NCBI GenBank assembly: GCA_963719085.1
Contig: CAVRAL010000001.1
Location: 800,001-864,000 of the forward strand
Direction of reading: 5' to 3'
Length of the DNA stretch: 64,000 nt
DNA from: a candidate division FCPU426 bacterium
Lineage (GTDB): Bacteria > Oederibacteriota > Muellerivitia > Muellerivitales > Muellerivitaceae
The position numbers and the translations under genes were made by a program. The notes beneath the pieces were generated by a model, which saw nothing but the letters and a program-made list of their open reading frames with translations, ran no database searches and was not told the origin of the DNA. Of the stretch, positions 1 to 64,000 are shown one piece after another; the first letter of the stretch is position 1, and every line of letters begins with the position of its first letter.

Positions 1-2
1 TG

Positions 3-770
3 GCGGGACTTTTCGCCGAAGGGACGACCCGGGTGACCGAGCCGGCGCAAAGCCGCGATCACACGGAACGCATGTTTCAGACTTTTGGAATTCCTTTAAA
101 GAAGCGCGGGTTGTCAATCATTCACGAAGGCCCGGCCAAACCCTTTCGGGCGCGGAAAATAAGCGTTCCCGGCGACATCTCGTCGGCGGCTTTTTTCATC
201 GTGGCGGCGTTGCTGGTCCCGAATTCGAAGCTCATTTTGAAAAACGTGGGCATGAATCCGTCCCGGACCGGTTTGATTGATGTTTTACTACGGATGGGCG
301 GGAGAATTAAAATTTTTTCCCAGAAAACCGGCTCTGGAACCGAGCCCATGGCGGATCTTTTAGTGGAGTCCTCCAAGCTGAAGGGTGTGGTGGTGGAAGG
401 CGATTGGGTCCCGCGCATGATCGATGAATTCCCGATTTTGGCGGTCGCGGCCACCCAGGCCGAGGGCCTGACCGTGATTCGCAACGCCGAGGATCTAAAG
501 GTGAAAGAATCGGATCGAATTCTAATGATGTCCATGACGCTTCAAAAAATGGGGGCGGATATCGAACCTCAATCCGATGGATGGATAATTAAGGGGAAAA
601 CCCCCTTGCGGGGAAGCCGGTTGTCCTCCGGGGGGGATCATCGGGTCGCCATGTCTTTGGCCGTTGCCGCCTTGATTGCGGTGGGCACTACGACTATTTT
701 AGACACGGAGAATATCAACACGTCGTTTCCGGGCTTCGAAAAATTGTTGAAGGGCGTTGTTCAAAAGTAA
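3..770 (+). CDS. aroA: 3-phosphoshikimate 1-carboxyvinyltransferase (EPSP synthase), 5' end truncated by the window edge
   Basis: Motifs SRDHTERM, VPGDISSAAFF, IDEFP, VKESDR and DHRVAM; the frame is open back to position 3. Confidence 0.97.
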   Translation, partial: AGLFAEGTTRVTEPAQSRDHTERMFQTFGIPLKKRGLSIIHEGPAKPFRARKISVPGDISSAAFFIVAALLVPNSKLILKNVGMNPSRTGLIDVLLRMGGRIKIFSQKTGSGTEPMADLLVESSKLKGVVVEGDWVPRMIDEFPILAVAATQAEGLTVIRNAEDLKVKESDRILMMSMTLQKMGADIEPQSDGWIIKGKTPLRGSRLSSGGDHRVAMSLAVAALIAVGTTTILDTENINTSFPGFEKLLKGVVQK

Positions 771-812
771 GGCAGGGTTGTCAATATTTCTTAATGATAG
801 AGAGAACGATCC

Positions 813-1508
813 ATGAGCGGAGTGATTATTGTGGCGATTGATGGGCCGGCCGGCGCGGGGAAAAGCACGGTGGCGAAGCGGTTGGCGAAAAAACTGGGGT
901 TTCTCCATATTGACACCGGGGCCATGTATCGGGCGGTGACGCTCTCGGCCCTTCGTCAAAAAGCCGATTTGAATAGTGACGTCGAGTTGGAGAAAATCGC
1001 GTTAAACTCCAAGATTGAGTTGAAGCCGGGCGATCCCGAGAATAAAGTTTTTTTAAATGGGGAAGACGTTTCCCAAGAAATTCGCACGCCCGAGGTGACT
1101 CGGGCTTCGGCCTATATCGCCAATTCGGTCCCGGTTCGCAAAATATTGGTGTCCCGCCAACAGCAGATGGGCCGGGTGGATAGCGCGCCTTATGGGGGCT
1201 CGGTGTTGGAAGGGCGTGATATCGGGACGGATGTTTTCCCGGACGCGCAATTTAAATTTTTTTTGGACGCTTCAGTGGAGACCAGATCCCAACGCCGTCT
1301 TTTGGAGTTGGAAAAAGCCGGCGTCGCCACGACGTTAGAAAAGGTCCAAGCGGAAGTCGCCGCGCGGGACGAACGGGACTACAACCGGCCGGTGGGCGGG
1401 CTCCGCAAAACGGCCGACTCCATTGTTTTGGATCATTCACACTTAAATGTGGATGAGTCGGCCGAGGAACTTTTCCAGTATGTTCAGAAAGCTAAAAATA
1501 AAAGTTAG
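813..1508 (+). CDS. cmk: Cytidylate kinase
   Basis: AIDGPAGAGKST P-loop, DTGAMYR, EGRDIGT; directly follows aroA. Confidence 0.97.
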   Translation: MSGVIIVAIDGPAGAGKSTVAKRLAKKLGFLHIDTGAMYRAVTLSALRQKADLNSDVELEKIALNSKIELKPGDPENKVFLNGEDVSQEIRTPEVTRASAYIANSVPVRKILVSRQQQMGRVDSAPYGGSVLEGRDIGTDVFPDAQFKFFLDASVETRSQRRLLELEKAGVATTLEKVQAEVAARDERDYNRPVGGLRKTADSIVLDHSHLNVDESAEELFQYVQKAKNKS

Positions 1509-1517
1509 GGTTGGTGA

Positions 1518-2558
1518 GTGATGTCCGAGGATTTTGAAGAAAGAGTCATGCCGACCATCAAACGCTCTTCCTGGGCCCGTTGGGGAACCATGACCTTGGC
1601 CTTTGTGGGGGTGCTTTCTTGGTATTTGTCCGACAATGTGATCGTGGGTGCGACTTCCGCGGCCGCGGCCCTGATCATCTTATTTTTTTCCTGGCGCGCC
1701 CTTTGGTTTCAAGCCCATATTTTATCCTTGAAGGAGCTTGAGCTTTTCCTCATGCGCAGCCGAATCCTGCCGCCCGAGTATAAATACTCAACGGTCAAAA
1801 ATTTGTCCCAGATACAAAAAGTCAAAAAAGATTTAATGGACTTAGGCTACGAGGGATTTAAAACCCATCAAAAAAAGCTGCAAGAAACCAAACACGTTTT
1901 GGATAAGTTCGTCGGAACCAAGGCCTCGCAATTCGCCAGTCAAACCGGGAACAAATCAGTTTGGGAAGGCCAGATTTCCAAAATTATCGTGCTTTTTTCC
2001 GACGTGCGGGGATTCACCTCGATGACGGAGAAGTTAAAACCCCAAGAAACGCTCCGCTATTTAAACCGCATGTTCTCGGAAATCGAGGAACACATCTTTT
2101 TGGCCGGCGGGGAAGTCAACAAATACATGGGGGACGCCATTTTGGCCTATTTTCCTTTTCCCGAGGAAAATCCCGGCCCTACGGTCAAAAAAGTGCTTCA
2201 GGCGGCGCTTCGCATGCAGGATAGTTTTCATGAGATGCAGAACAAGTTCAAGGACAGCTATAGCGAGATTGTGCACACCGGAATGGGCGTGGGGATCGCG
2301 GTGGGGGATGTCATTATGGGGAACCTGGGCTCCACCCGCCGGATGGAATTTACCTTGATCGGGGATACGGTGAATTTAGCCTCGCGCCTCTGTTCCATCG
2401 CCGAAGACGGCCAAATTCTTATCAATACGGACTTGGCCCATGTCGCCGCGGAGCAGTTTCGGATGGAAGCGCTGGATCCGGTTCGGATCAAGGGTAAATC
2501 GGGCACTTACACACCCTACGCGGTGACGGGTGAGCGGATTCAGCAGGGCCTGGCTTAA
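1518..2558 (+). CDS. Membrane-anchored class III adenylate/guanylate cyclase
   Basis: Two N-terminal hydrophobic helices; catalytic motifs FSDVRGFT, KYMGD, IGDTVNLASRL and IKGK. Confidence 0.9.
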   Translation: MMSEDFEERVMPTIKRSSWARWGTMTLAFVGVLSWYLSDNVIVGATSAAAALIILFFSWRALWFQAHILSLKELELFLMRSRILPPEYKYSTVKNLSQIQKVKKDLMDLGYEGFKTHQKKLQETKHVLDKFVGTKASQFASQTGNKSVWEGQISKIIVLFSDVRGFTSMTEKLKPQETLRYLNRMFSEIEEHIFLAGGEVNKYMGDAILAYFPFPEENPGPTVKKVLQAALRMQDSFHEMQNKFKDSYSEIVHTGMGVGIAVGDVIMGNLGSTRRMEFTLIGDTVNLASRLCSIAEDGQILINTDLAHVAAEQFRMEALDPVRIKGKSGTYTPYAVTGERIQQGLA

Positions 2559-2633
2559 AACTCGGGCCGGACGTTTTGAAAATCCTGTGGTTCGCGCGGT
2601 TGAAATTCTTTTAAAAACTCTTTGGGTGAATTC

Positions 2634-3041
2634 ATGGAAGAAAAAGTCGTCAAAACCGATGCCGAGTGGAAAAAAATCCTGACTCCGGAACAGTACGATG
2701 TTTTGCGCCGCCAGGGAACCGAACGGGCCTTTACCGGGAAATATTGGGACAACCATGAAAAGGGTCTTTATGTTTGCGCGGGCTGCGGATTGCCCCTGTT
2801 TACCTCGGCGACAAAATTTGACTCGGGAACCGGTTGGCCTAGTTTTTATCAACCGATTTACACCCAAAGCGTGGAAACCCGTGAGGATGTGTCGATGTTC
2901 ATGAAACGGGTGGAGGCTCGGTGTCCCCGTTGTTCGGGTCATCTGGGGCATGTCTTTGAGGATGGCCCGGAGCCCACCGGATTGCGCTACTGCATCAATT
3001 CGGCGTCCATTCTGTTTCAGTCCGCGGATGCCCGAAAATAA
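2634..3041 (+). CDS. msrB: Peptide-methionine (R)-S-oxide reductase
   Basis: [28 protein letters not shown] and RYCINS; ATG at 2634 chosen as start. Confidence 0.97.
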
Positions 3042-3158
3042 ATCCGGGCGTCTTGGAGGCCCTCGCCCAGCCTTTTTTCCCGTTGGAGTCCCGAGGTGAC
3101 AACAAAGGCTTTTTTGATATGATGGCCCGGTTTTAGACTGGGATTTTAAAGGGGCGTC

Positions 3159-4862
3159 ATGCGGGATTGGGCGAAGCCGGCCACGACTTTATTGATGGCC
3201 CTCGTTTTGAGCTCGGCTTGTTTTTGTATTTATCTTTCCCATTTGGCCATCAACCACACTTACGACGGCATGGTTTTCGCCTCCCTCATTGAGCAGCCGC
3301 AAGTTTCTTTTTGGGAATTATTTCATCCCCATCATTTAATCTATAACTTTTTGGGCCGCCTGTTTTTTCTTTGGGGACACACCCACGGGGCGGATTGGGA
3401 CGGTCTGGAAGCCCTTCAATTTTTCGATCTTCTCACCGGCACCCTGGGCGTGTTGCTGGTCTTTCATCTCTTGGTCCGCCTGACCAGGGACCGATGGATC
3501 TCGTTTTTATCCGCGCTCGGGTTGTCTTTTACCTATAGTTATTGGTACTTTTCCACTTCCCCCGGGGTGCGCATTTTGGCGACCGTCACCCCGCTTTTGG
3601 CCTGGTACGTCTTTTCATACGTGAAAGATCGAGGTGTTTTTTACGGTTTGGTTTTAGGCCTGGCGCACACCTTGGCGGTTTTAGGACACCAAACCAACCT
3701 CCTTTTGGTTCCGGCTTTCCTGGGCGGGATTTGGTGTGTCCGCGAAAAAAGCAAAATGGAAAAGCTATGGATCAGTTTCTTTTACTTGGGGTCCCTCGCA
3801 GTGGGCGTGATAGGGGCTTACGCGTTTATTGGGCGTTTCTTATGTGAAAGAACCACCTACGCCGCTTGGGTTTGGTGGTTGATGTCCTACATGCACGTCA
3901 AGGAATGGGGAGGACACTTGGGACCGGCGGGTTTTGAGCGGGGAAAATTCGCGATGGTGTTTGCCTTTTTAGCCGGTGCTTACCCCACCAAGCCGCTGGG
4001 GGAGTTTTTGACCTTTGGATTCGCCAAGAGCATCTTTCAAAACGCCCTTTTATTCGTGCTGGGGGCCCTATTGATTCAAATTCGTTCTTTGTGGGAGAAA
4101 TACTCCTCAACGCTTTGGATTGGCTTGTTTTGGCTGCTGGCCTTTGTTCCTTTTTTTGTCTGGTGGGAACCTTGGAATATTGAGTTCTGGGTCTCCTCCA
4201 CCGTCCCTTGCTGGATTTTGATGGGAATCGTGGTTTCGGACCTGTCGTTGAAATTCACCAATCCGGTCCTTCAATACTCCAACCGATTTTTATTTATTTT
4301 TTTATGGGCCTGTTTAATCGGATTGCTTTTTCTCTATAACTTTGAGGGCCGGGCTCCCAAAAGCCCGGCTTCGTACGCCAATAAAACCCTTTTGACCGCC
4401 ATGGACCACTCGATGAAATCCCATGATCTTTTAATTTTAACGGGGCTGAACACGATCCCGTTTTACATCGACCGGTTTGATCATCGCCCCTATTTGAGCC
4501 TGCAGACCTATTTTAAAAAATACCGGCCGTCCACGGATGACGCCGACGCGGCACCGCAAGCGCCCGGCGATCCATGGCAAGATCTGGACACGCTTTTTCA
4601 AACCACTTGGAAAAACCACCACCGGGTTTGGGTTCTGGCCGAAGTGGTGGATCCACAGGATGGCTGGGGCTCGCGGTTGGAACAGATGGAAAAAATGCAG
4701 GATGGAAGTTTGAGGAATTTTTTTGATGGATACGATTTAAAACCCGCCCCCGATCAAGACCGGGCTTATTTTTATGAGGTTGTTCCAAAAGCGCCGGCGG
4801 GCACCGCGGCGGCCCCCTCGCCCACTCCCGCGTCGTCCCGCCAATCCGGTAAATCCCGATGA
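3159..4862 (+). CDS. Multi-pass membrane protein, GT-C-like glycosyltransferase candidate
   Basis: Many hydrophobic helices, an acidic TYDG loop after the first TM helix, an HPHHL motif and a soluble C-terminal domain. The family assignment is an inference from topology. Confidence 0.5.
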   Translation: MRDWAKPATTLLMALVLSSACFCIYLSHLAINHTYDGMVFASLIEQPQVSFWELFHPHHLIYNFLGRLFFLWGHTHGADWDGLEALQFFDLLTGTLGVLLVFHLLVRLTRDRWISFLSALGLSFTYSYWYFSTSPGVRILATVTPLLAWYVFSYVKDRGVFYGLVLGLAHTLAVLGHQTNLLLVPAFLGGIWCVREKSKMEKLWISFFYLGSLAVGVIGAYAFIGRFLCERTTYAAWVWWLMSYMHVKEWGGHLGPAGFERGKFAMVFAFLAGAYPTKPLGEFLTFGFAKSIFQNALLFVLGALLIQIRSLWEKYSSTLWIGLFWLLAFVPFFVWWEPWNIEFWVSSTVPCWILMGIVVSDLSLKFTNPVLQYSNRFLFIFLWACLIGLLFLYNFEGRAPKSPASYANKTLLTAMDHSMKSHDLLILTGLNTIPFYIDRFDHRPYLSLQTYFKKYRPSTDDADAAPQAPGDPWQDLDTLFQTTWKNHHRVWVLAEVVDPQDGWGSRLEQMEKMQDGSLRNFFDGYDLKPAPDQDRAYFYEVVPKAPAGTAAAPSPTPASSRQSGKSR

Positions 4863-7800
4863 GCGCTTCCACCCGATGGATCCTGATCGGATTTCTTTTG
4901 TGGGGTGGATGGGCGGGGGCGAACGCGTCCCTTGACGCCCAAGAGGATTCGATCGGTTTTCAACCCAACGCGACCCTCACGGTAGCGCCGGATTTGACGC
5001 CCAGCCCGACTGTTTCGGCGGCGGGGGAGCCCTCGGAGTCGCTGGGGCAAGACCGCCCTTGGTTGAACGATCTCTATTTGTGGAACGAATCCTATAACCT
5101 GGATAAGGGGGGGGTCTCCGCCCAAAAGGCTGGCGCCTATTGTGTGGGAAATGGGCATTCTTTCACATTGATTGGGTTGGAATCACCGCTTTGGGATTGG
5201 TCGAGTATTTATGGGGATTCTTATCAAGAGCCGGATCTGGGCCACTTTCAAATGGGGATTTCACGGGACGGCTCGGACGTGCGGCTGGCGCAGCAAAAAA
5301 TAGGATGGGTCCGCCGTTCCGGTGTGGTGAAGGTTCAAGCCCAAGGGAACGGACTGCTGGTGGAGTCTTATGACTTCGCGCCTTGCCAGTGGAATCGCAG
5401 TTGGGAAGACAATCCGCCGGCCTTGATCCGCGTGGTGCGTGTGGTCAACCAAGGCTCGGTGACTGAAAGCTCCTTGAGTCTTCATTTTAAAATCATTCCG
5501 GCTTGGAACGTGCAAGCCCAGTTCAAAACCGAAAAAAACGACTCGGTGATCATTCAAAAACCCACCCGGGCCAAACGAAGGACCTATTGGCGCCTGGCGG
5601 CTTTTGATGACCGGGGTTGTTCGGCTCAGCCCCGGTTATTGGATGATTCGCTCCCGCCGGTGGCTCCGGGCGGGGAAGTCTGGGCGGCTTACTTCCTCAT
5701 CTCCTCCGACAGCCCGGAAGAGGGAAAGGCCCTGGCGGCCCAACTACGCGCGCAAGGACCGGCCAGCCTTTTGGATGGAACCCGGGATTATTATCAAAAA
5801 TGGTTTCAATCGGGAACGGAATTTTCCGGAGCCCAGCGGATCACGGACCTCTTTGAAATTCAGTCCCTGATTTATAAAAGCGAGGAGTCCCATTCGGGCG
5901 GCTTTTCGCCCTTGATCGGTTATTCCTACACCTGGATCCGGGACAACAACGGGCCGATCCGCTGGTTTTTGAAAACCGGCCACGAAAAAGAGGCCAAGGG
6001 CGCCATTGATTTTTTTCATGGCGTGGCTTCCAGCATGGGTTCCTTGCCCAACAGCATCCGGGTGGACTATCCCTTGAGCTACCGTTTGCAGGATTTATCC
6101 GCCATTCATGTGGAACACGCGGAGACACCCAATTGGATTATTTTGCAGCATTGGTGGTATTACCTGGCCACGGGGGATTTGGGCACAATCCGTCAAAGGT
6201 GGCCCTATCTCAAACGCTGTTTGACCGGACAGGTTCAACAAGAGGGAAAATATTTTTTTCATCGCGACGAAACCTATCTTTGGTGTTTGGAATCACGCTG
6301 TTTCGACCATGAAACTTATCCCAATTACGATTTATCCACTTACGCCTTCGCGACGGACTCCAGTTTTGATTTCGTGGCGGCCGCGGACCGATTGGTTTAT
6401 TTGGGAAATCTTTTAGGCCTCTCCACCGTGGATATTAAAACCACGGCGGATTCGGTTCGGGACACCGCTGAAAAAACCTATTGGAACAAGGACAATCAAT
6501 ATTGGGCGCCCGCCCAGTCGCTCCTGGGGCCGCTTTATAACGCGCCTTACGCCAATATTTTAATCAATCCCTTCTGGTGCGGATACGCCCGCAACGATTT
6601 GGACCCTTTGGGCGAGACGCCGGACACGGAAGCGAAAGCCATCCAGGCGCTTTCAGCCGGTTATCAATGGCTGGGCAAAAGCGATGGATTTTGGAAGACC
6701 ACGCCGAACGTGGATTTTTTTGTCGGCATGAACCCGGGACAGCTTCTTTATGACCTTTGTAAAGCCCGCCTTCCTTGGGCCCAAAAGGCCTTCTCCAATG
6801 TTTTGGACATCGCCAGTCCTTCGGGGGATTTTTCCGAGATGTATGATGGAAAGTATTTGCCTTGGAATCCGCCGGCCTGGGGATTGGGGACCAGCGGACG
6901 GGTCCGCCCTTGGGAAGGGGGACTCAGTACGGAGTCGCTTTTTGAGTTCGTGACGGGATTCGCCCCGGACGCGGGTCGGGGCCGGGTCGTTTTCGCGCCG
7001 CATTTGCCGCCCCATGAAAATGAGTTCGCGGCGGAAAAATTACCGGTCAAGGATTGCAAGGTCTCTTTGGAAATGAGGCGGGTGAATTCCGACAGCTGGC
7101 AGGTTTTGACCCGATTGGATCAAGGGAGCTCGCTTCAAGTGGTCCTTGATTTTTGGCCCACGGACCGTTTGATCGCCGCCGTGGATATGCCCAACGGAGT
7201 GGACTGGCAAAAAACGGTCGATCAAACCCAGGGCGGCGAGGCCCGATTCCAGTTTAACTTGACGTCCGATCAACCCGAGACTTTTGTGGTTCATGAGGGG
7301 GCTTCGTTATCGGAGTCCGTCAAAAACCCGCCCGCGCCGGAAAAATTTAATCCCAAACCTTACTCAACGAACAATTCGGACATTCTATTGTTGACGACGC
7401 CCTCGGCGGTTTTTTCTTATCACGGCCACGTTTTGCCCGTTAACTTTTTAAAAGTGGGCCGGGAAGAGCTCGCTTTAATGAATCGTTTATCGCCTTCGGT
7501 TAGTTTTCTCGACTTGGATCTGCCGATTTCAACCCACGACGTGGCTTCCGCCTTATTGGATGAACAAGGCCATCCGAAAGTCAAACTGGCTGTCTGGGGC
7601 CGGGGGGCGCTGTCTTCCGGGAAACACGATTTTAAGCCGGATTCCTATTGGGAAGATGCCGAGATTGGAAACGCGGTTAAAAAATTCCTCGAGGCGGGCG
7701 GCAATGTGCTGATCGGCCCCTCTTACTTGGACCGGGAAGTCCAGCCTGCCTGGCTGGTGGATTTGACGAAGGGCGGCTGGGACGAGGGCGAGACGCCCGG

Positions 7801-8554
7801 GACGGCCGTCGCTTTGGGCCCGAAGGAAAAATCGCCGCTTAAATTCATGGATGAAATTGATGTCGCCAACGCCCAATCGGAAGCCGACCATCAGGTTCAA
7901 TCCGACGGATTGGTCTCCATGGACAAGGTGAGTTTGCCCGAATTGCCCCGCTTAACCAAAAGTGTGGAAGACGATGGGCGGAGTTTTAAGGGCTTTTACC
8001 AATTTACGGCCAAGACCGAGCCGGGCCTTCCGCATCGGGTTTGGGTCCGCGTGAATACGGGTAAAAATACCGCGGGAATGGCGTTGATGGTTCGAAAGGG
8101 AAGCGATTGGGTCCAAGCGGGCATTCGGACCAAAAATTCCGGGAACGGGACCAATTTTTTAACCTTCTATTTCGAGGTTCCTCAAGATCTGATTCAAGCG
8201 GATCAAACGGTCTTCCGCTTGGTCGACAAAAACACCGTGGAAATAAACGCCTATCATCTTTGGGTATTCCAATTGGCCTCGGAAGCGGAAGCCTCGCCGG
8301 CGGAGCTATTGGGTTTCCCGATCAACCAAACCGTGGGCCCAGTCGACCATGGATTGATTCCGAAGGGACCCTCCTGGGTCAAGCCCCTGGTCTTAAGTCA
8401 AAACCCTTCGGAAGCGGCGCTTTTAATGCAACGGATTGGGAAAGGCACCTTGATCCGAAGCCAGCTGAGCCTGGCGGATTCCTTAAGCTTGATGACGACT
8501 CTTTTGAACCCTTCGCCGGAAATGAGCGCGACGACCCCGGAGGCGAAGGAATGA
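4859..8554 (+). CDS. Large secreted protein with a putative (alpha/alpha)6 glycoside hydrolase domain (GH15/GH63-like) and additional C-terminal domains
   Basis: Signal peptide; YSYTWIRD resembles the WxRD motif of six-hairpin glycosidases; later FSEMY segment; ATGA overlap with the upstream gene. Confidence 0.55.
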   Translation: MSASTRWILIGFLLWGGWAGANASLDAQEDSIGFQPNATLTVAPDLTPSPTVSAAGEPSESLGQDRPWLNDLYLWNESYNLDKGGVSAQKAGAYCVGNGHSFTLIGLESPLWDWSSIYGDSYQEPDLGHFQMGISRDGSDVRLAQQKIGWVRRSGVVKVQAQGNGLLVESYDFAPCQWNRSWEDNPPALIRVVRVVNQGSVTESSLSLHFKIIPAWNVQAQFKTEKNDSVIIQKPTRAKRRTYWRLAAFDDRGCSAQPRLLDDSLPPVAPGGEVWAAYFLISSDSPEEGKALAAQLRAQGPASLLDGTRDYYQKWFQSGTEFSGAQRITDLFEIQSLIYKSEESHSGGFSPLIGYSYTWIRDNNGPIRWFLKTGHEKEAKGAIDFFHGVASSMGSLPNSIRVDYPLSYRLQDLSAIHVEHAETPNWIILQHWWYYLATGDLGTIRQRWPYLKRCLTGQVQQEGKYFFHRDETYLWCLESRCFDHETYPNYDLSTYAFATDSSFDFVAAADRLVYLGNLLGLSTVDIKTTADSVRDTAEKTYWNKDNQYWAPAQSLLGPLYNAPYANILINPFWCGYARNDLDPLGETPDTEAKAIQALSAGYQWLGKSDGFWKTTPNVDFFVGMNPGQLLYDLCKARLPWAQKAFSNVLDIASPSGDFSEMYDGKYLPWNPPAWGLGTSGRVRPWEGGLSTESLFEFVTGFAPDAGRGRVVFAPHLPPHENEFAAEKLPVKDCKVSLEMRRVNSDSWQVLTRLDQGSSLQVVLDFWPTDRLIAAVDMPNGVDWQKTVDQTQGGEARFQFNLTSDQPETFVVHEGASLSESVKNPPAPEKFNPKPYSTNNSDILLLTTPSAVFSYHGHVLPVNFLKVGREELALMNRLSPSVSFLDLDLPISTHDVASALLDEQGHPKVKLAVWGRGALSSGKHDFKPDSYWEDAEIGNAVKKFLEAGGNVLIGPSYLDREVQPAWLVDLTKGGWDEGETPGTAVALGPKEKSPLKFMDEIDVANAQSEADHQVQSDGLVSMDKVSLPELPRLTKSVEDDGRSFKGFYQFTAKTEPGLPHRVWVRVNTGKNTAGMALMVRKGSDWVQAGIRTKNSGNGTNFLTFYFEVPQDLIQADQTVFRLVDKNTVEINAYHLWVFQLASEAEASPAELLGFPINQTVGPVDHGLIPKGPSWVKPLVLSQNPSEAALLMQRIGKGTLIRSQLSLADSLSLMTTLLNPSPEMSATTPEAKE

Positions 8555-8614
8555 GTTTGGGCTTTTAAATTTTTGTTTTTATTTGCTAAAGTAATTGCGG
8601 ATTAGGAGGGCGGG

Positions 8615-9232
8615 TTGAAAACTTCGAAGCGGTTATTTCAAATTTCAAATGTTTTTGAAAAGGGCGGCGCGGTCCCCAAATCCGCGGAGACCCATCCGAT
8701 TCTCTCGATTTCCGAGACCCTGATGAAGGTCAAACCCACGATCTGGGTGGTGGGTTATGGTTATGTGATGGCGTTTGTTTTCTCATTTTTTGTCCACCGT
8801 TTTTTTCTCTGGTGCCCGCCTTATTTGCAGGAAATCGCTAAAAATTTGAGGGGACTCCCTTTTTCTTGGTTTCAGGTGATTCTTTACTGGATGGAGCGGG
8901 GCGTGATTGGAATCGCTTTTTTAAGCGCGATTTACCACAATGTCTGGAAGCTGGCGACGGTTTATAAATTGACGGATCACGATATCCAAATCGCCAATTG
9001 GTTTCCCATGCGCCATCTTCAAAGTATTCCCTATGGCGCGGTCAAGCGGCTGGGCTTTAAACAAAGTTTTTTGGGAGTGCTGTTGAATTACGGCCATGTG
9101 GAGATCGACACTGGGAGCGCCCAAGGGCCGATTCTTTTGGTCAATTGCCCTCAACCCAAAAAGTTTATGGAAACCCTTCAACATAAAGTCGAAGAAGTCC
9201 TACAGCCTCAATTGCTTCAAAATCGCTCGTAA
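8615..9232 (+). CDS. Membrane protein with bacterial PH-like domain
   Basis: Two TM segments followed by YKLTD...QSFLGVLLNYGHVEIDTG, typical of bPH-type domains; start codon uncertain. Confidence 0.65.
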   Translation: MKTSKRLFQISNVFEKGGAVPKSAETHPILSISETLMKVKPTIWVVGYGYVMAFVFSFFVHRFFLWCPPYLQEIAKNLRGLPFSWFQVILYWMERGVIGIAFLSAIYHNVWKLATVYKLTDHDIQIANWFPMRHLQSIPYGAVKRLGFKQSFLGVLLNYGHVEIDTGSAQGPILLVNCPQPKKFMETLQHKVEEVLQPQLLQNRS

Positions 9233-9254
9233 AACTTAAGGGGCGGCGGGGGGC

Positions 9255-9283
9255 TTGGCACTCGCCATTGAAAACCCTATAAT
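9255..9283 (+). promoter_or_regulatory. Sigma70-type promoter of the DAHP synthase gene
   Basis: TTGGCA-N17-TATAAT, ending about 40 nt upstream of ATG 9326. Confidence 0.65.
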
Positions 9284-9325
9284 TCAGCCCACGTTCCTCA
9301 CAAGATCCATCAAAAAGGTTCCCGC

Positions 9326-10447
9326 ATGCCAACTCAAGCCGCTAAAAAAATAAAAAAACAAAAATTCCTGAAAATCGGCGGGGTCACGCTTCGAACCAAG
9401 GCGCAAGATACCCATGTGGCCGAATCCCAAATCCTCATTTCGCCCAAAAAGGTGAAGTCCAAACTTCCGGGGAATAAAAAAGCCTATGAGACGGTTTTAA
9501 AAGGGCGCCGTGAGATCGAGGCCATTTTGGACCATAAGGACCGTCGTTTATTCGTGGTGGTGGGGCCCTGTTCCATTCACGATCCGCAAGCCGCGTATGA
9601 GTACGCTACCCGGTTGAAAAAATTGGCCGGTATGGTGAAATCAACCCTGCTTTTAGTGATGCGGGTTTATTTTGAAAAGCCCCGCACCACCATCGGTTGG
9701 AAGGGTTTGATCAACGATCCGGACATGAACGATTCTTTTCATATTGAGAAGGGAATTCTATTGGCCCGGCGGCTGCTTTTGAAATTCAATGAAATGGGCC
9801 TTCCGACTTCCACGGAGGCTTTGGATCCGATTATCCCGCAATATATCGCCGATCTCATCACCTGGTCGGCCATCGGGGCGAGGACCACCGAGTCCCAAAC
9901 CCATCGGGAAATGGCCAGCGGACTCTCGATGCCGGTGGGTTTCAAAAACGCCACCGACGGCAGCATTCAAGTGGCGCTCAACGGCATCAAAGCGGCGCGC
10001 ACGTCCCATCATTTTTTAGGGATCGATCAAAACGGCAAAACCGCCGTCTTTCGAACCACGGGGAATCCTTACGCCCATATCGTGTTGCGGGGCGGAGCCA
10101 AGCCCAATTACGATCCTCAATCGATTAAAGCCTGCGAGACGGCTTTGGCGCAGGAAGGGCTTCCGAATAATATTGTGGTCGATTGCAGCCATGGCAACTC
10201 GAATAAGGATTATCGTCAGCAGCCCCTGGTTTTCGACCAAGTATTGGATCAAGTGATCGAAGGGAATCAATCCATCATGGGCTATATGGTGGAAAGCAAT
10301 ATTCACGAGGGCAACCAGCCTTTGGTGAAGGATCTCGGAAAATTAAAATACGGAGTGTCCATTACGGACGCTTGTATTAATTGGGAAACGACCGAGGAAT
10401 TGATTTTGAAGGCCCATGGCCGTCTGAAAAAGGCTTGGAATCGTTAA
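9326..10447 (+). CDS. aroG: 3-deoxy-7-phosphoheptulonate (DAHP) synthase, class I-alpha (AroG/AroF type)
   Basis: GPCSIHD, RVYFEKPRTTIGWKG, IGARTTESQTHRE, DCSHGNS and YGVSITDAC. Confidence 0.95.
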   Translation: MPTQAAKKIKKQKFLKIGGVTLRTKAQDTHVAESQILISPKKVKSKLPGNKKAYETVLKGRREIEAILDHKDRRLFVVVGPCSIHDPQAAYEYATRLKKLAGMVKSTLLLVMRVYFEKPRTTIGWKGLINDPDMNDSFHIEKGILLARRLLLKFNEMGLPTSTEALDPIIPQYIADLITWSAIGARTTESQTHREMASGLSMPVGFKNATDGSIQVALNGIKAARTSHHFLGIDQNGKTAVFRTTGNPYAHIVLRGGAKPNYDPQSIKACETALAQEGLPNNIVVDCSHGNSNKDYRQQPLVFDQVLDQVIEGNQSIMGYMVESNIHEGNQPLVKDLGKLKYGVSITDACINWETTEELILKAHGRLKKAWNR

Positions 10448-10463
10448 GCGACCGGAAACCAGC

Positions 10464-11096
10464 ATGGCCTCTTTTCCTTTAACCCGTGTTTTAACCACCT
10501 GGTTTGTCCGGCTTTATTTCCGAATATCGGTCCAGGGTGAAAACTCGATTCCCGCCGAGGGCCCCTTTGTGGTGGTGGCCAATCACGCCAGTTTTTTAGA
10601 TCCCTTTTTCATTGGTTACGCCAGTCACCGCCGCCAAGTCGGTTTTATGGCCAAGGAAGAGCTTTTTAAAATTCCTTTGTTTGGCGCCCTGATCCGCCGT
10701 TATGACGCTTTTCCGGTCAAGCGCGGCCAGCATGATTTGGACGCGGTTCAAAGGTTTCATGATTTTCTGCATCAAAATAAACCGCTTCTCATTTTTCCCG
10801 AAGGCACCCGAACCTTGACGGGCGAGCTTCAAAAGGCCAAAAAGGGCGTGGGGCTTCTTTTATATAAGGCTCAAGTACCGGTGATTCCGGCTTACGTGGG
10901 CGGTACTTATCAGAGCTGGCCAAAGGGAAAACTTTTTCCAAAGCCGTGTAAAACATCCGTTCGGTTTGGAGAGCCGCTTTTATTAACCGACCTTTATCGT
11001 GAAAAACCTGAAAAAGACACTTACCGCCGAATCGCGGAAAGGGTCATGGAAAGCATCGCTCGCTTAAAAGCGATCGAATCATCCGATCGCCTCTAA
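10464..11096 (+). CDS. plsC: 1-acyl-sn-glycerol-3-phosphate acyltransferase
   Basis: NHASFLD (HxxxxD), FMAKEELF and FPEGTR. Confidence 0.9.
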   Translation: MASFPLTRVLTTWFVRLYFRISVQGENSIPAEGPFVVVANHASFLDPFFIGYASHRRQVGFMAKEELFKIPLFGALIRRYDAFPVKRGQHDLDAVQRFHDFLHQNKPLLIFPEGTRTLTGELQKAKKGVGLLLYKAQVPVIPAYVGGTYQSWPKGKLFPKPCKTSVRFGEPLLLTDLYREKPEKDTYRRIAERVMESIARLKAIESSDRL

Positions 11097-11228
11097 CGGA
11101 TATCATTTTAAGGCCATTTTCAACCTTTCCAGGTTTCCCCGCCTCGGCGTCTGATGTAGAATAACGCCATCTTCATTATCCCCTCCGGAAGGCCATCCTT
11201 CCTGGAGTGAAAGAACCCGAGGTTTAAC

Positions 11229-12941
11229 ATGTCCGAATCACCCATCCCCGAAATGACAATGGAAGAACTTTTAAACGAGGAAAAGCGGGTCGCCCGCGGC
11301 CAAGTGGTGAACGGCGTCATTGTGAAGATCGAGTCCGATGAGATCATCGTGGACGTTGGTTACAAAACCGAAGGTGTCATCCCCAAGTCCGAGTTTTTGG
11401 ATATTTCGGGTGAGTTGACGGTGAAGGTGGGCGACCGGGTGGATGTTTCGGTGGAGCGGATGTCGGACTCCAACGGTCGTTTAAGATTATCCAAAAGAAA
11501 TGTCGACAAAAGCCGGCTTTGGCAAACCTTGGAAGAAACCTTTGGCGCGGGACAATTGATCAAGGGCCGGGTGACCAAAAAAGTCAACGGCGGGTATCGG
11601 GTGGACATCGGGGGAGTGGAGGCCTTTTTACCGGCCAGCCAGGTTTCCTTGCAAAAAACCAGCGACTCGGACGAATACATTGAAAAAATTTACCAATTTA
11701 AAATAATCAAACTCGACCGGGCGCGCTCCAACGTGGTCATTTCCCGCCGGCCCGTTTTGGAACTGGAACGGGACTCGAACCGTCAGAAACGGCTGACGGA
11801 GTTAAATCCCGGGGACATTTTGGAGGGGCGGGTCAAGAGTTTGGTCAGTTATGGCGCTTTTGTTGATTTGAACGGTGTGGACGGGCTTTTGCACATCGCG
11901 GATATCGACTGGGGGCGGGTCAACAAGGTCGAGGACTATCTGAAACCCGACCACGCGGTGAAGGTCATGGTTTTGCAGGTGGACCGGGAGAAGGGAAAAA
12001 TCTCGCTGGGCATCAAGCAAATGGCCGTGGACCCCTGGACCGAAGCCGATAAGCGCTACCGCGGCGGGCAGATCGTGGAGGTGGAGATCACCCATTTCGC
12101 CGACTACGGGGTTTTCTTGAAAACCGCCGATCACTTGGAAGGTTTTTGCCATATCACGGAAATTTCATGGTCCAAAAAACTGAAGAAACCCTCCGAGCTT
12201 TTTAAAGTCGGGGATAAAAAACAGGCCCAAATCGTCGACATCGATTTTGAAAAACGGAAAATAAATTTCAGCTTCAAACGCCTGGAAAAAAGTCCTTGGG
12301 ACAATGTGGCCCAACGGTACCCGATTGGGGTGACGGTCAACGCCACGGTCACCAATGTCACCGACTTTGGCTTGTTTCTGGAGATCGAGGATGGGCTGGA
12401 GGGGCTTTTGCACCAATCCGACATCAGCTGGGATAAAAGGACCAAGGCCCCCCAAAAGGAATACAAAGTCGGTCAAAGTTTGTCCGTCAAGATGCTGGGA
12501 ATTGACTTGGAGAAAAAAAGAATTTCCCTGGGTTTGAAACAAGTCGATGGGGATCCCTGGGATAAAATCGAGGAAAAGTACAAGGCCGGCCAAGTTTTGA
12601 CTTCCCAGGTTTCCCGATTGGTGGAATTCGGTGTTTTTGTGGCCTTGGAAAAAAATGTCGAGGGATTGATCCATAAGACCGAGATCTCAAATCCTCCGCC
12701 CAAAAGCCTGGAAGAGTTATTCAAACCCGGGGATGAAGTGACCTTCAAGGTGATTGGAGTGGATTCGGGCAAACGCCGCATCTCCTTGAGCGTGAAAGCC
12801 TTGACGGGAAAGCCTCCGGCAACCGAGGAGCTCGATGACGAGCAAATTGTGCATCGCCGCACCAGCGCCTTCCAAAAGATGCTGAAGAAATTCATGAAGA
12901 CGGCGAAAACGGCCGAACCAGAAGAAGACGAAGACTTCTAA
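11229..12941 (+). CDS. rpsA: 30S ribosomal protein S1
   Basis: Six S1 repeats (VDVGYKTEG, AFLPASQ, YGAFVDLNGVDGLLHI, EGLLHQSDISW etc.). Confidence 0.95.
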   Translation: MSESPIPEMTMEELLNEEKRVARGQVVNGVIVKIESDEIIVDVGYKTEGVIPKSEFLDISGELTVKVGDRVDVSVERMSDSNGRLRLSKRNVDKSRLWQTLEETFGAGQLIKGRVTKKVNGGYRVDIGGVEAFLPASQVSLQKTSDSDEYIEKIYQFKIIKLDRARSNVVISRRPVLELERDSNRQKRLTELNPGDILEGRVKSLVSYGAFVDLNGVDGLLHIADIDWGRVNKVEDYLKPDHAVKVMVLQVDREKGKISLGIKQMAVDPWTEADKRYRGGQIVEVEITHFADYGVFLKTADHLEGFCHITEISWSKKLKKPSELFKVGDKKQAQIVDIDFEKRKINFSFKRLEKSPWDNVAQRYPIGVTVNATVTNVTDFGLFLEIEDGLEGLLHQSDISWDKRTKAPQKEYKVGQSLSVKMLGIDLEKKRISLGLKQVDGDPWDKIEEKYKAGQVLTSQVSRLVEFGVFVALEKNVEGLIHKTEISNPPPKSLEELFKPGDEVTFKVIGVDSGKRRISLSVKALTGKPPATEELDDEQIVHRRTSAFQKMLKKFMKTAKTAEPEEDEDF

Positions 12942-15908
12942 TGAGGGTGAAGGCGTTCCCGGCCTTCCGGAAGTTTATTCTTTCCGGTTTTTTAGTGATG
13001 GTTTGCGCCCCTTTTGAAAATCTCCATTCCGCGGGAATTCATCAGCCGGATCTTTTGGACCAAGGCCGGGTTCTTTTACGGGCCCGCGCTTATGAGCTCG
13101 CGCTCAACCGGTTTTTATGGTTGGAAAAAAACAGCGACAATGACGGGGAGCGGTCCTTGGCCCTGCGCATGGTCGGCGAGACCCAGTTCAAAAACGCGGA
13201 TTACGCCTCCGCTTATCAGGCTTATCAAGAGTCCCTTCGGCTGACCCCGCTTTCTTCCGGCAAGCTCAACCTCGAGTTTAAGGCGGCGATTTCGCTGGTT
13301 TATCTGAAAAAATACGACTCCGCCCTCGAGAAATTAACGCGGGTGGAAAATCGGGTGGCCGATAAGGGCTTTTTGACCGACCTCTATTTTTGGGAAGGGG
13401 AGTGCTATTTCCAGTTGGGCCAATATGACTTGGCCCGGCAAAAATACGGCAAGATATTCGCCACCAATATGCGTTACCGATACGTTTATCTGGTCCGCTA
13501 CCTCGATTCCTGGTGCGCGTTTGAGCAGAAGGATTATGACGCGGCCTTGGGAGGCTTTAGCGAAGTCGAGGCCAAAACGGATGATTCAACCTTGAAAAAG
13601 ACGGCCGCTTTCCAGGTGGCGGAGTCGCTCTATCGGGCCGGGCGTTATCCGGAAGCGCAAAAAAAATACGGCGATTTCGCGGCGGACTACCCGGCGGATC
13701 ATTTAAAACCCGCCGCGGTCTATGGACTGGGCTGGTCCTTTGAAAAACAAGGGAAACTGAACGACGCGATTCAGGCTTTCGACCAGGTCCAGACCCAATA
13801 TCCTAACGACCCCCTGGCGGCTTGGGCCGCGGTGCGGGAAGGCGCGGACGCCTCAGTCAACAACGATCCTGCGCTCGCTCAAAAGTCCTACCAAAGGACA
13901 TTGGAATTGGCGCCCAATAAAATCCCGTCGGATTTGGCCGAGTTCGGCCTGGGATGGCTGGCTTTTTCCGGCCAGCATTATGATGAGGCGGCCGCGCATT
14001 TTCTGAAGGTCTCGCTTTTCATCCCGGCAAGCCAGCTTTTGTGGGACGCGCAATATTTACGCGCCGGCGCGGCGTATTTGGAGGGGGATTACGTATCGTC
14101 CGAAAAAATTTATGAAAAGTGCTCGGCCGGCGCCGCGCCGGATCTGGCCCAGGCTTCCCAGTTTTGGATGGCTTGGTGTGATTATCATATGGGCCACTAC
14201 GAGGACGCCAAAAACTCTTTTGAAAAACTCGCCGAAGGCGCGCAAGACGATCCCTGGACCGCGCGGGCCCTTTGGGGCGCGGGGGAATCGGCCTATCAAT
14301 TGACCCAATATGACGGGGCGGTTTCGCTTTATCAAGGCGCTTTGGCGGTGGAGGACTGTCCCGTTTCCCAAGAGTGTTACTCGGGCATGGGGTGGAGTTA
14401 TTTTGAGGAGCAGAAATACCCGGAAGCTTTCAGCGCGTTTCAAAAAACGGTGTCGGTGAATCCGAGATCACCCCTGGCCTATGAGGCTCAATTGCGGGCC
14501 GGGGATTGCCAGTACAATCTGCACCAGTTCGATCAAGCGCAAATCGAGTATGAAAAGGTGATTAAAAACAAAGACGGGGCGCCCTATGAATTGGACGCGT
14601 TGGAACAGTTGGGCTGGTGCGCTTACCGATCCGAGTCTTTTGAGAACGCCGTAAGCTCGTGGAACCTGCTGGCTTCGCGGCCCGGCGCGGAGGAGCGCAA
14701 ACCCCGGCTTTTTTACTGGATGGCCTGGGCTTATTTCCGCGACAAAGCCTATGAAAAGTCCGCCGCTGAGTTTAAGGCGGTGGAAACTAATTTTCCGGAT
14801 GATCCGCTCGCCCCGGAGTCCCATTTGCGGGAAGGGGACTGTTATTTTAACCTGAAGGATTTTCATACCTCGAAAATAATTTACAAGAGTTTTTTGGACC
14901 AGTATCCCAATCATCCCCTCGTTCCCGACGCGCTTTATGGATTGCAATGGTCCGCGGATAAATTGGGGGAAAAGGACGAGGCGGATAAGGAGGCGCAGGA
15001 TTTCATGCAAAAATTCCCGGCCAGCCCCTATTCGCCGGATATCGAGCTTCGATTGGCGGACAGCCGTTTTCACGCGCAAGATTATTCAGGCGCCGTGAGC
15101 CAATATCAGGACTTTATCCAGCGTTTTGCCCAAAGCGATCTTTTGCCCCGGGCTTATTTTTGGATGGGCACGGCCCTGGTCAAACAAGATAAAACGGACG
15201 CGGCGGTTCCGGCTTTTCAAAAAGTCATTCAGGCCTATCCCTCGGATCCCCTGGCGCTGGAAAGCCAATTCAGCCTGGCATCGCTTTATTTTGAGCAAAA
15301 AGATTTCGCCGACGCCCTTAAAAACTATTCGGACATTTACCACAACTATCCCGATCATCGCCTGGCGCCTCACGCGCTTTTTAACAGCGCGGTGTGTGAA
15401 AAGCAGCCTGGGAGGGCCGGAGAAGGCCTTGGATGACTTTAACCAGCTCAGCCAGAAATATCCGGACGATCCGCTGGCCTTTGAGGCCGATATTCAGTCG
15501 GGTATTCTTTTGGAAAAGTTTTCCCGCTTTGACGACGCTTTAACCGCTTATTTCAAGGCGGGGCAGTCTCCCGACCCGGATTTGGCGGTCGAGGCCCATT
15601 TTTACCACGCCGATCTTCAACGCCAGCTGAAGCGCTATGACCCGGCGGTAAAAGAATTCAATGATTTGACGGCGAAGTTCCCCTCGGAGGACCAATGGGT
15701 GGTGACGGCTTTCGCCCAAATCGCGAAGTGCTATGAGGAACAAAATAAATACGACAAGGCTTATAAAGCTTATGAGCGGATTTTAAAATATACGAAAGAT
15801 AAAAGCTACCGGGCCGCCACCCTTAAACATATGAAGGCGCTGGGGCCTTATCTGAAAAAAGCCCCTTCCGCCGCTCCCGCCGCGGTTAAAACGGAGGCGC
15901 CGAAATGA
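12941..15908 (+). CDS. Large exported tetratricopeptide repeat protein, split by an apparent 1-nt frameshift near 15407
   Basis: ORF 12941..15436 is TPR-rich (repeated YP-D-P-LA motifs), and the same pattern continues in ORF 15126..15908 from LGGPEKALDDF. Removing one C at 15407/15408 fuses them into 988 aa. Confidence 0.8.
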
Positions 15909-17746
15909 TTCGAACGAAAGGCCTTATGATGGGGTCTTGGATCGGTTTGGCTGGATTTTTTTTCACCTTTTCCAATCTTTCGGCTCAAACCGCCGCTCCC
16001 ACATCGGTTGACGCCGAAAGTTTGGCGTCAGCGACGCCGGCCGCCCTGCCGACTCCCCTCGGTCAAGCCGCCACCTTGGTCAAACCCAGTGATGTCGAAA
16101 TGGAACAAGCGCCGCAAACCCTAAATCAAAAACCTTCCCAAGCCGAGGGCGTAACGGCGCCGGCGGCGTCTAAACCCACGGAGGTTCCGCAGTTTTCACT
16201 TCCCGATGTGGTGATTACGGGTGACAACGAGTTGACGATTGGGGCCAAGCGGCTTGAGCGGCCGGAAAATGACGTGACCCTGGGAACCCGGGATTTGAGC
16301 GACTTAAACCGCTCTTCGGATGATTTGCCCGGACTGGATAAAACCATAACCGCCTTATCCACCGAGGACACCGGCTCACCCCGCGCCTCCGCGCTGATTC
16401 TTCATTTAGGCGGCGGGGATTTGGGGACTTACGGCGGCTGGGGGTTGTTCGGGCAAAGTTTTCAATCGTTCGAGTATTTGCTGACCGGCGGTTATTCCAA
16501 TTGGGGAGGGGAGCCGGCAGGGCCGGGGCACGATGGGGAGGAGCGCGCTAAAATCGGGTTTGACGGGGAGCTTTTACCCCAAGGCCCGCTGAACTTGGAT
16601 TTTTCCGCCAATGTAGAAAAGGCGGACGCGGAACTGCCCTATGAAAATTCCTCGAGCGAAACTCGATCGGGTCTGAATTTAAAAGGGACCCTGACGACGA
16701 AACTTTCGAATTTCACCGATCTTAATTTTCAAATTCAGGATGAGCAAACCCAATTGACCACTTGGGATCTAAATTTGAGCCAAGCCAGCGTCAATGAGTT
16801 GGAGGGGAAGGGCCGGTTGTCATTTGACGAGATAAACTCTTTCCTGGAAAATATTTCCCTGGAGGCGGGCGGCCGGGACGGGACGTCCTCCGATTTACCG
16901 CCGGGAGCGGTGAGTGATTATCACTGGGGATGGATGGAAGCGTCCGCCCAATGGAAGCTGGGCGATGAGGGAACCCTGACCACCCGGCTTCAAGGACAAG
17001 GCGGGGGAGGCGGCCTTGATTTACCGCTTCGGTTTTATCCTTCGGCGGATCTCTATTGGCATCTTTTTGAGGATACCCAATTGGAATTCAATTACACCAA
17101 CAGCCGGTCCATCGATGACTTTTACCAAAGTTATATGGAATCCGATCATGTTTCCGACTCGGCGGGATTCGCCCTTCCGACCGAGCGGATCAACGAGTTC
17201 GGCGTAAAGTGGACGCAAAAGGTCACCGATCAATCGATCTTCTCGATATTTGGATCGGATGGTGAGATCAGCAATTATCATCAATGGACCGACCTGTTGC
17301 CCTCGGGCGCGGTGACTTATATCCAAGACGATTCCACCATTGGGCTGATCGATTTGAAAAAGGCCGGCGTCAATTTTCAATTTGATTTCGACCGAAATTT
17401 GGCACTGTCGGCCAAGTATCAATGGGAAGAGGGGACCAACAAGTCAGATGGACAGAATTTAACCGAGCTGCCGGCCGATCAATTTTGGGCCGCCCTTTTG
17501 AAAACCGAGGACAATTGGGACGCCAAAATCGGGCTGCAATGGGTTTCCGCGCGAAACGCTTTCGCGACCCGTCCCGATCAACTGCCGGCCTATTGGACCT
17601 TGGGCTTTTCCGGAAGCTATCATTTTGAAAGAGCCCTGAGTCTTTGGTTTTCAGCGGAAAATTTGTTAGGGGAATCCTATCAGTTGGAGCCGGGGTATGA
17701 TGAACCGAGATTTTACACGCAGGCGGGGATCGAACTCATTTTTTAA
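15905..17746 (+). CDS. Outer membrane beta-barrel protein resembling a TonB-dependent receptor
   Basis: Signal peptide, TonB-box-like LPDVVITG, amphipathic strands, C-terminal AENLLGESY...PGY...GIELIF ending in Phe; adjacent to exbB/exbD/tonB. Confidence 0.7.
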   Translation: MIRTKGLMMGSWIGLAGFFFTFSNLSAQTAAPTSVDAESLASATPAALPTPLGQAATLVKPSDVEMEQAPQTLNQKPSQAEGVTAPAASKPTEVPQFSLPDVVITGDNELTIGAKRLERPENDVTLGTRDLSDLNRSSDDLPGLDKTITALSTEDTGSPRASALILHLGGGDLGTYGGWGLFGQSFQSFEYLLTGGYSNWGGEPAGPGHDGEERAKIGFDGELLPQGPLNLDFSANVEKADAELPYENSSSETRSGLNLKGTLTTKLSNFTDLNFQIQDEQTQLTTWDLNLSQASVNELEGKGRLSFDEINSFLENISLEAGGRDGTSSDLPPGAVSDYHWGWMEASAQWKLGDEGTLTTRLQGQGGGGGLDLPLRFYPSADLYWHLFEDTQLEFNYTNSRSIDDFYQSYMESDHVSDSAGFALPTERINEFGVKWTQKVTDQSIFSIFGSDGEISNYHQWTDLLPSGAVTYIQDDSTIGLIDLKKAGVNFQFDFDRNLALSAKYQWEEGTNKSDGQNLTELPADQFWAALLKTEDNWDAKIGLQWVSARNAFATRPDQLPAYWTLGFSGSYHFERALSLWFSAENLLGESYQLEPGYDEPRFYTQAGIELIF

Positions 17747-17768
17747 TTCATGAAACGCGGAGGTTGAT

Positions 17769-18383
17769 ATGTTTCAAGATTCGTTATTACTTCAACTGCT
17801 TCAAAAGGGCGGATGGGTGATTTTGTTTTTATTGGTTCTTTCGGTGGTGGTTTTCGCCGTTTTCTATGACCGGTGGCGTTTTTACCGGAAAAACCTTCAA
17901 CCTTTGAGCCGGGTTTGGATGGATTTGGAGAATAAGGTGGAAGGAAAATCATGGAAAGAGGCTTTGGAATCCTGCCTGAGGAACGACAGCTTTTTGGCGC
18001 TGGTCGCGGCGGCGGGAATCAAAGCGAGGCTGGCGAAGCAGGAACCGGTTCCCGCGATGGAACGGGAAGCCAAACTTAATTTGTTGAAGCTGGAGGCCCG
18101 GCTGCCCTTCCTGGCCACCACGGGAAGTATCGCCCCCTTCATCGGCTTATTCGGCACGGTCTTGGGCATCATGAACGCTTTTAAGGATTTGGCCGCCACC
18201 AATTCGGGCGGCGCCGGGGTGGTTTCGGAGGGAATCGCCGAAGCCTTGATCGCGACCGCCAGCGGCTTATTCGTGGCGATCACCGCGGTCTTTATTTTCA
18301 ACACCTTTCAAGCCCGGCTGAATGTGGCGGCCCAAGAGGCTGAAATCATCATCTCGCTCATGTCGGAAAAATTAGCCGCTTAG
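17769..18383 (+). CDS. exbB: MotA/TolQ/ExbB proton channel protein
   Basis: LATTGSIAPFIGLFGTVLGIM and GIAEALIATASGL. Confidence 0.9.
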   Translation: MFQDSLLLQLLQKGGWVILFLLVLSVVVFAVFYDRWRFYRKNLQPLSRVWMDLENKVEGKSWKEALESCLRNDSFLALVAAAGIKARLAKQEPVPAMEREAKLNLLKLEARLPFLATTGSIAPFIGLFGTVLGIMNAFKDLAATNSGGAGVVSEGIAEALIATASGLFVAITAVFIFNTFQARLNVAAQEAEIIISLMSEKLAA

Positions 18384-18391
18384 GAGACCCC

Positions 18392-18838
18392 ATGCAAAGC
18401 CGATTGAGGGCAAAGTCAAAACTGATGGCCGAGATCAATATGGTTCCTTTTACGGATTTGGTGCTCGTGCTTTTGGTGATCTTTATGGTTACAACGCCTT
18501 TTTTGTTTCAAGGCCATTTTCAAGTTCAGCTGCCCAAAGTGGCGGCGCCGACCCCGAATCTTCCCGAGGTCATTACCTTGACCATTACGGAGGGGGACAA
18601 GATCTATTTGAACAATCAAGAAACTTCCGCTGAGGATTTGACCGGCCAGCTCAAGGCTTTGGTGGCGGCCAAACCGGATGATTTGGTGATGATCAACGCC
18701 GATAAAAATGTGTCCCATGGAACCGTGACCGGCGTGATGTCCCAGGCTTATCTGGCGGGCGTCACCAAAGTCGGGATCGCGGTCGAGATTCCGAATTCCA
18801 CTGGAAGCGGCGCGGCCGCTCCAGCGGTTACCCCGTAA
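18392..18838 (+). CDS. exbD: ExbD/TolR biopolymer transport protein
   Basis: AEINMVPFTDLVLVLLVIFMVT and the ADK motif. Confidence 0.9.
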   Translation: MQSRLRAKSKLMAEINMVPFTDLVLVLLVIFMVTTPFLFQGHFQVQLPKVAAPTPNLPEVITLTITEGDKIYLNNQETSAEDLTGQLKALVAAKPDDLVMINADKNVSHGTVTGVMSQAYLAGVTKVGIAVEIPNSTGSGAAAPAVTP

Positions 18839-18846
18839 GGAAAAGC

Positions 18847-19614
18847 ATGGAACAGCGTTCTTTTCTTAAACCCGTTGTTTATTCCACCTTGCTCCATTTG
18901 TTTATTCTTTTGCTCCTGGCGTTTCTTTTAAGCTCCTTTTTGACGCCTAAGACGCCTTTGATGATGGAACTCACTTTAATCGGGCAGATGTCCAAAGGAG
19001 AAGGATTAGGCTCCATCGCTTCCAATCCCGGAAAACAGCCGGATCAATCGCCCGAAGTGAAAACCCAAGGGACTTTTTCCAGTCCGCAAAAAACCGCCTC
19101 CAATCCTGAAATCACGGCGGCCCCGTCAAAGGTTTCCATCCGCAAGCCGCTCCCCACGCAAAAGGTTTCGGGAAGCGCCTCCGCGGAATCGTATCTGGAA
19201 AGCTTGGACAAAACCGCGCCGATCGGATTGTCGATCCACAAAGAGGCGACCAATGAGATTAAAACGACCGCGGGGCTCGGGCACTTAGGAGTCGCGGGCG
19301 CGCCGGATGGGAACGCCCAAATTGAGGGGGAATTGGCGGCCCGGGAAATTAAGACAAAGGTTTTTCCCAAGTATCCGGACTGGGCCCAAAAACAGGGTGT
19401 GGAAGGATCGGTTCGCTACCGGTTGACCGTTCTGCCGAATGGGCTTTTGAAAGATGATTTGGAATTGGAGCAAACTTCCGGTTATCCCGAGCTGGATCAG
19501 GATGTTTACGCGGCCTTGATCCAATGGGAATTCAGCGCCTTGACCCCCAGTTCCCCTCAAGTGGATCAATCGGGCGTGATCACCTTTTCTTTCAATTTCG
19601 CGAAAAGCCAATGA
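18847..19614 (+). CDS. tonB: Energy transducer TonB
   Basis: N-terminal TM with SxxxH (STLLH), Pro-rich linker, C-terminal PKYPDWAQKQGVEG...TSGYPELD. Confidence 0.88.
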   Translation: MEQRSFLKPVVYSTLLHLFILLLLAFLLSSFLTPKTPLMMELTLIGQMSKGEGLGSIASNPGKQPDQSPEVKTQGTFSSPQKTASNPEITAAPSKVSIRKPLPTQKVSGSASAESYLESLDKTAPIGLSIHKEATNEIKTTAGLGHLGVAGAPDGNAQIEGELAAREIKTKVFPKYPDWAQKQGVEGSVRYRLTVLPNGLLKDDLELEQTSGYPELDQDVYAALIQWEFSALTPSSPQVDQSGVITFSFNFAKSQ

Positions 19615-19667
19615 TGGAAGCCGCTTTTTCGGGGTTAGATTAAACCGATATTTTAAAGGGACTTTTT

Positions 19668-20606
19668 ATGACCAGGGCGGCCGCGGTTTTTCCCAACGAA
19701 GGATCGCACTATGTGGGAATGGGGAAAGAATTTTATGACAAATCGCTGACCATCCGAAAATATTACGATGACGCGGAAAAAATCCTCAAAACTAAAATCG
19801 CCAAGGTTAACTTTTTAGGCCCGCCGGAGGAGCAAGACTTGGCGGTCAACGCCCAGGTGGGGACTTTTTTAAGCGACACGGCGTTTTTCGACCTGTTGGT
19901 CCAGTACAAACGCAAGCCGGAGTTACTGACCGGCGTCGGCGTGGGAGAGGTCGCCGCCCTGGTTTGGGCGGAGTGCTTATCCTTCAGCGCCGCCCTGCAA
20001 TTTGTGGCCAAAAGGGCCGCGCTCGTCCAAGATTTCGCGCTTCAAAATAAGGGGATGGGGCTTTTTCTTTCCGGTGTTACCCAGGAACAACTGACCCCGC
20101 TGCTTGATCGCGAGGAGGGGAAAATCACCGTGACCCATTTTTTGTCCCCCGAGCATTTCATCGTATGGGGCCCGATTGAGGCGATCGGCTCGGTCGAGGC
20201 CGAGTTAAAAGACGTTCGGCCGATCAAAATGAAACGGCAGTTGTCCCGGGGTCCCTTGTTCAGCGAAATGGCCCAAGGGCTGGAGGCGAAAGTGGAGGCC
20301 TTGTTGGACGAGTGCTTGACCGAAGGCCCTTTAAAACATCCGAAGATGACTTTTTTATGCTCGGATGAAGGACGGCACATCGCTACCGCGGGCGATGCCC
20401 GCGCCCTTTTGATTCAACAGTATTCCAAGCCCGTTCAATGGGTGAAGACGGTTCAGGCGGCCATTGGCCGGGGGTTTCGCACCTGGGTGGAAGTAGGTCC
20501 GGGTAAGACCTATACGGGTTTTGTCAAGAAGACGGATGTGGATACCCGAATAATGAATGTGGAAGACGTTAAAAGTCTCTCCACAACTGTTAAGATAACC
20601 GGGTAA
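19668..20606 (+). CDS. FabD (malonyl-CoA:ACP transacylase)-like protein with degenerate active site
   Basis: FabD framework (VFP..GS..VGMG, PVQW, EVGPGK), but GHSxG reads GVGVG and the catalytic His region reads GPLFS. Confidence 0.8.
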   Translation: MTRAAAVFPNEGSHYVGMGKEFYDKSLTIRKYYDDAEKILKTKIAKVNFLGPPEEQDLAVNAQVGTFLSDTAFFDLLVQYKRKPELLTGVGVGEVAALVWAECLSFSAALQFVAKRAALVQDFALQNKGMGLFLSGVTQEQLTPLLDREEGKITVTHFLSPEHFIVWGPIEAIGSVEAELKDVRPIKMKRQLSRGPLFSEMAQGLEAKVEALLDECLTEGPLKHPKMTFLCSDEGRHIATAGDARALLIQQYSKPVQWVKTVQAAIGRGFRTWVEVGPGKTYTGFVKKTDVDTRIMNVEDVKSLSTTVKITG

Positions 20607-21043
20607 TGATGAACTTTAAAAGCGGATTAATGGTGGGGGGCTTGGTTTGGGGGATGGGCGGGTTTGCGCCGGGATTATTCGCCGCCAATGGCGCGCCTGT
20701 GGCGACGGCCGCGGCTTCACCCACTCCGGGAGCCATGGTATCGCCGACGCCTTTGTTAAAGCCGCCTCTTCCGGGTTCCATCACGCTGGTCCCCAACCCC
20801 TTGGGGAATGAAATTACATTCAGGGCTTTGGTATCGGCTCCTTCGTCCCTTAAAATCAGTATTTACGACCACTTTTACGCGCCGGTCACTGTTTTGGCCG
20901 CCAAAGGCGACGGTTGTTTTGATGTTCTGTGGAAATTGAAAAAAGTTCGGGATGGAATTTATTATTTCGAATCCCAAATTAAAGATGTCAAAAGCGGCGT
21001 GGTTTCAAAACTGCCGATTCAAAAAGTGATTGTGACCAAGTAA
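20606..21043 (+). CDS. Small secreted protein with FlgD/T9SS-CTD-like Ig domain
   Basis: Signal peptide, Pro/Thr/Ala linker, then PNP...ISIYD...W...DGIYY...K pattern. Confidence 0.55.
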   Translation: MMNFKSGLMVGGLVWGMGGFAPGLFAANGAPVATAAASPTPGAMVSPTPLLKPPLPGSITLVPNPLGNEITFRALVSAPSSLKISIYDHFYAPVTVLAAKGDGCFDVLWKLKKVRDGIYYFESQIKDVKSGVVSKLPIQKVIVTK

Positions 21044-21059
21044 ACAAACTTAAGGTGAA

Positions 21060-22469
21060 ATGATGCCTCTACCGCAAATCCTCATTGTCGGCCGGCCCAA
21101 TGTGGGAAAATCTACTTTTTTTAACCGCTTGATCGGAAAGTCCATGGCCTTGGTGGACAATCAGCCCGGGTCGACCCGGGATTTAAAAAGCCATGACGTG
21201 GATTGGAACGGGACTTATTTTACCGTGTTTGATTCCGGGGGCTGGGTTCCCGGGGACGATGATCCGATCGGCGTCAAAATAGGCGAGATGCTCGAAAAAA
21301 AAGTGAAGCAAGTCAAAGCGCTGTTGTTTATGGTGGATGCCCAGGATGGAATCATGCCGGCGGATGAGCTGGTCGCCCGGTCACTTCGAAAATACGGCGT
21401 CCCGACCCTATTGATCGTCAATAAAGCGGACGAATTTGATAAACGGCACGAGATTTTGTCGGATTTTCAAAAGCTGGGATTCGAGAAAATATACCCGATT
21501 TCAGCCACCCATGGTCTTGGCATTGATGATTTGCTGGACGAGCTCATCCTGGTTTTTTCGAAAGACGATGATACCGCGGCCGTGGAAGATGAGAAAAAAC
21601 CCATGCGGATCGCGGTTTTAGGCAAACCCAATGTGGGCAAGTCCTCACTCGTCAACTCACTTTTGGGACAAAAACGCTTGATTGTGGATGATTTTCCTGG
21701 AACCACCCATGACGCCATTCCGGTCGTCATCGAGACCGAAGGGGAAACCCGGGTGGTGGTGGATACGGCCGGGATCAAATCCGGGAAACAGCAGGACAGC
21801 CGGATTGAGAAAATCAGCGCCGCGCAGGCCCTGTTTGAGCTTCAAACCTGTCAAGTCGGATTCTTCTTATTGGACGGCGAGAAGGGAATCACTCATCAGG
21901 ACGTGACCGTCGGGCGGATTATCGCCGAGGCCTTTCGGCCGGTGATTGTTTTGGTCAATAAATGGGATATCCATCCCAAGGGCGCCGAACAAGCCAACGC
22001 CGAGAGGATTATCCGGCGGCAATTGCGCCATTTACCCTTCGCCCCGATCCGGTTTATCTCGGCCAAAACCGGAAAAGGATTGGAAGGGCTGATGGATCTG
22101 GTCAGCCAAGTCTATGAGGAGAGCTGCCGTCAAATCCCCACCCGAAAAGTAAACGACGTGCTCCACGAGGCGGTTTCGAAACATCCGCCGCCGTTTAAAT
22201 ACGGGCATCAGGTGAAGGTTTTGTATGGGTATCAACGCCAGGGTCATCCGCCGGCTTTTGAGGTTTTCGCCAATCACCCGGAAAGTGTGACACCCAGCTA
22301 TTTGCGCTATTTGGAACAAGAAGTTCGAAAAGGCTTCGAGATGGAATTTACCCCGCTCCAAATCGTCATGAAAGAGAAGAAGCAACCGGAGGAGGTTCGG
22401 CGAGCCCACCATAAAAACCGGAATAAATTCAAGCGAACCAAACCCGCGGAAAAAGGCCGAAGAAAATGA
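21060..22469 (+). CDS. der: Ribosome biogenesis GTPase Der (EngA)
   Basis: Two G-domains (GRPNVGKST, GKPNVGKSS, DTAG, NKWD) and a C-terminal KH-like domain. Confidence 0.96.
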   Translation: MMPLPQILIVGRPNVGKSTFFNRLIGKSMALVDNQPGSTRDLKSHDVDWNGTYFTVFDSGGWVPGDDDPIGVKIGEMLEKKVKQVKALLFMVDAQDGIMPADELVARSLRKYGVPTLLIVNKADEFDKRHEILSDFQKLGFEKIYPISATHGLGIDDLLDELILVFSKDDDTAAVEDEKKPMRIAVLGKPNVGKSSLVNSLLGQKRLIVDDFPGTTHDAIPVVIETEGETRVVVDTAGIKSGKQQDSRIEKISAAQALFELQTCQVGFFLLDGEKGITHQDVTVGRIIAEAFRPVIVLVNKWDIHPKGAEQANAERIIRRQLRHLPFAPIRFISAKTGKGLEGLMDLVSQVYEESCRQIPTRKVNDVLHEAVSKHPPPFKYGHQVKVLYGYQRQGHPPAFEVFANHPESVTPSYLRYLEQEVRKGFEMEFTPLQIVMKEKKQPEEVRRAHHKNRNKFKRTKPAEKGRRK

Positions 22470-23071
22470 CGCGCTTATTTTTCCTTGTTTTGTTTTCTTA
22501 TTTGGTCGGTTCCATACCGACCGGCTATTGGCTGGTTTGGCTGGTCAAGAAAAAGGATGTTCGCTCCCAGGGCAGCGGCAATATCGGGATGACCAATGTT
22601 TGGCGGGTGGCCGGGGCTCCCTGGGGAATTTTGACCTTGCTTTTGGATATCTCAAAAGGTGTTTTGGTGATTTGGGCGGCCCGAGTCTTCTTTCCCCAAG
22701 ATCAAATCGCTTTGTTACTGGCGGCGCTGGGTGTTTTATTAGGCAATGTTTTCACTGTTTTTCTCAATTTTAAGGGCGGCAAGGGTATTGGCGTCAGCGT
22801 CGGGGTTTTCTTCTCAATATTACCCTTGGAAAGCACGCTGGGCTTGATCGGTTTTTGTCTCGCGGTCCTTTTGACCCGTATGATTTCCATGGGAAGCTTG
22901 GTGGGGGTGACCTTGATGGTCGTCGCCGCTTTCGTCAAATTAGGGCTTGGATGGTTATCCGGTTTCGCCTTATTATCCGGGGCGTTGGTTTGGTGGACCC
23001 ACCGGGAAAACATCAAAAGAATTATGGCGGGAACCGAGAATCGAATCGGAAAAAAAGGCCCGAGAAAATAA
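22466..23071 (+). CDS. plsY: Glycerol-3-phosphate acyltransferase PlsY
   Basis: GSIP, GSGNIGMTN, FKGGKGI and HRENIKR. Confidence 0.95.
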   Translation: MTRLFFLVLFSYLVGSIPTGYWLVWLVKKKDVRSQGSGNIGMTNVWRVAGAPWGILTLLLDISKGVLVIWAARVFFPQDQIALLLAALGVLLGNVFTVFLNFKGGKGIGVSVGVFFSILPLESTLGLIGFCLAVLLTRMISMGSLVGVTLMVVAAFVKLGLGWLSGFALLSGALVWWTHRENIKRIMAGTENRIGKKGPRK

Positions 23072-23072
23072 A

Positions 23073-24068
23073 ATGAAAATAGCGGTCTTAGGCAGTGGAA
23101 GCTGGGGAATCACGCTGAGCATCCATTTAGCCAATACGGGACACCAGGTTTTTCTATTGGCGTCCAACGAGTCCAAAGCCAAAGAGTTGGGCCTGAAACG
23201 GGAAAACAACCGGATCTTGCCGGGCATTCAACTTCCCCCGTCGGTCACGGTTACCTCGGATATGGAAAAAGCCCTGGCGGCCGCGGAAGGCGTTGTTTTT
23301 TCCATTCCTTCCCATGGGTTTCGGGCGGTGGCCCAGCGGGCCGCGGCCCATTGGCCCAAGGGCGCTTGGGCGCTTTCGGCCAGCAAGGGTTTGGAAGAGT
23401 CGAGCCATGACCGCATGAGTCAAATTTTGGCCCAGACCCTGCCGAAGGGAACACGATTAGGCGTGCTTTCGGGTCCCAGCCACGCGGAAGAAGTCTCCAA
23501 AAAAATTCCCACCACGGTCGTCGTGGCGTCCACCGACGAGAGCCTCTCCACCCAGATTCAAAATGTCTTCCACGCCGATTATTTCCGGGTTTATACCTCG
23601 CCCGACATCATCGGGGTGGAGTTGGGCGGCGCCCTTAAAAACGTCATCGCGATCGCCGCCGGGATATTGGACGGGCTGGGTTTGGGCGACAATACCAAGG
23701 CCGCGCTCATGACCCGCGGTCTCCATGAAATGAGGCGCTTGGGTGTGGCTTTAGGCGCTTCGGCGGAGACCTTTTCAGGATTAACCGGAATGGGGGATTT
23801 GATGGTGACCTGCGTGAGCCGCCATAGCCGCAACCGCCTTTTAGGCGAAAAGATCGGCCGGGGTGCGAATTTGACCGAGGCGCTCCAAGAAATGTCCATG
23901 GTGGCCGAAGGCGTTCGGACGGCCCAATCGGCGGTGGAACTTGCCCAACAGGTGAAAGTGGAGGTCCCGATTATGCGGGAAGTTTACGCTGTCTTGATCG
24001 AGGGAAAGAACGCGAAAGAATCCATGATCAACCTGTTATCCCGTTCCGCCAAACCGGAGAACGGTTAA
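23073..24068 (+). CDS. gpsA: NAD(P)H-dependent glycerol-3-phosphate dehydrogenase
   Basis: MKIAVLGSGSWG, SGPSHAEE, GALKNVIAI, GDNTKAAL and SRNR; start moved to ATG 23073. Confidence 0.96.
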   Translation: MKIAVLGSGSWGITLSIHLANTGHQVFLLASNESKAKELGLKRENNRILPGIQLPPSVTVTSDMEKALAAAEGVVFSIPSHGFRAVAQRAAAHWPKGAWALSASKGLEESSHDRMSQILAQTLPKGTRLGVLSGPSHAEEVSKKIPTTVVVASTDESLSTQIQNVFHADYFRVYTSPDIIGVELGGALKNVIAIAAGILDGLGLGDNTKAALMTRGLHEMRRLGVALGASAETFSGLTGMGDLMVTCVSRHSRNRLLGEKIGRGANLTEALQEMSMVAEGVRTAQSAVELAQQVKVEVPIMREVYAVLIEGKNAKESMINLLSRSAKPENG

Positions 24069-24080
24069 AAAAGAGCCCCC

Positions 24081-24365
24081 ATGACACGCCGTGAAATTTT
24101 GAAAAAACTCATCGCCTTAGGATTGACGGAAGCCCACGCCAAGAAAGCCATCGATGGGTTCTTTAATTCCATGCTTCACGCCTTGGAGGCGGGAAAAAAA
24201 GTTTCGATCACGGGGTTTGGGTCCTGGGAATGGAAACAGACCAAGCCCCGCAAGGCCCGCAATCCCAAAACAGGCCGTTCGGTTTATCTGGCCGCGCGAA
24301 AAGTTCTTGTTTTTAAACCCAGTTCCATATTAAAAGATAAGTTAAATAGTGCGGAAAAAACCTGA
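24081..24365 (+). CDS. HU/IHF family DNA-binding protein (IHF-alpha-like context)
   Basis: GFGSW, ARNPKTG and FKPS; directly upstream of a MerR gene and tRNA-Pro, as ihfA commonly is. Confidence 0.9.
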   Translation: MTRREILKKLIALGLTEAHAKKAIDGFFNSMLHALEAGKKVSITGFGSWEWKQTKPRKARNPKTGRSVYLAARKVLVFKPSSILKDKLNSAEKT

Positions 24366-24406
24366 TTTAAGTGGATAATAGGGGAAATGATCGGCTCGGG
24401 GTTAAC

Positions 24407-24853
24407 ATGGCAAGCGACGATAAGCTTTTTTACACAATCGGTGAAGTCTCAAAATTGGTGGATGTGAAGCCCTATGTTTTACGTTATTGGGAGACAGAGT
24501 TCAAGCTTTTGAATCCCCAAAAATCGGTGACGGGACAGCGAACCTACCGAAAAAAAGACATCCAAGTCGCCGTGACGATTAAACGCCTGCTTTATGATCA
24601 AAAATTCACGATCGCGGGAGCGGTTAAAAAATTGGAAGAGCTTGAAAAAGAGGGTTTGGATCAAATCGATCTTTTCATGGAAAAGCAGGCGTCCCCGGCG
24701 GGGGATCACGAGGCAAGCGAACGACTGCCGCGCCCTTTATCGCTGGAGATGTCCGATTTCTCCGAACAAGTCCAGCTGGAGCCGGATGTGAAGCTGATGG
24801 AGCTGGAGCGCTTGATTGTGGAATGCGGCGACATTTTGAAGAAATACGGCTGA
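24407..24853 (+). CDS. MerR family transcriptional regulator
   Basis: YTIGEVS...[11 protein letters not shown]...R.Y...[12 protein letters not shown]. Confidence 0.9.
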
Positions 24854-24901
24854 AATGATTTGTTTTAAGGGTTTTTCCGTTCCTGCCCGTCTTTTCTTTT
24901 C

Positions 24902-24930
24902 TTGAAACTGGCGGTTTTTTAAACTATATT
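24902..24930 (+). promoter_or_regulatory. Sigma70-type promoter upstream of the tRNA-Pro pair
   Basis: TTGAAA-N17-TATATT. Confidence 0.5.
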
Positions 24931-25020
24931 AACTTTCCCTTTTTAGTCTTTGCCTGGCCACGGCACAGTTGTGAATTGGTTGTTTTAAGAATGTTTCTGA
25001 CCACGAAATGGTATCTTGAG

Positions 25021-25097
<77 letters not shown>

Positions 25098-25142
25098 GAT
25101 GCCATTTTGGTTGGTTGGATCCCGCTGGAAAATAATAAATGT

Positions 25143-25219
25143 CGGGGCGTGGCGCAGCCCGGTAGCGCAGTTGCATGGGGTGCAAAAGGTCGCAGGTTCA
25201 AATCCTGCCGCCCCGACCA
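25143..25219 (+). tRNA. tRNA-Pro(GGG)
   Basis: Acceptor stem CGGGGCG/CGCCCCG, anticodon arm TTGC-ATGGGGT-GCAA, T-arm GGTTCAAATCC, encoded CCA. Confidence 0.95.
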
Positions 25220-25250
25220 TTTTATTTTCTGGTTTCGCTCAAGGATCCAC

Positions 25251-25997
25251 ATGGTTCGGAATAAAAAAGTCATTGTCGTGATGCCCGCCTATAACGCTGA
25301 AAAAACCCTCGCTGAAACCTATCAAGAAATTCCGTTGGATTTGGTCGACAAGGTCATTTTGGTCGACGACGCCAGCTCGGATCATACGTCGGAACTCTCT
25401 GAAAAATTAGGCTTGGAAACGATTGTCCATCCCCAAAACCGCGGGTACGGGGCGAATCAAAAGACCTGTTATCGGGCGGCTTTAGACGCGGGCGCGGACA
25501 TTGTGGTCATGCTTCATCCGGATTATCAGTACACGCCCAAGCTCATCTCCGCCATGGTTTATCTGCTGGAATCCGGGACTTTCGAGGTCGTATTGGGATC
25601 CCGGATTTTGGGCGGGAAGGCGCTTTCGGGAGGTATGCCGGTTTATAAGTACTTCAGTAACCGGGTTCTGACCTTCCTCCAAAACTTTTTGATGGGCGCC
25701 AAGCTTTCCGAATACCACACCGGCTACCGGGCCTATGACCGCGCGGTTCTGGAGGCGATTCAATGGGAAAAAAACTCGGATGACTTTATTTTCGACAACC
25801 AATTTCTTTCTCAAATCCTGTACAAAGACTTTAAAGTAGGGGAGATCAGCTGTCCCGCCAAATATTTCGCGGAAGCCTCCTCAATCAATTTTAGCCGCAG
25901 CGTAAAGTACGGGTTGGGTTGCTTATGGACCGCCCTGGAGTATCGACTGGCCAAATGGGGTTTTCCCTCCCGTTCGTTCCCCGTACCGCATGCCTGA
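25251..25997 (+). CDS. Glycosyltransferase family 2 (DPM1-like)
   Basis: [27 protein letters not shown] and VLGSR; start at ATG 25251, because the longer ORF runs through the tRNAs. Confidence 0.92.
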
Positions 25998-26104
25998 TTC
26001 GTCAAAAAATAAACTTCAAACTCTAAAAATTTGACAAGAAACTGGATCGATCGATAAGGTTTTAACGGCTCATTTTGAGTCTTTTCACGACAGGGCGGTT
26101 TAAC

Positions 26105-26380
26105 ATGAAAAAAGCCGTTTTATCCATTGTCCATGGAAGGGTTCAAGGGGTCGGATTTCGGTACTTTTTGCTAAATAAGGCCAAATTACTGGGTATTTCA
26201 GGTTGGACGAGAAACCTGGCGGATGGAACGGTAGAAACCATGGCTGTGGGGGAAGGGGCGGCGTTGGAACGGTTTATGCATGAATTAAGGACAGGACCTG
26301 TTGGAAGTCGGGTTCGATCGGTTGATTTCCAGTGGGTGGATGGTTCCTTTGAGTTTCAGGATTTTGAGATCCGGGGATGA
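26105..26380 (+). CDS. acyP: Acylphosphatase
   Basis: VHGRVQGVGFR and GWTRNLADGTVE. Confidence 0.93.
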   Translation: MKKAVLSIVHGRVQGVGFRYFLLNKAKLLGISGWTRNLADGTVETMAVGEGAALERFMHELRTGPVGSRVRSVDFQWVDGSFEFQDFEIRG

Positions 26381-26384
26381 ATTC

Positions 26385-27365
26385 ATGCAACGACGTTCGG
26401 CCCTTAAAAAATATTCGGATGAGCTCGAGTCCAAACTGCCGTTGGGCAGATCCGTTTTATTGTCCCCGAAGAAAAACGTTTTTTTGTATTCCATTAAAAC
26501 CTCCCCGTCCGCCGATCGAGTCACGACCGACAGCTTAAAACTGTATTTCAAGGAAATCTCCAGGGTCAAATTATTGACCGGGCCCGAGGAAGTCCAACTG
26601 GCCAAGCGGATCGAAAAGGGCGATGAGGCGGCCAAGCAGGCCCTCATTTCGGCCAACCTCCGTTTGGTCATCAATGTGGCGAAAAAATACGTCAACCAAG
26701 GCCTTTCTTTCCAAGATTTAATCGAGGAAGGGAACTTGGGGCTCATCAAAGCCAGTGAAAAATTTTCCTGGCGGCGGGGATTTAAATTCAGCACTTACGC
26801 GACTTGGTGGATCCGCCAATCGGTCACCCGGGCCCTTTCGAACCAGTCCCGCACGGTGCGGATTCCGGTTCATATCTCGGAAGATATCAGCCGGATGGAA
26901 CGGGTTTCCCGGAATTTAGCCAAGAGCTTGGGTCGCGACCCGAATCAGGCCGAAATCGCCAAGGCCGCTAAGCTGAAACTGGAGAAAATTCATAAGCTCC
27001 AACGATTGGGGCAGCGAAGCGTTTCCTTGGAAGTCCCGGTGAATGGCGACGCGAACGCCAAATCCATCGGCGATTTTATCGAGGATAAAAACAGCGAGAG
27101 CCCGGCCGAAAGCGCCTTTTTGAGCTTGCGCGCAGAGAAATTGAGCGAGCTGATCCATCGGTTGAACGAAAAGGAACAACAGGTTATTTCGATGCGGTTC
27201 GGTTTTCAGATCGACGCGCCTCAAACCTTGGAACAAACCGGGCGGTGCTTAGGCGTGACCCGGGAGCGGATCCGTCAAATCGAGGAAAAAGCCCTTCAAA
27301 AAATAAGGTCTCTCATGAAAATCCATCTGGAAGAATATCGTGAACTTTTACACGAATTTGTGTAA
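26385..27365 (+). CDS. Sigma-70 family RNA polymerase sigma factor, RpoD/RpoS-like, lacking region 1.1
   Basis: NLRLVINVAKKY, DLIEEGNLGL, KFSTYATWWIRQ and TRERIRQIE. Confidence 0.92.
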   Translation: MQRRSALKKYSDELESKLPLGRSVLLSPKKNVFLYSIKTSPSADRVTTDSLKLYFKEISRVKLLTGPEEVQLAKRIEKGDEAAKQALISANLRLVINVAKKYVNQGLSFQDLIEEGNLGLIKASEKFSWRRGFKFSTYATWWIRQSVTRALSNQSRTVRIPVHISEDISRMERVSRNLAKSLGRDPNQAEIAKAAKLKLEKIHKLQRLGQRSVSLEVPVNGDANAKSIGDFIEDKNSESPAESAFLSLRAEKLSELIHRLNEKEQQVISMRFGFQIDAPQTLEQTGRCLGVTRERIRQIEEKALQKIRSLMKIHLEEYRELLHEFV

Positions 27366-27420
27366 TCTGGTCCCCGCCTAGCCGAAGCTCAACCGTCATT
27401 CAATTTAATTGAGGAATTCC

Positions 27421-27933
27421 ATGGATCTAAAGGCCATTATCCGTGACGTGCCTGATTTTCCCAAAAAGGGCATCCTGTTTAAAGATATCACCCCGCTTTT
27501 AAAGGACCCGAAGGCTTTTTCGTTTGTCATTGATACTTTCGCGAAGCGGTACGCGTCTTACCAACTGGACGCGGTGGTGGCCATTGAGTCCCGCGGATTC
27601 ATTTTGGGCGGCGCGCTGGCCAAAGCGTTGGGCGTTTCGTTTGTTCCGGTTCGTAAACCGGGAAAGCTGCCCTGGAAATCCATCCAACAAAGCTATGCGC
27701 TTGAGTATGGGACGGATAAATTGGAGATTCACGAGGATTCTTTCTCGAAGAACTCGAAGGTTTTAATTTTGGACGATGTCTTGGCCACTGGCGGCACGGC
27801 GGCGGCCACCGTTCAACTGGTGGAAAAGGCGGGCGGCCAAGCCGTGGAAGCGGCCTTTTTGATTGATTTGACCTTTTTGAACGGCCGGCTCAAATTGAAA
27901 AACACACCGGTCTATTCTATAATCCAGTACTAA
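27421..27933 (+). CDS. apt: Adenine phosphoribosyltransferase
   Basis: DFPKKGILFKDI, IESRGF, RKPGKLP, LEYG and DDVLATGGT. Confidence 0.96.
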   Translation: MDLKAIIRDVPDFPKKGILFKDITPLLKDPKAFSFVIDTFAKRYASYQLDAVVAIESRGFILGGALAKALGVSFVPVRKPGKLPWKSIQQSYALEYGTDKLEIHEDSFSKNSKVLILDDVLATGGTAAATVQLVEKAGGQAVEAAFLIDLTFLNGRLKLKNTPVYSIIQY

Positions 27934-27953
27934 TTTCGACGCTAAACCAAGCT

Positions 27954-28030
27954 GCCCTCGTAGCTCAGTTGGATAGAGCGACCCTTTCCTAAAGGGTAGG
28001 TCACGCGTTCGATTCGCGTCGAGGGTACCA
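27954..28030 (+). tRNA. tRNA-Arg(CCT)
   Basis: Acceptor stem GCCCTCG/CGAGGGT, anticodon arm ACCCT-TTCCTAA-AGGGT, GTTCGA T-loop, encoded CCA. Confidence 0.95.
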
Positions 28031-28069
28031 TTTAGATAAGTTTAAACTTTAGGCACTAAAAGAGGTTTT

Positions 28070-28765
28070 ATGGTTTCGCCCATGGATCATTCGCATCATT
28101 CGTCACCCGAGCTGATTTTTTGGAAAAAGTTGTTGGTGAAGGCGAAAGCCCATCAAGAGGCCCTGGCCGTCGCGGGGATCATCGTCATTATCATCGCGCT
28201 TTTTGTGCCTTATTACCTGAAGAGCAAAGCCCAAAGCGAGAAAGACGCGGCCGATGTTTTAAACCTGGGGCAATACTATTTAAGGGCGGGCGTGGGAACC
28301 CCCAACGCGCCTTTTAAGAGCGAGGCCGAAAAGTACCAGCAATGTTTGCAGACCTTTCAGCGCATCAAGACGGATTTTCCGGGAACCTCATCCAGCAAGG
28401 TCGGGGAGTATTATTTGGCCAAATGCCAATACTTCATGGGCCAATACACCCAGTCCTATTCCAGCTTTGAGGAATCTTCCCGCGAATTAAAGGGAACCCC
28501 TCTGGGGGAGGAGGCTAAGGTGGGGCAAATTTTGAGCCTGGTGGCTCAAAAACAATGGGAACCGTCCCAGCAATTGGCCCTGGCCTTTGTCAGCGACCAT
28601 CCGGATAGCTTTTTAATCCCGGAAGTCAAATTGGACTTATCCGATATTTATCTTCAATTAAACGAAAAGGACAAAGCCGTCGCGGAGTTAAAAGAGGTGG
28701 CGGCTGTTTCGGATACCGGCTGGAGCCAAGAGGCGTCCCGTCGTTTGAAGAATCTTCAGTCCTAG
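28070..28765 (+). CDS. Membrane-anchored TPR protein (YfgM-like)
   Basis: Single TM helix followed by TPR-like helices. Confidence 0.7.
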   Translation: MVSPMDHSHHSSPELIFWKKLLVKAKAHQEALAVAGIIVIIIALFVPYYLKSKAQSEKDAADVLNLGQYYLRAGVGTPNAPFKSEAEKYQQCLQTFQRIKTDFPGTSSSKVGEYYLAKCQYFMGQYTQSYSSFEESSRELKGTPLGEEAKVGQILSLVAQKQWEPSQQLALAFVSDHPDSFLIPEVKLDLSDIYLQLNEKDKAVAELKEVAAVSDTGWSQEASRRLKNLQS

Positions 28766-28800
28766 TTAAGGGCGGGGAAAAGGGCGGTTCTTCGACTTTT

Positions 28801-29964
28801 TCATCTTTCCGCCAAGTATTTTTCCAGCCGGAGCGCACCTTCCTGAAAGACTTCGGGTTGGGAAAGTAAACTCAAGACCCAAAAGCGCCGGTCCGCGGGG
28901 AAGTCGTAAAACCCGCCTGGGTGCACCAGAACCCGTTTTTTTTCGAATAAATCCAAGGCCAGCTCCTCGTCGTTCGACTCTTCGTGAAATATCTCAATCA
29001 AAGCCACCCATCCGCCTGGGCTCGGCCAAAGCTTCGCTTTGGAGGTGCGGGACAGCGCTTGGCTCAAAAAATCACGGTTGGACAGGACTCGGCCCAGAAT
29101 ATTTTTTTGGATAACGGGCGCGAAAGAAAATAAATGGGGAAGGGTCGCTTGAACCGGCGTATTGACCGACAGATAAGTATCGGCGATCAACTCCAGCCGC
29201 TGCTTGCAGGAGGCCACGGACTTGGAAGGCCCCTGTAACAGCATCCAAGATAGCTTGAGCTGGGGCAGGCCCAAACTTTTTGAAAGGCCGCCCAATCGAA
29301 AAGAAAGAACATTTTCCGGAATCCAAGGCGCGGGCACCGGAGGTGCGTGAAAATAATCCCGAAAAACCTCGTCCGAGATGGCGATCCAATCGTTTTTTTG
29401 ACAAAGTTCCGTCATCATATTTTGATCCGATTGATTCAAAAAGGTTCCCGTGGGATTGTGCGGATTAATGGTAATGAAGCCCTTGGTATTGGGCTTGATT
29501 TGCCCGGACAAGGAGTCCCTGTCCAAAGGCCAATCCGCCTGGGGCTTTAAGGCGTAGGGAAGCATCTCCAGGCCTTCCAAGGCGCCCAAGTGGTCTAAGA
29601 GGGGATAGCCGGGCGTTGGAATGAGGAAGGCGTCTCCCGGATTCCCGAAAAGTTTAAAAAGATACGAGTAGGCTTCACTGGTGCTTGAGGTTAAAACAAT
29701 ATTTTCAGGCTCCGCCTTTTCGCCTTTCGAGTTTAAATAAGCGGCCACCGCCTCACGGGCTTGTGGGCTTCCGAAAGGATGGGGATCATAGGCGTAAGAG
29801 TCTTTCGCGTTGAGGCCTTCCAAAAGATCCTTGGGATAGTCAAACCCGCAAAGCGTGGGATTGGTTTGGGTCAAATCCCAAAATTTTTCCGTGGAAGATT
29901 TTTCAATCGCGTTGAAAATTTCATTATGGGATAAGTCATCCGGTGTCCGGTTTGAAAAGCGCAA
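28801..29964 (-). CDS. PLP-dependent aminotransferase class I/II
   Basis: NPHNPTG, SDEVF and GGLSKSLG with the PLP lysine. Confidence 0.92.
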   Translation of the reverse strand: MRFSNRTPDDLSHNEIFNAIEKSSTEKFWDLTQTNPTLCGFDYPKDLLEGLNAKDSYAYDPHPFGSPQAREAVAAYLNSKGEKAEPENIVLTSSTSEAYSYLFKLFGNPGDAFLIPTPGYPLLDHLGALEGLEMLPYALKPQADWPLDRDSLSGQIKPNTKGFITINPHNPTGTFLNQSDQNMMTELCQKNDWIAISDEVFRDYFHAPPVPAPWIPENVLSFRLGGLSKSLGLPQLKLSWMLLQGPSKSVASCKQRLELIADTYLSVNTPVQATLPHLFSFAPVIQKNILGRVLSNRDFLSQALSRTSKAKLWPSPGGWVALIEIFHEESNDEELALDLFEKKRVLVHPGGFYDFPADRRFWVLSLLSQPEVFQEGALRLEKYLAER

Positions 29965-29965
29965 G

Positions 29966-31027
29966 TTAGGCCCTCGGTTTTTGCATTTTACGGAATTGTT
30001 TTAACACCGCGTCCATTTCTGAAATCGGCGTTAAATTCAAGGCCTGGGTCCCCGGGCCCGCGCCAAAGGCCCTCCCATGGGCTTTGCGGGCACCCGTGGA
30101 AGCCAGCTTCACGTAGCTTTCACTGACCACAATGCTGGAATGGCCCATTAAATCCCGAATCTCATAGGCGGAAGCCCCGGATTCGGCTAATTGGGTTCCA
30201 AAGGAGTGGCGCAGGGCGTGGACGGTGATATCCTCGGCCATTTCCAATCCGGCCCAGGCGGCGGCCTGTTTCACCCAAGTCTCAATGTAATCCGGATGGA
30301 TGGGTTTGGCCGCGCTCCGCGGGCTTGAGAATAAATAATCGGAAGCCGGCAGGCCCGCCGCGTTTTTTTCCGCCAGGTACCTTTTTAATTGGGTCTGGAG
30401 CATTTTGGTCATGGGGATGGTTCGTTCTTTGTCGCCCTTGCCGATGACGGTGACTAAGCCTTGGTCCAGGTTGACGTCGCTCAATTTCACGCGAGAAATT
30501 TCGGAGACCCGCAGGCCGCAGTGGTAGCCCAAAAGGACCGTCAGGCTTATTTTGAGGTCGTTGAACTCCTGGACCCTTAACCCCTGGACGAGGCGGTCCC
30601 GGTCCTTGATCGCCAGCGGATGGGGGTTTCTTTGGGGGCTTCGGATGTTCAAGTTATGGAAGACGGCCGTGGGATCATTGGTGATGTACTGGATGGAGGC
30701 CAAATGCCGGTAAAAAGAGCGGGTGGCGGCCAAAATTCGTTTCATGGACCTGGTTGAGTAGGCCGCCCGCGGCTTGCCGCTGGGAGTCAAGCCGGGCTTG
30801 GTCAAGGACGCCGCGAAGCGGATCAAGTGCTCGGGTTTTACATTTTGAGGCCCCTCAATGCCCAAACCATCCAAAAACTGCTTCAGGATCCTTAAATCTT
30901 GATGATAGTTTTCCTGGGTGTGGGTTGACTTGCGCAGGGACAAAAAGTCGTCGTAGGGGCTGAGGAGGCGCAAATCTTGCGCGGGTTCGTTAGGATTGGC
31001 CGATGGATGGGATGGAGTCGGTTTCAT
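29966..31027 (-). CDS. Tyrosine recombinase, XerC/XerD-like
   Basis: Core-binding N-domain and a complete catalytic set: GLRVSE, GKGDKER, HALRH, LMGH and SESY. ATG 31027 chosen as start. Confidence 0.92.
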   Translation of the reverse strand: MKPTPSHPSANPNEPAQDLRLLSPYDDFLSLRKSTHTQENYHQDLRILKQFLDGLGIEGPQNVKPEHLIRFAASLTKPGLTPSGKPRAAYSTRSMKRILAATRSFYRHLASIQYITNDPTAVFHNLNIRSPQRNPHPLAIKDRDRLVQGLRVQEFNDLKISLTVLLGYHCGLRVSEISRVKLSDVNLDQGLVTVIGKGDKERTIPMTKMLQTQLKRYLAEKNAAGLPASDYLFSSPRSAAKPIHPDYIETWVKQAAAWAGLEMAEDITVHALRHSFGTQLAESGASAYEIRDLMGHSSIVVSESYVKLASTGARKAHGRAFGAGPGTQALNLTPISEMDAVLKQFRKMQKPRA

Positions 31028-31055
31028 ATTTGGTATAACTGTAATTATACCGAAT
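31028..31055. other. dif-like tyrosine recombinase site (11-6-11)
   Basis: ATTTGGTATAA-CTGTAA-TTATACCGAAT; the arms are 10/11 identical inverted repeats with the TAA-N6-TTA core of dif sites. Confidence 0.7.
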
Positions 31056-31071
31056 AACTTTCCGGGTTCAA
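31044..31071 (-). promoter_or_regulatory. Putative sigma70 promoter of the recombinase, overlapping the dif-like site
   Basis: Minus strand TTGAAC-N16-TATAAT; the -10 box lies inside the palindrome. Confidence 0.55.
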
Positions 31072-31090
31072 GCCTAAAATGAAAGCCCAA

Positions 31091-31858
31091 TTAAATCTGG
31101 TTGATCGCCCGCTGAAAACCATCGGGGTCTTCCAACGGGACCAAGTGCCCCGCGCCCTCAAAGATTTTCAATTCGCTATCGGGGATGGCCTGGGCCATGG
31201 TTTGAGATTCGCTATTCGGAAACATGGCGTCTTCTTGGCCGGCCCAGACATGAGCCTTCACTTTGATATTTGGCAGCCATGCGCTTTGATCCCGGCGGCT
31301 GGCCATGACCCTTTGGGCTAAAGCGACCCCTGGGGCCGGGGCTTCTTGGAGCCATTGGCCCAGCAGTGCGGCAGTTTGGGGTTTATTCCGCAAGGTCGTC
31401 TTGCCCAGTAAGCCCGGAACCATCCCTTCGGCTATGCCGGCCATTCCCTCTTTTTCCACTTGATCGGCCATCTGAAGCCGTTTGGACCGTCCCTCGGGCT
31501 TATCCACGCCGGCCCGGGTGGAGATCAAAAGGAGTTGTTCGATCCGATTAGGGAACAAGCGGGCAAATTCCATGGCCCAATAGCCGCCCATCGAGATTCC
31601 GCCAAGAGTAAAGGGCGTTTGAACGCCCAGGTCGATCAAATGCTGTTCCAGTGACTGGGATAAGAGGGTGAAATCAGGCACGTCTATTGGTCGGGGCAAA
31701 GGCGAAAGTCCAAACCCGGGAAAATCGGGAAAAATAAAACGGGTTCCCGCCCGGGGCTGGAGGGTCCGCCACATTTGATGGGAAAGGGGAAAAGCGTGCA
31801 AAAGAATGACAGGTTTCCCCTGTCCAACGGTCACTGACTTAACAAGCAGTTGAGCCAC
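31091..31858 (-). CDS. Alpha/beta fold hydrolase
   Basis: LHAFP, DFPGFG, nucleophile motif GISMGG and AGHL. Confidence 0.92.
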   Translation of the reverse strand: MAQLLVKSVTVGQGKPVILLHAFPLSHQMWRTLQPRAGTRFIFPDFPGFGLSPLPRPIDVPDFTLLSQSLEQHLIDLGVQTPFTLGGISMGGYWAMEFARLFPNRIEQLLLISTRAGVDKPEGRSKRLQMADQVEKEGMAGIAEGMVPGLLGKTTLRNKPQTAALLGQWLQEAPAPGVALAQRVMASRRDQSAWLPNIKVKAHVWAGQEDAMFPNSESQTMAQAIPDSELKIFEGAGHLVPLEDPDGFQRAINQI

Positions 31859-31905
31859 CGTTGTTTCCTCGAAATTTTGACGGCAAAGGGCCTAAACGAG
31901 GCGGT

Positions 31906-32514
31906 TTAAGAGGCGTTAGGGGTTACGGTGCCCGTGGGAACTTCTTTAGGGTTAACCGCGTTTTTGACCTTATCCCAGAGGGTGGGCCCCGGGGTGGGCG
32001 TGACCGTGGCGGTCGGGGTGGGCGTGGGCGCGACCCGAGCGTCGATCAGGATATCCCGGTCATGACCGCCTTTTTGGACGGTTTCAATCACATGAACCAC
32101 GATGGCGTATTCGGATTTATCCAGGTCAAAAAACTTTCCATAGATCGCGATTCTTTCCCCGGGCTTGAGCGCGTTCAGTTCGCTCAAATCCCCGGTTTGG
32201 ACGGGGAAAAGCAACAGGGGAAACGAATAATGAAGGTCGTCCTTTTCTTTGATTGAGAATTTTAAAAGATTAAATTGATCGACATTTAAGCCCGCGGCCT
32301 TCAATTTTTCCCGGTACTCAAATGGTTTTTTCCATTCGTAGGAGCTGAAGCTTCCTTCGGATTGAATCATGCGTCCGTTTTCCACCTCGTAATAATACTG
32401 ACGAAGAAAGTCAAAATTGGTCATTTCATATTGGGTAAAGTAAAAATCGGGCGTGGGATCGGCCCAAAGCGGAGCGGCCATCAGGGACAACAAAAGGAAA
32501 AGAATGGGTTTCAA
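31906..32514 (-). CDS. Secreted hypothetical protein with possible OB-fold and Pro/Thr tail
   Basis: Signal peptide ending PLWA, LKPGERIAIYGKF strand pattern, PTPTPTATVTPTP tail. Confidence 0.55.
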   Translation of the reverse strand: MKPILFLLLSLMAAPLWADPTPDFYFTQYEMTNFDFLRQYYYEVENGRMIQSEGSFSSYEWKKPFEYREKLKAAGLNVDQFNLLKFSIKEKDDLHYSFPLLLFPVQTGDLSELNALKPGERIAIYGKFFDLDKSEYAIVVHVIETVQKGGHDRDILIDARVAPTPTPTATVTPTPGPTLWDKVKNAVNPKEVPTGTVTPNAS

Positions 32515-32607
32515 AGGGGTCTCCCTTTTTTATTTCTTAAACGAGCCATTATAGCCAGACTTTTTGCATCCACCAACGAGATTGTGGCTCTTCCCCGCCG
32601 GCTTGGG

Positions 32608-35600
32608 CTAAAAAATAGGGGCTAAATTAAAAATAAACTCCGGCGGGACGTTCTCATCGGTGCGCCAAGCCACGTCAAACCTTAATTCCACTAAGGATTG
32701 CTGGAACAAGAAACTGTAAAAACGGATGCCGGCTCCCACGCTGTTATGAAAAACGCTTTGGGGCAATTCCCCGATTTTGTCCGAAACAACCCCCGTGTCC
32801 ATGAAAACCGCCAGTTCCACATCCTTGATCAACAGAAAAGACAGGGGCTGTAAAACAAAGTTCAGGTTTTCGACCAAGGGATACCGCAATTCGGTGTTCC
32901 AAAGCGCCACATTGCTTCCAAAAAAAGTCTGTCCCCCGAATCCCCGGATCGTGGTGAAGTAGGATTGAAAGGGCTGGTCGTCCCCGAGGAAAAACGTCTG
33001 GGGGTCCGGGCCTTGGGAGGTGATGCCGACTAAGCGGTTGGCCCAGACCAAGTGATTGAGGAAATCAAAATTAACGTAAGCTTGGGTCTCTAAAAAGACG
33101 TTGGCGAAATTGACGTTGGAATCCAGCACGGGAAGCGATTGAAGGAGCGTCAGATTGTAGGAGTAGCCGCTGTCGGGCCAAAATTGGGTTCCCCGGCGGT
33201 GATCTTTGATGTAGGCCAGCCGGTAAAAATTGGCCACATCCCATTGGCTGGAATTTTGGTTGTAGTTGGAAATCCCCTCGTTGAACTGCAGGTAAAGCGG
33301 GTTGCCTTGGAAGCGCTGGCTGCCCACGCCGTACTCCACCCGGGTATAGGTATCCAGCGGATAGCTGAAGGTCAGATCAAAACCGTTTTCATTGTCCCGG
33401 TACTGGTTCACGATATTCCCGGTTTGAAGGTCATAAAGCTGTAGGTAATTTTGATAGTAGTAAAAATCAAAATCGACCGTGGTTCTCCACTGGGAGAATT
33501 CATAGCCCAGCTGGATTCCGGTTTGGACGCTGGGGATGGAGTTGCCCACCAGCGAAATGCGGTGGTCCCCCAGGTAATCGCTCATTTGAACCACTCCCCC
33601 GCCCACAAAGCCGAAGGAACTGTCGTAGCCGGCCAGGAACAACAGGATATCGGGCGTCATTTTGATTCCGTAATCGTGGCCCTCGGTTTTGGATTGGGGA
33701 ACGGCGTCCACGATGGAAGACGGCGCGCTTTCGCCCGACGCGTTCTCGGCGGTCACGTAATAAAAGTAATGCTGGGCGGACTCCACCTCGAAATCGTTGA
33801 ACACATTCACGTTCGCGTTGGCGGTTTTCCCCGCGAAGCGGAAGGGCGCGCCCGGGGCCGTGGCCCGGTAAACGCGGTAATCATCCACCGGCGTCTCTTC
33901 CCCCTCGGTGGCGGTCCACTGGAGTTGGACCAGATTCGTCGCTTGAACCACCTGCAAGGCCGAAACCGGCGCCGGTTGGGACGGTTGGGGGCCCGCGGCC
34001 GCCGGAAGCGGGACCGGCTTCGCGTTGGGGTCCGAGGCGTCCAAGGCGGTCACGGTGTTGGAAACGGGGATCACCTTGGCGGCCCCGGAAAAGTCATTGG
34101 CCAGGAAAACGGCCCCACCGGGTGGATTGGGCAGGCGCTCGAACGCCTCCTGTTTAAACTGATAAAGCGATTCTTTCGATTTTTGGTAGAGGCCGACGTA
34201 AAAGAAATTCTCATCCGGCGACACCGAGACACTGAGGGTGTCCGTGAAGGTGTTGGTCAATTGGGTGAGGTGGGCGCCGTTCAAATCCATTTGATAGAGG
34301 TTAAATATTTTATTGTTCCGGTTCGAGGTGAAATAAATCGATTGCCCGACCGCCTGGAACGAGGTGATGGAGTCCAGATCCTTCCCCAGGGTCACCGGAA
34401 GGGCTTGCGGGTCCGGCAGACCGTCCTGGGTTAAACGCAGTTGAATCAGCGCGGTGGTCCCGGAATCCTCTTGAAGGTAAAAAATCGAATCGCCCCGGGT
34501 GGAATACTGGGCCCAGGACTTGTTGGCGGTGCTTTGGGTGAGGCGGTCCACCCGCCCGGTGGCCAGCTCATAACGGTATAGGTCGGTTGAAAAATAATCG
34601 TATCCGGAAAACAGGATATATTTTTGATCGATGGACCAAGCCGGCGAAAAAAGCATGGGGAGATTTTTGACCGGGTATTCCTCGGACTTGCGGGTCCTCA
34701 CTTGGGTGACCCAAAGCCGGTTTTCCCCGTTCCGGTTGACGACGGCGGCGATAAATTGACCGTCCGGCGACCAAGCCAAACCGGACCCGCGGGTATTGAA
34801 CGTATCGCTCTTTAAAACATGCTTCTCTTTGGTGGTGGTATCCAGGATTCCCAGCTCGTCCCGCTTCAGGTAGGCCACCCAGCGCCCGTCCGGCGACACC
34901 GCGCTTTTGCCGGCTCCGGCTTCCAGCACTTCCCCGTATTTTTCAGGGACAGGCAAGCCTTGGATGCGGGCCCAGGTCTGGGCTTTGAGGAAAAAGTGCC
35001 AGTTTTGGTAGAGCTGATCCATGCTGAGGCCGAAAAGATTTTTGATCACGGCGTCCGGCGATTGGTTGTTCGCCATTCTTTTCATCATGTCGGGAACCTT
35101 GTCCGGGCCGTAAACTTGGGTGACATAGTCCAGGATGCTTTGGGATTCCTTGTAAGCGGTGTAAACCTGGGGAAAATGCCCGAAGGAGTTCAGCAGATTC
35201 AAGGGCAGCACGTCGTCATTGAGGATCGCGTCCCGCAAAACCATTTCCCCCTGCCCGTCCAAATGCTGGGCGTTCCATTCGGCCATGCCTTCCATCATCC
35301 AAGTGGGCACCAAGACGGATTTAAACAAATTGATGGACCGCCAGCCTTCGCCGTAAATCAGGTTGTATTGAAAGGCGTGGGTCAGCTCATGGGTGATGAC
35401 CTTATTCAACTCGTAATAAGAGCCGTCCATGGGGACCACGATCCGGTTTTTAAAAACCTCGGTAAAGCCGCCCACGCCCTCATCCAGGAATTCCTCCGTA
35501 ATGTTGGTTTCTTGGAACTGCTGGGGGGTGCCATAGATGAAAAGCGGGATTTTATTTTGAGGCTGGGGGACATAATTGAACATCCGGCTGGTTTTTAAAA

Positions 35601-35829
35601 AAGCCGCTTCGCAGTCTTGGCTGGCGATTTGGGCTAATTTCTCGCAAGGGTCATAATAGTAAATTTCGAAATGATCAGTTTCCAGAACGCGCCAATGGAG
35701 GTCATCGTGATACCGGACTTTGTTGATCCCGAACTCAAGCGCGTCCGCGCCGGTGAGAAAGCCAAAAAACAGCAACAACCAAGCCCCGACGATGGGTTTC
35801 CAGGTTTTTGAGAGGAAAACAAAATTCAT
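32608..35829 (-). CDS. Omp85/BamA-TamA family protein with N-terminal zinc-peptidase-like domain, TolB-like propeller and FN3 domain
   Basis: HELTH...WMMEGMAE, SPDG/WSPDG repeats, FN3 (LQW...YRVYR...YYVTAEN..GES), barrel with IRGF and GAGIRF, terminal Phe. Confidence 0.82.
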   Translation of the reverse strand: MNFVFLSKTWKPIVGAWLLLFFGFLTGADALEFGINKVRYHDDLHWRVLETDHFEIYYYDPCEKLAQIASQDCEAAFLKTSRMFNYVPQPQNKIPLFIYGTPQQFQETNITEEFLDEGVGGFTEVFKNRIVVPMDGSYYELNKVITHELTHAFQYNLIYGEGWRSINLFKSVLVPTWMMEGMAEWNAQHLDGQGEMVLRDAILNDDVLPLNLLNSFGHFPQVYTAYKESQSILDYVTQVYGPDKVPDMMKRMANNQSPDAVIKNLFGLSMDQLYQNWHFFLKAQTWARIQGLPVPEKYGEVLEAGAGKSAVSPDGRWVAYLKRDELGILDTTTKEKHVLKSDTFNTRGSGLAWSPDGQFIAAVVNRNGENRLWVTQVRTRKSEEYPVKNLPMLFSPAWSIDQKYILFSGYDYFSTDLYRYELATGRVDRLTQSTANKSWAQYSTRGDSIFYLQEDSGTTALIQLRLTQDGLPDPQALPVTLGKDLDSITSFQAVGQSIYFTSNRNNKIFNLYQMDLNGAHLTQLTNTFTDTLSVSVSPDENFFYVGLYQKSKESLYQFKQEAFERLPNPPGGAVFLANDFSGAAKVIPVSNTVTALDASDPNAKPVPLPAAAGPQPSQPAPVSALQVVQATNLVQLQWTATEGEETPVDDYRVYRATAPGAPFRFAGKTANANVNVFNDFEVESAQHYFYYVTAENASGESAPSSIVDAVPQSKTEGHDYGIKMTPDILLFLAGYDSSFGFVGGGVVQMSDYLGDHRISLVGNSIPSVQTGIQLGYEFSQWRTTVDFDFYYYQNYLQLYDLQTGNIVNQYRDNENGFDLTFSYPLDTYTRVEYGVGSQRFQGNPLYLQFNEGISNYNQNSSQWDVANFYRLAYIKDHRRGTQFWPDSGYSYNLTLLQSLPVLDSNVNFANVFLETQAYVNFDFLNHLVWANRLVGITSQGPDPQTFFLGDDQPFQSYFTTIRGFGGQTFFGSNVALWNTELRYPLVENLNFVLQPLSFLLIKDVELAVFMDTGVVSDKIGELPQSVFHNSVGAGIRFYSFLFQQSLVELRFDVAWRTDENVPPEFIFNLAPIF

Positions 35830-35875
35830 GCAGGACCCTTCACAAAATGACCGGATGAGCTAGAACCCGGATGTT

Positions 35876-37717
35876 TTAGCGAAGCGCGCCGATCCAAATG
35901 CCCAGCCGGTTGATCGAAGGGTACCATAAATTTTCAGGGCAAACGAAAGCCACGTTGGCGCCGTTGGGCGTCGGGGCCGGGTCCCGGGTCGCGATTTGGG
36001 GCAAAATGAGGTTTTGAACGGTGTCGAGGTTCGCGTCCAATATTTTGACATGGGTAAAGCCGGTGGTTTTCCCGAAAATTTTCTCGTTTTGCTCAAACAA
36101 GATCTTTTGGGCGTCCGGGGTCCAGGTGATTTTCCCGATGGAGTCGCTCGTCTCGTAAAGTTTCGCCTCCTTGGAACCGTCCGGATGAACGGTCCAAAGG
36201 CTGGTCAGCTTCCCGTCCTGGCGGACGAATAAAAAGCGGAATCCGTCGGGGGCCGGAATGACTTTAACCAAAGTGAAGTGATGCGGCGGAAGGTCCGCGG
36301 GATTGATCGCCTCATCGTGGTCGGCGCCTAAAAGACGCAGTTCTTGGCTTTTTTTGGCGGCCAGGGAGTAAACCTGGAGGGTGGAGGCGGTTCCGGTTCC
36401 CTCGATATAGGCGATCGATTTTGAGCCGTGGATCCAAGAAGGCGACGCGAGGGAATCGTTGGAAAGAAGGATGGTTTTAAACTTCTTTTTCAAAGGCGAA
36501 ACCGTGAGTATGGCGTTTTGCCCGTCTTTTTCCGCCAGAAAAAGAAATTCGCCCAAGTCCTCGGACCAAAGCGAGCCGTCCCCGGTTTGGATCACGCCGT
36601 TTTCAGTCAACGTTTGTTGGGCGGAGGTGGAAAGATTGGTCAACCGAAGATTCCGGGTTCCGCCGGAGCTGACATCCGACAGGATGTATTTTCCGTTCGC
36701 GACGAAAACCGGCGTGAAGGAGTCGTCCCCCGCGGGATATTTAATCATGGGGTTTTTGCGGTCATTCGGGGTAAAGAGCTCCAAATACCATTGGTCGGTT
36801 TTAACCGAGAAGGCCAGTTTTTTTCCGTCGGGCGCGTAGCTGAGCGCGTACACGTCGCCGGCGATTCCCTTCACGGCCGAATCCAGCTCAATCAGGTTGC
36901 ATTGGGATTCTTTATTGAAGAAAAAGTTGTAAGCCGAAGGAACCAACAAGGCGATGGTTCCCAAAAGACAAACCGCCCGGATCCAAACCCGGCCCTCGGG
37001 CGATGAAAAAGGCGAGGAGCTGATGGAAACCAAGACCATGACCAAGGAGAAAAAAGCCAAGATGAGTCCCACCAAAACAAAAAAGTTTATGGTGAGGGAG
37101 GCCAGGAAAGCCAAGGCCAGGGCCAAGGAGGCGATCTTAAGTCCGGCGTATTCGGGCGAGCGATTTTTAAAATGCGATACCACGTACCAAAGCAGATAGG
37201 ACAGGAATAACAGGAACAGAAGCAGCAACAAGACCACGTTTTGCATCTTGGGCCAAAAACGCAGGCCCACCCCGATGGCGTAAAAGGCCAAGAGGTATAG
37301 GAAAAAGCTTTGTGTTCCAATGAGCGGAATCTTCCAGCTGTGGGGAAATTGACGGCTGTTTTTAGCGGCGGCGGCGTAGGCGTTTCGGGTCATGGCCCTT
37401 GACCTGGCGATGAACAACAAGCCGATCCCCGTCAGCAAAAAGGGCCAGCTGGTGACGGACGCGGTCAAGGGGCCGGTCACGTCGGGAATTTTAAAAAACG
37501 CTTTTTTGGTGAAGACCGTGATCCAGGTCAAACCGACGATCGCGAAACCGATCAGCGCGATGGTGGTGATGGATAAGAAGGATAAAACATTTTTAAGGAA
37601 ACTTTGGCCGGACGCCAGCAATTTTTCAACCCAGGGCCGGGGCGCCGGCGCGGCCGGGGGCGCGTCTTGCGGTCCGGGGGTGTTTTGCGCGTTGATTGGG
37701 GAGTCAGCCACGGTCAT
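35876..37717 (-). CDS. Multi-TM membrane protein with C-terminal TolB-like beta-propeller
   Basis: Several N-terminal TM helices, then APDG, PSW and WTPD repeats. Confidence 0.65.
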   Translation of the reverse strand: MTVADSPINAQNTPGPQDAPPAAPAPRPWVEKLLASGQSFLKNVLSFLSITTIALIGFAIVGLTWITVFTKKAFFKIPDVTGPLTASVTSWPFLLTGIGLLFIARSRAMTRNAYAAAAKNSRQFPHSWKIPLIGTQSFFLYLLAFYAIGVGLRFWPKMQNVVLLLLLFLLFLSYLLWYVVSHFKNRSPEYAGLKIASLALALAFLASLTINFFVLVGLILAFFSLVMVLVSISSSPFSSPEGRVWIRAVCLLGTIALLVPSAYNFFFNKESQCNLIELDSAVKGIAGDVYALSYAPDGKKLAFSVKTDQWYLELFTPNDRKNPMIKYPAGDDSFTPVFVANGKYILSDVSSGGTRNLRLTNLSTSAQQTLTENGVIQTGDGSLWSEDLGEFLFLAEKDGQNAILTVSPLKKKFKTILLSNDSLASPSWIHGSKSIAYIEGTGTASTLQVYSLAAKKSQELRLLGADHDEAINPADLPPHHFTLVKVIPAPDGFRFLFVRQDGKLTSLWTVHPDGSKEAKLYETSDSIGKITWTPDAQKILFEQNEKIFGKTTGFTHVKILDANLDTVQNLILPQIATRDPAPTPNGANVAFVCPENLWYPSINRLGIWIGALR

Positions 37718-37749
37718 CCTCCAAAAGTGGTTTTGGTTTTCGCGATCGG

Positions 37750-38715
37750 CTAAAAGGCTTTGTAGTCCAACTCGAGCCCCAGGTGCGACTGGCTTAAGAA
37801 TGAAAAGGGCGTCAGGTTATCAAGCATTTGGCGGAATTTCGGCGGCGCGTCCAGATAAACCTCGGGTGTTCCCTTGATGCCGGCCAATTTGGCTGTGGCG
37901 TCCACCGCGTCCTCGTAATTGCCCAACTCGTCGATGAAACCCAGCTCACAGGCCTTTCGGCCGGTCAAAACCCGTCCATCGGCGTATTGCAGGATATATT
38001 GCCGGATTTGGGCGTCGCCGATTTTGTCCGCTTTTTGGCCGGTGGTTTTGGCTAATTTCGCCTGGAAAACTTTCCGGCGGGAATCCAAAACGGATTGAAG
38101 AAATTGCCCGAAGACATCATTGATGGTGGATTGGAGATAGTCGCGCTCTTGGGGGGTCATGGAACGGCTGAAACTTCCCGTGTCTTTAAACTTCCCGCTT
38201 TTGATGGTTTGGAATTTTAAGCCGACTTTGTCCAAAAGCGAGGAAGCGTCGGGAAACTCGGCGATCACGCCGATGGAAGCCGTCAGGGTGCCCGGATCGG
38301 CGATGATCTTATCGGTGGCCGCGGCGATGTAGTAGGCTCCCGAGGCCGCCACGCTGGACATGCTGGCCACGACGATTTTTTTATCGGCGCGGGCCTTTAA
38401 GATTTCGGAATAAATTTCCTGGGACGGGGCCACCGCCCCGCCGGGGCTGTTCAAACGAAGCAAAAGGGCCTTGGAGGAGCCCAGGCGGAACTCTTTGATC
38501 CTTCGGACCAGGTCGTCGCTCTCATAAATCGGCCCGTTGATCTCGATCAAGGTGATCTGGTCGGAGCCGCCCGAACCCTGGCCCACATGGCCGATGATTT
38601 TCTCGGCGCAAACGGCCACCACGATCAGGCTGATCACGAAAAACAGGCCCAAACCCAGCAATAAATAGACAAAGGAGTGGCTGGTGGAAGGCGCGGTCGG
38701 CGGGTTGGGTTTCAT
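37750..38715 (-). CDS. sppA: Signal peptide peptidase SppA (S49, 36K type)
   Basis: NSPGG, AASGAYYIA, SIGV, KSGKFKD and ADGRV. Confidence 0.94.
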   Translation of the reverse strand: MKPNPPTAPSTSHSFVYLLLGLGLFFVISLIVVAVCAEKIIGHVGQGSGGSDQITLIEINGPIYESDDLVRRIKEFRLGSSKALLLRLNSPGGAVAPSQEIYSEILKARADKKIVVASMSSVAASGAYYIAAATDKIIADPGTLTASIGVIAEFPDASSLLDKVGLKFQTIKSGKFKDTGSFSRSMTPQERDYLQSTINDVFGQFLQSVLDSRRKVFQAKLAKTTGQKADKIGDAQIRQYILQYADGRVLTGRKACELGFIDELGNYEDAVDATAKLAGIKGTPEVYLDAPPKFRQMLDNLTPFSFLSQSHLGLELDYKAF

Positions 38716-38724
38716 GGAAAACGA

Positions 38725-38753
38725 ATTTTAACAGACAATGGGGGTCGATGCAA
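38725..38753 (-). promoter_or_regulatory. Sigma70 promoter of sppA (near-leaderless)
   Basis: Minus strand TTGCAT-N17-TAAAAT with TG extension, 9 nt before the ATG. Confidence 0.6.
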
Positions 38754-38762
38754 CCAACAGTC

Positions 38763-38897
38763 TTAGAGTCGCTAACAAAACCTTTTCACAATGATAAACA
38801 CGGATGAACGCAGGGAGGAATGGCCGAAATCCTATGATTTCCCCAAATCAGCGTTCATCATTGTTCAGTGACTTTGAGTTTGATTAGAAGTTCTTAA
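38763..38897. repeat. Degenerate palindromic (REP/MITE-like) element
   Basis: GATGAACGC (38803-38811) / GCGTTCATC (38851-38859) inverted core, with imperfect outer inverted ends. Confidence 0.45.
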
Positions 38898-38898
38898 T

Positions 38899-39345
38899 TC
38901 AATGGTCTTTCCAGCGGTTTCCAAGGTATCCCGGCGGTTTTTTCCATCCCGATTGGATTCCCTCCAAAATTTCAAGCCGGACGTCCGGATGCAGGGTCAT
39001 GGACATCAACTCGGATAGGGGATAATAAGCGGCGTCCCGTAAAACATTGTCCGGCGTTACGGTAATTTGGGTCTGGTGGGAGGTGACGCGGAAATAAAGG
39101 TTCAACACTTGCCGGTGGCGGTCCGGTGGAATCGAGTCCTGGACCAAAACCAGCTCCCCCACCTCAATCGGGAGCCCCACTTCTTCCACAAATTCCCTTT
39201 TCAAGGCTTCTTCCAGGGTTTCGCCAAACTCCACCCCGCCTCCGGGCAGCAGCCAATAGCTTTTTCCATTCTTTTCATGCCGAACTAAAAGAATGGTGTC
39301 ATCCTTTAAAAACAATCCCGCCACGCGGATTCGAATGTTCGCCAC
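38899..39345 (-). CDS. NUDIX hydrolase
   Basis: Nudix box GGGVEFGETLEEALKREFVEEVG. Confidence 0.93.
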   Translation of the reverse strand: MANIRIRVAGLFLKDDTILLVRHEKNGKSYWLLPGGGVEFGETLEEALKREFVEEVGLPIEVGELVLVQDSIPPDRHRQVLNLYFRVTSHQTQITVTPDNVLRDAAYYPLSELMSMTLHPDVRLEILEGIQSGWKKPPGYLGNRWKDH

Positions 39346-39355
39346 GCTGTTCCTC

Positions 39356-40279
39356 CTAGGCCTTGATCAAATCACTCAAAATGAAACCGATCACGTCCGA
39401 GATTTTATCCCGTTCGTCCAGATTGATCCACTGAACTGAATGCTGGTGTTTGAACCAGGTCCATTGCCGTTTGGCGTATTGGCGGGTGCGCCGGAAAATT
39501 TTTTCTTTGGCTTCCGCTTCCGTCATCTGTTGGCTCAAATAAGCGTCCGCCTCTTGATAGCCGATGGCGCCCCAGACCGGATGATCCTCCGAAAGGCCCG
39601 AGCGCCGCAAAAACCGGGCCTCGTCCAAAAGTCCCCGGCGCCACATGGTCTCGACGCGTTCCCGCAAGCGCAGGTCAAGTTTTTCCCGGCTTCTTTCCAA
39701 ACCATAAAACTTAAACTGGTCGGGTTGAAAGGCGGGCGCGGGCCTGAGCGAGGGAGCCCCATAGGATTTTTCCAAGGCCCGGCCGATCCGGTAAATATCG
39801 TTGGGATGGATCCGTTTCGCCGATTCCGGAGATCGTTCCATAAGCCACTGATATGATTTTTCGGGGCCCTTTTCGGTGATTTGATCCGAAATCCAGGAAC
39901 GCAGTTCCAACGCCGGCGCTTCCCCCTCGGGCACGCCTTCCACCAGGGCCTTCAAATAAAAACCCGACCCGCCCACGACCACGAGTTTTTTTCCCTCCGC
40001 CTGACAGGTCTTGATGAGGCTGGACGACCTTCGGGCGAATTCCGCCGCGTTCCAGGTTTCGCCCATGTCCAGGCAATCCACCAAATGATGCGGGACTTGG
40101 CGCCGCTCCTCAATTGAGGGCTGGGCGGTCCCCACGGACAAACCTCGATAGACCTGAAAAGCGTCAGCCGAAAGTATCTCCGCGCCCCATTCCCGGGCCA
40201 ATTGGAAGGCTACCTCAGACTTGCCCACACCCGTGGGGCCGACTAAGACCGGGTAAGGGATCAGGGAAACTCCGCTCAA
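39356..40279 (-). CDS. miaA: tRNA dimethylallyltransferase
   Basis: GPTGVGKS, VGGSGFY, IHPND, AIGY and TRQYAKRQ; follows mutL. Confidence 0.95.
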   Translation of the reverse strand: MSGVSLIPYPVLVGPTGVGKSEVAFQLAREWGAEILSADAFQVYRGLSVGTAQPSIEERRQVPHHLVDCLDMGETWNAAEFARRSSSLIKTCQAEGKKLVVVGGSGFYLKALVEGVPEGEAPALELRSWISDQITEKGPEKSYQWLMERSPESAKRIHPNDIYRIGRALEKSYGAPSLRPAPAFQPDQFKFYGLERSREKLDLRLRERVETMWRRGLLDEARFLRRSGLSEDHPVWGAIGYQEADAYLSQQMTEAEAKEKIFRRTRQYAKRQWTWFKHQHSVQWINLDERDKISDVIGFILSDLIKA

Positions 40280-42093
40280 TGTCGGTCGAACTTTCGATAA
40301 AGTTCGGATAAGGGGATGCCCATCAAGGTCGGCCGCCCATGGGGGCAGGTGAAGGGCAGGTTTTCCTTTCGCATTTGGTCGATCAAACCAGTCATTTGTT
40401 CCTGGGTTAAGTGGTCTCCCGCCATGACCGCGCTTCGGCAGGACATAAAGGTGAGCGCCTTTTCCCTGATTTGCTGGATCCGGTCCGGGCCCTGGGTGCC
40501 GTTTTTCTCGTTTTCGGACATTTCTTCGATCAAATCTTTTAAAAGTTGGGTGACATTTTTGCCGGCGAAATCGGCCGGAACACTGCGGATCAAAAAGGTA
40601 TTTCCCCCGAAAGGCGAGACTTCCAAGCCCAGTTCCATCAAGACATCTAAATGATGGCGCAGGACCTGGGCTTCCCGCGGATTAAGCTCCAGGGTTTGGG
40701 CCACCAAAAGCGGCTGGACTTCCAATTGATGCTCCCGCAGGCCCTTCATCAACCGTTCGTAATTGAGCCTTTCGTGCACCGTGTGCTGGTCGGCGATGTA
40801 CATCTCGTCGTCGGATTGGAAAACAATGAAGGTGTTGAACAATTGGCTGAAGTTATAGAGCGGGATTTGGGGATCGATCCGTTTGGCTTGGGCCGAAGCC
40901 TTATCCAGCTCGAACTTTTCGGAAGGTGAGGGAAAGCCGGAATGATTTTCCGAAAGCCCCCGCAAAAGCTTAAAGGGGTCGCTTCCCTGCGCCGCGAAAG
41001 CCGCCAGGGGAGAAACTGTGTTTTCCCGGGCCAAAGGAAGCGGTGCCGGGCTTTCGCCCGGTTGAGCCAAGGCGGGCGCGTCTTCGGAAATCGGCGCCGT
41101 GCCGTTCATCGCGTCCATGAGCGCTTTTCGGATCGCTTTCACCACAGCGTCGAAAATTTCCCGGTCTTTGGCGAATTTGACTTCACGCTTGGTGGGATGG
41201 ACGTTCACATCGACTTCGTCCAAGGGTACATCGATGAATAAAACCGCCACGGGAAAACGCCGGGTCGGTAAAAAGGTGCGGTAGGCGGTCATGACGGCGT
41301 AACCCAGCGAGGGGTTGTTGATCCAGCGGCCATTGACGAAATAAATCATGTTTTCGCGGGTAGGTTTGTTGACCGTGGGGACACTGATCATTCCCCGGAT
41401 TTTCAAATGGGGCCCTTGCCAGTCCAAAGGAATCAGGCTGGGAAATAGGTCCTTCCCCAAAACCTTCGAGACCCGGGCTTCAAAACTGGAAGCGGAAACA
41501 TCCAAGGCCACTTTTGAGTCCAGGGTCAGCTTGAAACCCACCTGGGGATTGGCCAAGGCGTAAGTCGTGACCACCATCAAAATGTGGTTTTCCTCGGTGC
41601 TTTTCTTTTTCATGAACTTCAACCGGGCCGGGGTGTTGAAAAACAAATTGGAGACGCTCAAGGTGGTGCCGATAGGCCGTCCCATCTCAGTTTCCACGGG
41701 AGCGGAGCCGCCTTTTATTTTTAGGGAGATCCCCGAAATCGAGGCCTTAGTCCGGCTGGAAAGCTCAAAATGGGAAACCGAGGCGATGCTGGAGAGCGCC
41801 TCGCCGCGGAATCCAAAAGAATGAAGGCTTTGCAGATCATCCACTTGGCGGATTTTGCTGGTGGTGTGTTTCAACACCGAAAGGCGGGCGTCTTCGGGCG
41901 CCATCCCTTCCCCGTCATCGGCGACCTTGATGAGTTTGAGGCCGCTTTCCACAATTTCCACTTCAATGAAACCAGCCTTGGCGTCCAGCGCGTTTTCCAA
42001 TAATTCTTTCACCACCGAAGCGGGTCTTTCGACCACCTCACCGGCCGCGATTTGATTGATGACGTTGGGGGGCAGCTCTTTTATTTTGGGCAA
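40276..42093 (-). CDS. mutL: DNA mismatch repair endonuclease MutL
   Basis: IAAGEVVERPASVVKEL, GFRGEAL, DVNVHPTK, DQHTVHER and CPHGRP. Confidence 0.97.
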   Translation of the reverse strand: MPKIKELPPNVINQIAAGEVVERPASVVKELLENALDAKAGFIEVEIVESGLKLIKVADDGEGMAPEDARLSVLKHTTSKIRQVDDLQSLHSFGFRGEALSSIASVSHFELSSRTKASISGISLKIKGGSAPVETEMGRPIGTTLSVSNLFFNTPARLKFMKKKSTEENHILMVVTTYALANPQVGFKLTLDSKVALDVSASSFEARVSKVLGKDLFPSLIPLDWQGPHLKIRGMISVPTVNKPTRENMIYFVNGRWINNPSLGYAVMTAYRTFLPTRRFPVAVLFIDVPLDEVDVNVHPTKREVKFAKDREIFDAVVKAIRKALMDAMNGTAPISEDAPALAQPGESPAPLPLARENTVSPLAAFAAQGSDPFKLLRGLSENHSGFPSPSEKFELDKASAQAKRIDPQIPLYNFSQLFNTFIVFQSDDEMYIADQHTVHERLNYERLMKGLREHQLEVQPLLVAQTLELNPREAQVLRHHLDVLMELGLEVSPFGGNTFLIRSVPADFAGKNVTQLLKDLIEEMSENEKNGTQGPDRIQQIREKALTFMSCRSAVMAGDHLTQEQMTGLIDQMRKENLPFTCPHGRPTLMGIPLSELYRKFDRH

Positions 42094-42145
42094 GAAAAAA
42101 CCTCAGGGACTAATCTCGTAAACTCGAACGGCTTTTTCAAGTTTT

Positions 42146-43069
42146 TCACTTGGAGTTCCAAATGGCAACGACCGCCTGGTTGGCGAAGGTGGATAGAAAA
42201 TAAAGGTCTTCTTCATTGAAAGCCAGGGTTCCTTCGGCCTTATCGACGTAAATCACGCCGATGATTTTATCCCTTTCCCAAAGGGGCACGCAAATGGCCG
42301 AGGACAGGGGAAGGTTTTTCAGGCTTTCCCGGTTTCCAAAACGAATGTCTTGAAGCGCGTCCAAAACCAGGATCGGCGTCTTTTCTTTTAAGACCGCCTC
42401 GATGATGGTGGAACTATAGGGCGACTGGGCCTCGCCGGGCGTCAAAGAATGGGTCGCCACCGGCTTTAGTTCCCCATCTTCTTGGCGAACCAATAAAAAT
42501 CCCCTGTTGGCTTGGAGCGCGCGGATCGCCATGGTCATGATGATGTTCAAAAGGGTTTTGAGTTCAAGCGCCGAATTGACCAGATTGCCGATTTCATAAA
42601 GCGCCAAAAGTTTTTTGTGGGCCAGCTCGTCGACTTTTTGGCTTTTCGTATTGTCCCCGTCTTTCACGATGTCCACCGCGAACCGGAACCGGGTATTCCC
42701 GACTGAGATGATGTCTTTATTCTGAACCGCCCCTTCCATCACGCGGATCCCGTTTAAATAGGTGCCATGGGTACTGCTTAAATCCTTTAAGGTCACCCCG
42801 TCCATTCCCAGCAAAATCTGGCAATGGTGCCGGGAAACCAGAGGATCCATTAAAAGGACTTCACAGGTGCTGGACCTTCCAAAGGTGGTCGTGGGCCGGT
42901 CGATTTTATGGATTTGCCCTTGTTCTAATCCGGCTAAAACCGTGATGGTAATTTGGGGCCGGGCTGTGTTTTTGGAAGGATTGAAAATACCGGCTGCTTT
43001 TGGATCTTGGGTTGGATTAGAGGACATCAAAATTCCGTTTCGGACAGTGACTTTAAAACCGGGAGCCAC
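42146..43069 (-). CDS. FHA + GAF domain protein
   Basis: FHA (FGRS...VSRHH...DLSSTHGTYLNG) then GAF (SAICVPL...IGVIYVD...F.EEDL); start uncertain. Confidence 0.85.
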   Translation of the reverse strand: MAPGFKVTVRNGILMSSNPTQDPKAAGIFNPSKNTARPQITITVLAGLEQGQIHKIDRPTTTFGRSSTCEVLLMDPLVSRHHCQILLGMDGVTLKDLSSTHGTYLNGIRVMEGAVQNKDIISVGNTRFRFAVDIVKDGDNTKSQKVDELAHKKLLALYEIGNLVNSALELKTLLNIIMTMAIRALQANRGFLLVRQEDGELKPVATHSLTPGEAQSPYSSTIIEAVLKEKTPILVLDALQDIRFGNRESLKNLPLSSAICVPLWERDKIIGVIYVDKAEGTLAFNEEDLYFLSTFANQAVVAIWNSK

Positions 43070-43128
43070 TATAAATTATTTTGAACCGAGGGGATAGCCC
43101 CCGACCCGCTGGGCGTTCGTCAGCCGTT

Positions 43129-44730
43129 TCAGGCTTTTTTTCGGCTTTTAATCCATTCCAGGCTTTCCGTTTTTAGCCCCTTGGCGATTGACCAATAGAC
43201 CAGTGCCCCCACGGCGGCCGGAAGAAAGACCGACGTCACTTTGATTCCCGGAAATTCCCCCTTTCCCAAAAGATCGAGCGCGAGCCAAGCCGCCAAACCC
43301 ATTCCGGCGGTGGCGGCGATGATTTTGGCGATCTCCTTAAAAATATTCGTGAATTCCAGATGAACCCCATAGCGCGCAAAGCCCCAAAGCAAAATGAGGA
43401 AATTCACCAAGGCGCCCACGCTGGTGGCCAGGGGAAACAAAAGAAATTTGGTGTGCGGGTCCGCCACGAAAAGAAAAGCGCTTAAATTCAACCCCGCCGT
43501 CGTCAGCATGTTGGCCAAGGCGGCCCAAAAGGGCCAGCGGGCTTTTTGGATCGGGTAAAAGGCTTGGGTCATTATTTTAATTCCGGTTTGGGCGAACATG
43601 CCCGAGATGTACATGCAAGTGGCCTGGGCCACCCACTGGGTGGATTCGGGGGTGAATTCGCCATGCTCAAAAGCCAATCGGCAGACCGGCAGACTGACCA
43701 CCCAAAGCCCGACCGTGCAAGGGATGGAAATAAAAAAACAGGCTTCCATCGCGCGGCTGAGGGTTTGTTGAAAGGCCCGCCGGTCTTCCGCCGCGGCTTG
43801 CCGGGAGAGTAAGGGATAAACCACGGTGGCGATGGAAACGCCAAAAACGCCGTAAGGCAGTTGCATCAAACGGTTCCCGTAATTCAGGCAAGTGACGCTT
43901 CCCGTGGGCAAAAAGGAAGCGAAAATCTGGTTCAACATCAGGTCGATTTGGGTGACCGACAGGCTGAAAATCGCGGGGACCATCAAGGCGAGGATCTCGA
44001 AAAAACCCTCGTGGCGAAGGGGCCAAGTCCAACGGATTTTTCCCCCCAGTTTCCAAACCGCGGGCAATTGGACGATCCATTGCAGGGCCATGCCGGCGGA
44101 AGTGGCGACGGTCCAAATATAGATATTTTTCAAATCGTGATCCGGGCCCGTTCCATTGTCCGCGATCAGGAAAAGTCCGGAAACAATCAGGGTGAGGTTC
44201 ATGGCGATAGGGGCCAGAGCGGAAATGCCGTACCGTTGATGGGAATTAAGGACCCCCATGCAAAGGGCCGCCATCGAGACGAATAGGATCACGGGAAATA
44301 GGATCCGGGTGAGCTGAACCGTCAAATTAAACTTGGCCGGATCGCTTAAAAAGCCCGGCGCGATGAGATGAACCAAAAAGGGGGCGAACAAAATGCCCAA
44401 AGCCGCCACCAAGCCCGTGGTGAGCAAAAGAAAAACGAAAACCTCGGAGATCAACCGCCAGGTTTGCTCGAGTTTTTCCTTTTGGAGGCTTTTGGACAGG
44501 GTCGGGACCAGCGCCGCCGACAGCGCGCCCTCCGCGAACAGGTCCCGAAGCAGGTTGGGAATCCGGTTGGCGGAAAAGTAAGCGTCCGACAAAAGGCCCG
44601 CCCCGAACAGGTGCGCGTTGATCATGTCGCGGGCAAAGCCGGTCAATCGGCTCAGTCCGGTAGCCATCGAAACGATCCTAAAATGGCGGCCCAGGGCCTT
44701 GGCGGGGCCCGCTTGATTCGAATCAACCAT
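43129..44730 (-). CDS. murJ: Lipid II flippase MurJ (MviN)
   Basis: SRLTGFARD, RIPNLLRDLFAEGAL and RLMQLPYGV. Confidence 0.95.
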   Translation of the reverse strand: MVDSNQAGPAKALGRHFRIVSMATGLSRLTGFARDMINAHLFGAGLLSDAYFSANRIPNLLRDLFAEGALSAALVPTLSKSLQKEKLEQTWRLISEVFVFLLLTTGLVAALGILFAPFLVHLIAPGFLSDPAKFNLTVQLTRILFPVILFVSMAALCMGVLNSHQRYGISALAPIAMNLTLIVSGLFLIADNGTGPDHDLKNIYIWTVATSAGMALQWIVQLPAVWKLGGKIRWTWPLRHEGFFEILALMVPAIFSLSVTQIDLMLNQIFASFLPTGSVTCLNYGNRLMQLPYGVFGVSIATVVYPLLSRQAAAEDRRAFQQTLSRAMEACFFISIPCTVGLWVVSLPVCRLAFEHGEFTPESTQWVAQATCMYISGMFAQTGIKIMTQAFYPIQKARWPFWAALANMLTTAGLNLSAFLFVADPHTKFLLFPLATSVGALVNFLILLWGFARYGVHLEFTNIFKEIAKIIAATAGMGLAAWLALDLLGKGEFPGIKVTSVFLPAAVGALVYWSIAKGLKTESLEWIKSRKKA

Positions 44731-44732
44731 TC

Positions 44733-44761
44733 TTGACAGCCCCTTTTGCTTCGTTTAGGAT
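44733..44761 (+). promoter_or_regulatory. Sigma70 promoter of rpsT
   Basis: TTGACA-N17-TAGGAT, in the short divergent murJ/rpsT spacer. Confidence 0.7.
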
Positions 44762-44801
44762 AACCGTCCTATTATCACCAGTAATACCTGAAAGGAATTC
44801 A

Positions 44802-45065
44802 ATGCCGATCATTAAGTCGTCGATTAAAGATGTCCGCCGGATCAAGCGCCGCACGGCCCGGAACTCCGCCGAGAAGAACAAAATCCGCACTGTGGTGAAG
44901 GCTGTCCGCGCCGCGAAAACCGCCGAAGAAGCCCTGGCGAAGTTGAAGATCGCCATGAAAACCCTGGATACGGCCAGTTCCAACGGGATCCTCAAGCGCC
45001 AAACCGCTTCCCGGAACGTCGCCCGTCTTTCTTCCTTCGTTCACAAGAAGTTCAAGAGCAAGTAA
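44802..45065 (+). CDS. rpsT: 30S ribosomal protein S20
   Basis: MPIIKSSIKDVR...RN...IRT..K...A.R; AGGA SD upstream; usual position between holA and murJ. Confidence 0.92.
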   Translation: MPIIKSSIKDVRRIKRRTARNSAEKNKIRTVVKAVRAAKTAEEALAKLKIAMKTLDTASSNGILKRQTASRNVARLSSFVHKKFKSK

Positions 45066-46100
45066 TTATTGCCCGTTGGCCGCCAAGGCGGCCAACGGAT
45101 TTTTACCCCACTTCACGATCCACCATTCCAAAAGGGTGGATAAGCCGGTCTTCCCAATCCGTCCCACGACTAACCCCGCTTGAATCCGGATTAAATCATT
45201 CATCGCCGCTTTAAGTTCCTCGCTGGAATATTGGCCGGCCTGTTCCCACAAACTTTTAACCCGGAAAGGGTGCAGTCCCAGCCGCTGGGCCATGTCCCCT
45301 TGGCTCAACCCTTCCGCCTTCCCCGCCGCCAGGCCCAAAAGGTCCCGCATCCTTTGATACATCATGAACACGATCCCGTTTTCGGATCCGGGCGCCATTT
45401 CGTGGAAGGACTGGATGGCTTTTTCGGTCCGGCGAAAGCCGACGGCGTCCAAAAAGGGAAAAATCTCGGCTTCGGTCCCGGGAATGGGAAGATCCAAAAT
45501 ATCCCGGAGCGTGGGTTTCTTCGCGGGCAGGATAAAAACGGATAAATGCTCCAAGGCCCGGCTTAAGTAGGCCATGTCGGTTCCCGTTTTTTGGATCAGC
45601 GCCTGGCAGGCTTCCTCGTTGATTTCAAGGCCCATCTCCTTGGCTTGCTGGCGGACCCAGGGGACCAATTTCCAATCCGGAATATCGGAGCATTGGACTG
45701 CCCAGCCTTTTTTCTCGAGATAGGCGACAATTTTGGAAGTTTTACGCAATCCGTTGGCCGTGAAAACCAGGGTGGAGTCCGGGCTGGGATTCTCGAAATA
45801 ATCGCTTAAACGGCTCAGCGCGGAGTCGGACCGGCCGCCCAAGGCTTTTTCCGCGTTGCGCAGGACCAACAGCTGTTGATTGGCGAACAAGGACGCCGTT
45901 TGCGCGCTGGACAAAAGCTCCGCGAACTGGGCTTCCCCGCTCTCAAAAACATTCACGGTGCCCTGCGGGAATTTGGACTTAAAGGCTTTTTTGAGATGGT
46001 TGTACCCTTCCGAAACCACGCCTTCGGAATCCCCGTAAAAAAGAACGGCCGCAGGCCAAACGCCTTTGGCGAGTTTTTGAATGTACTCATCGAAGTACAT
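45066..46100 (-). CDS. holA: DNA polymerase III subunit delta
   Basis: LFYGD, SLFA and LHPFR motifs; leuS-lptE-holA synteny. Confidence 0.88.
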   Translation of the reverse strand: MYFDEYIQKLAKGVWPAAVLFYGDSEGVVSEGYNHLKKAFKSKFPQGTVNVFESGEAQFAELLSSAQTASLFANQQLLVLRNAEKALGGRSDSALSRLSDYFENPSPDSTLVFTANGLRKTSKIVAYLEKKGWAVQCSDIPDWKLVPWVRQQAKEMGLEINEEACQALIQKTGTDMAYLSRALEHLSVFILPAKKPTLRDILDLPIPGTEAEIFPFLDAVGFRRTEKAIQSFHEMAPGSENGIVFMMYQRMRDLLGLAAGKAEGLSQGDMAQRLGLHPFRVKSLWEQAGQYSSEELKAAMNDLIRIQAGLVVGRIGKTGLSTLLEWWIVKWGKNPLAALAANGQ

Positions 46101-46123
46101 GGAAATTCCTTTTCGCTATCCGG

Positions 46124-46972
46124 TTAAGGAATATTTCGCGGGATGGGCTGGCTTGAAACCGGCGTACTCATGGGAAAAGCGCCCGGGATCGACATCGCTC
46201 CCGCGGACTGCGCGGCGGCGGCCGCGGCGGGCGACAGGGTGGCGATCGGGGAGGGGGGCTGCAGGGGCTGGTCCTTCACGTAAAAAAAGGTGATTCCCAC
46301 CAACTGTCCGTCCACGCTGGTCCTAAAAGAATAAAGCCCCGTGTCTTTCGGCAGGCCGGTTTGGCCAAATTCGCTGTGCAAATGATCCATCCCCAGGGTC
46401 AGGGTGGTTAAAAACCATTGATAGGTTTCATCCTGGATCGTGAGCAGCCGATCCACGAAGCTGACCCGGTACTCCTGGTCGTATTTGGCGATTTGAATTC
46501 CCGAGGGATTAAAGCACTCCACCGTAACCGTATGGATGCGGCTCGCGGGCTTGATGAGGAAATAAAGATAAAAACAGACCTGGTCGTTTTTATTCAAATA
46601 AAAATAGTTGACGCTGTCGTTGGGATAATCGTTCACGATTTTGGTGCAGGTGATCATGTGGCTGATGATGATGCCTTGATCGCCGGAGGCGCCGGAAACC
46701 GGCGCGGCGGCCGGGGCGTCCTTGACCGTGGTATTCACGCCCGAGTCCAGGGTGTTTTTAGGCACGCTGCCGGTGATCCATTGCAAGTCGGCATGGGCCG
46801 TCGATACTAGTCCCGACAGGATGAAGAAAAACAACCCCAATCCCGTCTTAAAACCGGTTTTACCGCCAAGGCGCCAAGGCGCCAAGGAAGACCCTAAATC
46901 TTTTTTGGGTTTTAATATTAAAAGCATTCCTTGGCGTCTTGGCGTCTTGGCGGTGAAAATTTGATTTTTCAT
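46124..46972 (-). CDS. Secreted hypothetical protein (Ig-like domain) with a palindromic insert in its signal peptide
   Basis: ATG 46972 lies 4 nt after the lptE stop with GGAAGGG upstream; h-region GLGLFFFILSGLV and AHA cleavage site. Confidence 0.65.
   Translation of the reverse strand: MKNQIFTAKTPRRQGMLLILKPKKDLGSSLAPWRLGGKTGFKTGLGLFFFILSGLVSTAHADLQWITGSVPKNTLDSGVNTTVKDAPAAAPVSGASGDQGIIISHMITCTKIVNDYPNDSVNYFYLNKNDQVCFYLYFLIKPASRIHTVTVECFNPSGIQIAKYDQEYRVSFVDRLLTIQDETYQWFLTTLTLGMDHLHSEFGQTGLPKDTGLYSFRTSVDGQLVGITFFYVKDQPLQPPSPIATLSPAAAAAAQSAGAMSIPGAFPMSTPVSSQPIPRNIP
46858..46959. repeat. CGCCAAG-type palindromic element, copy A (inside CDS)
   Basis: ACCGCCAAGGCGCCAAGGCGCCAAGGAA ... TTCCTTGGCGTCTTGGCGTCTTGGCGGT. 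Confidence 0.9.
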
Positions 46973-46976
46973 TTTA

Positions 46977-47642
46977 TTAATTCCCTTCCAAAACGCGCCG
47001 GACCAGGGTCCGGCATAATTCTTCGGCCATTTGGGCCTGGGCCTGCGGGTCCGTTTGCGTGATCGCCCCCACATATTGGGACGTGTAGTAAAAGTAGCTG
47101 TGGATCTTATCCTTGTCTTCCACCAGGGTCCGTTTTTGTTTTTGGTCGATCGCGTCCAAGTCATAGGTGATCGTGATCCGGTATTGAAGCACCAAATTAG
47201 TCTTCGGATCGAACAACATGGGAATCTCATCGAACTTTTTAATGTCGAGATTGACCACCAAATCCGCGCCGGCCGGATTCGAGATGGGGATCCGGCCGTC
47301 CACTTGAAAAGCTTGGATCAATTGACTTGTCATGAGGGTATCCAGGCCGTATTCGCTTGTCTCATTTTGCACCGGAGAGACCCCCACGGATTGGATGTAA
47401 GACGGCACGATCATAACCGCGGGCGCGCATCCACCCAGGCCAAAGATGGTTAGGGCTAGGGTCAGGACAAGCGTTGGTTTCAAGAAAAATGAAAAAATAA
47501 AATTTTTACCGCCGGGACGCCAAGGCGCCAAGGACGGCATATGTTTTTTGGGATTTATCATCATCTCATTCCAATGATTTTCTTGGCGTCTTAGCGTCTT
47601 GGCGGTGAAATGATTTTTTAAGCGGCTTTTTGTCTTTCGCAT
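46977..47642 (-). CDS. lptE: LPS assembly lipoprotein LptE-like
   Basis: Lipobox LGGC; NETSEYGL and ADLV...I pattern; lies between leuS and holA. Confidence 0.75.
   Translation of the reverse strand: MRKTKSRLKNHFTAKTLRRQENHWNEMMINPKKHMPSLAPWRPGGKNFIFSFFLKPTLVLTLALTIFGLGGCAPAVMIVPSYIQSVGVSPVQNETSEYGLDTLMTSQLIQAFQVDGRIPISNPAGADLVVNLDIKKFDEIPMLFDPKTNLVLQYRITITYDLDAIDQKQKRTLVEDKDKIHSYFYYTSQYVGAITQTDPQAQAQMAEELCRTLVRRVLEGN
47504..47610. repeat. CGCCAAG-type palindromic element, copy B (inside CDS)
   Basis: ACCGCCGGGACGCCAAGGCGCCAAG ... CTTGGCGTCTTAGCGTCTTGGCGGT. Confidence 0.9.
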
Positions 47643-47643
47643 T

Positions 47644-50124
47644 TCAACCCACGATGAAGTTGGCCAATTTATCCTTGACCCAAATCATTTTTTTAATTTT
47701 CGCTTCTTCCACAAACTGCCCCACCTTGGCGTCTTTCAAAATCTCAAGCCGGGCCGCCGTCTCACCCAATCCCACGGCCAGTTCCAGCCGGGCCTTGAGC
47801 TTGCCGTTGACCTGGATCGCGATTTCGACCCGATCCGCCGTCAACCACTGGGAATCAAACTGGGGCCAGCCGGAGTCCATCAGACTCTTGGCATGACCCA
47901 GGCGGTTCCACATTTCTTCCGCGATGTGGGGTGTAAAGGGCCCCAGCAAACGGATCAAGGCTTCCAAGGCTTCCCGGATCAAAGGCGTCTTGGCTTCCGG
48001 GCTTTCCTTGTAGATATAGAGCAAATTGACCAGCTCCATCATAGCGCTGATGGCCGTATTAAACTTAAATCCCCCGGTCATATCCTGGGAAACTTTTTGG
48101 ATGGTTTGGTGGGTTTTACGGCGGATTTCCTTGTCCGCTTCCGAAAGCCCTTCGGCGGAGGGGGCGGCCGCTGAGGTTTTGTAGTCCCCTCTTTCCAAAA
48201 GCTCCGTGAACAGGCGCCAGACCCGGCTCAAAAACCGGAAAGAACCGTCCACGGCCCGGTCATCCCACTCGGCGTCCCGCTCGGGGGGGCCGATGAACAA
48301 CGTGTAAAGCCGGAAGGTATCCGATCCGTATTTTTCAATCAGCTCATCGGGTTGAACCGAGTTGCCTTTGCTTTTGGACATCTTGACCCCGCCCTTGGTG
48401 ATCATGCCCTGGGTGAAAAGCTTTTTGAAGGGTTCGTCGAAGTTAATGATGCCGATATCTTTCAGGACCTTGGTGATGAAGCGGGAATAAAGCAGGTGCA
48501 GGATCGCGTGCTCCACGCCGCCGATGTACTGATCCACCGGCAGCCACTCATTGGCGGTCTTGGAATCAAAGGCCTCTTTGTCGTTGTGGGCCGAGATGTA
48601 GCGTAAAAAATACCAACTGGAATCCACGAAGGTGTCCATGGTGTCGGTTTCCCGTTTCGCCGGTCCCGCGCATTGGGGGCAAGCCACATTGACGAAACTG
48701 GGGACGCTTTTCAGGGGCGATTCCCCGGTGGGTTTAAACTCGACGTCGCGGGGCAGGCGCACCGGCAGGTCTTTTTCGGGCACCGGAACCCAGCCGCATT
48801 TTTCGCAGTGGATCATCGGAATCGGCGCGCCCCAATAGCGTTGGCGGGAAATGAGCCAGTCCCGGAGGCGGTAATTGATCGAGCCTTTTCCGCAGGATTT
48901 TTCCTCGAGCCACTCAATCATCCGCGCTTTGGACTTTTCGACATTGAGGCCGTTTAAAAAATCCGAGCCCATCAACAAACCGTCCTCAGTGTGGGCTTCC
49001 TTCAAGTCGGCGCTTTTGTCGCCGTTGGGCCCCTCGATGACCCGGACGACGGGAATTTTATATTTTTGGGCGAAGGCGAAGTCCCGGGTGTCGTGGGCCG
49101 GCACGGCCATGATGGCGCCGGTCCCGTAATTCATGAGCACGTAATTGGCGATATAGATGGGAATTAATTTTCCGTTGACCGGATTGACGGCTTGGCGGCC
49201 CGTATCAACTCCCAGTTTATCCCCCGTCTCCCCAATGCGCTCCAAGGAGCTGAGTTTGCGCGCGTTAGCGGCGAAGGCCTTGATCTCTTTTTCCGTGGGA
49301 CTTCCGGCGGCCAGGCGTTCCACCAAAGGATGCTCGGGGGCCAGCACCATGTAAGTGGCGCCAAAAAGGGTGTCGGGCCGGGTGGTGAAAACCGTGACCT
49401 TGGCGTCCATCCCCTCGACTTTAAAATCAACCTCGGCGCCCTGGCTTCGGCCGATCCAGTTGCGCTGCATGGTCTTCACGCGGTCGGGCCAATGGTCCAA
49501 ACGGTCCAAATCGCTCAACAAGCGGTCGCCATATTCGGTGATTTTAAAGAACCATTGTTCCAGGTCCTTTTGTTCCACGAGGGAGTCACAGCGCTCGCAC
49601 CGGCCGTCGATGACCTGCTCATTGGCCAAAACGGTCATGTCGGTGGGGCACCAATTCACGTTGGCTTTTTTGCGGTAGGCCAGCCCCCGCTCGTAAAGTT
49701 TGAGGAAAATCCATTGGGTCCAGCGGTAATAGTCGGGCAGGCAGGAAACCACTTCTTTGTCCCAATCATAGCCCATGCCCCAATCGTAAAATTGGCCCTT
49801 CATGCGTTCGATGTTTTTCAGCGTCCAATCTTCCGGATGGATCCCCTTTTTGATGGCGGTGTTCTCGGCGGGCAGTCCAAAAGCGTCAAAGCCCATGGGA
49901 TTCAGGACATTGTGGCCTTGGGACCGGAAGTAGCGGAAAACCGCGTCGCCGATGATGTAGTTGCGGCCGTGGCCGGCGTGAAGAAAATCCCCCGAAGGAT
50001 AAGGAAACATGACCAGGGTGTAATATTTATCGGCGGGTTTGCTCAGGTCACAATAAAAACTATTCTGGTCTTTCCAGAATTTTTTCCAGCGCTGTTCAAT
50101 CTCCGCGAAATTGTAGGCTTCCAT
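47644..50124 (-). CDS. leuS: Leucine--tRNA ligase
   Basis: [29 protein letters not shown] and KMSKS. Confidence 0.98.
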
Positions 50125-50183
50125 TCCCTATTCCTCTTTCCCGACCGGGACGAAATTATAAAGCATTTTTTTGGAAAAACGCG

Positions 50184-50936
50184 TCAATTCACCCAATGGC
50201 GGCGCGAGAGAAAAACCACCAGGATCGTGAAAAAACTCCAACAACAGAAAAGCTCGAACCAGAGGGGGCCCGGAACCTTGGCGAAGGCTTCCAGGACCGT
50301 GGACAACCAAGGGGAGTTGTCCTGCTCGGCCTTGAGCAGTTTTCCCCAAGCGTCCGCGCTGAGGTAAAAATCAACGACGAACCAAAGCTGCAGCGGTGTC
50401 ACGGTCCAAACCGTGCTTTTGGAACCGCTTAAAAAAGAGGCGCCGCAGACGAAAAAGGCCAGCCCGGATAAAATCCAATAACAGAGTGAAAAGGGCGGGC
50501 CCAGGGGATGGCCCAACACAATGACCTGGCCGCAAAAGGTCCATCCGCAGAAAAAAACGAAAGCCAGCGTGATCTCGCCCATGCCGGCCAAAAGGACGTA
50601 ATCATTCAGCTTGAATTTCGGATGGATGATCTTGATGTCCGCCACCACATGGGCGGACGAGGAGGTCAGATAACGGATCCCCAGGCAAAATTCCCCCAGC
50701 GTGGGATTCAGGTGCTCCCGGCACCAAAGCAGCTCGGCCACCAGCAGGATGAGAAACGACGAGCTCCAGTAACTTTGCCATCCAAAGGTGAAGCAGACGA
50801 TCCAGGCGAAAAAAGACGAGATCAAGACATCCAAATAAAGGCTGGCCAGGCGCCTCAAGGCGGAAGGTTTGGCCGCGGGTTCGCGGCCTCCCGGGGTGGG
50901 CGCGCCCGCGGCGCCGGTTGCCGTGGATCCGCTCAT
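50184..50936 (-). CDS. Membrane protein, RDD-like N-terminus
   Basis: LRRLASLYLD and TLGEFCLGIR; multiple TM helices. Confidence 0.55.
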   Translation of the reverse strand: MSGSTATGAAGAPTPGGREPAAKPSALRRLASLYLDVLISSFFAWIVCFTFGWQSYWSSSFLILLVAELLWCREHLNPTLGEFCLGIRYLTSSSAHVVADIKIIHPKFKLNDYVLLAGMGEITLAFVFFCGWTFCGQVIVLGHPLGPPFSLCYWILSGLAFFVCGASFLSGSKSTVWTVTPLQLWFVVDFYLSADAWGKLLKAEQDNSPWLSTVLEAFAKVPGPLWFELFCCWSFFTILVVFLSRRHWVN

Positions 50937-51418
50937 GGGTGCCCCAGATTGAGCAGCATGGCGATTTCATCGCAGTCGGAAAACTTGGTGCAATGGACGC
51001 AATCGCCCCATATTTTTTGGGGAAGCGTCAGTTTCTCGACCTGTTGAAAGCCGAGTTTATTGAAAAAAGCGGTTTGATAGGTCAGGGCGAAAATCCGGTT
51101 CAGCCGCATTTCATTCGCGTCCTCAATACAGGCGGTCATCAGGCGTTTGCCGATCCCCTTGCCAATCAGGGATTCTTCCACGGCCAAGGAACGGACTTCG
51201 GCCAAATCCTCGCCGACCGGATGAAGCGCCACCACGCCCTTGACGACCGTGGGTTCGCCCTCGGATGCTTCCAGGGCCACATGGAAGTCCCGGATCTTCT
51301 CGATGATCTGCGAGAAAGGCCGTGGCAACATGAGTCCCTTGGAGGAATAGAAACCGATCAAATTGAGAATGGAACGGGTATCGGAAGGCCGGGCCCGCCG
51401 GTATGTGATTGCGTTCAT
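50933..51418 (-). CDS. GNAT N-acetyltransferase (short ArgA-like)
   Basis: GLMLPR, LAEVRSLAV, GIGKRL, FALTY and LPQKIWGDC..C. Confidence 0.88.
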   Translation of the reverse strand: MNAITYRRARPSDTRSILNLIGFYSSKGLMLPRPFSQIIEKIRDFHVALEASEGEPTVVKGVVALHPVGEDLAEVRSLAVEESLIGKGIGKRLMTACIEDANEMRLNRIFALTYQTAFFNKLGFQQVEKLTLPQKIWGDCVHCTKFSDCDEIAMLLNLGHP

Positions 51419-51432
51419 GGTCGCTTTATAAT

Positions 51433-51473
51433 AAAAAAGCTGGCTCCCCAAACCAAGGGAAACCAGCCTTTTT
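51433..51473. terminator. Probable bidirectional intrinsic terminator
   Basis: A-run, GCTGG..CCC / GGG..CCAGC hairpin, T-run, just downstream of the 51493 gene. Confidence 0.6.
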
Positions 51474-51492
51474 AAATTATTTGTTTAAACTT

Positions 51493-52344
51493 TTATTCGG
51501 AAAAGAGCGTCAAACCGCCGCCCACGAGCAAGCCGACCGTGCCGCCCAAGTCCAAGCCGCCAAAGGCCTGCAATTGAACGTCGTGCCCGGTCCGAATACC
51601 CACCAAGAGAGGGGTTCCGCCCAAGCCGCCCGCCACCACCACGCCGTTGGTCGCCAATTCGGCGATACCGGTCAAATCCTTATCAAACGGATAGGCCGCG
51701 CCCAAATCCATTTGGAAGTAGGACCAGCTGCCCGAAATGCCGCCGAAGTTATAAGTCTGGATATAAAGCCCCAGCTTGCCGTTCAACTGCAAGCCGTCGG
51801 CGAAGGTATAGGTGACGACGCCATAAGGGTCAAAGCCGAAAACGCCCGAGCCCAAAGAGTTCGACAAGGGACCCACGGCGAAATCCAACCCCGCGGCGAT
51901 ATTCAGGTTCTTGTTATGTCCGACGTCCGTGAAGGCATACTTGCCGCCGAAGCCCAGGTAATTCAGGCCGCTGCCGCCGGTGACGCTGTAAAAGGCCGTG
52001 TTGACGTTGACGGTGATCTTATCGGTGATTCCGTAGCTGACGCCGAAGGGAACCTGGAATTGATTGCCCCAAGTATCAAAAGTCACGTGGGCGTTCCCGG
52101 CGATTTGTCCCTGACGCAGGACCGAAGCGGTATCAGCGAAGAAGTAACCCGGCTTCCCGGAGATATTCAAACCGGAAATCGGCATCGGCTGCCCCATGGC
52201 TTCCATGCGGGCGTGACGCTCTTCCTTCTTCACTTCTTCTTTTTTCTTTTTCTTTTTGGAGGCGGCGTCCGCCGGTCCAGCGCAAAGGCTCAAAGCCAGC
52301 GCCAAGGTCAATCCACCTAAAACCCAACGGTTCAGAAGCTTCAT
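51493..52344 (-). CDS. Secreted protein, probable outer membrane beta-barrel
   Basis: Signal peptide, GGAGG SD, Gly/aromatic-rich amphipathic strands (GVSYGITD, FGGKYAF, LGAAYPF). Confidence 0.6.
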   Translation of the reverse strand: MKLLNRWVLGGLTLALALSLCAGPADAASKKKKKKEEVKKEERHARMEAMGQPMPISGLNISGKPGYFFADTASVLRQGQIAGNAHVTFDTWGNQFQVPFGVSYGITDKITVNVNTAFYSVTGGSGLNYLGFGGKYAFTDVGHNKNLNIAAGLDFAVGPLSNSLGSGVFGFDPYGVVTYTFADGLQLNGKLGLYIQTYNFGGISGSWSYFQMDLGAAYPFDKDLTGIAELATNGVVVAGGLGGTPLLVGIRTGHDVQLQAFGGLDLGGTVGLLVGGGLTLFSE

Positions 52345-52403
52345 AGTCGCAGTCCTCCAAAATTTTGTTCGTGCCCCACGCGAAACGGTCCCCCGGGGGT
52401 CAC

Positions 52404-54119
52404 CTATCTAGTGGGGCGCATTCTAACATAGAGTTCCTTGGCGTGGGAGCGGGAAGTTTCGGAAATAGGCTCTCCGCCGAGCATTTTCGCCAGCTCCTCG
52501 ATCCGTTCGGGTTCCGTTAAACGGCTTACCTGGACGGCCGTTAGGCCTTTTTCGACCGATTTGGAGACTTGGAAGTGCCAATCCCCCAGTCCCGCGATGG
52601 GCGCCAAATGCGAGATGCAAAGCACTTGCTTGGATTGGGAAAGCCGGTTGAGCAAATCGGCCACCGATGGGGCGGTGCGGGCGCCGACGCCGGTGTCGAT
52701 CTCATCAAAAATCAAAGTGGGGATATTATCGCTGTCCGCCAAGACGGTTTTTAGCCCCAGCATGACCCGGGAAGCCTCGCCTCCCGAAGCCACCTTGGCC
52801 AAGGGCCTTAAGGGTTCGCCCGGATTGGCGGAAAAAAGAAATTCCACCCGGTCCCAGCCCAGCGGGCTCAATTGATAAGCCGTTCCCTTTTCCACAATCG
52901 GACTGGCGGCTTCCTCGACCGGCGTGACGGAAATGGAAAGCTTCGCGTGCGGCAACCCCAGTTCTTTGAGCGATTTTTCAACTTGCGCCGAAAGGTCCTT
53001 GCCGACTTTTTCCCGTTGGCGGCTCAGCGCCTGCGCCAGGTTCTTGTAAGTTTGGGCCGCCGCCTGTATTTCCGAGGCGATCTGGGCCAACCGGCCTTCC
53101 CGGCCGGAGAGATTTTTCAACTCCTCGGCAATTTGCCGGTGGTAATTTTGAATTTCAACGAGCGTGGCCCCGTATTTTTTTTTCATCCGGTTTAAAAGAT
53201 CAATCTGGTCGGATAATTCCTGGTATTCCCCGTCGCTAAAAGCGTAGCCCTCCAGTTTATTGGCTAGTTCCAGTGAAAACTGGCTTAAGGACTCCTGCAA
53301 AGCGTCGCCTTGTTTGACCAATTCTTCCAAGCGTGGATCCAGTTTGGCGGAGTCCCGGAGGCGCGAAAGCGAGGATCCAAATAAGCCCTCGGCGCCGCCT
53401 TCGTCGGAATCCAGGGATTGTTGGGCCTCGGTTAAGTGCTTGACGATTTTTTCCGAGTGTTTGAAAAGCTGGAACTTTTGGACCATCTCGTCCTCGTTCA
53501 TGTCCAATACGCCCGAATCCTCAATTTCTTTCACTTGAAAACTCAGAAGGTCGATCCGGCGCTCGATTTGGGCCGCGTCGCCGCCCAAGTTTTTTTGCTC
53601 GTCCAGGAGCGCGGTTATTTTTTGATAGCTGTCGTTTATTTTCGGAAGCGAGGAATCCAAATGGCCGTAGTCATCGACCAGCTGGCGGTGTTTGGAAATG
53701 TTAAAGATGGCCTGGTGCTCGTGCTGGCCGTGGATGTCGACGAGCTGATCGCCCAATTCCTCAATCATGGCGGCGGTGGCCATCTCACCGTTGATATAGC
53801 TTCGGGTTTTGCCTGAGGAGCGGGTGAACTCGCGCTTCACCACCAATTCCCCGTCCCGGACCTCAATGCCCCGTTCCCTTATTTTCGCCAGGACCGGATG
53901 TTTGGCCGGAAGATGGAAAAGCGCCTCGACCAGGGCCCGTTCCTCGCCCTGGCGCAGCATGTCGAGCTTGATCCGGTCCCCCAACAAAAAATGCAGGGCA
54001 TCCACGATGAGGGACTTGCCCGCGCCGGTCTCGCCGGTCATCACGTTGAAACCGGGGCCGAATTCCAAGGCCGCCGAATCCACAATGGCGAAATTTTTAA
54101 TTGAGATTTGCCTTAACAA
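52404..54119 (-). CDS. recN: DNA repair protein RecN
   Basis: TGETGAGKS, IHGQHEH, ASGGEASR, FDEIDTGV and ISHL. Confidence 0.97.
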   Translation of the reverse strand: MLRQISIKNFAIVDSAALEFGPGFNVMTGETGAGKSLIVDALHFLLGDRIKLDMLRQGEERALVEALFHLPAKHPVLAKIRERGIEVRDGELVVKREFTRSSGKTRSYINGEMATAAMIEELGDQLVDIHGQHEHQAIFNISKHRQLVDDYGHLDSSLPKINDSYQKITALLDEQKNLGGDAAQIERRIDLLSFQVKEIEDSGVLDMNEDEMVQKFQLFKHSEKIVKHLTEAQQSLDSDEGGAEGLFGSSLSRLRDSAKLDPRLEELVKQGDALQESLSQFSLELANKLEGYAFSDGEYQELSDQIDLLNRMKKKYGATLVEIQNYHRQIAEELKNLSGREGRLAQIASEIQAAAQTYKNLAQALSRQREKVGKDLSAQVEKSLKELGLPHAKLSISVTPVEEAASPIVEKGTAYQLSPLGWDRVEFLFSANPGEPLRPLAKVASGGEASRVMLGLKTVLADSDNIPTLIFDEIDTGVGARTAPSVADLLNRLSQSKQVLCISHLAPIAGLGDWHFQVSKSVEKGLTAVQVSRLTEPERIEELAKMLGGEPISETSRSHAKELYVRMRPTR

Positions 54120-54120
54120 G

Positions 54121-55044
54121 TCAGCCTCTCTCGCTTGAGTCTTGGCGGCGCGCCTGCAGTAAATAAGTGGCTTCCGCCCCCAATAAAATAATCACCCAGG
54201 AGAGATAAAACCACAACAAGATGACCGGAATCATCCAAAGGGCGCCGTAAATATTGGAATGGGAGACGATGTTGACCGCATACCAGGTGATCAGCCTTCG
54301 GCCCGTCTCGATCAAAAACGCCGTCACGGCCCCCGCCAAAAGGGCCGGACGCCAGGCCACCTTCGTGTTGGGGATGCAAAGATACATGGCCGCGCAAATC
54401 AGGCCCAGTAAAAGATAAGGCACCAGGGTGGTGAAGAGCCAGTGGTGAAAGCCCGGAGACAGCCAGCTTTCCCGCGCCATCCAGGTTTCCAGGCTTAAAA
54501 CCGTGATGGCCGCCAAGGGCGCTCCGATCAACAAAATCCCGTGGCGCAGGATTTGGGCATGAAGCGCCCGCTTGTCCCCCACTTCCCACAAAATGTTGAA
54601 TGAATGCTCCACGTCGCGCATCAAAAGCAAAAGCACCACGAAAAAAGCCGCCAAGCCCAATAGGCCCACCTTGGCCGAATGGGCCGCGAAGCGCTGAACG
54701 GAAGCCCGGATCTGGTCTTTGGCGACCTGGTTCAACCGCTGGATGCCCTTATGCTCGCCGGCGTCCAGATTCAAACTGGAGTCGTCGACGGGATAAATCA
54801 GGTCCACGATCTTGTTCACGAATTGCTCCCGCTGGTCGGCGAAGCTGTCGGCGGATAAGACCGCCATGCTGATGGCCAGGGCCGGAACGAGGGCCAAAAG
54901 GGTTTTAAAGGCCAGCGAGCTGGCGTAAAGCCTTTTGCGGCCGCGGATCAATTGCTTGGCCAGGGTCAATAGCCGGCGCGGGCTCAAGGGAGCGGGCTTA
55001 GGGGCGTGGGAAAAATGCCGGTCGCTCGATCGGAAATGTTTCAA
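54121..55044 (-). CDS. YihY/virulence factor BrkB family membrane protein
   Basis: ASSLAFKTLLALVP, FN.LW and IYGAL..IPVILLWFYLSW.IIL.GAE. Confidence 0.9.
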   Translation of the reverse strand: MKHFRSSDRHFSHAPKPAPLSPRRLLTLAKQLIRGRKRLYASSLAFKTLLALVPALAISMAVLSADSFADQREQFVNKIVDLIYPVDDSSLNLDAGEHKGIQRLNQVAKDQIRASVQRFAAHSAKVGLLGLAAFFVVLLLLMRDVEHSFNILWEVGDKRALHAQILRHGILLIGAPLAAITVLSLETWMARESWLSPGFHHWLFTTLVPYLLLGLICAAMYLCIPNTKVAWRPALLAGAVTAFLIETGRRLITWYAVNIVSHSNIYGALWMIPVILLWFYLSWVIILLGAEATYLLQARRQDSSERG

Positions 55045-55131
55045 GCTGTCTCCATTGGTTTTTAAAGCTCGAGTTACTTGTCGTTACATTAATTGGAACT
55101 ATGGACCTAGCAAACTCGTGAAGATTTTAGT

Positions 55132-55229
55132 TTTTCTCCTTTTCCCTTGAGGGGAGAAGGTCGGGATGAGGGTGATTCCATTAAGGCTTACCGCTCACCC
55201 TGACCCTCTCCCTCAAAGGGAGAGGGAAA
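55132..55229. repeat. CCCTCTCCC/GGGAGAGGG-type paired palindromic element
   Basis: Two inverted units: CTCCTTTTCCCTTGAGGGGAGAAGGTCGGGATGAGGG and CTCACCCTGACCCTCTCCCTCAAAGGGAGAGGG. Confidence 0.75.
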
Positions 55230-55285
55230 TTATTTTAAATGGGTTTGCCGGGCGTTTTGTTCATTATTAATTTATCCCGAAAAAT

Positions 55286-55320
55286 AAAAAAGCCCCCGAA
55301 CCTTGCGGTTCAGGGGCTTT
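55286..55320 (-). terminator. Intrinsic terminator of the cold-shock gene
   Basis: AAAGCCCC-GAACC...GGTTC-GGGGCTTT hairpin followed by a T-run on the minus strand. Confidence 0.85.
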
Positions 55321-55343
55321 CGAAGCTTAAAATCTAATTGAAA

Positions 55344-55544
55344 TTAGATTTTGCGAACGTTTTCGGCTTTCAAACCTTTGTCACCGCGGGCAACTTCGAA
55401 TTCCACGCGATCACCCTCGTTCAGGCTCTTGAATCCATCCGACTGAATGGCCGAGAAGTGAACAAATACATCTTCACCACCGTCCTGGGAAATGAAACCA
55501 AAACCTTTTTCATTCTTAAACCACTTCACTGTACCTTGTGCCAT
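55344..55544 (-). CDS. cspA: Cold-shock protein
   Basis: [21 protein letters not shown] and GFKSL. Confidence 0.95.
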
Positions 55545-55740
55545 TGCTGTAAAACCTCTACTCTTCTAAAAATTTAAAATCTTCCTTTCGGCGTAAAGCC
55601 TTAGGAAGCCGTTATCATACAAGAATTAGCGAAAATGTGAAGAAATTAATCAACAAATTTCAGTCTTTTCCGTTGAAAACGCTGTCGAAAGGGTAAGAAC
55701 CGGGGGGCTCGTCTTCAAGGCCATCGCCTAAAAATAGGCC

Positions 55741-58700
55741 CTAGACCTTCGTCAGATCTTTATTGACCGGCGCGGGCTTATAGGCTTGGGGAATCTCCTG
55801 GCCGGATAATATCTGCTCGGCTTGGGACTTCGCCCGTTCCATTTTGGGGTAACGGACCGCCCGGTAGCCCCGGACTTCCTCCGGCAGGGATAAAACGCGG
55901 ACCCAGCGGTCATATTGCTCCGGATTTTTGAACTCAAACCGGTCGACCAAGGCCTCATACCAGCTCCGGAAGGCCTTTTCTTTCTCGTGCCAGGTCGGAA
56001 GCAGGCGGCGCAGGAATTTCATGTGCTTCATTCCGTTCAACATCCAGTCCCGGGTTTTCATGTCGAAGACAATCTTTAAACCGAAGAGGTCAAACTCAGG
56101 CCGGTTGAAATGGCGGTACTTGATCTTGTCGCCGGAGGTCAAATCGACCTTATAACGGGCGGCGTCTTTCTCGTACTTTTCGGGGCTGGTCAAAAGATGG
56201 GCCACATAAACCTCATCCTTGATTTCCATGACCTTATGCAGATATTTCACCACGGCCTGGGTGGCCGCCCAGTTCCCCGCTGCGCTGTCCTTTTTAAAGA
56301 CGGCCAAGACCCGGTCCAAATAACGGCGGGCATAGGCGGCGTTCTCGAATTCGAACAAGTCATAAAGCCGGCTGACGAATTGCTCGCGGGTATCGTCGTC
56401 CCCGGTCCAAATCGACAGGAACTCCTCGGTCATTTTCAAATAAGTCTTGGCGCGCGAGCCGCCCAAGAGTTTGGCTTTCTTTTGGGTGACCTCTTCCAAG
56501 CTGAGGCGCACCGCCACATTGTATTTTTCAGGATGCAGGACCAAATCCCGTCCCAAATGGAACGCGTCAATATTGTGCTTGGCGGCGCTGGGGCTGAAAT
56601 TATCCTTCACGGACTCGATCAGCTCGCTCAAGGTCAAGGGCAGGAGGCCTTTTTGGAAAGCCACGCCCAAGAGCAGGATGTTCACGAACACCTTGTTGCC
56701 CAGGTAATGCTCGGCAATGTCGCACATGTCGGCGCCGAAATAATCCAGCGCGTGTTTTTGGAACAACTCCGCCAATTGGGACGGCGTAAAATCGTCCTTG
56801 CCTAACAGGCTCAGGATGGTATGGGTCTTGTGGGTGTTGATGACCGAATGGGTTTTTCCCTTGGAGCCGATCCTAAACTGCATCTTGGGGTCCAGGCCCC
56901 GCGCGGCCTCCAGGATATCCAGGCCTAAAAGCAGGTCGACCTTGCCCTGGGGCATGAGCGGTGAGACCACTTTTTTATTTTTGGAGTAGGTGATCTGGGA
57001 ATAGACCCCGCCGTTGCGGATGGCGATTCCCTTTTTATCGCAAAAGGTCACGTGATAGCCGTGCTTCAAGGCGGCCCGCACCAAAACCGCGGTGGAGCTT
57101 CCGATCCCCATGCCCCCCACCCCGGCGATATAGCCGCGCCAATCCTCGTCAAACTCGTAAGGCTTGGGCTCCGGCAGGGTCGAGGGATCGGGCAATTTCA
57201 GCGCGGCCGGTTTGTGGGTGCGGACGATGGTCAGTTCCTCGAAGGCCGGGCAGGCCTTCACCCGGGTACAGGCCATATCGGACACGCAATAGGAAAGGTC
57301 GGTCGACATTTTCGGGCCGTAAAGGCTGGGCTCAATAGCCAGTCCCGGGCAGCCCGTCAAGCGGGTGCATTCCAAGCAGTATTCACAGGTGTGGTCGTTG
57401 ACGTTGATGCGCTTTTGCTCGGGCAGGTAGCCCAGCTTGGCCTTTTCCCGGCTCAATTCTTTTCGTTTGCGGCGGTGGAAGGTGATGCCGCATTCCTTGT
57501 CGGCGATGATGAATTTCACCCCGTCTTCCAAAAGCATGTCCTCTAAAATTTGGCGGTAATCTTCCCGGTTTTCGGGGTTGATGCGGGCGATGGAGACATT
57601 GTCCCCTTTGGTGAAACCCTGCAGGACCGTTTCAATATCCTGGCCGAAGGTGGGATTGCCCATCAGGTCCTCGTCCATGCCCGGATTGGGCTGGTGGCCC
57701 GTCATGGCGGTGGTTTTGTTGTCCAACACGACGTAAAGCACGTCCTGGTTGTTTTTAATCGAGTCGGAGACCTCCGCCAGCCCTGAGTGGAAAAAGGTCG
57801 AGTCGCCGATGAAGCAAACCGATTTGTTCGTGGAAAAAGGCGAAAGCCCCGCGCCCGTTCCCCCGCCCAAACCCATGCCGATATAGTTGTGCATCAAGGG
57901 GCCGTTCGGCGGCATGAACAAAAGCACGTAACAGCCCGCGTCCCCGTGGAACAAAATGTCCAGCGGCTTGCTCTTGTGCTTCTTTTTCATGTAAACGGGA
58001 TCTTTGAAATCAGCGACCAATTGCAGGAATACCGAGGAAGAATCCCGGTGCGGACAGCCCGGGCAGAAAGACGGCGTGCGGGCCGGAATGGAAACCTCAA
58101 TTTTTTCCAAGCTATCCAGGAAGGCAATTTCTTTTTTTACCTGGGCGGTGGAAACCTCGAACTCCTCGAACAAAGGCGCCAAGGTGCGCATCACGACAGC
58201 CGGGCTCAAACCTTGATCGGTCGGGAATCCTTTTAAATCATCCGGGAACGATTTTCCCCAGACGGTCGGCATTTCCTTAATCTCGCCGGCCTGATACATA
58301 TCCATGGCGATGTTGCGCACTTGGGATTCGATGAAGCGGCGTTTTTCCTCGGCGACCACCAGGGTGGTGGAGTGTTTCAGGATTTCTTTGATGGCTTCCG
58401 GATCCACGGGATACGACATGCCGAGTTTCAGGATGGGAAACTGGCCCGACATCCCGAATTCGGAAAGGGCTTGGATTAAATAAGTGTAAGAAGCCCCCGC
58501 GGTGATGAAAGCGAAAGGCGATTTCTTTTTGCCCGGGAAAATTTGGTTGATTCCCTTTTTGCGGACGGCCTCTAAAAGCCTGGGGAATTTGACATGGATG
58601 GCTTCTTTTTCCAGCGGCACCGTATGGGGCGGCAATACGATGGAATGTTTCACGTCGATCAAAGAGCTGTCGATGGTCGTTTTGTTCAGGGTCGAAAAAC

Positions 58701-59286
58701 CCTTGGGCGGCTGGTTGGGATAAACCTCCACGCTGCCGCCGCCTTCGGCGGTATAGGTGATCAACAGGTAAGCGATAAAAAGGTCGGCTTCCTCGGACAG
58801 CTCAAAAGCCACCTTCATCCAATCCTTGATTTCTTGGAAAGTGGAAGGCTCCAGCACGGGGATAAACAAATGATCGGATAAACGCCGGGAATCCACCGGC
58901 ACTTGGGTGGTATCGCTCCAGGGATCATCTCCGATGACGATGACGCCGGCCCCTTGGTGGTCTTTCTTGGCCAAGCTTCCGGCCACCAGCGCGTCGGCGG
59001 CCACATGGAAACCCACGGACTTCATCACGGTCACGGCCCGGAGGCCGGCCATTTGGGCGCCGTTGAGCCGGGCGGCCGAGAGCGCTTCGTTATTGGCGAT
59101 TTGGGCCAGGACGCCCGTTTGCTTGAGATAAGGCGCGGCGTTGGCGGCTGCCTCAAAAACATCAGCCACCGGCGAACCGGGATAGCCCGTCAAAAGGGCC
59201 ATGCCGGCTTCCAAACCGCCTTTTAAAATGAGTTCATTGCCGGTGTAGGTTTCAATGCCGGCTTCTTTTGTAAATCGTGGGTCCAT
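55741..59286 (-). CDS. Fused indolepyruvate:ferredoxin oxidoreductase-type enzyme (alpha+beta, with C-terminal extension)
   Basis: GYPGSP, FCPGCPH, TPP motif GDSTFFHSG...DN.TTAMTGHQP, ferredoxin cysteines, GVGGMGI and VRGY tail. Confidence 0.9.
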   Translation of the reverse strand: MDPRFTKEAGIETYTGNELILKGGLEAGMALLTGYPGSPVADVFEAAANAAPYLKQTGVLAQIANNEALSAARLNGAQMAGLRAVTVMKSVGFHVAADALVAGSLAKKDHQGAGVIVIGDDPWSDTTQVPVDSRRLSDHLFIPVLEPSTFQEIKDWMKVAFELSEEADLFIAYLLITYTAEGGGSVEVYPNQPPKGFSTLNKTTIDSSLIDVKHSIVLPPHTVPLEKEAIHVKFPRLLEAVRKKGINQIFPGKKKSPFAFITAGASYTYLIQALSEFGMSGQFPILKLGMSYPVDPEAIKEILKHSTTLVVAEEKRRFIESQVRNIAMDMYQAGEIKEMPTVWGKSFPDDLKGFPTDQGLSPAVVMRTLAPLFEEFEVSTAQVKKEIAFLDSLEKIEVSIPARTPSFCPGCPHRDSSSVFLQLVADFKDPVYMKKKHKSKPLDILFHGDAGCYVLLFMPPNGPLMHNYIGMGLGGGTGAGLSPFSTNKSVCFIGDSTFFHSGLAEVSDSIKNNQDVLYVVLDNKTTAMTGHQPNPGMDEDLMGNPTFGQDIETVLQGFTKGDNVSIARINPENREDYRQILEDMLLEDGVKFIIADKECGITFHRRKRKELSREKAKLGYLPEQKRINVNDHTCEYCLECTRLTGCPGLAIEPSLYGPKMSTDLSYCVSDMACTRVKACPAFEELTIVRTHKPAALKLPDPSTLPEPKPYEFDEDWRGYIAGVGGMGIGSSTAVLVRAALKHGYHVTFCDKKGIAIRNGGVYSQITYSKNKKVVSPLMPQGKVDLLLGLDILEAARGLDPKMQFRIGSKGKTHSVINTHKTHTILSLLGKDDFTPSQLAELFQKHALDYFGADMCDIAEHYLGNKVFVNILLLGVAFQKGLLPLTLSELIESVKDNFSPSAAKHNIDAFHLGRDLVLHPEKYNVAVRLSLEEVTQKKAKLLGGSRAKTYLKMTEEFLSIWTGDDDTREQFVSRLYDLFEFENAAYARRYLDRVLAVFKKDSAAGNWAATQAVVKYLHKVMEIKDEVYVAHLLTSPEKYEKDAARYKVDLTSGDKIKYRHFNRPEFDLFGLKIVFDMKTRDWMLNGMKHMKFLRRLLPTWHEKEKAFRSWYEALVDRFEFKNPEQYDRWVRVLSLPEEVRGYRAVRYPKMERAKSQAEQILSGQEIPQAYKPAPVNKDLTKV

Positions 59287-59351
59287 GAACTAGTTAACTT
59301 ACCTTTCCGGTTGGGATAAATCAATAAGACAAAATTCCTAAAAAACAAACC

Positions 59352-59466
59352 CTTTTTCACCGCCAAGACGCCAAGTAAGACAAAAACCAATTGGGTTTTA
59401 AATCAATTTTGAGTTCTTTTTAAATCCGTTCTTGGCGAACTTGGCGTCTTGGCGGTGAAAAGGTTT
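59352..59466. repeat. CGCCAAG-type palindromic element, copy C (intergenic)
   Basis: TTTTCACCGCCAAGACGCCAAG ... CTTGGCGAACTTGGCGTCTTGGCGGTGAAAA. Confidence 0.9.
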
Positions 59467-59477
59467 TGACTTACGTT

Positions 59478-60539
59478 TTAAATCAGCGGCAAAGGATTAA
59501 TCGCTTTTCCGTTGCGCCTGATTTCAAAATGCAGATGCGGTCCCGTGGCGTGGCCGGTGGAGCCGACCTTGCCGATCAATTGCCCGCGTTTCACTTTTTG
59601 TCCCACCGTGACCAAGATCTCTGAGAGGTGGCCGTAGTAAGTGTTATAGACCTTGTTGTGATGGATGATGATCAAGTTGCCGTAGCCTCCCGCGACGCCC
59701 GCGAAGGCCACCCGGCCGTTGGCGGCGGCGAAAACCGTTTTTCCAAAGCTGGCCCTGAAATCCAATCCCGTATGAAACTCCCGCTTGCCGTTGATCGGGT
59801 CGATCCGCCATCCAAATCCGGAAGTGATGGCCTCGCCGCCTTTGGTGAAAGGCACGCCGAAAAATCCGCGCTTGTCGAAATAGTCCTGCCATTCCTTGGC
59901 CATGCGGAGCGGATGCGCGTCCGGAATGAAAAGGACGTCCCCGGGTTTAATTCCCCGCCACCAATGGATCCGGTTTTCCTGATGGAGGATTTTGGGGTCC
60001 ACGTGGTAAGCGGCGGCGATCCTCGCCAGGGTGTCCCCCGGATAAACCATGTGCAGGACGCCTTTTCGGGAAAGGAGCAAAACATTCAACCCGATATGGG
60101 CCTTGAAAGGCAGGGTCGGATTGGCCCCGATGAGCGTGTAAAGATTGATGCCGTTGTCGTTGGCCACCGTCCAATAATTGTCGGTGACGTCCAATTTATA
60201 GGGGGTGACCACGACGGTTTTGGATAAGAGGCGGTTGAGAACGATGGTTTGGGGGGTGCTGTCGATCAAGTCCGAAGGGGCGGGTTCGGGTGTCGGGGTC
60301 GAAAGATTGCCGGTGCCGGGAACGCTGGCCATAGGAGCGGTGGTCGCGACGACCGTGGGGACGCCCGCTTCCTCAGCGTCCTCATCAACCGCGCCGGGCG
60401 TAATCAGGATTCTTTCGCTGAGCGCGTTTTGGCGGGTCACTTGAAAATGATGGATGGCGGCATAGCTGATCGTAAAGAACGCGAAAGCGCCGATCGTGGC
60501 TGCCAATATCTTCAAACGGCGGTTGGGCACAAACTTCAT
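59478..60539 (-). CDS. LysM-domain M23 family peptidoglycan endopeptidase
   Basis: N-terminal TM, LysM (GDTLARIA), HTGLD, YGHL and TGPHLHFE. Confidence 0.93.
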   Translation of the reverse strand: MKFVPNRRLKILAATIGAFAFFTISYAAIHHFQVTRQNALSERILITPGAVDEDAEEAGVPTVVATTAPMASVPGTGNLSTPTPEPAPSDLIDSTPQTIVLNRLLSKTVVVTPYKLDVTDNYWTVANDNGINLYTLIGANPTLPFKAHIGLNVLLLSRKGVLHMVYPGDTLARIAAAYHVDPKILHQENRIHWWRGIKPGDVLFIPDAHPLRMAKEWQDYFDKRGFFGVPFTKGGEAITSGFGWRIDPINGKREFHTGLDFRASFGKTVFAAANGRVAFAGVAGGYGNLIIIHHNKVYNTYYGHLSEILVTVGQKVKRGQLIGKVGSTGHATGPHLHFEIRRNGKAINPLPLI

Positions 60540-60540
60540 T

Positions 60541-62454
60541 TTAAGAGACGACCCCGAGAACCGCTGATTTTTGGGAGGCGATCAGTTTTTTTACTTCGGC
60601 GGCGATCTGGTGGGCTTCCAGCCCGCAATGTTCCCGTTGAAGCTGGGGTTTGCCGTGCTCGATGAATTCATCGGGAATGCCGATCTGCTTCACCACGCAA
60701 TCGCTGATGCCGTTGCGTTGCAAGGCTTCCATGACCGCGCTTCCAAATCCGCCGGCCTTCACGTTTTCTTCCAGGGTCAACAGCACCTTGTTTTTCCGGG
60801 CGATGGAAACCAATAACTTCTCGTCGATCGGCTTCACAAAACGCATATTGGCGACGGTTCCCTCGAAGCCTTCTTTTTTCAATTGGGTCCGGACCGCTTT
60901 CGCGACGCCCACCATGCGGCCGATGGCCAGCAAGGCGTAGTCTTTGCCCTCTTCCAGCAATTGTCCCTTGCCGATTTCAACTTTTTTGAATCCCGGCTCA
61001 AGCGCCACGCCTTCCCCGTTGCCGCGCGGGTAGCGCAAGGCGATGGGCCCGTTATATTCGGTGGCGGTGTAAAGCATATTGCGCAGCTCGTTCTCGTCCG
61101 ACGGCGCCATCACCACCATATTGGGCACACAGCGCAGGTAACTCAGGTCGTAAACGCCTTGGTGCGTCTCGCCGTCGTCGCCGACCAAGCCGCCGCGGTC
61201 CAGCGCGAAAACCACCGGCAATTTTTGAAGACAAACGTCATGGATGATTTGGTCAAAGGCCCTTTGTAAAAAGGTGGAATAGATGGCCGCCACGGGCTTG
61301 ATTCCCTCGCAGGCCAACCCCGCCGCCATGCAGATGGCGTGTTCCTCGGCGATGCCCACGTCAATAAAACGCTTGGGAAATTTCTGGCCGAAAGCTTTTA
61401 ATCCCGTTCCCTCCGGCATGGCCGCCGTGATGGCGACGAGCTTCTCGTTTTTCTCGGCCAGCTCGATCATGGCGTCGCCGAAAACCTTGGTATAGCTGGG
61501 CGGGGCCGGCACGGTGGAAACCGCGCTCTTCCCCGTTTGTTTGTCGAACACGCTGACGCCGTGGAACTTTTCCGGGTTTTCCTCGGCCGGGGCATAGCCC
61601 TTGCCCTTTTTGGTGACCACGTGAAGCATCACGGGCCCTTTCAGTTCCTTCACCCGGCGCAAAATCTCGATCAAGGTCGGCAGGTTGTGGCCGTCCAAAG
61701 GACCGTAATAACGGAAACCCAATTCCTCAAACAAAGTCCCCGGCGTGACGAAACCTTTCAAGGCTTCCTCGGCGTGATGGGCCATCTTCACCATCTGGGG
61801 CCCCACATTGGGGATCTTGTCGATCAATCCCTCGATGTTGCTTTTGGTTTGGTTGAAGGTTTTGCCGGTCAGAATTTTATTGAGGTAGCTCGTCATCGCG
61901 CCCACACTGGGCGAGATGGACATTTCGTTGTCGTTCAGGATAACGGTGAGTTTCATATCCGGATGGTCGCCGATATTATTCATGGCTTCCATCGCCATGC
62001 CGTTGGTGATGGCGGCGTCGCCCACCACGGCCACGACGTTGAAGTTTTTCTTTTGAATGTCCCGGGCCATCGCCATTCCGCAAGCGGCGGACAAGGCGGT
62101 CCCGGCGTGACCCACGGCGAAGGTATCGTATTCACTCTCGTTGCGTTTCGGGAAACCGCAGAGGCCCTGGTACTGGCGAAGGGTCGGGAAACGGTCCCGG
62201 CGGCCCGTGATGGCCTTATGGCCATAAGCTTGGTGCCCGACGTCCCACACGATGCGGTCATTGGGGGTGTCATAAACATAGTGCATGGCCAGGGTCATCT
62301 CGACCGCGCCGAGGCTGGCGCCCAAATGCCCGCCGGTTTCAGCGACGGCCGTCACCAAAAAGTCCCGCAATTCCTCAGCGACCTTGGGAAGCGCCTCCAT
62401 CGGAAGCTTCCTCAGGTCAGCCGGGGTGTGAATGTTGTCCAAATATTCGTACAT
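60541..62454 (-). CDS. dxs: 1-deoxy-D-xylulose-5-phosphate synthase
   Basis: GGHLGASLG, WDVGHQ, LNDNEMSI, DVGIAEEHA, YSTFLQRA and RYPRG. Confidence 0.98.
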   Translation of the reverse strand: MYEYLDNIHTPADLRKLPMEALPKVAEELRDFLVTAVAETGGHLGASLGAVEMTLAMHYVYDTPNDRIVWDVGHQAYGHKAITGRRDRFPTLRQYQGLCGFPKRNESEYDTFAVGHAGTALSAACGMAMARDIQKKNFNVVAVVGDAAITNGMAMEAMNNIGDHPDMKLTVILNDNEMSISPSVGAMTSYLNKILTGKTFNQTKSNIEGLIDKIPNVGPQMVKMAHHAEEALKGFVTPGTLFEELGFRYYGPLDGHNLPTLIEILRRVKELKGPVMLHVVTKKGKGYAPAEENPEKFHGVSVFDKQTGKSAVSTVPAPPSYTKVFGDAMIELAEKNEKLVAITAAMPEGTGLKAFGQKFPKRFIDVGIAEEHAICMAAGLACEGIKPVAAIYSTFLQRAFDQIIHDVCLQKLPVVFALDRGGLVGDDGETHQGVYDLSYLRCVPNMVVMAPSDENELRNMLYTATEYNGPIALRYPRGNGEGVALEPGFKKVEIGKGQLLEEGKDYALLAIGRMVGVAKAVRTQLKKEGFEGTVANMRFVKPIDEKLLVSIARKNKVLLTLEENVKAGGFGSAVMEALQRNGISDCVVKQIGIPDEFIEHGKPQLQREHCGLEAHQIAAEVKKLIASQKSAVLGVVS

Positions 62455-62480
62455 GCGGTCCTCTTAAAAGCTAAAGATAA

Positions 62481-62582
62481 TTTTCACCGCCAAGACGCCA
62501 AGCTCGCCAAGAAAATCAAGAATTATGGTTTTTCAAAATTCTTAAATCTTCCCTTGGTGCCCTTGGCGTCTTGGCGGTAAAA
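62481..62582. repeat. CGCCAAG-type palindromic element, copy D (intergenic)
   Basis: TTTTCACCGCCAAGACGCCAAGCTCGCCAAG ... CTTGGTGCCCTTGGCGTCTTGGCGGTAAAA. Confidence 0.9.
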
Positions 62583-62601
62583 CATGTTTTGTCTTCTTCG
62601 T

Positions 62602-63051
62602 CTATATCGAGTAAGCCACAATCGCCACGGCGATCCCCACAAAAGCCCCCACAAAAACCTGGGTCGGTGTGTGTCCCAGCAGTTCCTTCAATTTCGCGGG
62701 GGGGATGGGCTTATTCTTGTAAAAGTCGTCCACCAGCTCGTTCAGGATCTGGGCCTGTTGGCCCGCGGCGCGTCTTACCCCCGCGGCGTCCGACATGATG
62801 ACCAGGGCCATTCCCAAAGCCAAAAAGAAGACCGGCGAGTCAAAACCGGCCTCGTAACCGATCGAAGTCGCCAAACCGCAAACAAAGGCCGAATGGGAAC
62901 TCGGCATTCCCCCGGTGCCCACAAATAGGCGAAAGTTGATTTTACGGTGTTTTAAATAGTAATTCAACACTTTGAATCCCTGGGCAAAGACCCAAGCAAG
63001 CGTCGTGACAAGCACGATTTTCGAGGGATGGTGATGGATGAAAGGATCCAA
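62602..63051 (-). CDS. Divergent PAP2 family protein (DUF212)
   Basis: AQ..K, TGGMPSSHSA, DAAGVRRAAG and LKELLGHTP; TTG start just after the ispA stop with an AGGA SD. Confidence 0.92.
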   Translation of the reverse strand: MDPFIHHHPSKIVLVTTLAWVFAQGFKVLNYYLKHRKINFRLFVGTGGMPSSHSAFVCGLATSIGYEAGFDSPVFFLALGMALVIMSDAAGVRRAAGQQAQILNELVDDFYKNKPIPPAKLKELLGHTPTQVFVGAFVGIAVAIVAYSI

Positions 63052-63052
63052 T

Positions 63053-63949
63053 TTAAATCGTCCTTTCCGCCATGTATTGCGCCAGCGCCACCAAGGGAGC
63101 GGCTTTCGCGCCAAAGGGTTTCAAAACCGCGACCGCTTCTTGGGTGAGCTTGGTCACTTCCCTTTTCGACGCCGACAATCCGACAGCGGCCGGATAGGTC
63201 ATTTTACCCCGGGCCTGGTCGCTTCCCGCCGACTTCCCCATTTTTTTCGCGTCACCGGTAGCGTTTAAGATATCGTCCACGATTTGAAAAGCCAATCCCG
63301 CCGCCCGGCCATAACGGGTAAAAGCCGAAACCGTTTTATCGGAAGCGCCAACCAGAATCGACGGTAAACGAACTGAAGATAAAAGAAGCGCCCCCGTTTT
63401 GCGGCTATGGATAGAGTAGACCTTTTTCAAACTGGGCTTCTGCTTCTCCGCCAAGATATCGTCCACCTGTCCGCCCACCATACCCGGATAACCCGCGTGA
63501 AAAGCCAATTCATGAATCACCATCGGCAGGTTCTTAAGATATTTTGAAGGAATTTGAGTCGGATCTGAAACCCATTGAAAAGCCAGGGTCTGAAGCCCAT
63601 CCCCCGCCAAAATGGCCATAGCTTCGCCAAAGACCTTGTGGTTGGTTTTGACTCCCCGACGATAATCATCATCATCTAAAGCTGGAAGATCGTCGTGGAT
63701 GAGGCTGTAAGTGTGGATGAGCTCCAACGCGCAAGCAATACGAAGCGCCGCCTTCTGCGGCAATCCCACCGCATCCGCCGCTGCCAGGCAAAGGACAGGT
63801 CGAAGCCGCTTGCCCCCGGCAAAAACGCTATAGCGCATCGATTCCCAAAGTCTCGTGGGACAGTCCCCGCGAGACTTAAAGACTTCCTTCAGGGCCGCAT
63901 CGACGATTTTTTGCTGTTGGACAAGGTACTGCGTGATTGAAAAGATCAA
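63053..63949 (-). CDS. ispA: Polyprenyl (farnesyl) diphosphate synthase
   Basis: GGKRLRP, SLIHDDLPALD, RRG, AILAGD, KTGAL and FQIVDD. Confidence 0.96.
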   Translation of the reverse strand: MIFSITQYLVQQQKIVDAALKEVFKSRGDCPTRLWESMRYSVFAGGKRLRPVLCLAAADAVGLPQKAALRIACALELIHTYSLIHDDLPALDDDDYRRGVKTNHKVFGEAMAILAGDGLQTLAFQWVSDPTQIPSKYLKNLPMVIHELAFHAGYPGMVGGQVDDILAEKQKPSLKKVYSIHSRKTGALLLSSVRLPSILVGASDKTVSAFTRYGRAAGLAFQIVDDILNATGDAKKMGKSAGSDQARGKMTYPAAVGLSASKREVTKLTQEAVAVLKPFGAKAAPLVALAQYMAERTI

Positions 63950-63972
63950 TTGGTTTTCCTGGAAGATTTTCT

Positions 63973-64000
63973 GTCATTGCGAGGAGCGATTTTTGTGACT
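63973..64000. repeat. Start of a possible GTCATTGCGAG-type palindromic repeat, cut by the window edge
   Basis: GTCATTGCGAGGAGCG upstream of ispA; no partner arm is visible. Confidence 0.4.

Follow-up and report, generated by a model that had tools for sequence, protein, structure and literature searches.

A conserved dif-like palindrome adjoining the gene of a lineage-specific Xer-type recombinase in a candidate division FCPU426 bacterium

The recombinase and its chromosomal locus

The stretch of DNA analysed here, referred to as the window, is 64 kb in length and contains housekeeping genes. On one side are aroA, cmk, rpsA, der, plsY, gpsA, the gene for a sigma-70 factor, and apt, and on the other miaA, mutL, murJ, holA, leuS, recN, and dxs. 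The window also contains a gene for an Xer-type tyrosine recombinase, the start codon of which is abutted by a short palindrome resembling the dif site of Escherichia coli. The features discussed below are the following.

28766..28800, no strand: the one place in the window where gene orientation switches, at a distance of 2.2 kb from the site (ORF lists and Pfam)
29966..31027, minus strand: gene for an Xer-type tyrosine recombinase, P0001, 353 amino acids (translation, Pfam, NCBIfam, family alignment, and fold)
31028..31055, no strand: dif-like core site, 28 bp, with arms at 31028-31038 and 31045-31055 and an asymmetric 6-bp central region at 31039-31044
31044..31071, minus strand: predicted sigma-70-like promoter of the recombinase gene (consensus scan, 10/12 matches)

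P0001 is a simple, two-domain, Xer-like member of the tyrosine recombinase superfamily. It has an N-terminal SAM-like core-binding domain (PF02899, 42.3 bits) and a catalytic domain (PF00589, 104.8 bits), and lacks an arm-binding domain. Its catalytic residues (R173, K197, H270, R273, H296, and Y305) align to the catalytic motifs of E. coli XerD and are invariant in 24 family members, in agreement with the intact R-K-HxxR-H-Y set described in an earlier, sequence-only reading of this DNA. We assigned the start of the gene to the ATG adjoining the palindrome, because the N-termini of 24 homologues align there and, in several orthologues, a GGAGG lies between the palindrome and this codon. Neither the family alignment nor the placement of the GGAGG supports the longer ORF that could be read from a TTG at 31090.

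P0001 scored below the NCBIfam cut-offs for XerC (TIGR02224, 162.5 bits against a cut-off of 335.15), XerD (TIGR02225, 154.1 against 329.6), XerA (NF040815, 133.8 against 220), and XerS (NF003462, 83.1 against 267, catalytic domain only). As controls, E. coli XerC and XerD scored 370.3 and 398 bits, respectively, and a Paenibacillus protein scored 369 bits on the XerS model. XerH was not among the NCBIfam matches of P0001. When the profile of the P0001 family was compared with the PDB, XerD was the best match (144 bits), followed by XerA; the match to XerH (5jjv, 52 bits) covered the catalytic domain only and was weaker than those to XerD, XerA, and IntI4. The AlphaFold2 model of P0001 has two domains (pLDDT 85.5), and its top fold matches in the PDB are XerA, XerD, IntI4, and XerH. 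P0001 and E. coli XerD are 30% identical over 294 residues. The XerD residues reported to contact FtsK-gamma, E183 and E184 (PMC5052618, in the passage on this contact), align to K208 and M209 in P0001, and a contact with FtsK in the style of XerD is therefore not indicated. No FtsK gene was detected by Pfam in the 64-kb window.

In a tree of 45 recombinases, the P0001 family and two near relatives form a clade (SH-aLRT 98, stem length 1.0). E. coli XerC and XerD, one XerS, and cyanobacterial, actinomycete, and Chloroflexota recombinases all fall outside this clade. The labelled Xer references in this tree are E. coli XerC, E. coli XerD, and the Paenibacillus protein that passes the XerS cut-off; the placement of P0001 relative to XerA and XerH comes from HMM and PDB scores. 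The recombinase is thus Xer-like by sequence and fold, and by NCBIfam cut-offs is outside XerC, XerD, XerA, and XerS. The sequence-only reading had supposed a system distinct from XerS/difSL, XerH, and archaeal XerA and had proposed a tree as a check; the scores below the XerS and XerA cut-offs and the separate clade are in line with this. The protein relatives of P0001 comprise ~110 clusters at 40–89% identity, all from uncultured bacteria, after which identity drops sharply to 37% or less.

A genome scan yielded 16 orthologous loci, in which the recombinase is 57–70% identical to P0001. The shared order at these loci is a PD40 protein, a peptidase-MA/Omp85 fusion, a 202-amino acid protein, an alpha/beta hydrolase, the site, xer, and an aminotransferase, followed by the convergent TPR, apt, and sigma factor genes. 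The neighbours occur in this order wherever the sequence of a locus reaches, and all 16 loci have at least one neighbour that flanks xer. The identities of the neighbouring genes (41–86%) are similar to those of the recombinase, and the best plasmid or phage relatives of the recombinase are only ~33% identical to it. The conserved neighbours, the matched divergence, and the distance of plasmid and phage relatives establish that the locus is chromosomal and vertically inherited.

A site adjoining a recombinase gene is also the usual layout of an integration module (as set out in the relevant passage of PMC1914069), and the pair could in principle be an integrase and attachment site, remnant or active, of a mobile element. 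This explanation is extremely improbable and can be considered largely refuted already. Pfam scans of the 53 ORFs of the window detected no second integrase and no transposase, phage, or plasmid domain, consistent with the earlier remark that phage and transposon genes are lacking nearby. Likewise, the housekeeping genes next to xer are the same in all loci long enough to include them and have diverged in step with it, the recombinase has the simple architecture without an arm-binding domain, and it has no close plasmid or phage relative.

The 28-bp site and its conservation

The core site reads ATTTGGTATAA-CTGTAA-TTATACCGAAT. Its 11-bp arms form an inverted repeat with complementarity at 10/11 positions, and the last base of the site immediately precedes the recombinase ATG (CAT at 31025-31027, the start codon of the minus-strand gene). 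Both the 11-6-11 geometry and the position directly before the ATG are as the sequence-only reading had given them. The site is intergenic and non-coding, being located between the stop codon of the hydrolase gene (31091) and the ATG of xer. Its G+C content is 25% (7/28), as compared to ~53% for the window, in which individual bins range from 0.49 to 0.57.

The E. coli dif sequence to which the site had been likened is an exact match in K-12, and its geometry was described correctly. Direct comparison confirmed that the minus-strand arm is identical to the XerD arm of E. coli dif at 8 of 11 positions; over the whole core site, 15 of 28 positions are identical. Carnoy and Roten (2009, PMC2731167, in the part that sets out their criteria) described dif-type sites as 28-nt palindromes with a central hexanucleotide that are non-coding, lower in G+C, present in one copy, and located at the terminus. 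The core site is such a palindrome, with two inverted repeats around a central hexanucleotide. It is non-coding and lower in G+C than its chromosome as represented by the window. Within the DNA covered, it occurs once in the 64-kb window and once in each of the 13 orthologous loci that could be scored (2.5–21 kb each). Its relation to the terminus is discussed below.

Inverted repeats of this bare geometry are not rare. By our own counting script, the window contains four 11-6-11 inverted repeats with at least 10 of 11 matches, with a mean of 1.43 expected from 30 first-order Markov simulations, and a bare repeat of such quality is unexceptional in the window by chance. The dif-like core TATAAYTRYARTTATA, in contrast to its expectation of 0.02 matches, has one match in the window with two or fewer mismatches, and ATAA-N6-TTAT occurs a single time in the 64 kb, at the core site. 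The significance of the site rests on its context and its conservation, of which the latter is decisive.

Three of the 16 orthologous loci (L011, L015, and L016) begin inside the recombinase gene and were not scored for the site. All 13 loci with upstream DNA have the core site upstream of the recombinase gene, making 14 of 14 sites with that of the window and answering in the affirmative the proposal, made from the sequence alone, that the palindrome be sought upstream of orthologues. A site beside the gene, with the linkage kept across the family, is a trait of gene-linked single-recombinase modules of the XerS/difSL and XerH/difH type, and the 14 sites display it. Counting the window and the 12 orthologous loci in which the start is an ATG, the distance from site to start codon ranges from -7 to +14 nt; L004, which has an apparent TTG start, is outside this set of loci and outside the orthologue tree. 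The palindrome is therefore a conserved, gene-linked, dif-like site.

The pattern of conservation within the arms is informative. The TATA cores (arm positions 7–10) are invariant in the 14 sites, and the fifth base of the inner core of each arm varies in four of them. The outer bases of the arms are of three types, CGGTATAA, CTTCTATAA, and TTCATATAA, which we name CGG, CTTC, and TTCA, and each type is mirrored in the opposite arm. Across the sites, 93.5% of arm cells pair, as compared to 33–42% in controls with a slid register. Changes are two-sided at seven of the 11 arm positions and, counted by pairs, are never confined to one arm; none of 500 shuffles reached the covariation score of the arms. 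The arm type follows the recombinase tree (orthologue tree without L004, L011, L015, and L016). The arm sequence has changed at least twice while the two arms stayed identical, as is predicted if one protein binds both halves, and the symmetry held by paired changes fits such binding. The suggestion of the sequence-only reading that near-identical arms suit a single recombinase thereby gains indirect support, as the arms co-vary and keep their symmetry. By its conservation the site is real and functional, and it is almost certainly the cognate site of the adjacent recombinase.

Seven alignment columns separate orthologues with CGG arms from those with CTTC arms (residues 66, 67, 69, 246, and 247, and two C-terminal ones). 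We set these columns aside, as the separation is fully confounded with phylogeny.

The 6-bp spacer is constrained as well. All 14 spacers conform to YTRYAR and none is palindromic, whereas about one-quarter of spacers would be expected to be palindromic by our count if the four variable positions were free. The outer spacer positions are T..G in seven sites, C..A in six, and T..A in one. Since the outer bases may be T..G or C..A, the asymmetric core points either way relative to the gene.

No duplicate site, half-site cluster, integrated element, or recombination scar was found in the window or in the 13 loci (±10 kb). These observations bear on whether the site, if a real recombination site, has a different job beside a canonical XerCD/dif system, such as a docking site for integrating elements or another conserved rearrangement. 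Other recombinase families also have gene-linked palindromes, and the GC3 skew, described below, does not place the site at a switch of replication direction, both of which such a role would accommodate. Against it, neither an integrated element nor a duplicate site or half-site was present in 13 loci (±10 kb), and the strict single copy per locus together with housekeeping synteny across orthologues of 57–70% identity fits a core cellular function. We judge a different job to be improbable.

Promoter overlap and position relative to the terminus

A scan for promoter consensus sequences identified a putative sigma-70-like promoter of the recombinase gene that overlaps the site. The predicted -35 element is TTGAAC (31071-31066), followed by a 16-nt spacer and the -10 element TATAAT (31049-31044). 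The predicted -10 hexamer thus coincides with arm positions 7–11 and the first base of the spacer. A -35/-10 pair with the -10 inside an arm of the site is found in 12 of 14 loci by a relaxed rule and in 8 of 14 by a strict rule. The -10 is located in the upstream arm in 10 sites, in four of which it reads TATAAC and fails the strict rule, and in the downstream arm in L010 and L013, 6 nt before the ATG. The scan of the 14 sites found no -35/-10 pair in L004 and L007. The promoter is assigned by consensus, and its overlap with the site did not figure in the sequence-only reading.

The overlap is relevant to the possibility that the palindrome is not a recombinase site at all, being instead an operator to which a different dimeric regulator binds, or a structure in RNA such as a hairpin or terminator. 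Its position over a promoter is compatible with an operator, and arms that could pair are compatible with a hairpin. An RNA hairpin is argued against by several features. A transcript from the predicted -10 would lack the upstream (left) arm, the RNA fold of the upstream region is unexceptional (z = -0.8), and Rfam has no match within 28–33 kb of the window. Wobble pairs between the arms are nearly absent (1 in 154 cells), and the strictly two-sided nature of the changes fits symmetry of double-stranded DNA. A T-run after the stem, as in a terminator, is absent. Explanations of the palindrome by RNA were accordingly rejected on the grounds of fold and Rfam search. Against another regulator are the strict linkage of the site to the recombinase family and the arm types that track the recombinase tree. 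Taken together, we consider either version of this explanation very unlikely.

A closer alternative holds that the palindrome is an operator only, at which a dimer of the recombinase represses its own promoter, the real recombination substrate being elsewhere in the genome. The -10 hexamer inside an arm in 12 of 14 loci would be consistent with this, as a plain operator likewise looks like a palindrome over a promoter, and so would the lack of a second copy or recombination scar within ±10 kb and of a skew turning point near the site. However, two inverted recombinase half-sites around a 6-bp spacer constitute by definition a complete core site of a tyrosine recombinase, and the site is dif-like both in geometry and in its ATAA/TTAT core. 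An operator also does not require the constraint on the spacer, which in 14 of 14 sites is YTRYAR and never palindromic. A function as operator only is unlikely by these considerations.

The sequence-only reading had suggested that the site may be at the terminus of replication. The sole switch of gene orientation in the window is 2.2 kb away, and is convergent, with ~25 plus-strand genes on the left and ~25 minus-strand genes on the right. The convergent junction, formed by the aminotransferase gene facing the TPR gene, is conserved in all 11 of the 16 orthologous loci that reach the TPR gene. This convergent orientation is the only terminus-like trait of the site.

Composition gives a different picture. 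The total GC skew is positive from position 1 to ~39 kb and near zero beyond, with no change of sign at the site. The GC3 skew on the plus strand is positive on both sides, at +0.053 (5541 sites) for the left and +0.148 and +0.099 (7514 sites) for the right, and AT3 skew in the window flips with the gene strand. No turning point of GC or GC3 skew was found anywhere in the window, in which the site has 31 kb on its left and 33 kb on its right. If mirror-image replichores met at the site, their GC3 skews would be expected to have opposite signs; with the same sign on both sides, this measure indicates no change of replication direction over these distances. Location at the terminus, taken as the shift point of GC skew and listed by Carnoy and Roten among the characteristics of dif-type sites, is not displayed by the site inside the window. 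The differences in GC3 skew between the two gene sets, calculated for the window and 10 of the 16 orthologous loci (±10 kb), were negative by at least 2.9 SE in four cases, positive by at least 4.5 SE in two, and within 2 SE in five, and are too noisy to place a terminus. The GC skew in the flanks of the orthologues had no consistent pattern of sign. A terminus position for the site is doubtful, as the gene orientations converge 2.2 kb away but neither total GC nor GC3 skew turns in 64 kb.

Comparison with known Xer systems and a proposed model

Modules in which a site is located next to the gene of its recombinase are known from XerS/difSL of streptococci and lactococci (Le Bourgeois et al. 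2007, PMC1914069; reviewed in PMC5357621) and from XerH/difH of Helicobacter and Campylobacter (PMC2731167; see also PMC3325230, PMC5241119). XerS/difSL resembles the present locus in having one recombinase, of ~355 amino acids, and a site directly upstream of the gene as a conserved module (PMC1914069, from its account of the module). However, difSL has a length of 31 bp, of which 11 bp form the central region, and its arms are unequal (PMC5357621, in its description of the site), as compared to 28 bp, an 11-6-11 arrangement, and near-identical arms here. P0001 also falls far short of the XerS cut-off (83.1 bits versus 267) and is separate in the tree from the Paenibacillus protein that passes it. 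Furthermore, difSL is found at the compositional terminus, whereas the site here has no skew turn within the 64-kb window. The XerH/difH system, like this locus, pairs a single recombinase with a palindrome whose central region is 6 nt, and in most species site and gene are linked. XerH is nonetheless a weak sequence relative of P0001 (52 bits for 5jjv versus 144 for XerD), and difH has been related to difSL rather than to canonical dif (PMC2731167, in its treatment of difH).

Two further single-recombinase systems have unlinked sites. XerL of the Legionellales has been shown to be sufficient by itself, and its dif site has long, uninterrupted inverted-repeat arms that were called unusual (Nicholson et al. 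2022, PMC9765430); the arms recall the arrangement here, for which a single recombinase is likewise proposed. Unlike the present site, which adjoins its gene, dif is more than 400 kb from xerL in Legionella pneumophila (same source, in its account of the locus). The catalytic tyrosine of Legionella XerL (Lpg1867) is Y387 (PMC9765430, as given for that protein), as compared to Y305 in the 353-amino acid P0001, a comparison made by description only. Archaeal XerA likewise acts as a single recombinase on a 28-bp, 11-6-11 site with few or no mismatches between arms (Cortez et al. 2010, PMC2958812, in its description of archaeal dif). Archaeal dif agrees with the bacterial consensus at 14 of 28 positions according to the comparison in PMC2958812, and the site here similarly has about half of its positions (15/28 against E. 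coli) in common with bacterial dif. In fold, the P0001 model is matched best by XerA structures. On the other hand, archaeal dif is not beside xerA in the cases that PMC2958812 describes, P0001 scores 133.8 bits against a XerA cut-off of 220, and the host here is bacterial.

The locus shares with the E. coli XerC/XerD-dif system its 11-6-11 geometry and ATAA-N6-TTAT core, the XerD arm being matched at 8 of 11 positions, and XerD is the closest solved sequence relative of P0001. The E. coli system differs in employing two recombinases on a site with unlike arms, and their genes are not linked to dif. P0001, moreover, is below both equivalog cut-offs and does not have the E183/E184 pair. Lineage-specific Xer substitutes have also been assigned to 'Cand' and 'Cyan' subgroups (PMC8138268, in the part on these subgroups). 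A full-text literature search, which extended to papers outside subscription-only access, found no description of this recombinase family or lineage. The sequence-only reading had proposed an undescribed cassette, and this holds in part: the arrangement is not new, being that of XerS/difSL and XerH/difH, but the family is one for which the search returned no description.

These comparisons, together with the conservation of the site, lead us to propose that the locus is probably a self-contained module of a lineage-specific Xer-type recombinase and its own 28-bp site, which would most likely carry out chromosome-dimer resolution with a single recombinase and regulate itself. Two copies of the recombinase would bind the two near-identical 11-bp arms, and two occupied sites, for example the sister copies on a chromosome dimer, would synapse. 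Tyr305, along with R173, K197, H270, R273, and H296, would cut where the arms meet the 6-bp central region, and strand exchange would proceed by way of a Holliday junction. The central region, which is always asymmetric, would fix the alignment of the two sites, such that directly repeated copies would be resolved rather than inverted. An occupied site would also shut off transcription of the recombinase gene as a form of negative autoregulation; occupancy should block the promoter because the predicted -10 hexamer is part of one arm. It is from sequence that we infer binding by the recombinase, recombination, the sufficiency of one recombinase, a role in dimer resolution, and autoregulation. 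By analogy to XerS/difSL and XerH/difH, dimer resolution is the most likely cellular role.

In other phyla, the actinomycetes among them, similar 11-6-11 palindromes precede recombinase genes that are unrelated to this family. Actinomycetes have XerCD, and the architecture of a gene-linked palindrome is for this reason no proof in itself of a role in dimer resolution.

More tentatively, the module may be a further, independently evolved bacterial system for single-recombinase dimer resolution, after XerS, XerH, and XerL, although we hold this to be a possibility on the less likely side. Such a system would be distinguished by symmetric arms of canonical geometry that co-evolve with the enzyme, a -10 element inside the site, one complex serving both resolution and autoregulation, and a site off the compositional terminus. 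The last of these would suggest control that is independent of an XerD-type contact with FtsK, as has been proposed for archaeal XerA.

If confirmed, the module would be another lineage-specific replacement of XerCD beside XerS, XerH, XerL, and XerA. It would also offer a clean natural example of the co-evolution of a recombinase and its site, in which three symmetric arm types track the protein tree, and matched pairs of recombinase and arm type could serve as orthogonal recombinase/site tools. For difSL, it was suggested some time ago that a dif beside its gene may also act in the promoter as an autoregulatory element, and the overlap of site and predicted promoter gives this idea sequence-level support. 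Xer biology as generally understood is unchanged by the finding. The replacement, if such it is, would belong to a lineage that is uncultured and represented by metagenome-assembled genomes only. Among the proteins encoded in the window, LeuS has closest named relatives that are labelled Omnitrophica, at 56–58% identity.

Palindromes upstream of unrelated recombinases

Palindromes with the 11-6-11 geometry of the dif-type site also occur next to recombinases unrelated to xer. Among 34 tyrosine recombinase genes drawn from loci L017–L079, four have such a palindrome, with arms matching at 10 of 11 positions and a 6-bp spacer, no more than ~110 bp upstream of the start codon.

Upstream 11-6-11 palindromes, by locus and host
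L043, 6340–6367, Nitrospiraceae
L047, 9629–9656, Streptosporangium
L061, 3928–3955, Prauserella
L077, 9600–9627, Cyclobacteriaceae

Half-sites resembling CTTCCGATAT are shared by the palindromes of the actinomycete recombinases in this set, and L057 and L061 each carry several upstream repeats of a half-site of this type. Palindromic core sites linked to their genes may be common among stand-alone recombinases.

A protein of Paenibacillus kribbensis (L041, 9386–10474) scored 369 bits against the NCBIfam XerS equivalog model, above its cut-off of 267, so recombinases of the XerS type are not confined to streptococci and lactococci. The central region of difSL is given as 11 bp (PMC5357621). A scan of the 300 bp around the L041 gene gave no palindrome with 11-bp arms and a spacer of 6–8 bp, a range of spacers that excludes a difSL-like 11-bp center.

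The window itself contains three further 11-6-11 inverted repeats with 10 of 11 arm positions matching, all of which are G+C-rich and differ from the dif-type site.

Further inverted repeats in the window
45072–45099
55291–55318, in an intergenic gap; may be a terminator
63849–63876

Genes surrounding xer

In the window, xer and the aminotransferase gene are one base apart (29966 and 29964), whereas in most of the orthologous loci L002–L016 roughly 400–500 bp separate the end of the xer match from the aminotransferase match. Domain matches identify a large gene nearby.

32608–35829, minus strand, peptidase-MA/TolB-like/Omp85 protein, 1073 amino acids

This protein has a peptidase-MA domain, TolB-like β-propeller repeats, and a C-terminal Omp85 barrel, a combination that is an unusual fusion. 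The peptidase-MA/Omp85 fusion is found in eight of the 12 orthologous loci having upstream DNA at this position, the exceptions being L006, L008, L009, and L013. Three large open reading frames in the window had no match in a Pfam scan (E ≤ 1e-5).

3159–4862, plus strand, 567 amino acids
4859–8554, plus strand, 1231 amino acids
15905–17746, plus strand, 613 amino acids

Gene orientation and nucleotide skew

Gene orientation is almost perfectly uniform on either side of a single switch in the window (1–64000), with about 25 plus-strand genes followed by about 25 minus-strand genes. The AT3 skew tracks the coding strand across the window, and the GC3 skew has a single sign on the plus strand over its whole length. 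Should the leading strand be the G-rich one, replication would run head-on into the transcription of ~35 kb of housekeeping genes (leuS, holA, mutL, and dxs).

Follow-up and report, generated by a model that had tools for sequence, protein, structure and literature searches.

In the genome studied here, two adjacent genes on the minus strand each have an ATG that almost touches the stop codon of the gene upstream, and in each of them a long palindromic repeat lies just behind this ATG, open in the reading frame of the gene. The question raised by the locus is whether such repeats are merely situated between genes, as palindromes of this kind usually are, or whether they have entered the coding sequence and are translated as a part of it. 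The window, that is, the whole stretch of 64,000 nt that was analysed, derives from a soil metagenome bacterium.

The gene string and the repeat family

The two genes belong to a string of four (Table 1). The identification of LptE rests on a profile match to PF04390 (42.5 bits, the cut-off being 23; E = 1.2e-10), and an orthologue is present in 39 of the 41 genomes searched. In the preliminary description the string was named leuS-lptE-holA, which has to be corrected: the gene following lptE is not holA but an open reading frame, ORF X, without a match in Pfam or NCBIfam. ORF X adjoins lptE in 22 of 24 genomes of the family, and its orthologues have leaders of 21-27 residues that end in A-x-A↓DL(E/Q)W (the arrow marks the cleavage site). 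Both gene products appear to be exported. In the leader of LptE a basic n-region is followed by an uncharged hydrophobic core that ends in a lipobox (...KPTLVLTLALTIFGLGGC). The leader of ORF X has the same first two parts and ends in an A-x-A site (...KTGLGLFFFILSGLVSTAHA↓D). These layouts were recognized by reading, are also flagged by a crude rule, and are the same in the orthologues of both proteins.

Together with outer boxes of the AAAACC/GGTTTT type, copy A of the repeat extends over about 46850-46969, and pairing in copy B reaches about 47492-47625. Read on the minus strand, copy A gives FTAKTPRRQ...SLAPWRLGGK and copy B FTAKTLRRQ...SLAPWRPGGK. Sequence, ORF list and repeat finder agree that both copies are free of stops, are read in the same register and precede the hydrophobic core, as had been described, and the tight coupling of the two ATGs to the upstream stops was likewise confirmed. 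Within the family, copy A is closest to copy B and vice versa, and the features that they share should therefore be counted roughly as one event.

Table 1. Coordinates of the features discussed, in positions of the window
Feature	Position	Strand	Remarks and basis
Copy A, palindromic core	46862-46954		ACC..GGT, 93 nt; repeat finder and consensus of 147 element ends
Copy B, palindromic core	47508-47606		99 nt; repeat finder entries D1, D2, I1, I3
Further family copy	59354..59461		stop-interrupted, intergenic
Further family copy	62482..62582		stop-interrupted, intergenic
leuS (leucyl-tRNA synthetase)	47644..50124	-	ORF list; Pfam tRNA-synt_1_2, E = 4.3e-69, and anticodon-binding domain
leuS stop	47646-47644	-	TGA
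ATG of lptE	47640..47642	-	1 nt past leuS stop; same place as lptE start in L037
LptE ORF	46977..47642	-	221 codons from ancestral ATG; Pfam LptE PF04390, residues 84-217
Block absent from L037	47481..47639	-	159-162 nt, 53-54 codons; copy B and A/T-rich flanks
In-frame TTG past copy B	47481..47483	-	as alternative start gives MKPTLVLTLALTIFGLGGC
LptE lipobox Cys codon	47429-47427	-	LGGC; closes hydrophobic core
SD-like motif	46982..46989	-	GGAAGGGA, within lptE 3' end, 9 nt ahead of ATG 46972
lptE stop	46979-46977	-	TAA
ATG of ORF X	46970..46972	-	4 nt past lptE stop; matches ORF X start position in relatives
ORF X, secreted protein	46124..46972	-	between lptE and holA; conserved; 282 codons from ATG
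ORF X predicted cleavage site	46798-46787	-	AHA↓D; closes hydrophobic core
holA (DNA polymerase III delta subunit)	45066..46100	-	last gene of the string; NCBIfam TIGR01128, E = 8.2e-64

Both copies belong to a dispersed family of non-coding palindromic repeats, of which the 3.04 Mb genome contains at least 77 paired copies. The elements are 63-168 nt long. Their arms are built from two to three tandem 8-mers (CGCCAAGA and variants), the loop is variable and A/T-rich, and the outer boxes are of the type mentioned above; the consensus of 147 element ends is AAAACCnnTTTCACCGCCAAGACGCCAAG, that is, TTTCACC...GGTGAAA. Within the window the arm word CCAAGACGCCAAG, allowing at most one mismatch, is found 11 times as compared to 0.11 expected from shuffles. 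The usual site of a copy is within a few tens of nucleotides past a stop codon, between co-directional genes. By setting, the 77 copies divide into 61 between co-directional, 7 between convergent and 2 between divergent genes, with another 7 overlapping called coding cores. In a search of Rfam nothing reached the threshold; the matches were to miRNA hairpin families of eukaryotes, the best scoring 45.4 bits where the gathering score is 88, and they are taken as generic matches to a long hairpin.

Empty sites in related genomes

Alignment with orthologues that lack the insert bears out the preliminary description. Two genomes are informative: L037, the closest relative found (protein identities of 81% for LptE and 85% for ORF X, and 254 of 300 nt at the 3' end of leuS), and G001, from the same genus. 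Both are without copies A and B. Neither has any intergenic space at the two junctions, the starts lying 1-5 nt past the upstream stop, and in both genomes lptE and ORF X have ordinary leaders of 17-26 residues. In L037 the leuS-lptE junction reads TAA-a-ATG (MKKLFLILIAAGIFAGGC) and the lptE-ORF X junction TAA-gc-ATG (MTRKKVWLAVSLFIFSCAGALSSAHA↓DLQW); the latter junction in G001 is TGA-cgcc-ATG. The genome studied here still has ATGs at the places that match the starts of its relatives. Given empty relatives without a spacer and retained ATGs, the elements are not ordinary intergenic repeats, as which the preliminary description would have regarded them if translation started downstream.

At the first junction, a MAFFT alignment with L037 opens one gap of 162 columns right after ATG 47642-47640 (GGGTTGAAATG versus GGGTTAAAATG), and the LptE ORF accordingly has 221 codons here against 167 residues in L037. 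The extra length amounts to 54 codons in lptE and 35 in ORF X, in whole codons and with both ORFs continuous. Short repeats, TG or TTGAAA, stand at the edges of the copy B block, which offers the sole clean empty-site alignment; they may be a target-site duplication, or may be due to chance. The boundaries of copy A are ambiguous, as the end consensus fades past the AAAACC box, and for the ancestral leader of ORF X both MKTGLGL... and MKNQIFKTGLGL... are possible. Since no ancestral spacer existed at either junction, both elements are, judging from these alignments, insertions that fell between the ancestral start codon and the h-region of a signal peptide.

Proposed translation of the inserts and competing accounts

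It can be proposed, with a probability of about 0.6, that palindromic repeats became inserted in two signal peptides and are translated in frame, to be cleaved off afterwards. In its favour are the retained ATGs close behind the upstream stops, that of ORF X with the SD-like GGAAGGGA ahead of it. Ribosomes would start at the old ATGs, in a manner coupled to termination on the upstream gene, and would read through the hairpins to give precursors with signal peptides of 72 residues for LptE and 61 residues for ORF X. The lengthened n-regions would be strongly basic, about +10 and +9 as counted by hand. Because the h-region and the cleavage site are left intact, signal peptidase II would be expected to remove the insert from LptE (LGG↓C) and signal peptidase I that from ORF X (AHA↓D), so that the mature proteins would be unaltered. 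It counts against this reading that 72 residues would be an unusual length for a lipoprotein signal peptide. The TTG past copy B may serve lptE alongside the ATG or in its place. At such spots, insertions would survive only in genes with a disposable N-terminus, and this is proposed as the reason why the in-frame copies precede exported proteins.

The link to export can be followed through the whole genome. Among 61 gene-proximal pairs of an element and its downstream gene, five are open from an upstream start. The downstream protein is signal-peptide-like in all five, as compared to 9 of the 56 other pairs and 735 of 2458 proteins genome-wide, from which a hypergeometric probability of about 3e-4 is obtained. 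The signal-peptide calls were made by a crude rule based on hydrophobicity instead of a trained predictor, and the rule picks up membrane helices at the N-terminus as well. Enrichment of the gene's frame across all copies was not found: 14 of 61 are stop-free in this frame, versus 27 of 122 in the other frames, and the five fully open copies are no more than is expected, roughly, by chance. Of the two genome-wide enrichments that the preliminary description proposed to look for, the one before signal peptides is seen and the one in frame is not seen across all copies.

Relatives supply further counts. Stretches of at least 150 nt between upstream stop and match start were compared in four sets of junctions, three of which were picked because the copy in this genome is open, and in relatives that are not mutually independent. 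The gene's frame is open in 11 of 12 of these stretches and the other frames in 2 of 24; without the rows of this genome itself, the figures are 8 of 9 and 2 of 18. A replicate in five relatives, with a strict pattern, comprised 35 elements and a single fully open case among 38 pairs, a number too small to bear on the link with export. This case was not flagged by the script, and by eye its WRLGVLAVLWSFPFLGLA↓Q looks signal-peptide-like. A tolerance of signal peptides for such inserts fits the counts of open copies in this genome and of open junction stretches in the relatives.

A broader reading can be built on this for the whole bacterial family, in which palindromes with octamer arms would seek out the nucleotides directly past stop codons and, where the next gene abuts such a stop, would be kept as translated parts of its signal peptide. 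Signal peptides would then be the main safe harbour of the repeats for insertions in coding regions, and the repeats a steady source of new export leaders. In relatives, parts of the element appear to act as SD site (the arm end CCAAGGA) and as start codon (within the loop, or in the end variant AAAACATG), and also as basic n-region and even as hydrophobic core, the right arm being read as LGVLGVLAV. On this reading the hairpin may also tie the translation of these envelope proteins to ribosomes that come in from the gene before. This extension is tentative, and we would sooner bet against it than on it.

A different emphasis is placed by an account at the RNA level, according to which the hairpins act mainly on the leuS-lptE-X-holA message, by stabilising it, by processing it or by terminating it in part, and so set an expression ratio, with translation being incidental. 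It is compatible with in-frame signal peptides. The distribution of the family, mostly after the stops of co-directional genes and seldom in divergent promoter regions, is in its favour, as is the strength of the folds: the mRNA-sense and antisense values are -54.2 and -67.4 kcal/mol for copy A and -42.4 and -58.9 kcal/mol for copy B, and against shuffles the two mRNA-sense hairpins have z values of -7.8 and -5.4. Furthermore, the hairpin on the mRNA strand is usually the more stable one, being stronger by more than 2 kcal/mol in 37 of 61 pairs and weaker in 14. Copies A and B, however, run opposite to this trend; they are 13-15 kcal/mol less stable in the mRNA sense than in the antisense, and none of the other pairs among the 61 is as extreme, which also counts in favour of the translated reading. 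A terminator scan called neither element on the mRNA (minus) strand, its loop limit of 3-8 nt excluding both by design. Moreover, the absence of both copies from the two closest relatives implies that the operon does not need them. That the main role of the copies lies at the RNA level is rather unlikely. The hairpins may also tune translation in the operon, as the preliminary description suggested. It counts against initiation at the ATGs that the hairpins begin 6-25 nt from them and, at -42 to -54 kcal/mol, could hinder it.

According to another account, both genes now have their starts further downstream, which would leave the elements as hairpins that separate the cistrons and are not translated, their open frames being leftovers or chance. 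For lptE the start would be the TTG past copy B, and for ORF X a TTG at 46885-46883, in the right arm, or one of those at 46840-46838 and 46834-46832, past the element. The case is best for lptE. Initiation at TTG 47483-47481 would yield a canonical 19-residue lipoprotein leader, of the same position and length as that of L037, the M1 of which falls at this TTG in the protein alignment, and the codon is preceded by an unstructured U-rich stretch. No SD-like motif was seen by reading the 25 nt upstream of it. With CACCTCCTT as the 16S tail, an SD-like motif occurs at 342 of 513 confident starts versus 77 of 513 control sites, and the remaining 171 show that SD-less starts do occur in this genome. 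In addition, 56 of the 61 copies precede a downstream start, a codon-usage model has the coding signal begin past both elements, at 46858 and 47474, and the near-chance number of fully open copies points the same way.

For ORF X this account fares worse: only TTG codons are left past copy A, and they yield MGLFFFILSGLVSTAHA, a leader with zero basic residues, while start codons within the element would be buried in the stem. Both inserts, moreover, consist of whole codons and are stop-free, for which a chance of about 0.07 per insert (1/3 x 22% stop-free) can be calculated if they are unconstrained. Chance also leaves unexplained why all five open copies precede exported proteins and why the long junction stretches in relatives are so consistently open in the gene's frame. 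Downstream starts for both genes are improbable. Finally, repeat families often cause misjoins in metagenome assemblies, but a misplacement of these repeats in binning or assembly is hardly conceivable, as Logan contigs from public soil runs, which may include the source sample of the genome and so are not fully independent of it, cross both copies with zero differences (X1 record 5, 47000-47738, with 480 and 130 nt flanking copy B; X3 record 13, 46848-47008, with both flanks of copy A). An element-free variant of either junction was not present among the Logan contigs of runs X1-X4.

Provided that the inserts are translated and removed as proposed, the locus would show which site in coding DNA selfish repeats can enter at the lowest cost, namely the one for a part of the protein that is cleaved away and lost. 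It would mean that lptE, an essential envelope gene, can accommodate a hairpin of 160 nt past its start codon, and it offers a natural test bed for the amount of extra n-region that Sec and Lsp processing tolerates. At such junctions gene callers will mis-set starts, and signal-peptide predictors will face leaders that are 60-70 residues long and have extended basic n-regions. If the pattern holds for the whole family, its repeats would constitute raw material for new signal peptides.

Comparison with known repeat systems

High-copy imperfect palindromes that are found just past stop codons between co-directional or convergent genes, are rare in divergent regions and are transcribed into hairpins are reminiscent of the REP, BIME and REPIN elements mobilised by RAYT transposases (as in PMC3733652). 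The unit is larger here, about 80-160 nt as against 20-40 nt, and the consensus TTTCACC...GGTGAAA has no GTAG or CGTC end tag. The RAYT Y1 transposase (PF01797) gave 0 matches in this genome, which is 99.08% complete, whereas the same search was positive in 6 of 14 control genomes. Among the papers listed by a literature search on in-frame N-terminal extension of signal peptides by REP elements, nothing relevant appeared.

The architecture of the arms has a counterpart in the paired tandem-repeat sites of Geobacter metallireducens, to which global regulators bind according to the interpretation given there (Aklujkar et al. 2009; PMC2700814, repeat-site passages). These have three to five tandem units of 7-8 nt, paired with the same units on the opposite strand at variable distance, and occur in tens of copies. 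Their units are different, however (GTTGCTYN, TCTCCGTS and MTYCTGA), and the repeat-site passages of that paper contain nothing on translation or signal peptides. A broader likeness exists with MITEs and with intragenic ERIC and BOX elements, which in the portions of the MITE review concerned (PMC10969869) are non-autonomous, have inverted ends and sometimes lie inside ORFs, to which they add peptides. As for terminal inverted repeats, a trait of MITEs, the entire element is palindromic in the present family.

The closest parallel is provided by the Rickettsia palindromic elements (RPE; Ogata et al. 2000), small dispersed palindromes that enter coding genes in frame and free of stops, as summarized in the RPE passages of the same review (PMC10969869). 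These passages describe dispersed palindromes of about 100-150 bp that lengthen the host protein by a peptide without abolishing its function; signal peptides are not mentioned in them, and none of the papers searched joins a Rickettsia palindromic element with a signal peptide. Copies A and B share the RPE-type characteristics, being multi-copy palindromes situated inside a gene as judged by the empty orthologues, and adding whole codons without a stop. The family is set beside RPE on the basis of this description and is not filed as a member of RPE-1 to RPE-10, from which it differs by its soil host, the tandem 8-mer arms, the variable loop and the mostly extragenic copies. In-frame palindromic repeats are thus a known theme, the RPE idea, and what is new is the location within disposable export leaders: the in-frame copies described here all lie in signal peptides and not in mature domains, so that the mature protein would be unaltered if, as in the reading preferred above, these leaders are cleaved off.

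The operon and the repeat family

Both copies of the palindromic repeat lie where the preliminary description had placed them, as seen from the sequence and from a repeat finder. The second gene involved had been taken for holA; this was wrong, and the gene of copy A is X, a secreted-protein ORF sitting between lptE and holA. Copy B lies near the start of lptE. Each copy is free of stops in the frame of its downstream gene, copy A translating as FTAKTPRRQ...SLAPWRLGGK and copy B as FTAKTLRRQ...SLAPWRPGGK, and the start codons are tightly coupled to the preceding genes, with 1 nt between the leuS stop and ATG 47642 and 4 nt between the lptE stop and ATG 46972. In the window the arm word turns up 11 times where 0.11 would be expected, and third-party contigs from public soil runs cover both copies with 0 differences. 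X itself is a conserved gene, lying between lptE and holA in 22 of 24 genomes of the bacterial family, and its mature N-terminus carries the motif DL(E/Q)WITGG(V/I)PK.

Features of the leuS-holA operon and cores of the two repeat copies
Feature	Position	Strand	Basis or structure
leuS	47644-50124	minus	ORF list; first in operon order
lptE	46977-47642	minus	Pfam LptE, E = 1.2e-10
X, 282 codons	46124-46972	minus	no Pfam or NCBIfam family match
holA	45066-46100	minus	TIGR01128, E = 8.2e-64
Copy A core, 93 nt	46862-46954		long imperfect palindrome, arms of tandem 8-mers
Copy B core, 99 nt	47508-47606		long imperfect palindrome, arms of tandem 8-mers

The source genome (3.04 Mb in 5 contigs) contains at least 77 paired copies of the repeat, 63-168 nt long. 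Their end consensus, drawn from 147 ends, is AAAACCnnTTTCACCGCCAAGACGCCAAG(TTCGCCAAGAA), followed by a variable A/T-rich loop and then the mirror image; sub-variants are built of CACCAAGG, CGCAAAGA or CACGAAG units. An Rfam search with the repeat gave no family above threshold. With a home-made gene call based on codon-usage log-odds (2458 genes, 85.5% coding), 61 of the 77 copies fall between co-directional genes, 7 between convergent and 2 between divergent genes, while 7 overlap a called coding core. The family habitually lies just after stop codons, typically at 6-45 nt. Three copies outside the window (G000:C1:328048-328223, C1:365885-366057 and C4:405684-405867, G000 being the source genome) share an additional GC-rich cassette of about 75 nt, inserted at an identical arm position.

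Empty sites and the choice of start codon

L037, a metagenome contig and the closest relative found, is 81% identical in LptE, 85% in X and 254/300 nt over the leuS 3' end, and it has neither element. Its leuS-lptE junction consists of TAA, 1 base and then the lptE start ATG AAA AAA..., giving MKKLFLILIAAGIFAGGC; its lptE-X junction reads TAA, 2 bases and then the X leader MTRKKVWLAVSLFIFSCAGALSSAHA, followed by DLQW. A genome of the same genus, G001, is also empty at both junctions, lptE starting as TGA-gc-ATG (MKRLFSLLALAALGAGC) and X as TGA-cgcc-ATG (MTRNPKALGAGLLLLALTGGISPVQA, then DLQW). Because these start codons sit directly after the upstream stops, the ancestral operon had no intergenic room. 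ATGs are retained in the source genome at the corresponding sites, and alignment with L037 shows a single clean gap of 162 columns opening right behind the lptE ATG. Taken together, this places both elements in former coding DNA for signal-peptide N-termini, so that the orthologue alignment proposed in the preliminary description bears out its claim on this point. Relative to L037 the leaders are longer by 54 codons in lptE and 35 in X; both inserts are whole numbers of codons without a stop, and the hydrophobic cores and cleavage sites of LptE and X are intact. The earlier interpretation is largely right: the repeats were inserted where signal peptides are encoded and have been retained in frame. 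Their translation is inferred.

For X, read-through of copy A from ATG 46972 is likely, judging from the sequence context of the candidate starts. The motif GGAAGGGA lies 9 nt upstream of this old ATG; the 16S tail is CACCTCCTT, and a Shine-Dalgarno-like motif is found at 342/513 confident starts versus 77/513 control sites. Past copy A only TTG starts are left, giving a leader MGLFFFILSGLVSTAHA without a basic residue, and the ATG and TTG inside copy A lie within the hairpin stem. For lptE, a start downstream of copy B is a serious alternative. A TTG at 47483-47481, directly after the element, would give MKPTLVLTLALTIFGLGGC, and in the protein alignment the first residue of L037 LptE falls exactly there; the old ATG would yield a leader of 72 residues, which would be unusual for a lipoprotein. 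This TTG has no Shine-Dalgarno-like motif but is preceded by a U-rich unstructured stretch. ATG 47642 and TTG 47483 appear about equally likely as starts, and both may be used.

If the copies are indeed read through, ribosomes ending the upstream gene would restart at the adjoining ATG and unwind the hairpin, producing a precursor whose n-region is long and strongly basic. The whole leader would then be cut off, by signal peptidase II for LptE and signal peptidase I for X, leaving the mature protein as it was. In a cytoplasmic protein an insertion at this spot would not survive, a loss that would account for a link with export. The folding energies of the copies are -54.2 (mRNA sense) and -67.4 kcal/mol (antisense) for copy A, and -42.4 and -58.9 kcal/mol for copy B; in the mRNA the paired arms contain A.C mismatches, on the other strand G.U wobbles. 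Within the family, the mRNA strand with respect to the flanking genes gives the stronger hairpin in 37/61 pairs and the weaker in 14/61 (by >2 kcal/mol). Copies A and B go against this bias as the two most extreme of the 61 pairs, weaker in the mRNA by 13-15 kcal/mol. This could point to constraint that is relaxed, or reversed, where a copy has to be translated; since A and B are closest to one another within the family, however, it amounts essentially to one observation. The hairpins might also tune expression of the operon, as the preliminary description suggested.

Frame and export in the genome and in relatives

The genome-wide comparison covered 61 pairs, each made up of an element and the gene that faces it downstream. 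Stop-free elements are not enriched in the gene's frame (14/61 versus 27/122 in the other frames), and only 5/61 pairs are open throughout from an upstream start codon, roughly not above chance expectation. The genes of these five pairs are nevertheless no random selection, as they encode two lipoproteins, one of them LptE, and three Sec-type secreted proteins. Our crude hydrophobic-core rule for signal-peptide-like leaders flags 5/5 of them, against 9/56 of the other pairs and 735/2458 genes overall (hypergeometric probability about 3e-4 by our own arithmetic). The triggering core lies outside the element in 4/5 cases, and in at least 4/5 the start codon adjoins or overlaps the upstream stop. 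Were the elements in untranslated leaders, the type of downstream protein should not matter, whereas all five are exported. Of the two enrichments that the preliminary description had proposed to look for, that in frame is missing and that in signal peptides is seen among the five open copies. In-frame leader insertion is a recurrent pattern in the family and apparently a selected one.

Four junctions (leuS-lptE, lptE-X and two others among the five open pairs, those of a lipoprotein at G000:C1:342785 and of a secreted protein at G000:C4:975548) were followed in 10-15 orthologous loci each from the bacterial family, scoring how far from the upstream stop the protein match begins and whether this stretch is open. 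At these junctions many relatives have palindromic or tandem-octamer inserts of their own, with unit types CACCAAG, CACGAAG, CGCGGAG and GTGNGAAA. Stretches of at least 90 nt are open in the gene's frame in 15/19 cases and in the other two frames in 5/38; at 150 nt or more the values are 11/12 and 2/24, or 8/9 and 2/18 with the source-genome rows left out, on the understanding that the match anchor lies in or just past the leader, so that some 60-75 nt per stretch is ordinary leader coding, that three of the four sets were picked for an open copy in the source genome, and that the relatives are not mutually independent. The four stretches of at least 90 nt that are closed all belong to the lptE-X junction and represent a true spacer with its own start. 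The pattern nevertheless fits selection for an open frame, that is, translation. When five relatives were searched separately with a strict pattern, 35 elements and only 1 fully open case were recovered, a sample too small to count; this case went unflagged as signal-peptide-like by the script, but by eye it stands before an export leader with the right arm as its core (WRLGVLAVLWSFPFLGLA, then Q).

The relatives show further arrangements. At the leuS-lptE junction of L010 (genome G006), the LptE orthologue seemingly lacks the lipobox cysteine, and a repeat arm read as LLGALGALVV joins the mature VPSY motif directly. In L005 (G004), L003 (G009), L091 (G005) and L093 (G006), the start codon lies inside the element loop; CCAAGGA or GAAGGAAGG, with which the left arm ends on its inner side, takes the position expected of a Shine-Dalgarno site, and the right arm supplies the codons for the leader's hydrophobic core. 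The octamer GTGNGAAA fills the stop-to-start region of lptE and X in tandem in L007 and L019 (G019) and L029 (G024), and translates as an n-region rich in Lys and Val (MKVRMK..., VKVKKWEGK...). X orthologues at seven loci (L018, L021, L024, L025, L026, L027, L030) have n-regions made of tandem words of 7-8 nt rich in A (TTCAAAAT-like), which translate into K-I/F-K-I/N repeats, and MKNQI of the source genome agrees with this. In L081:1986-2126 (G000:C1:342785-342925) and L088 (G003), the end variant AAAACATGTTTCACC puts an ATG right after the upstream stop (TAAACATG...); the elements that follow TAAACATG in this lipoprotein's leader differ in unit type between two genera.

Comparison with known repeat systems

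A limited search found no literature linking Rickettsia palindromic elements or REP with signal peptides, an idea that may nevertheless be published. The family is similar in genomic habit to REP/BIME elements. It differs in two of their defining features, as the source genome has no Y1/RAYT transposase gene and the repeat no GTAG/CGTC tag. The paired tandem-octamer sites of Geobacter metallireducens (PMC2700814) have a similar architecture. In function, the likeness is to Rickettsia palindromic elements, which, according to the review PMC10969869, insert in frame into genes; the present repeat is not classed as a member, and inserts A and B alter only a leader that would be discarded.
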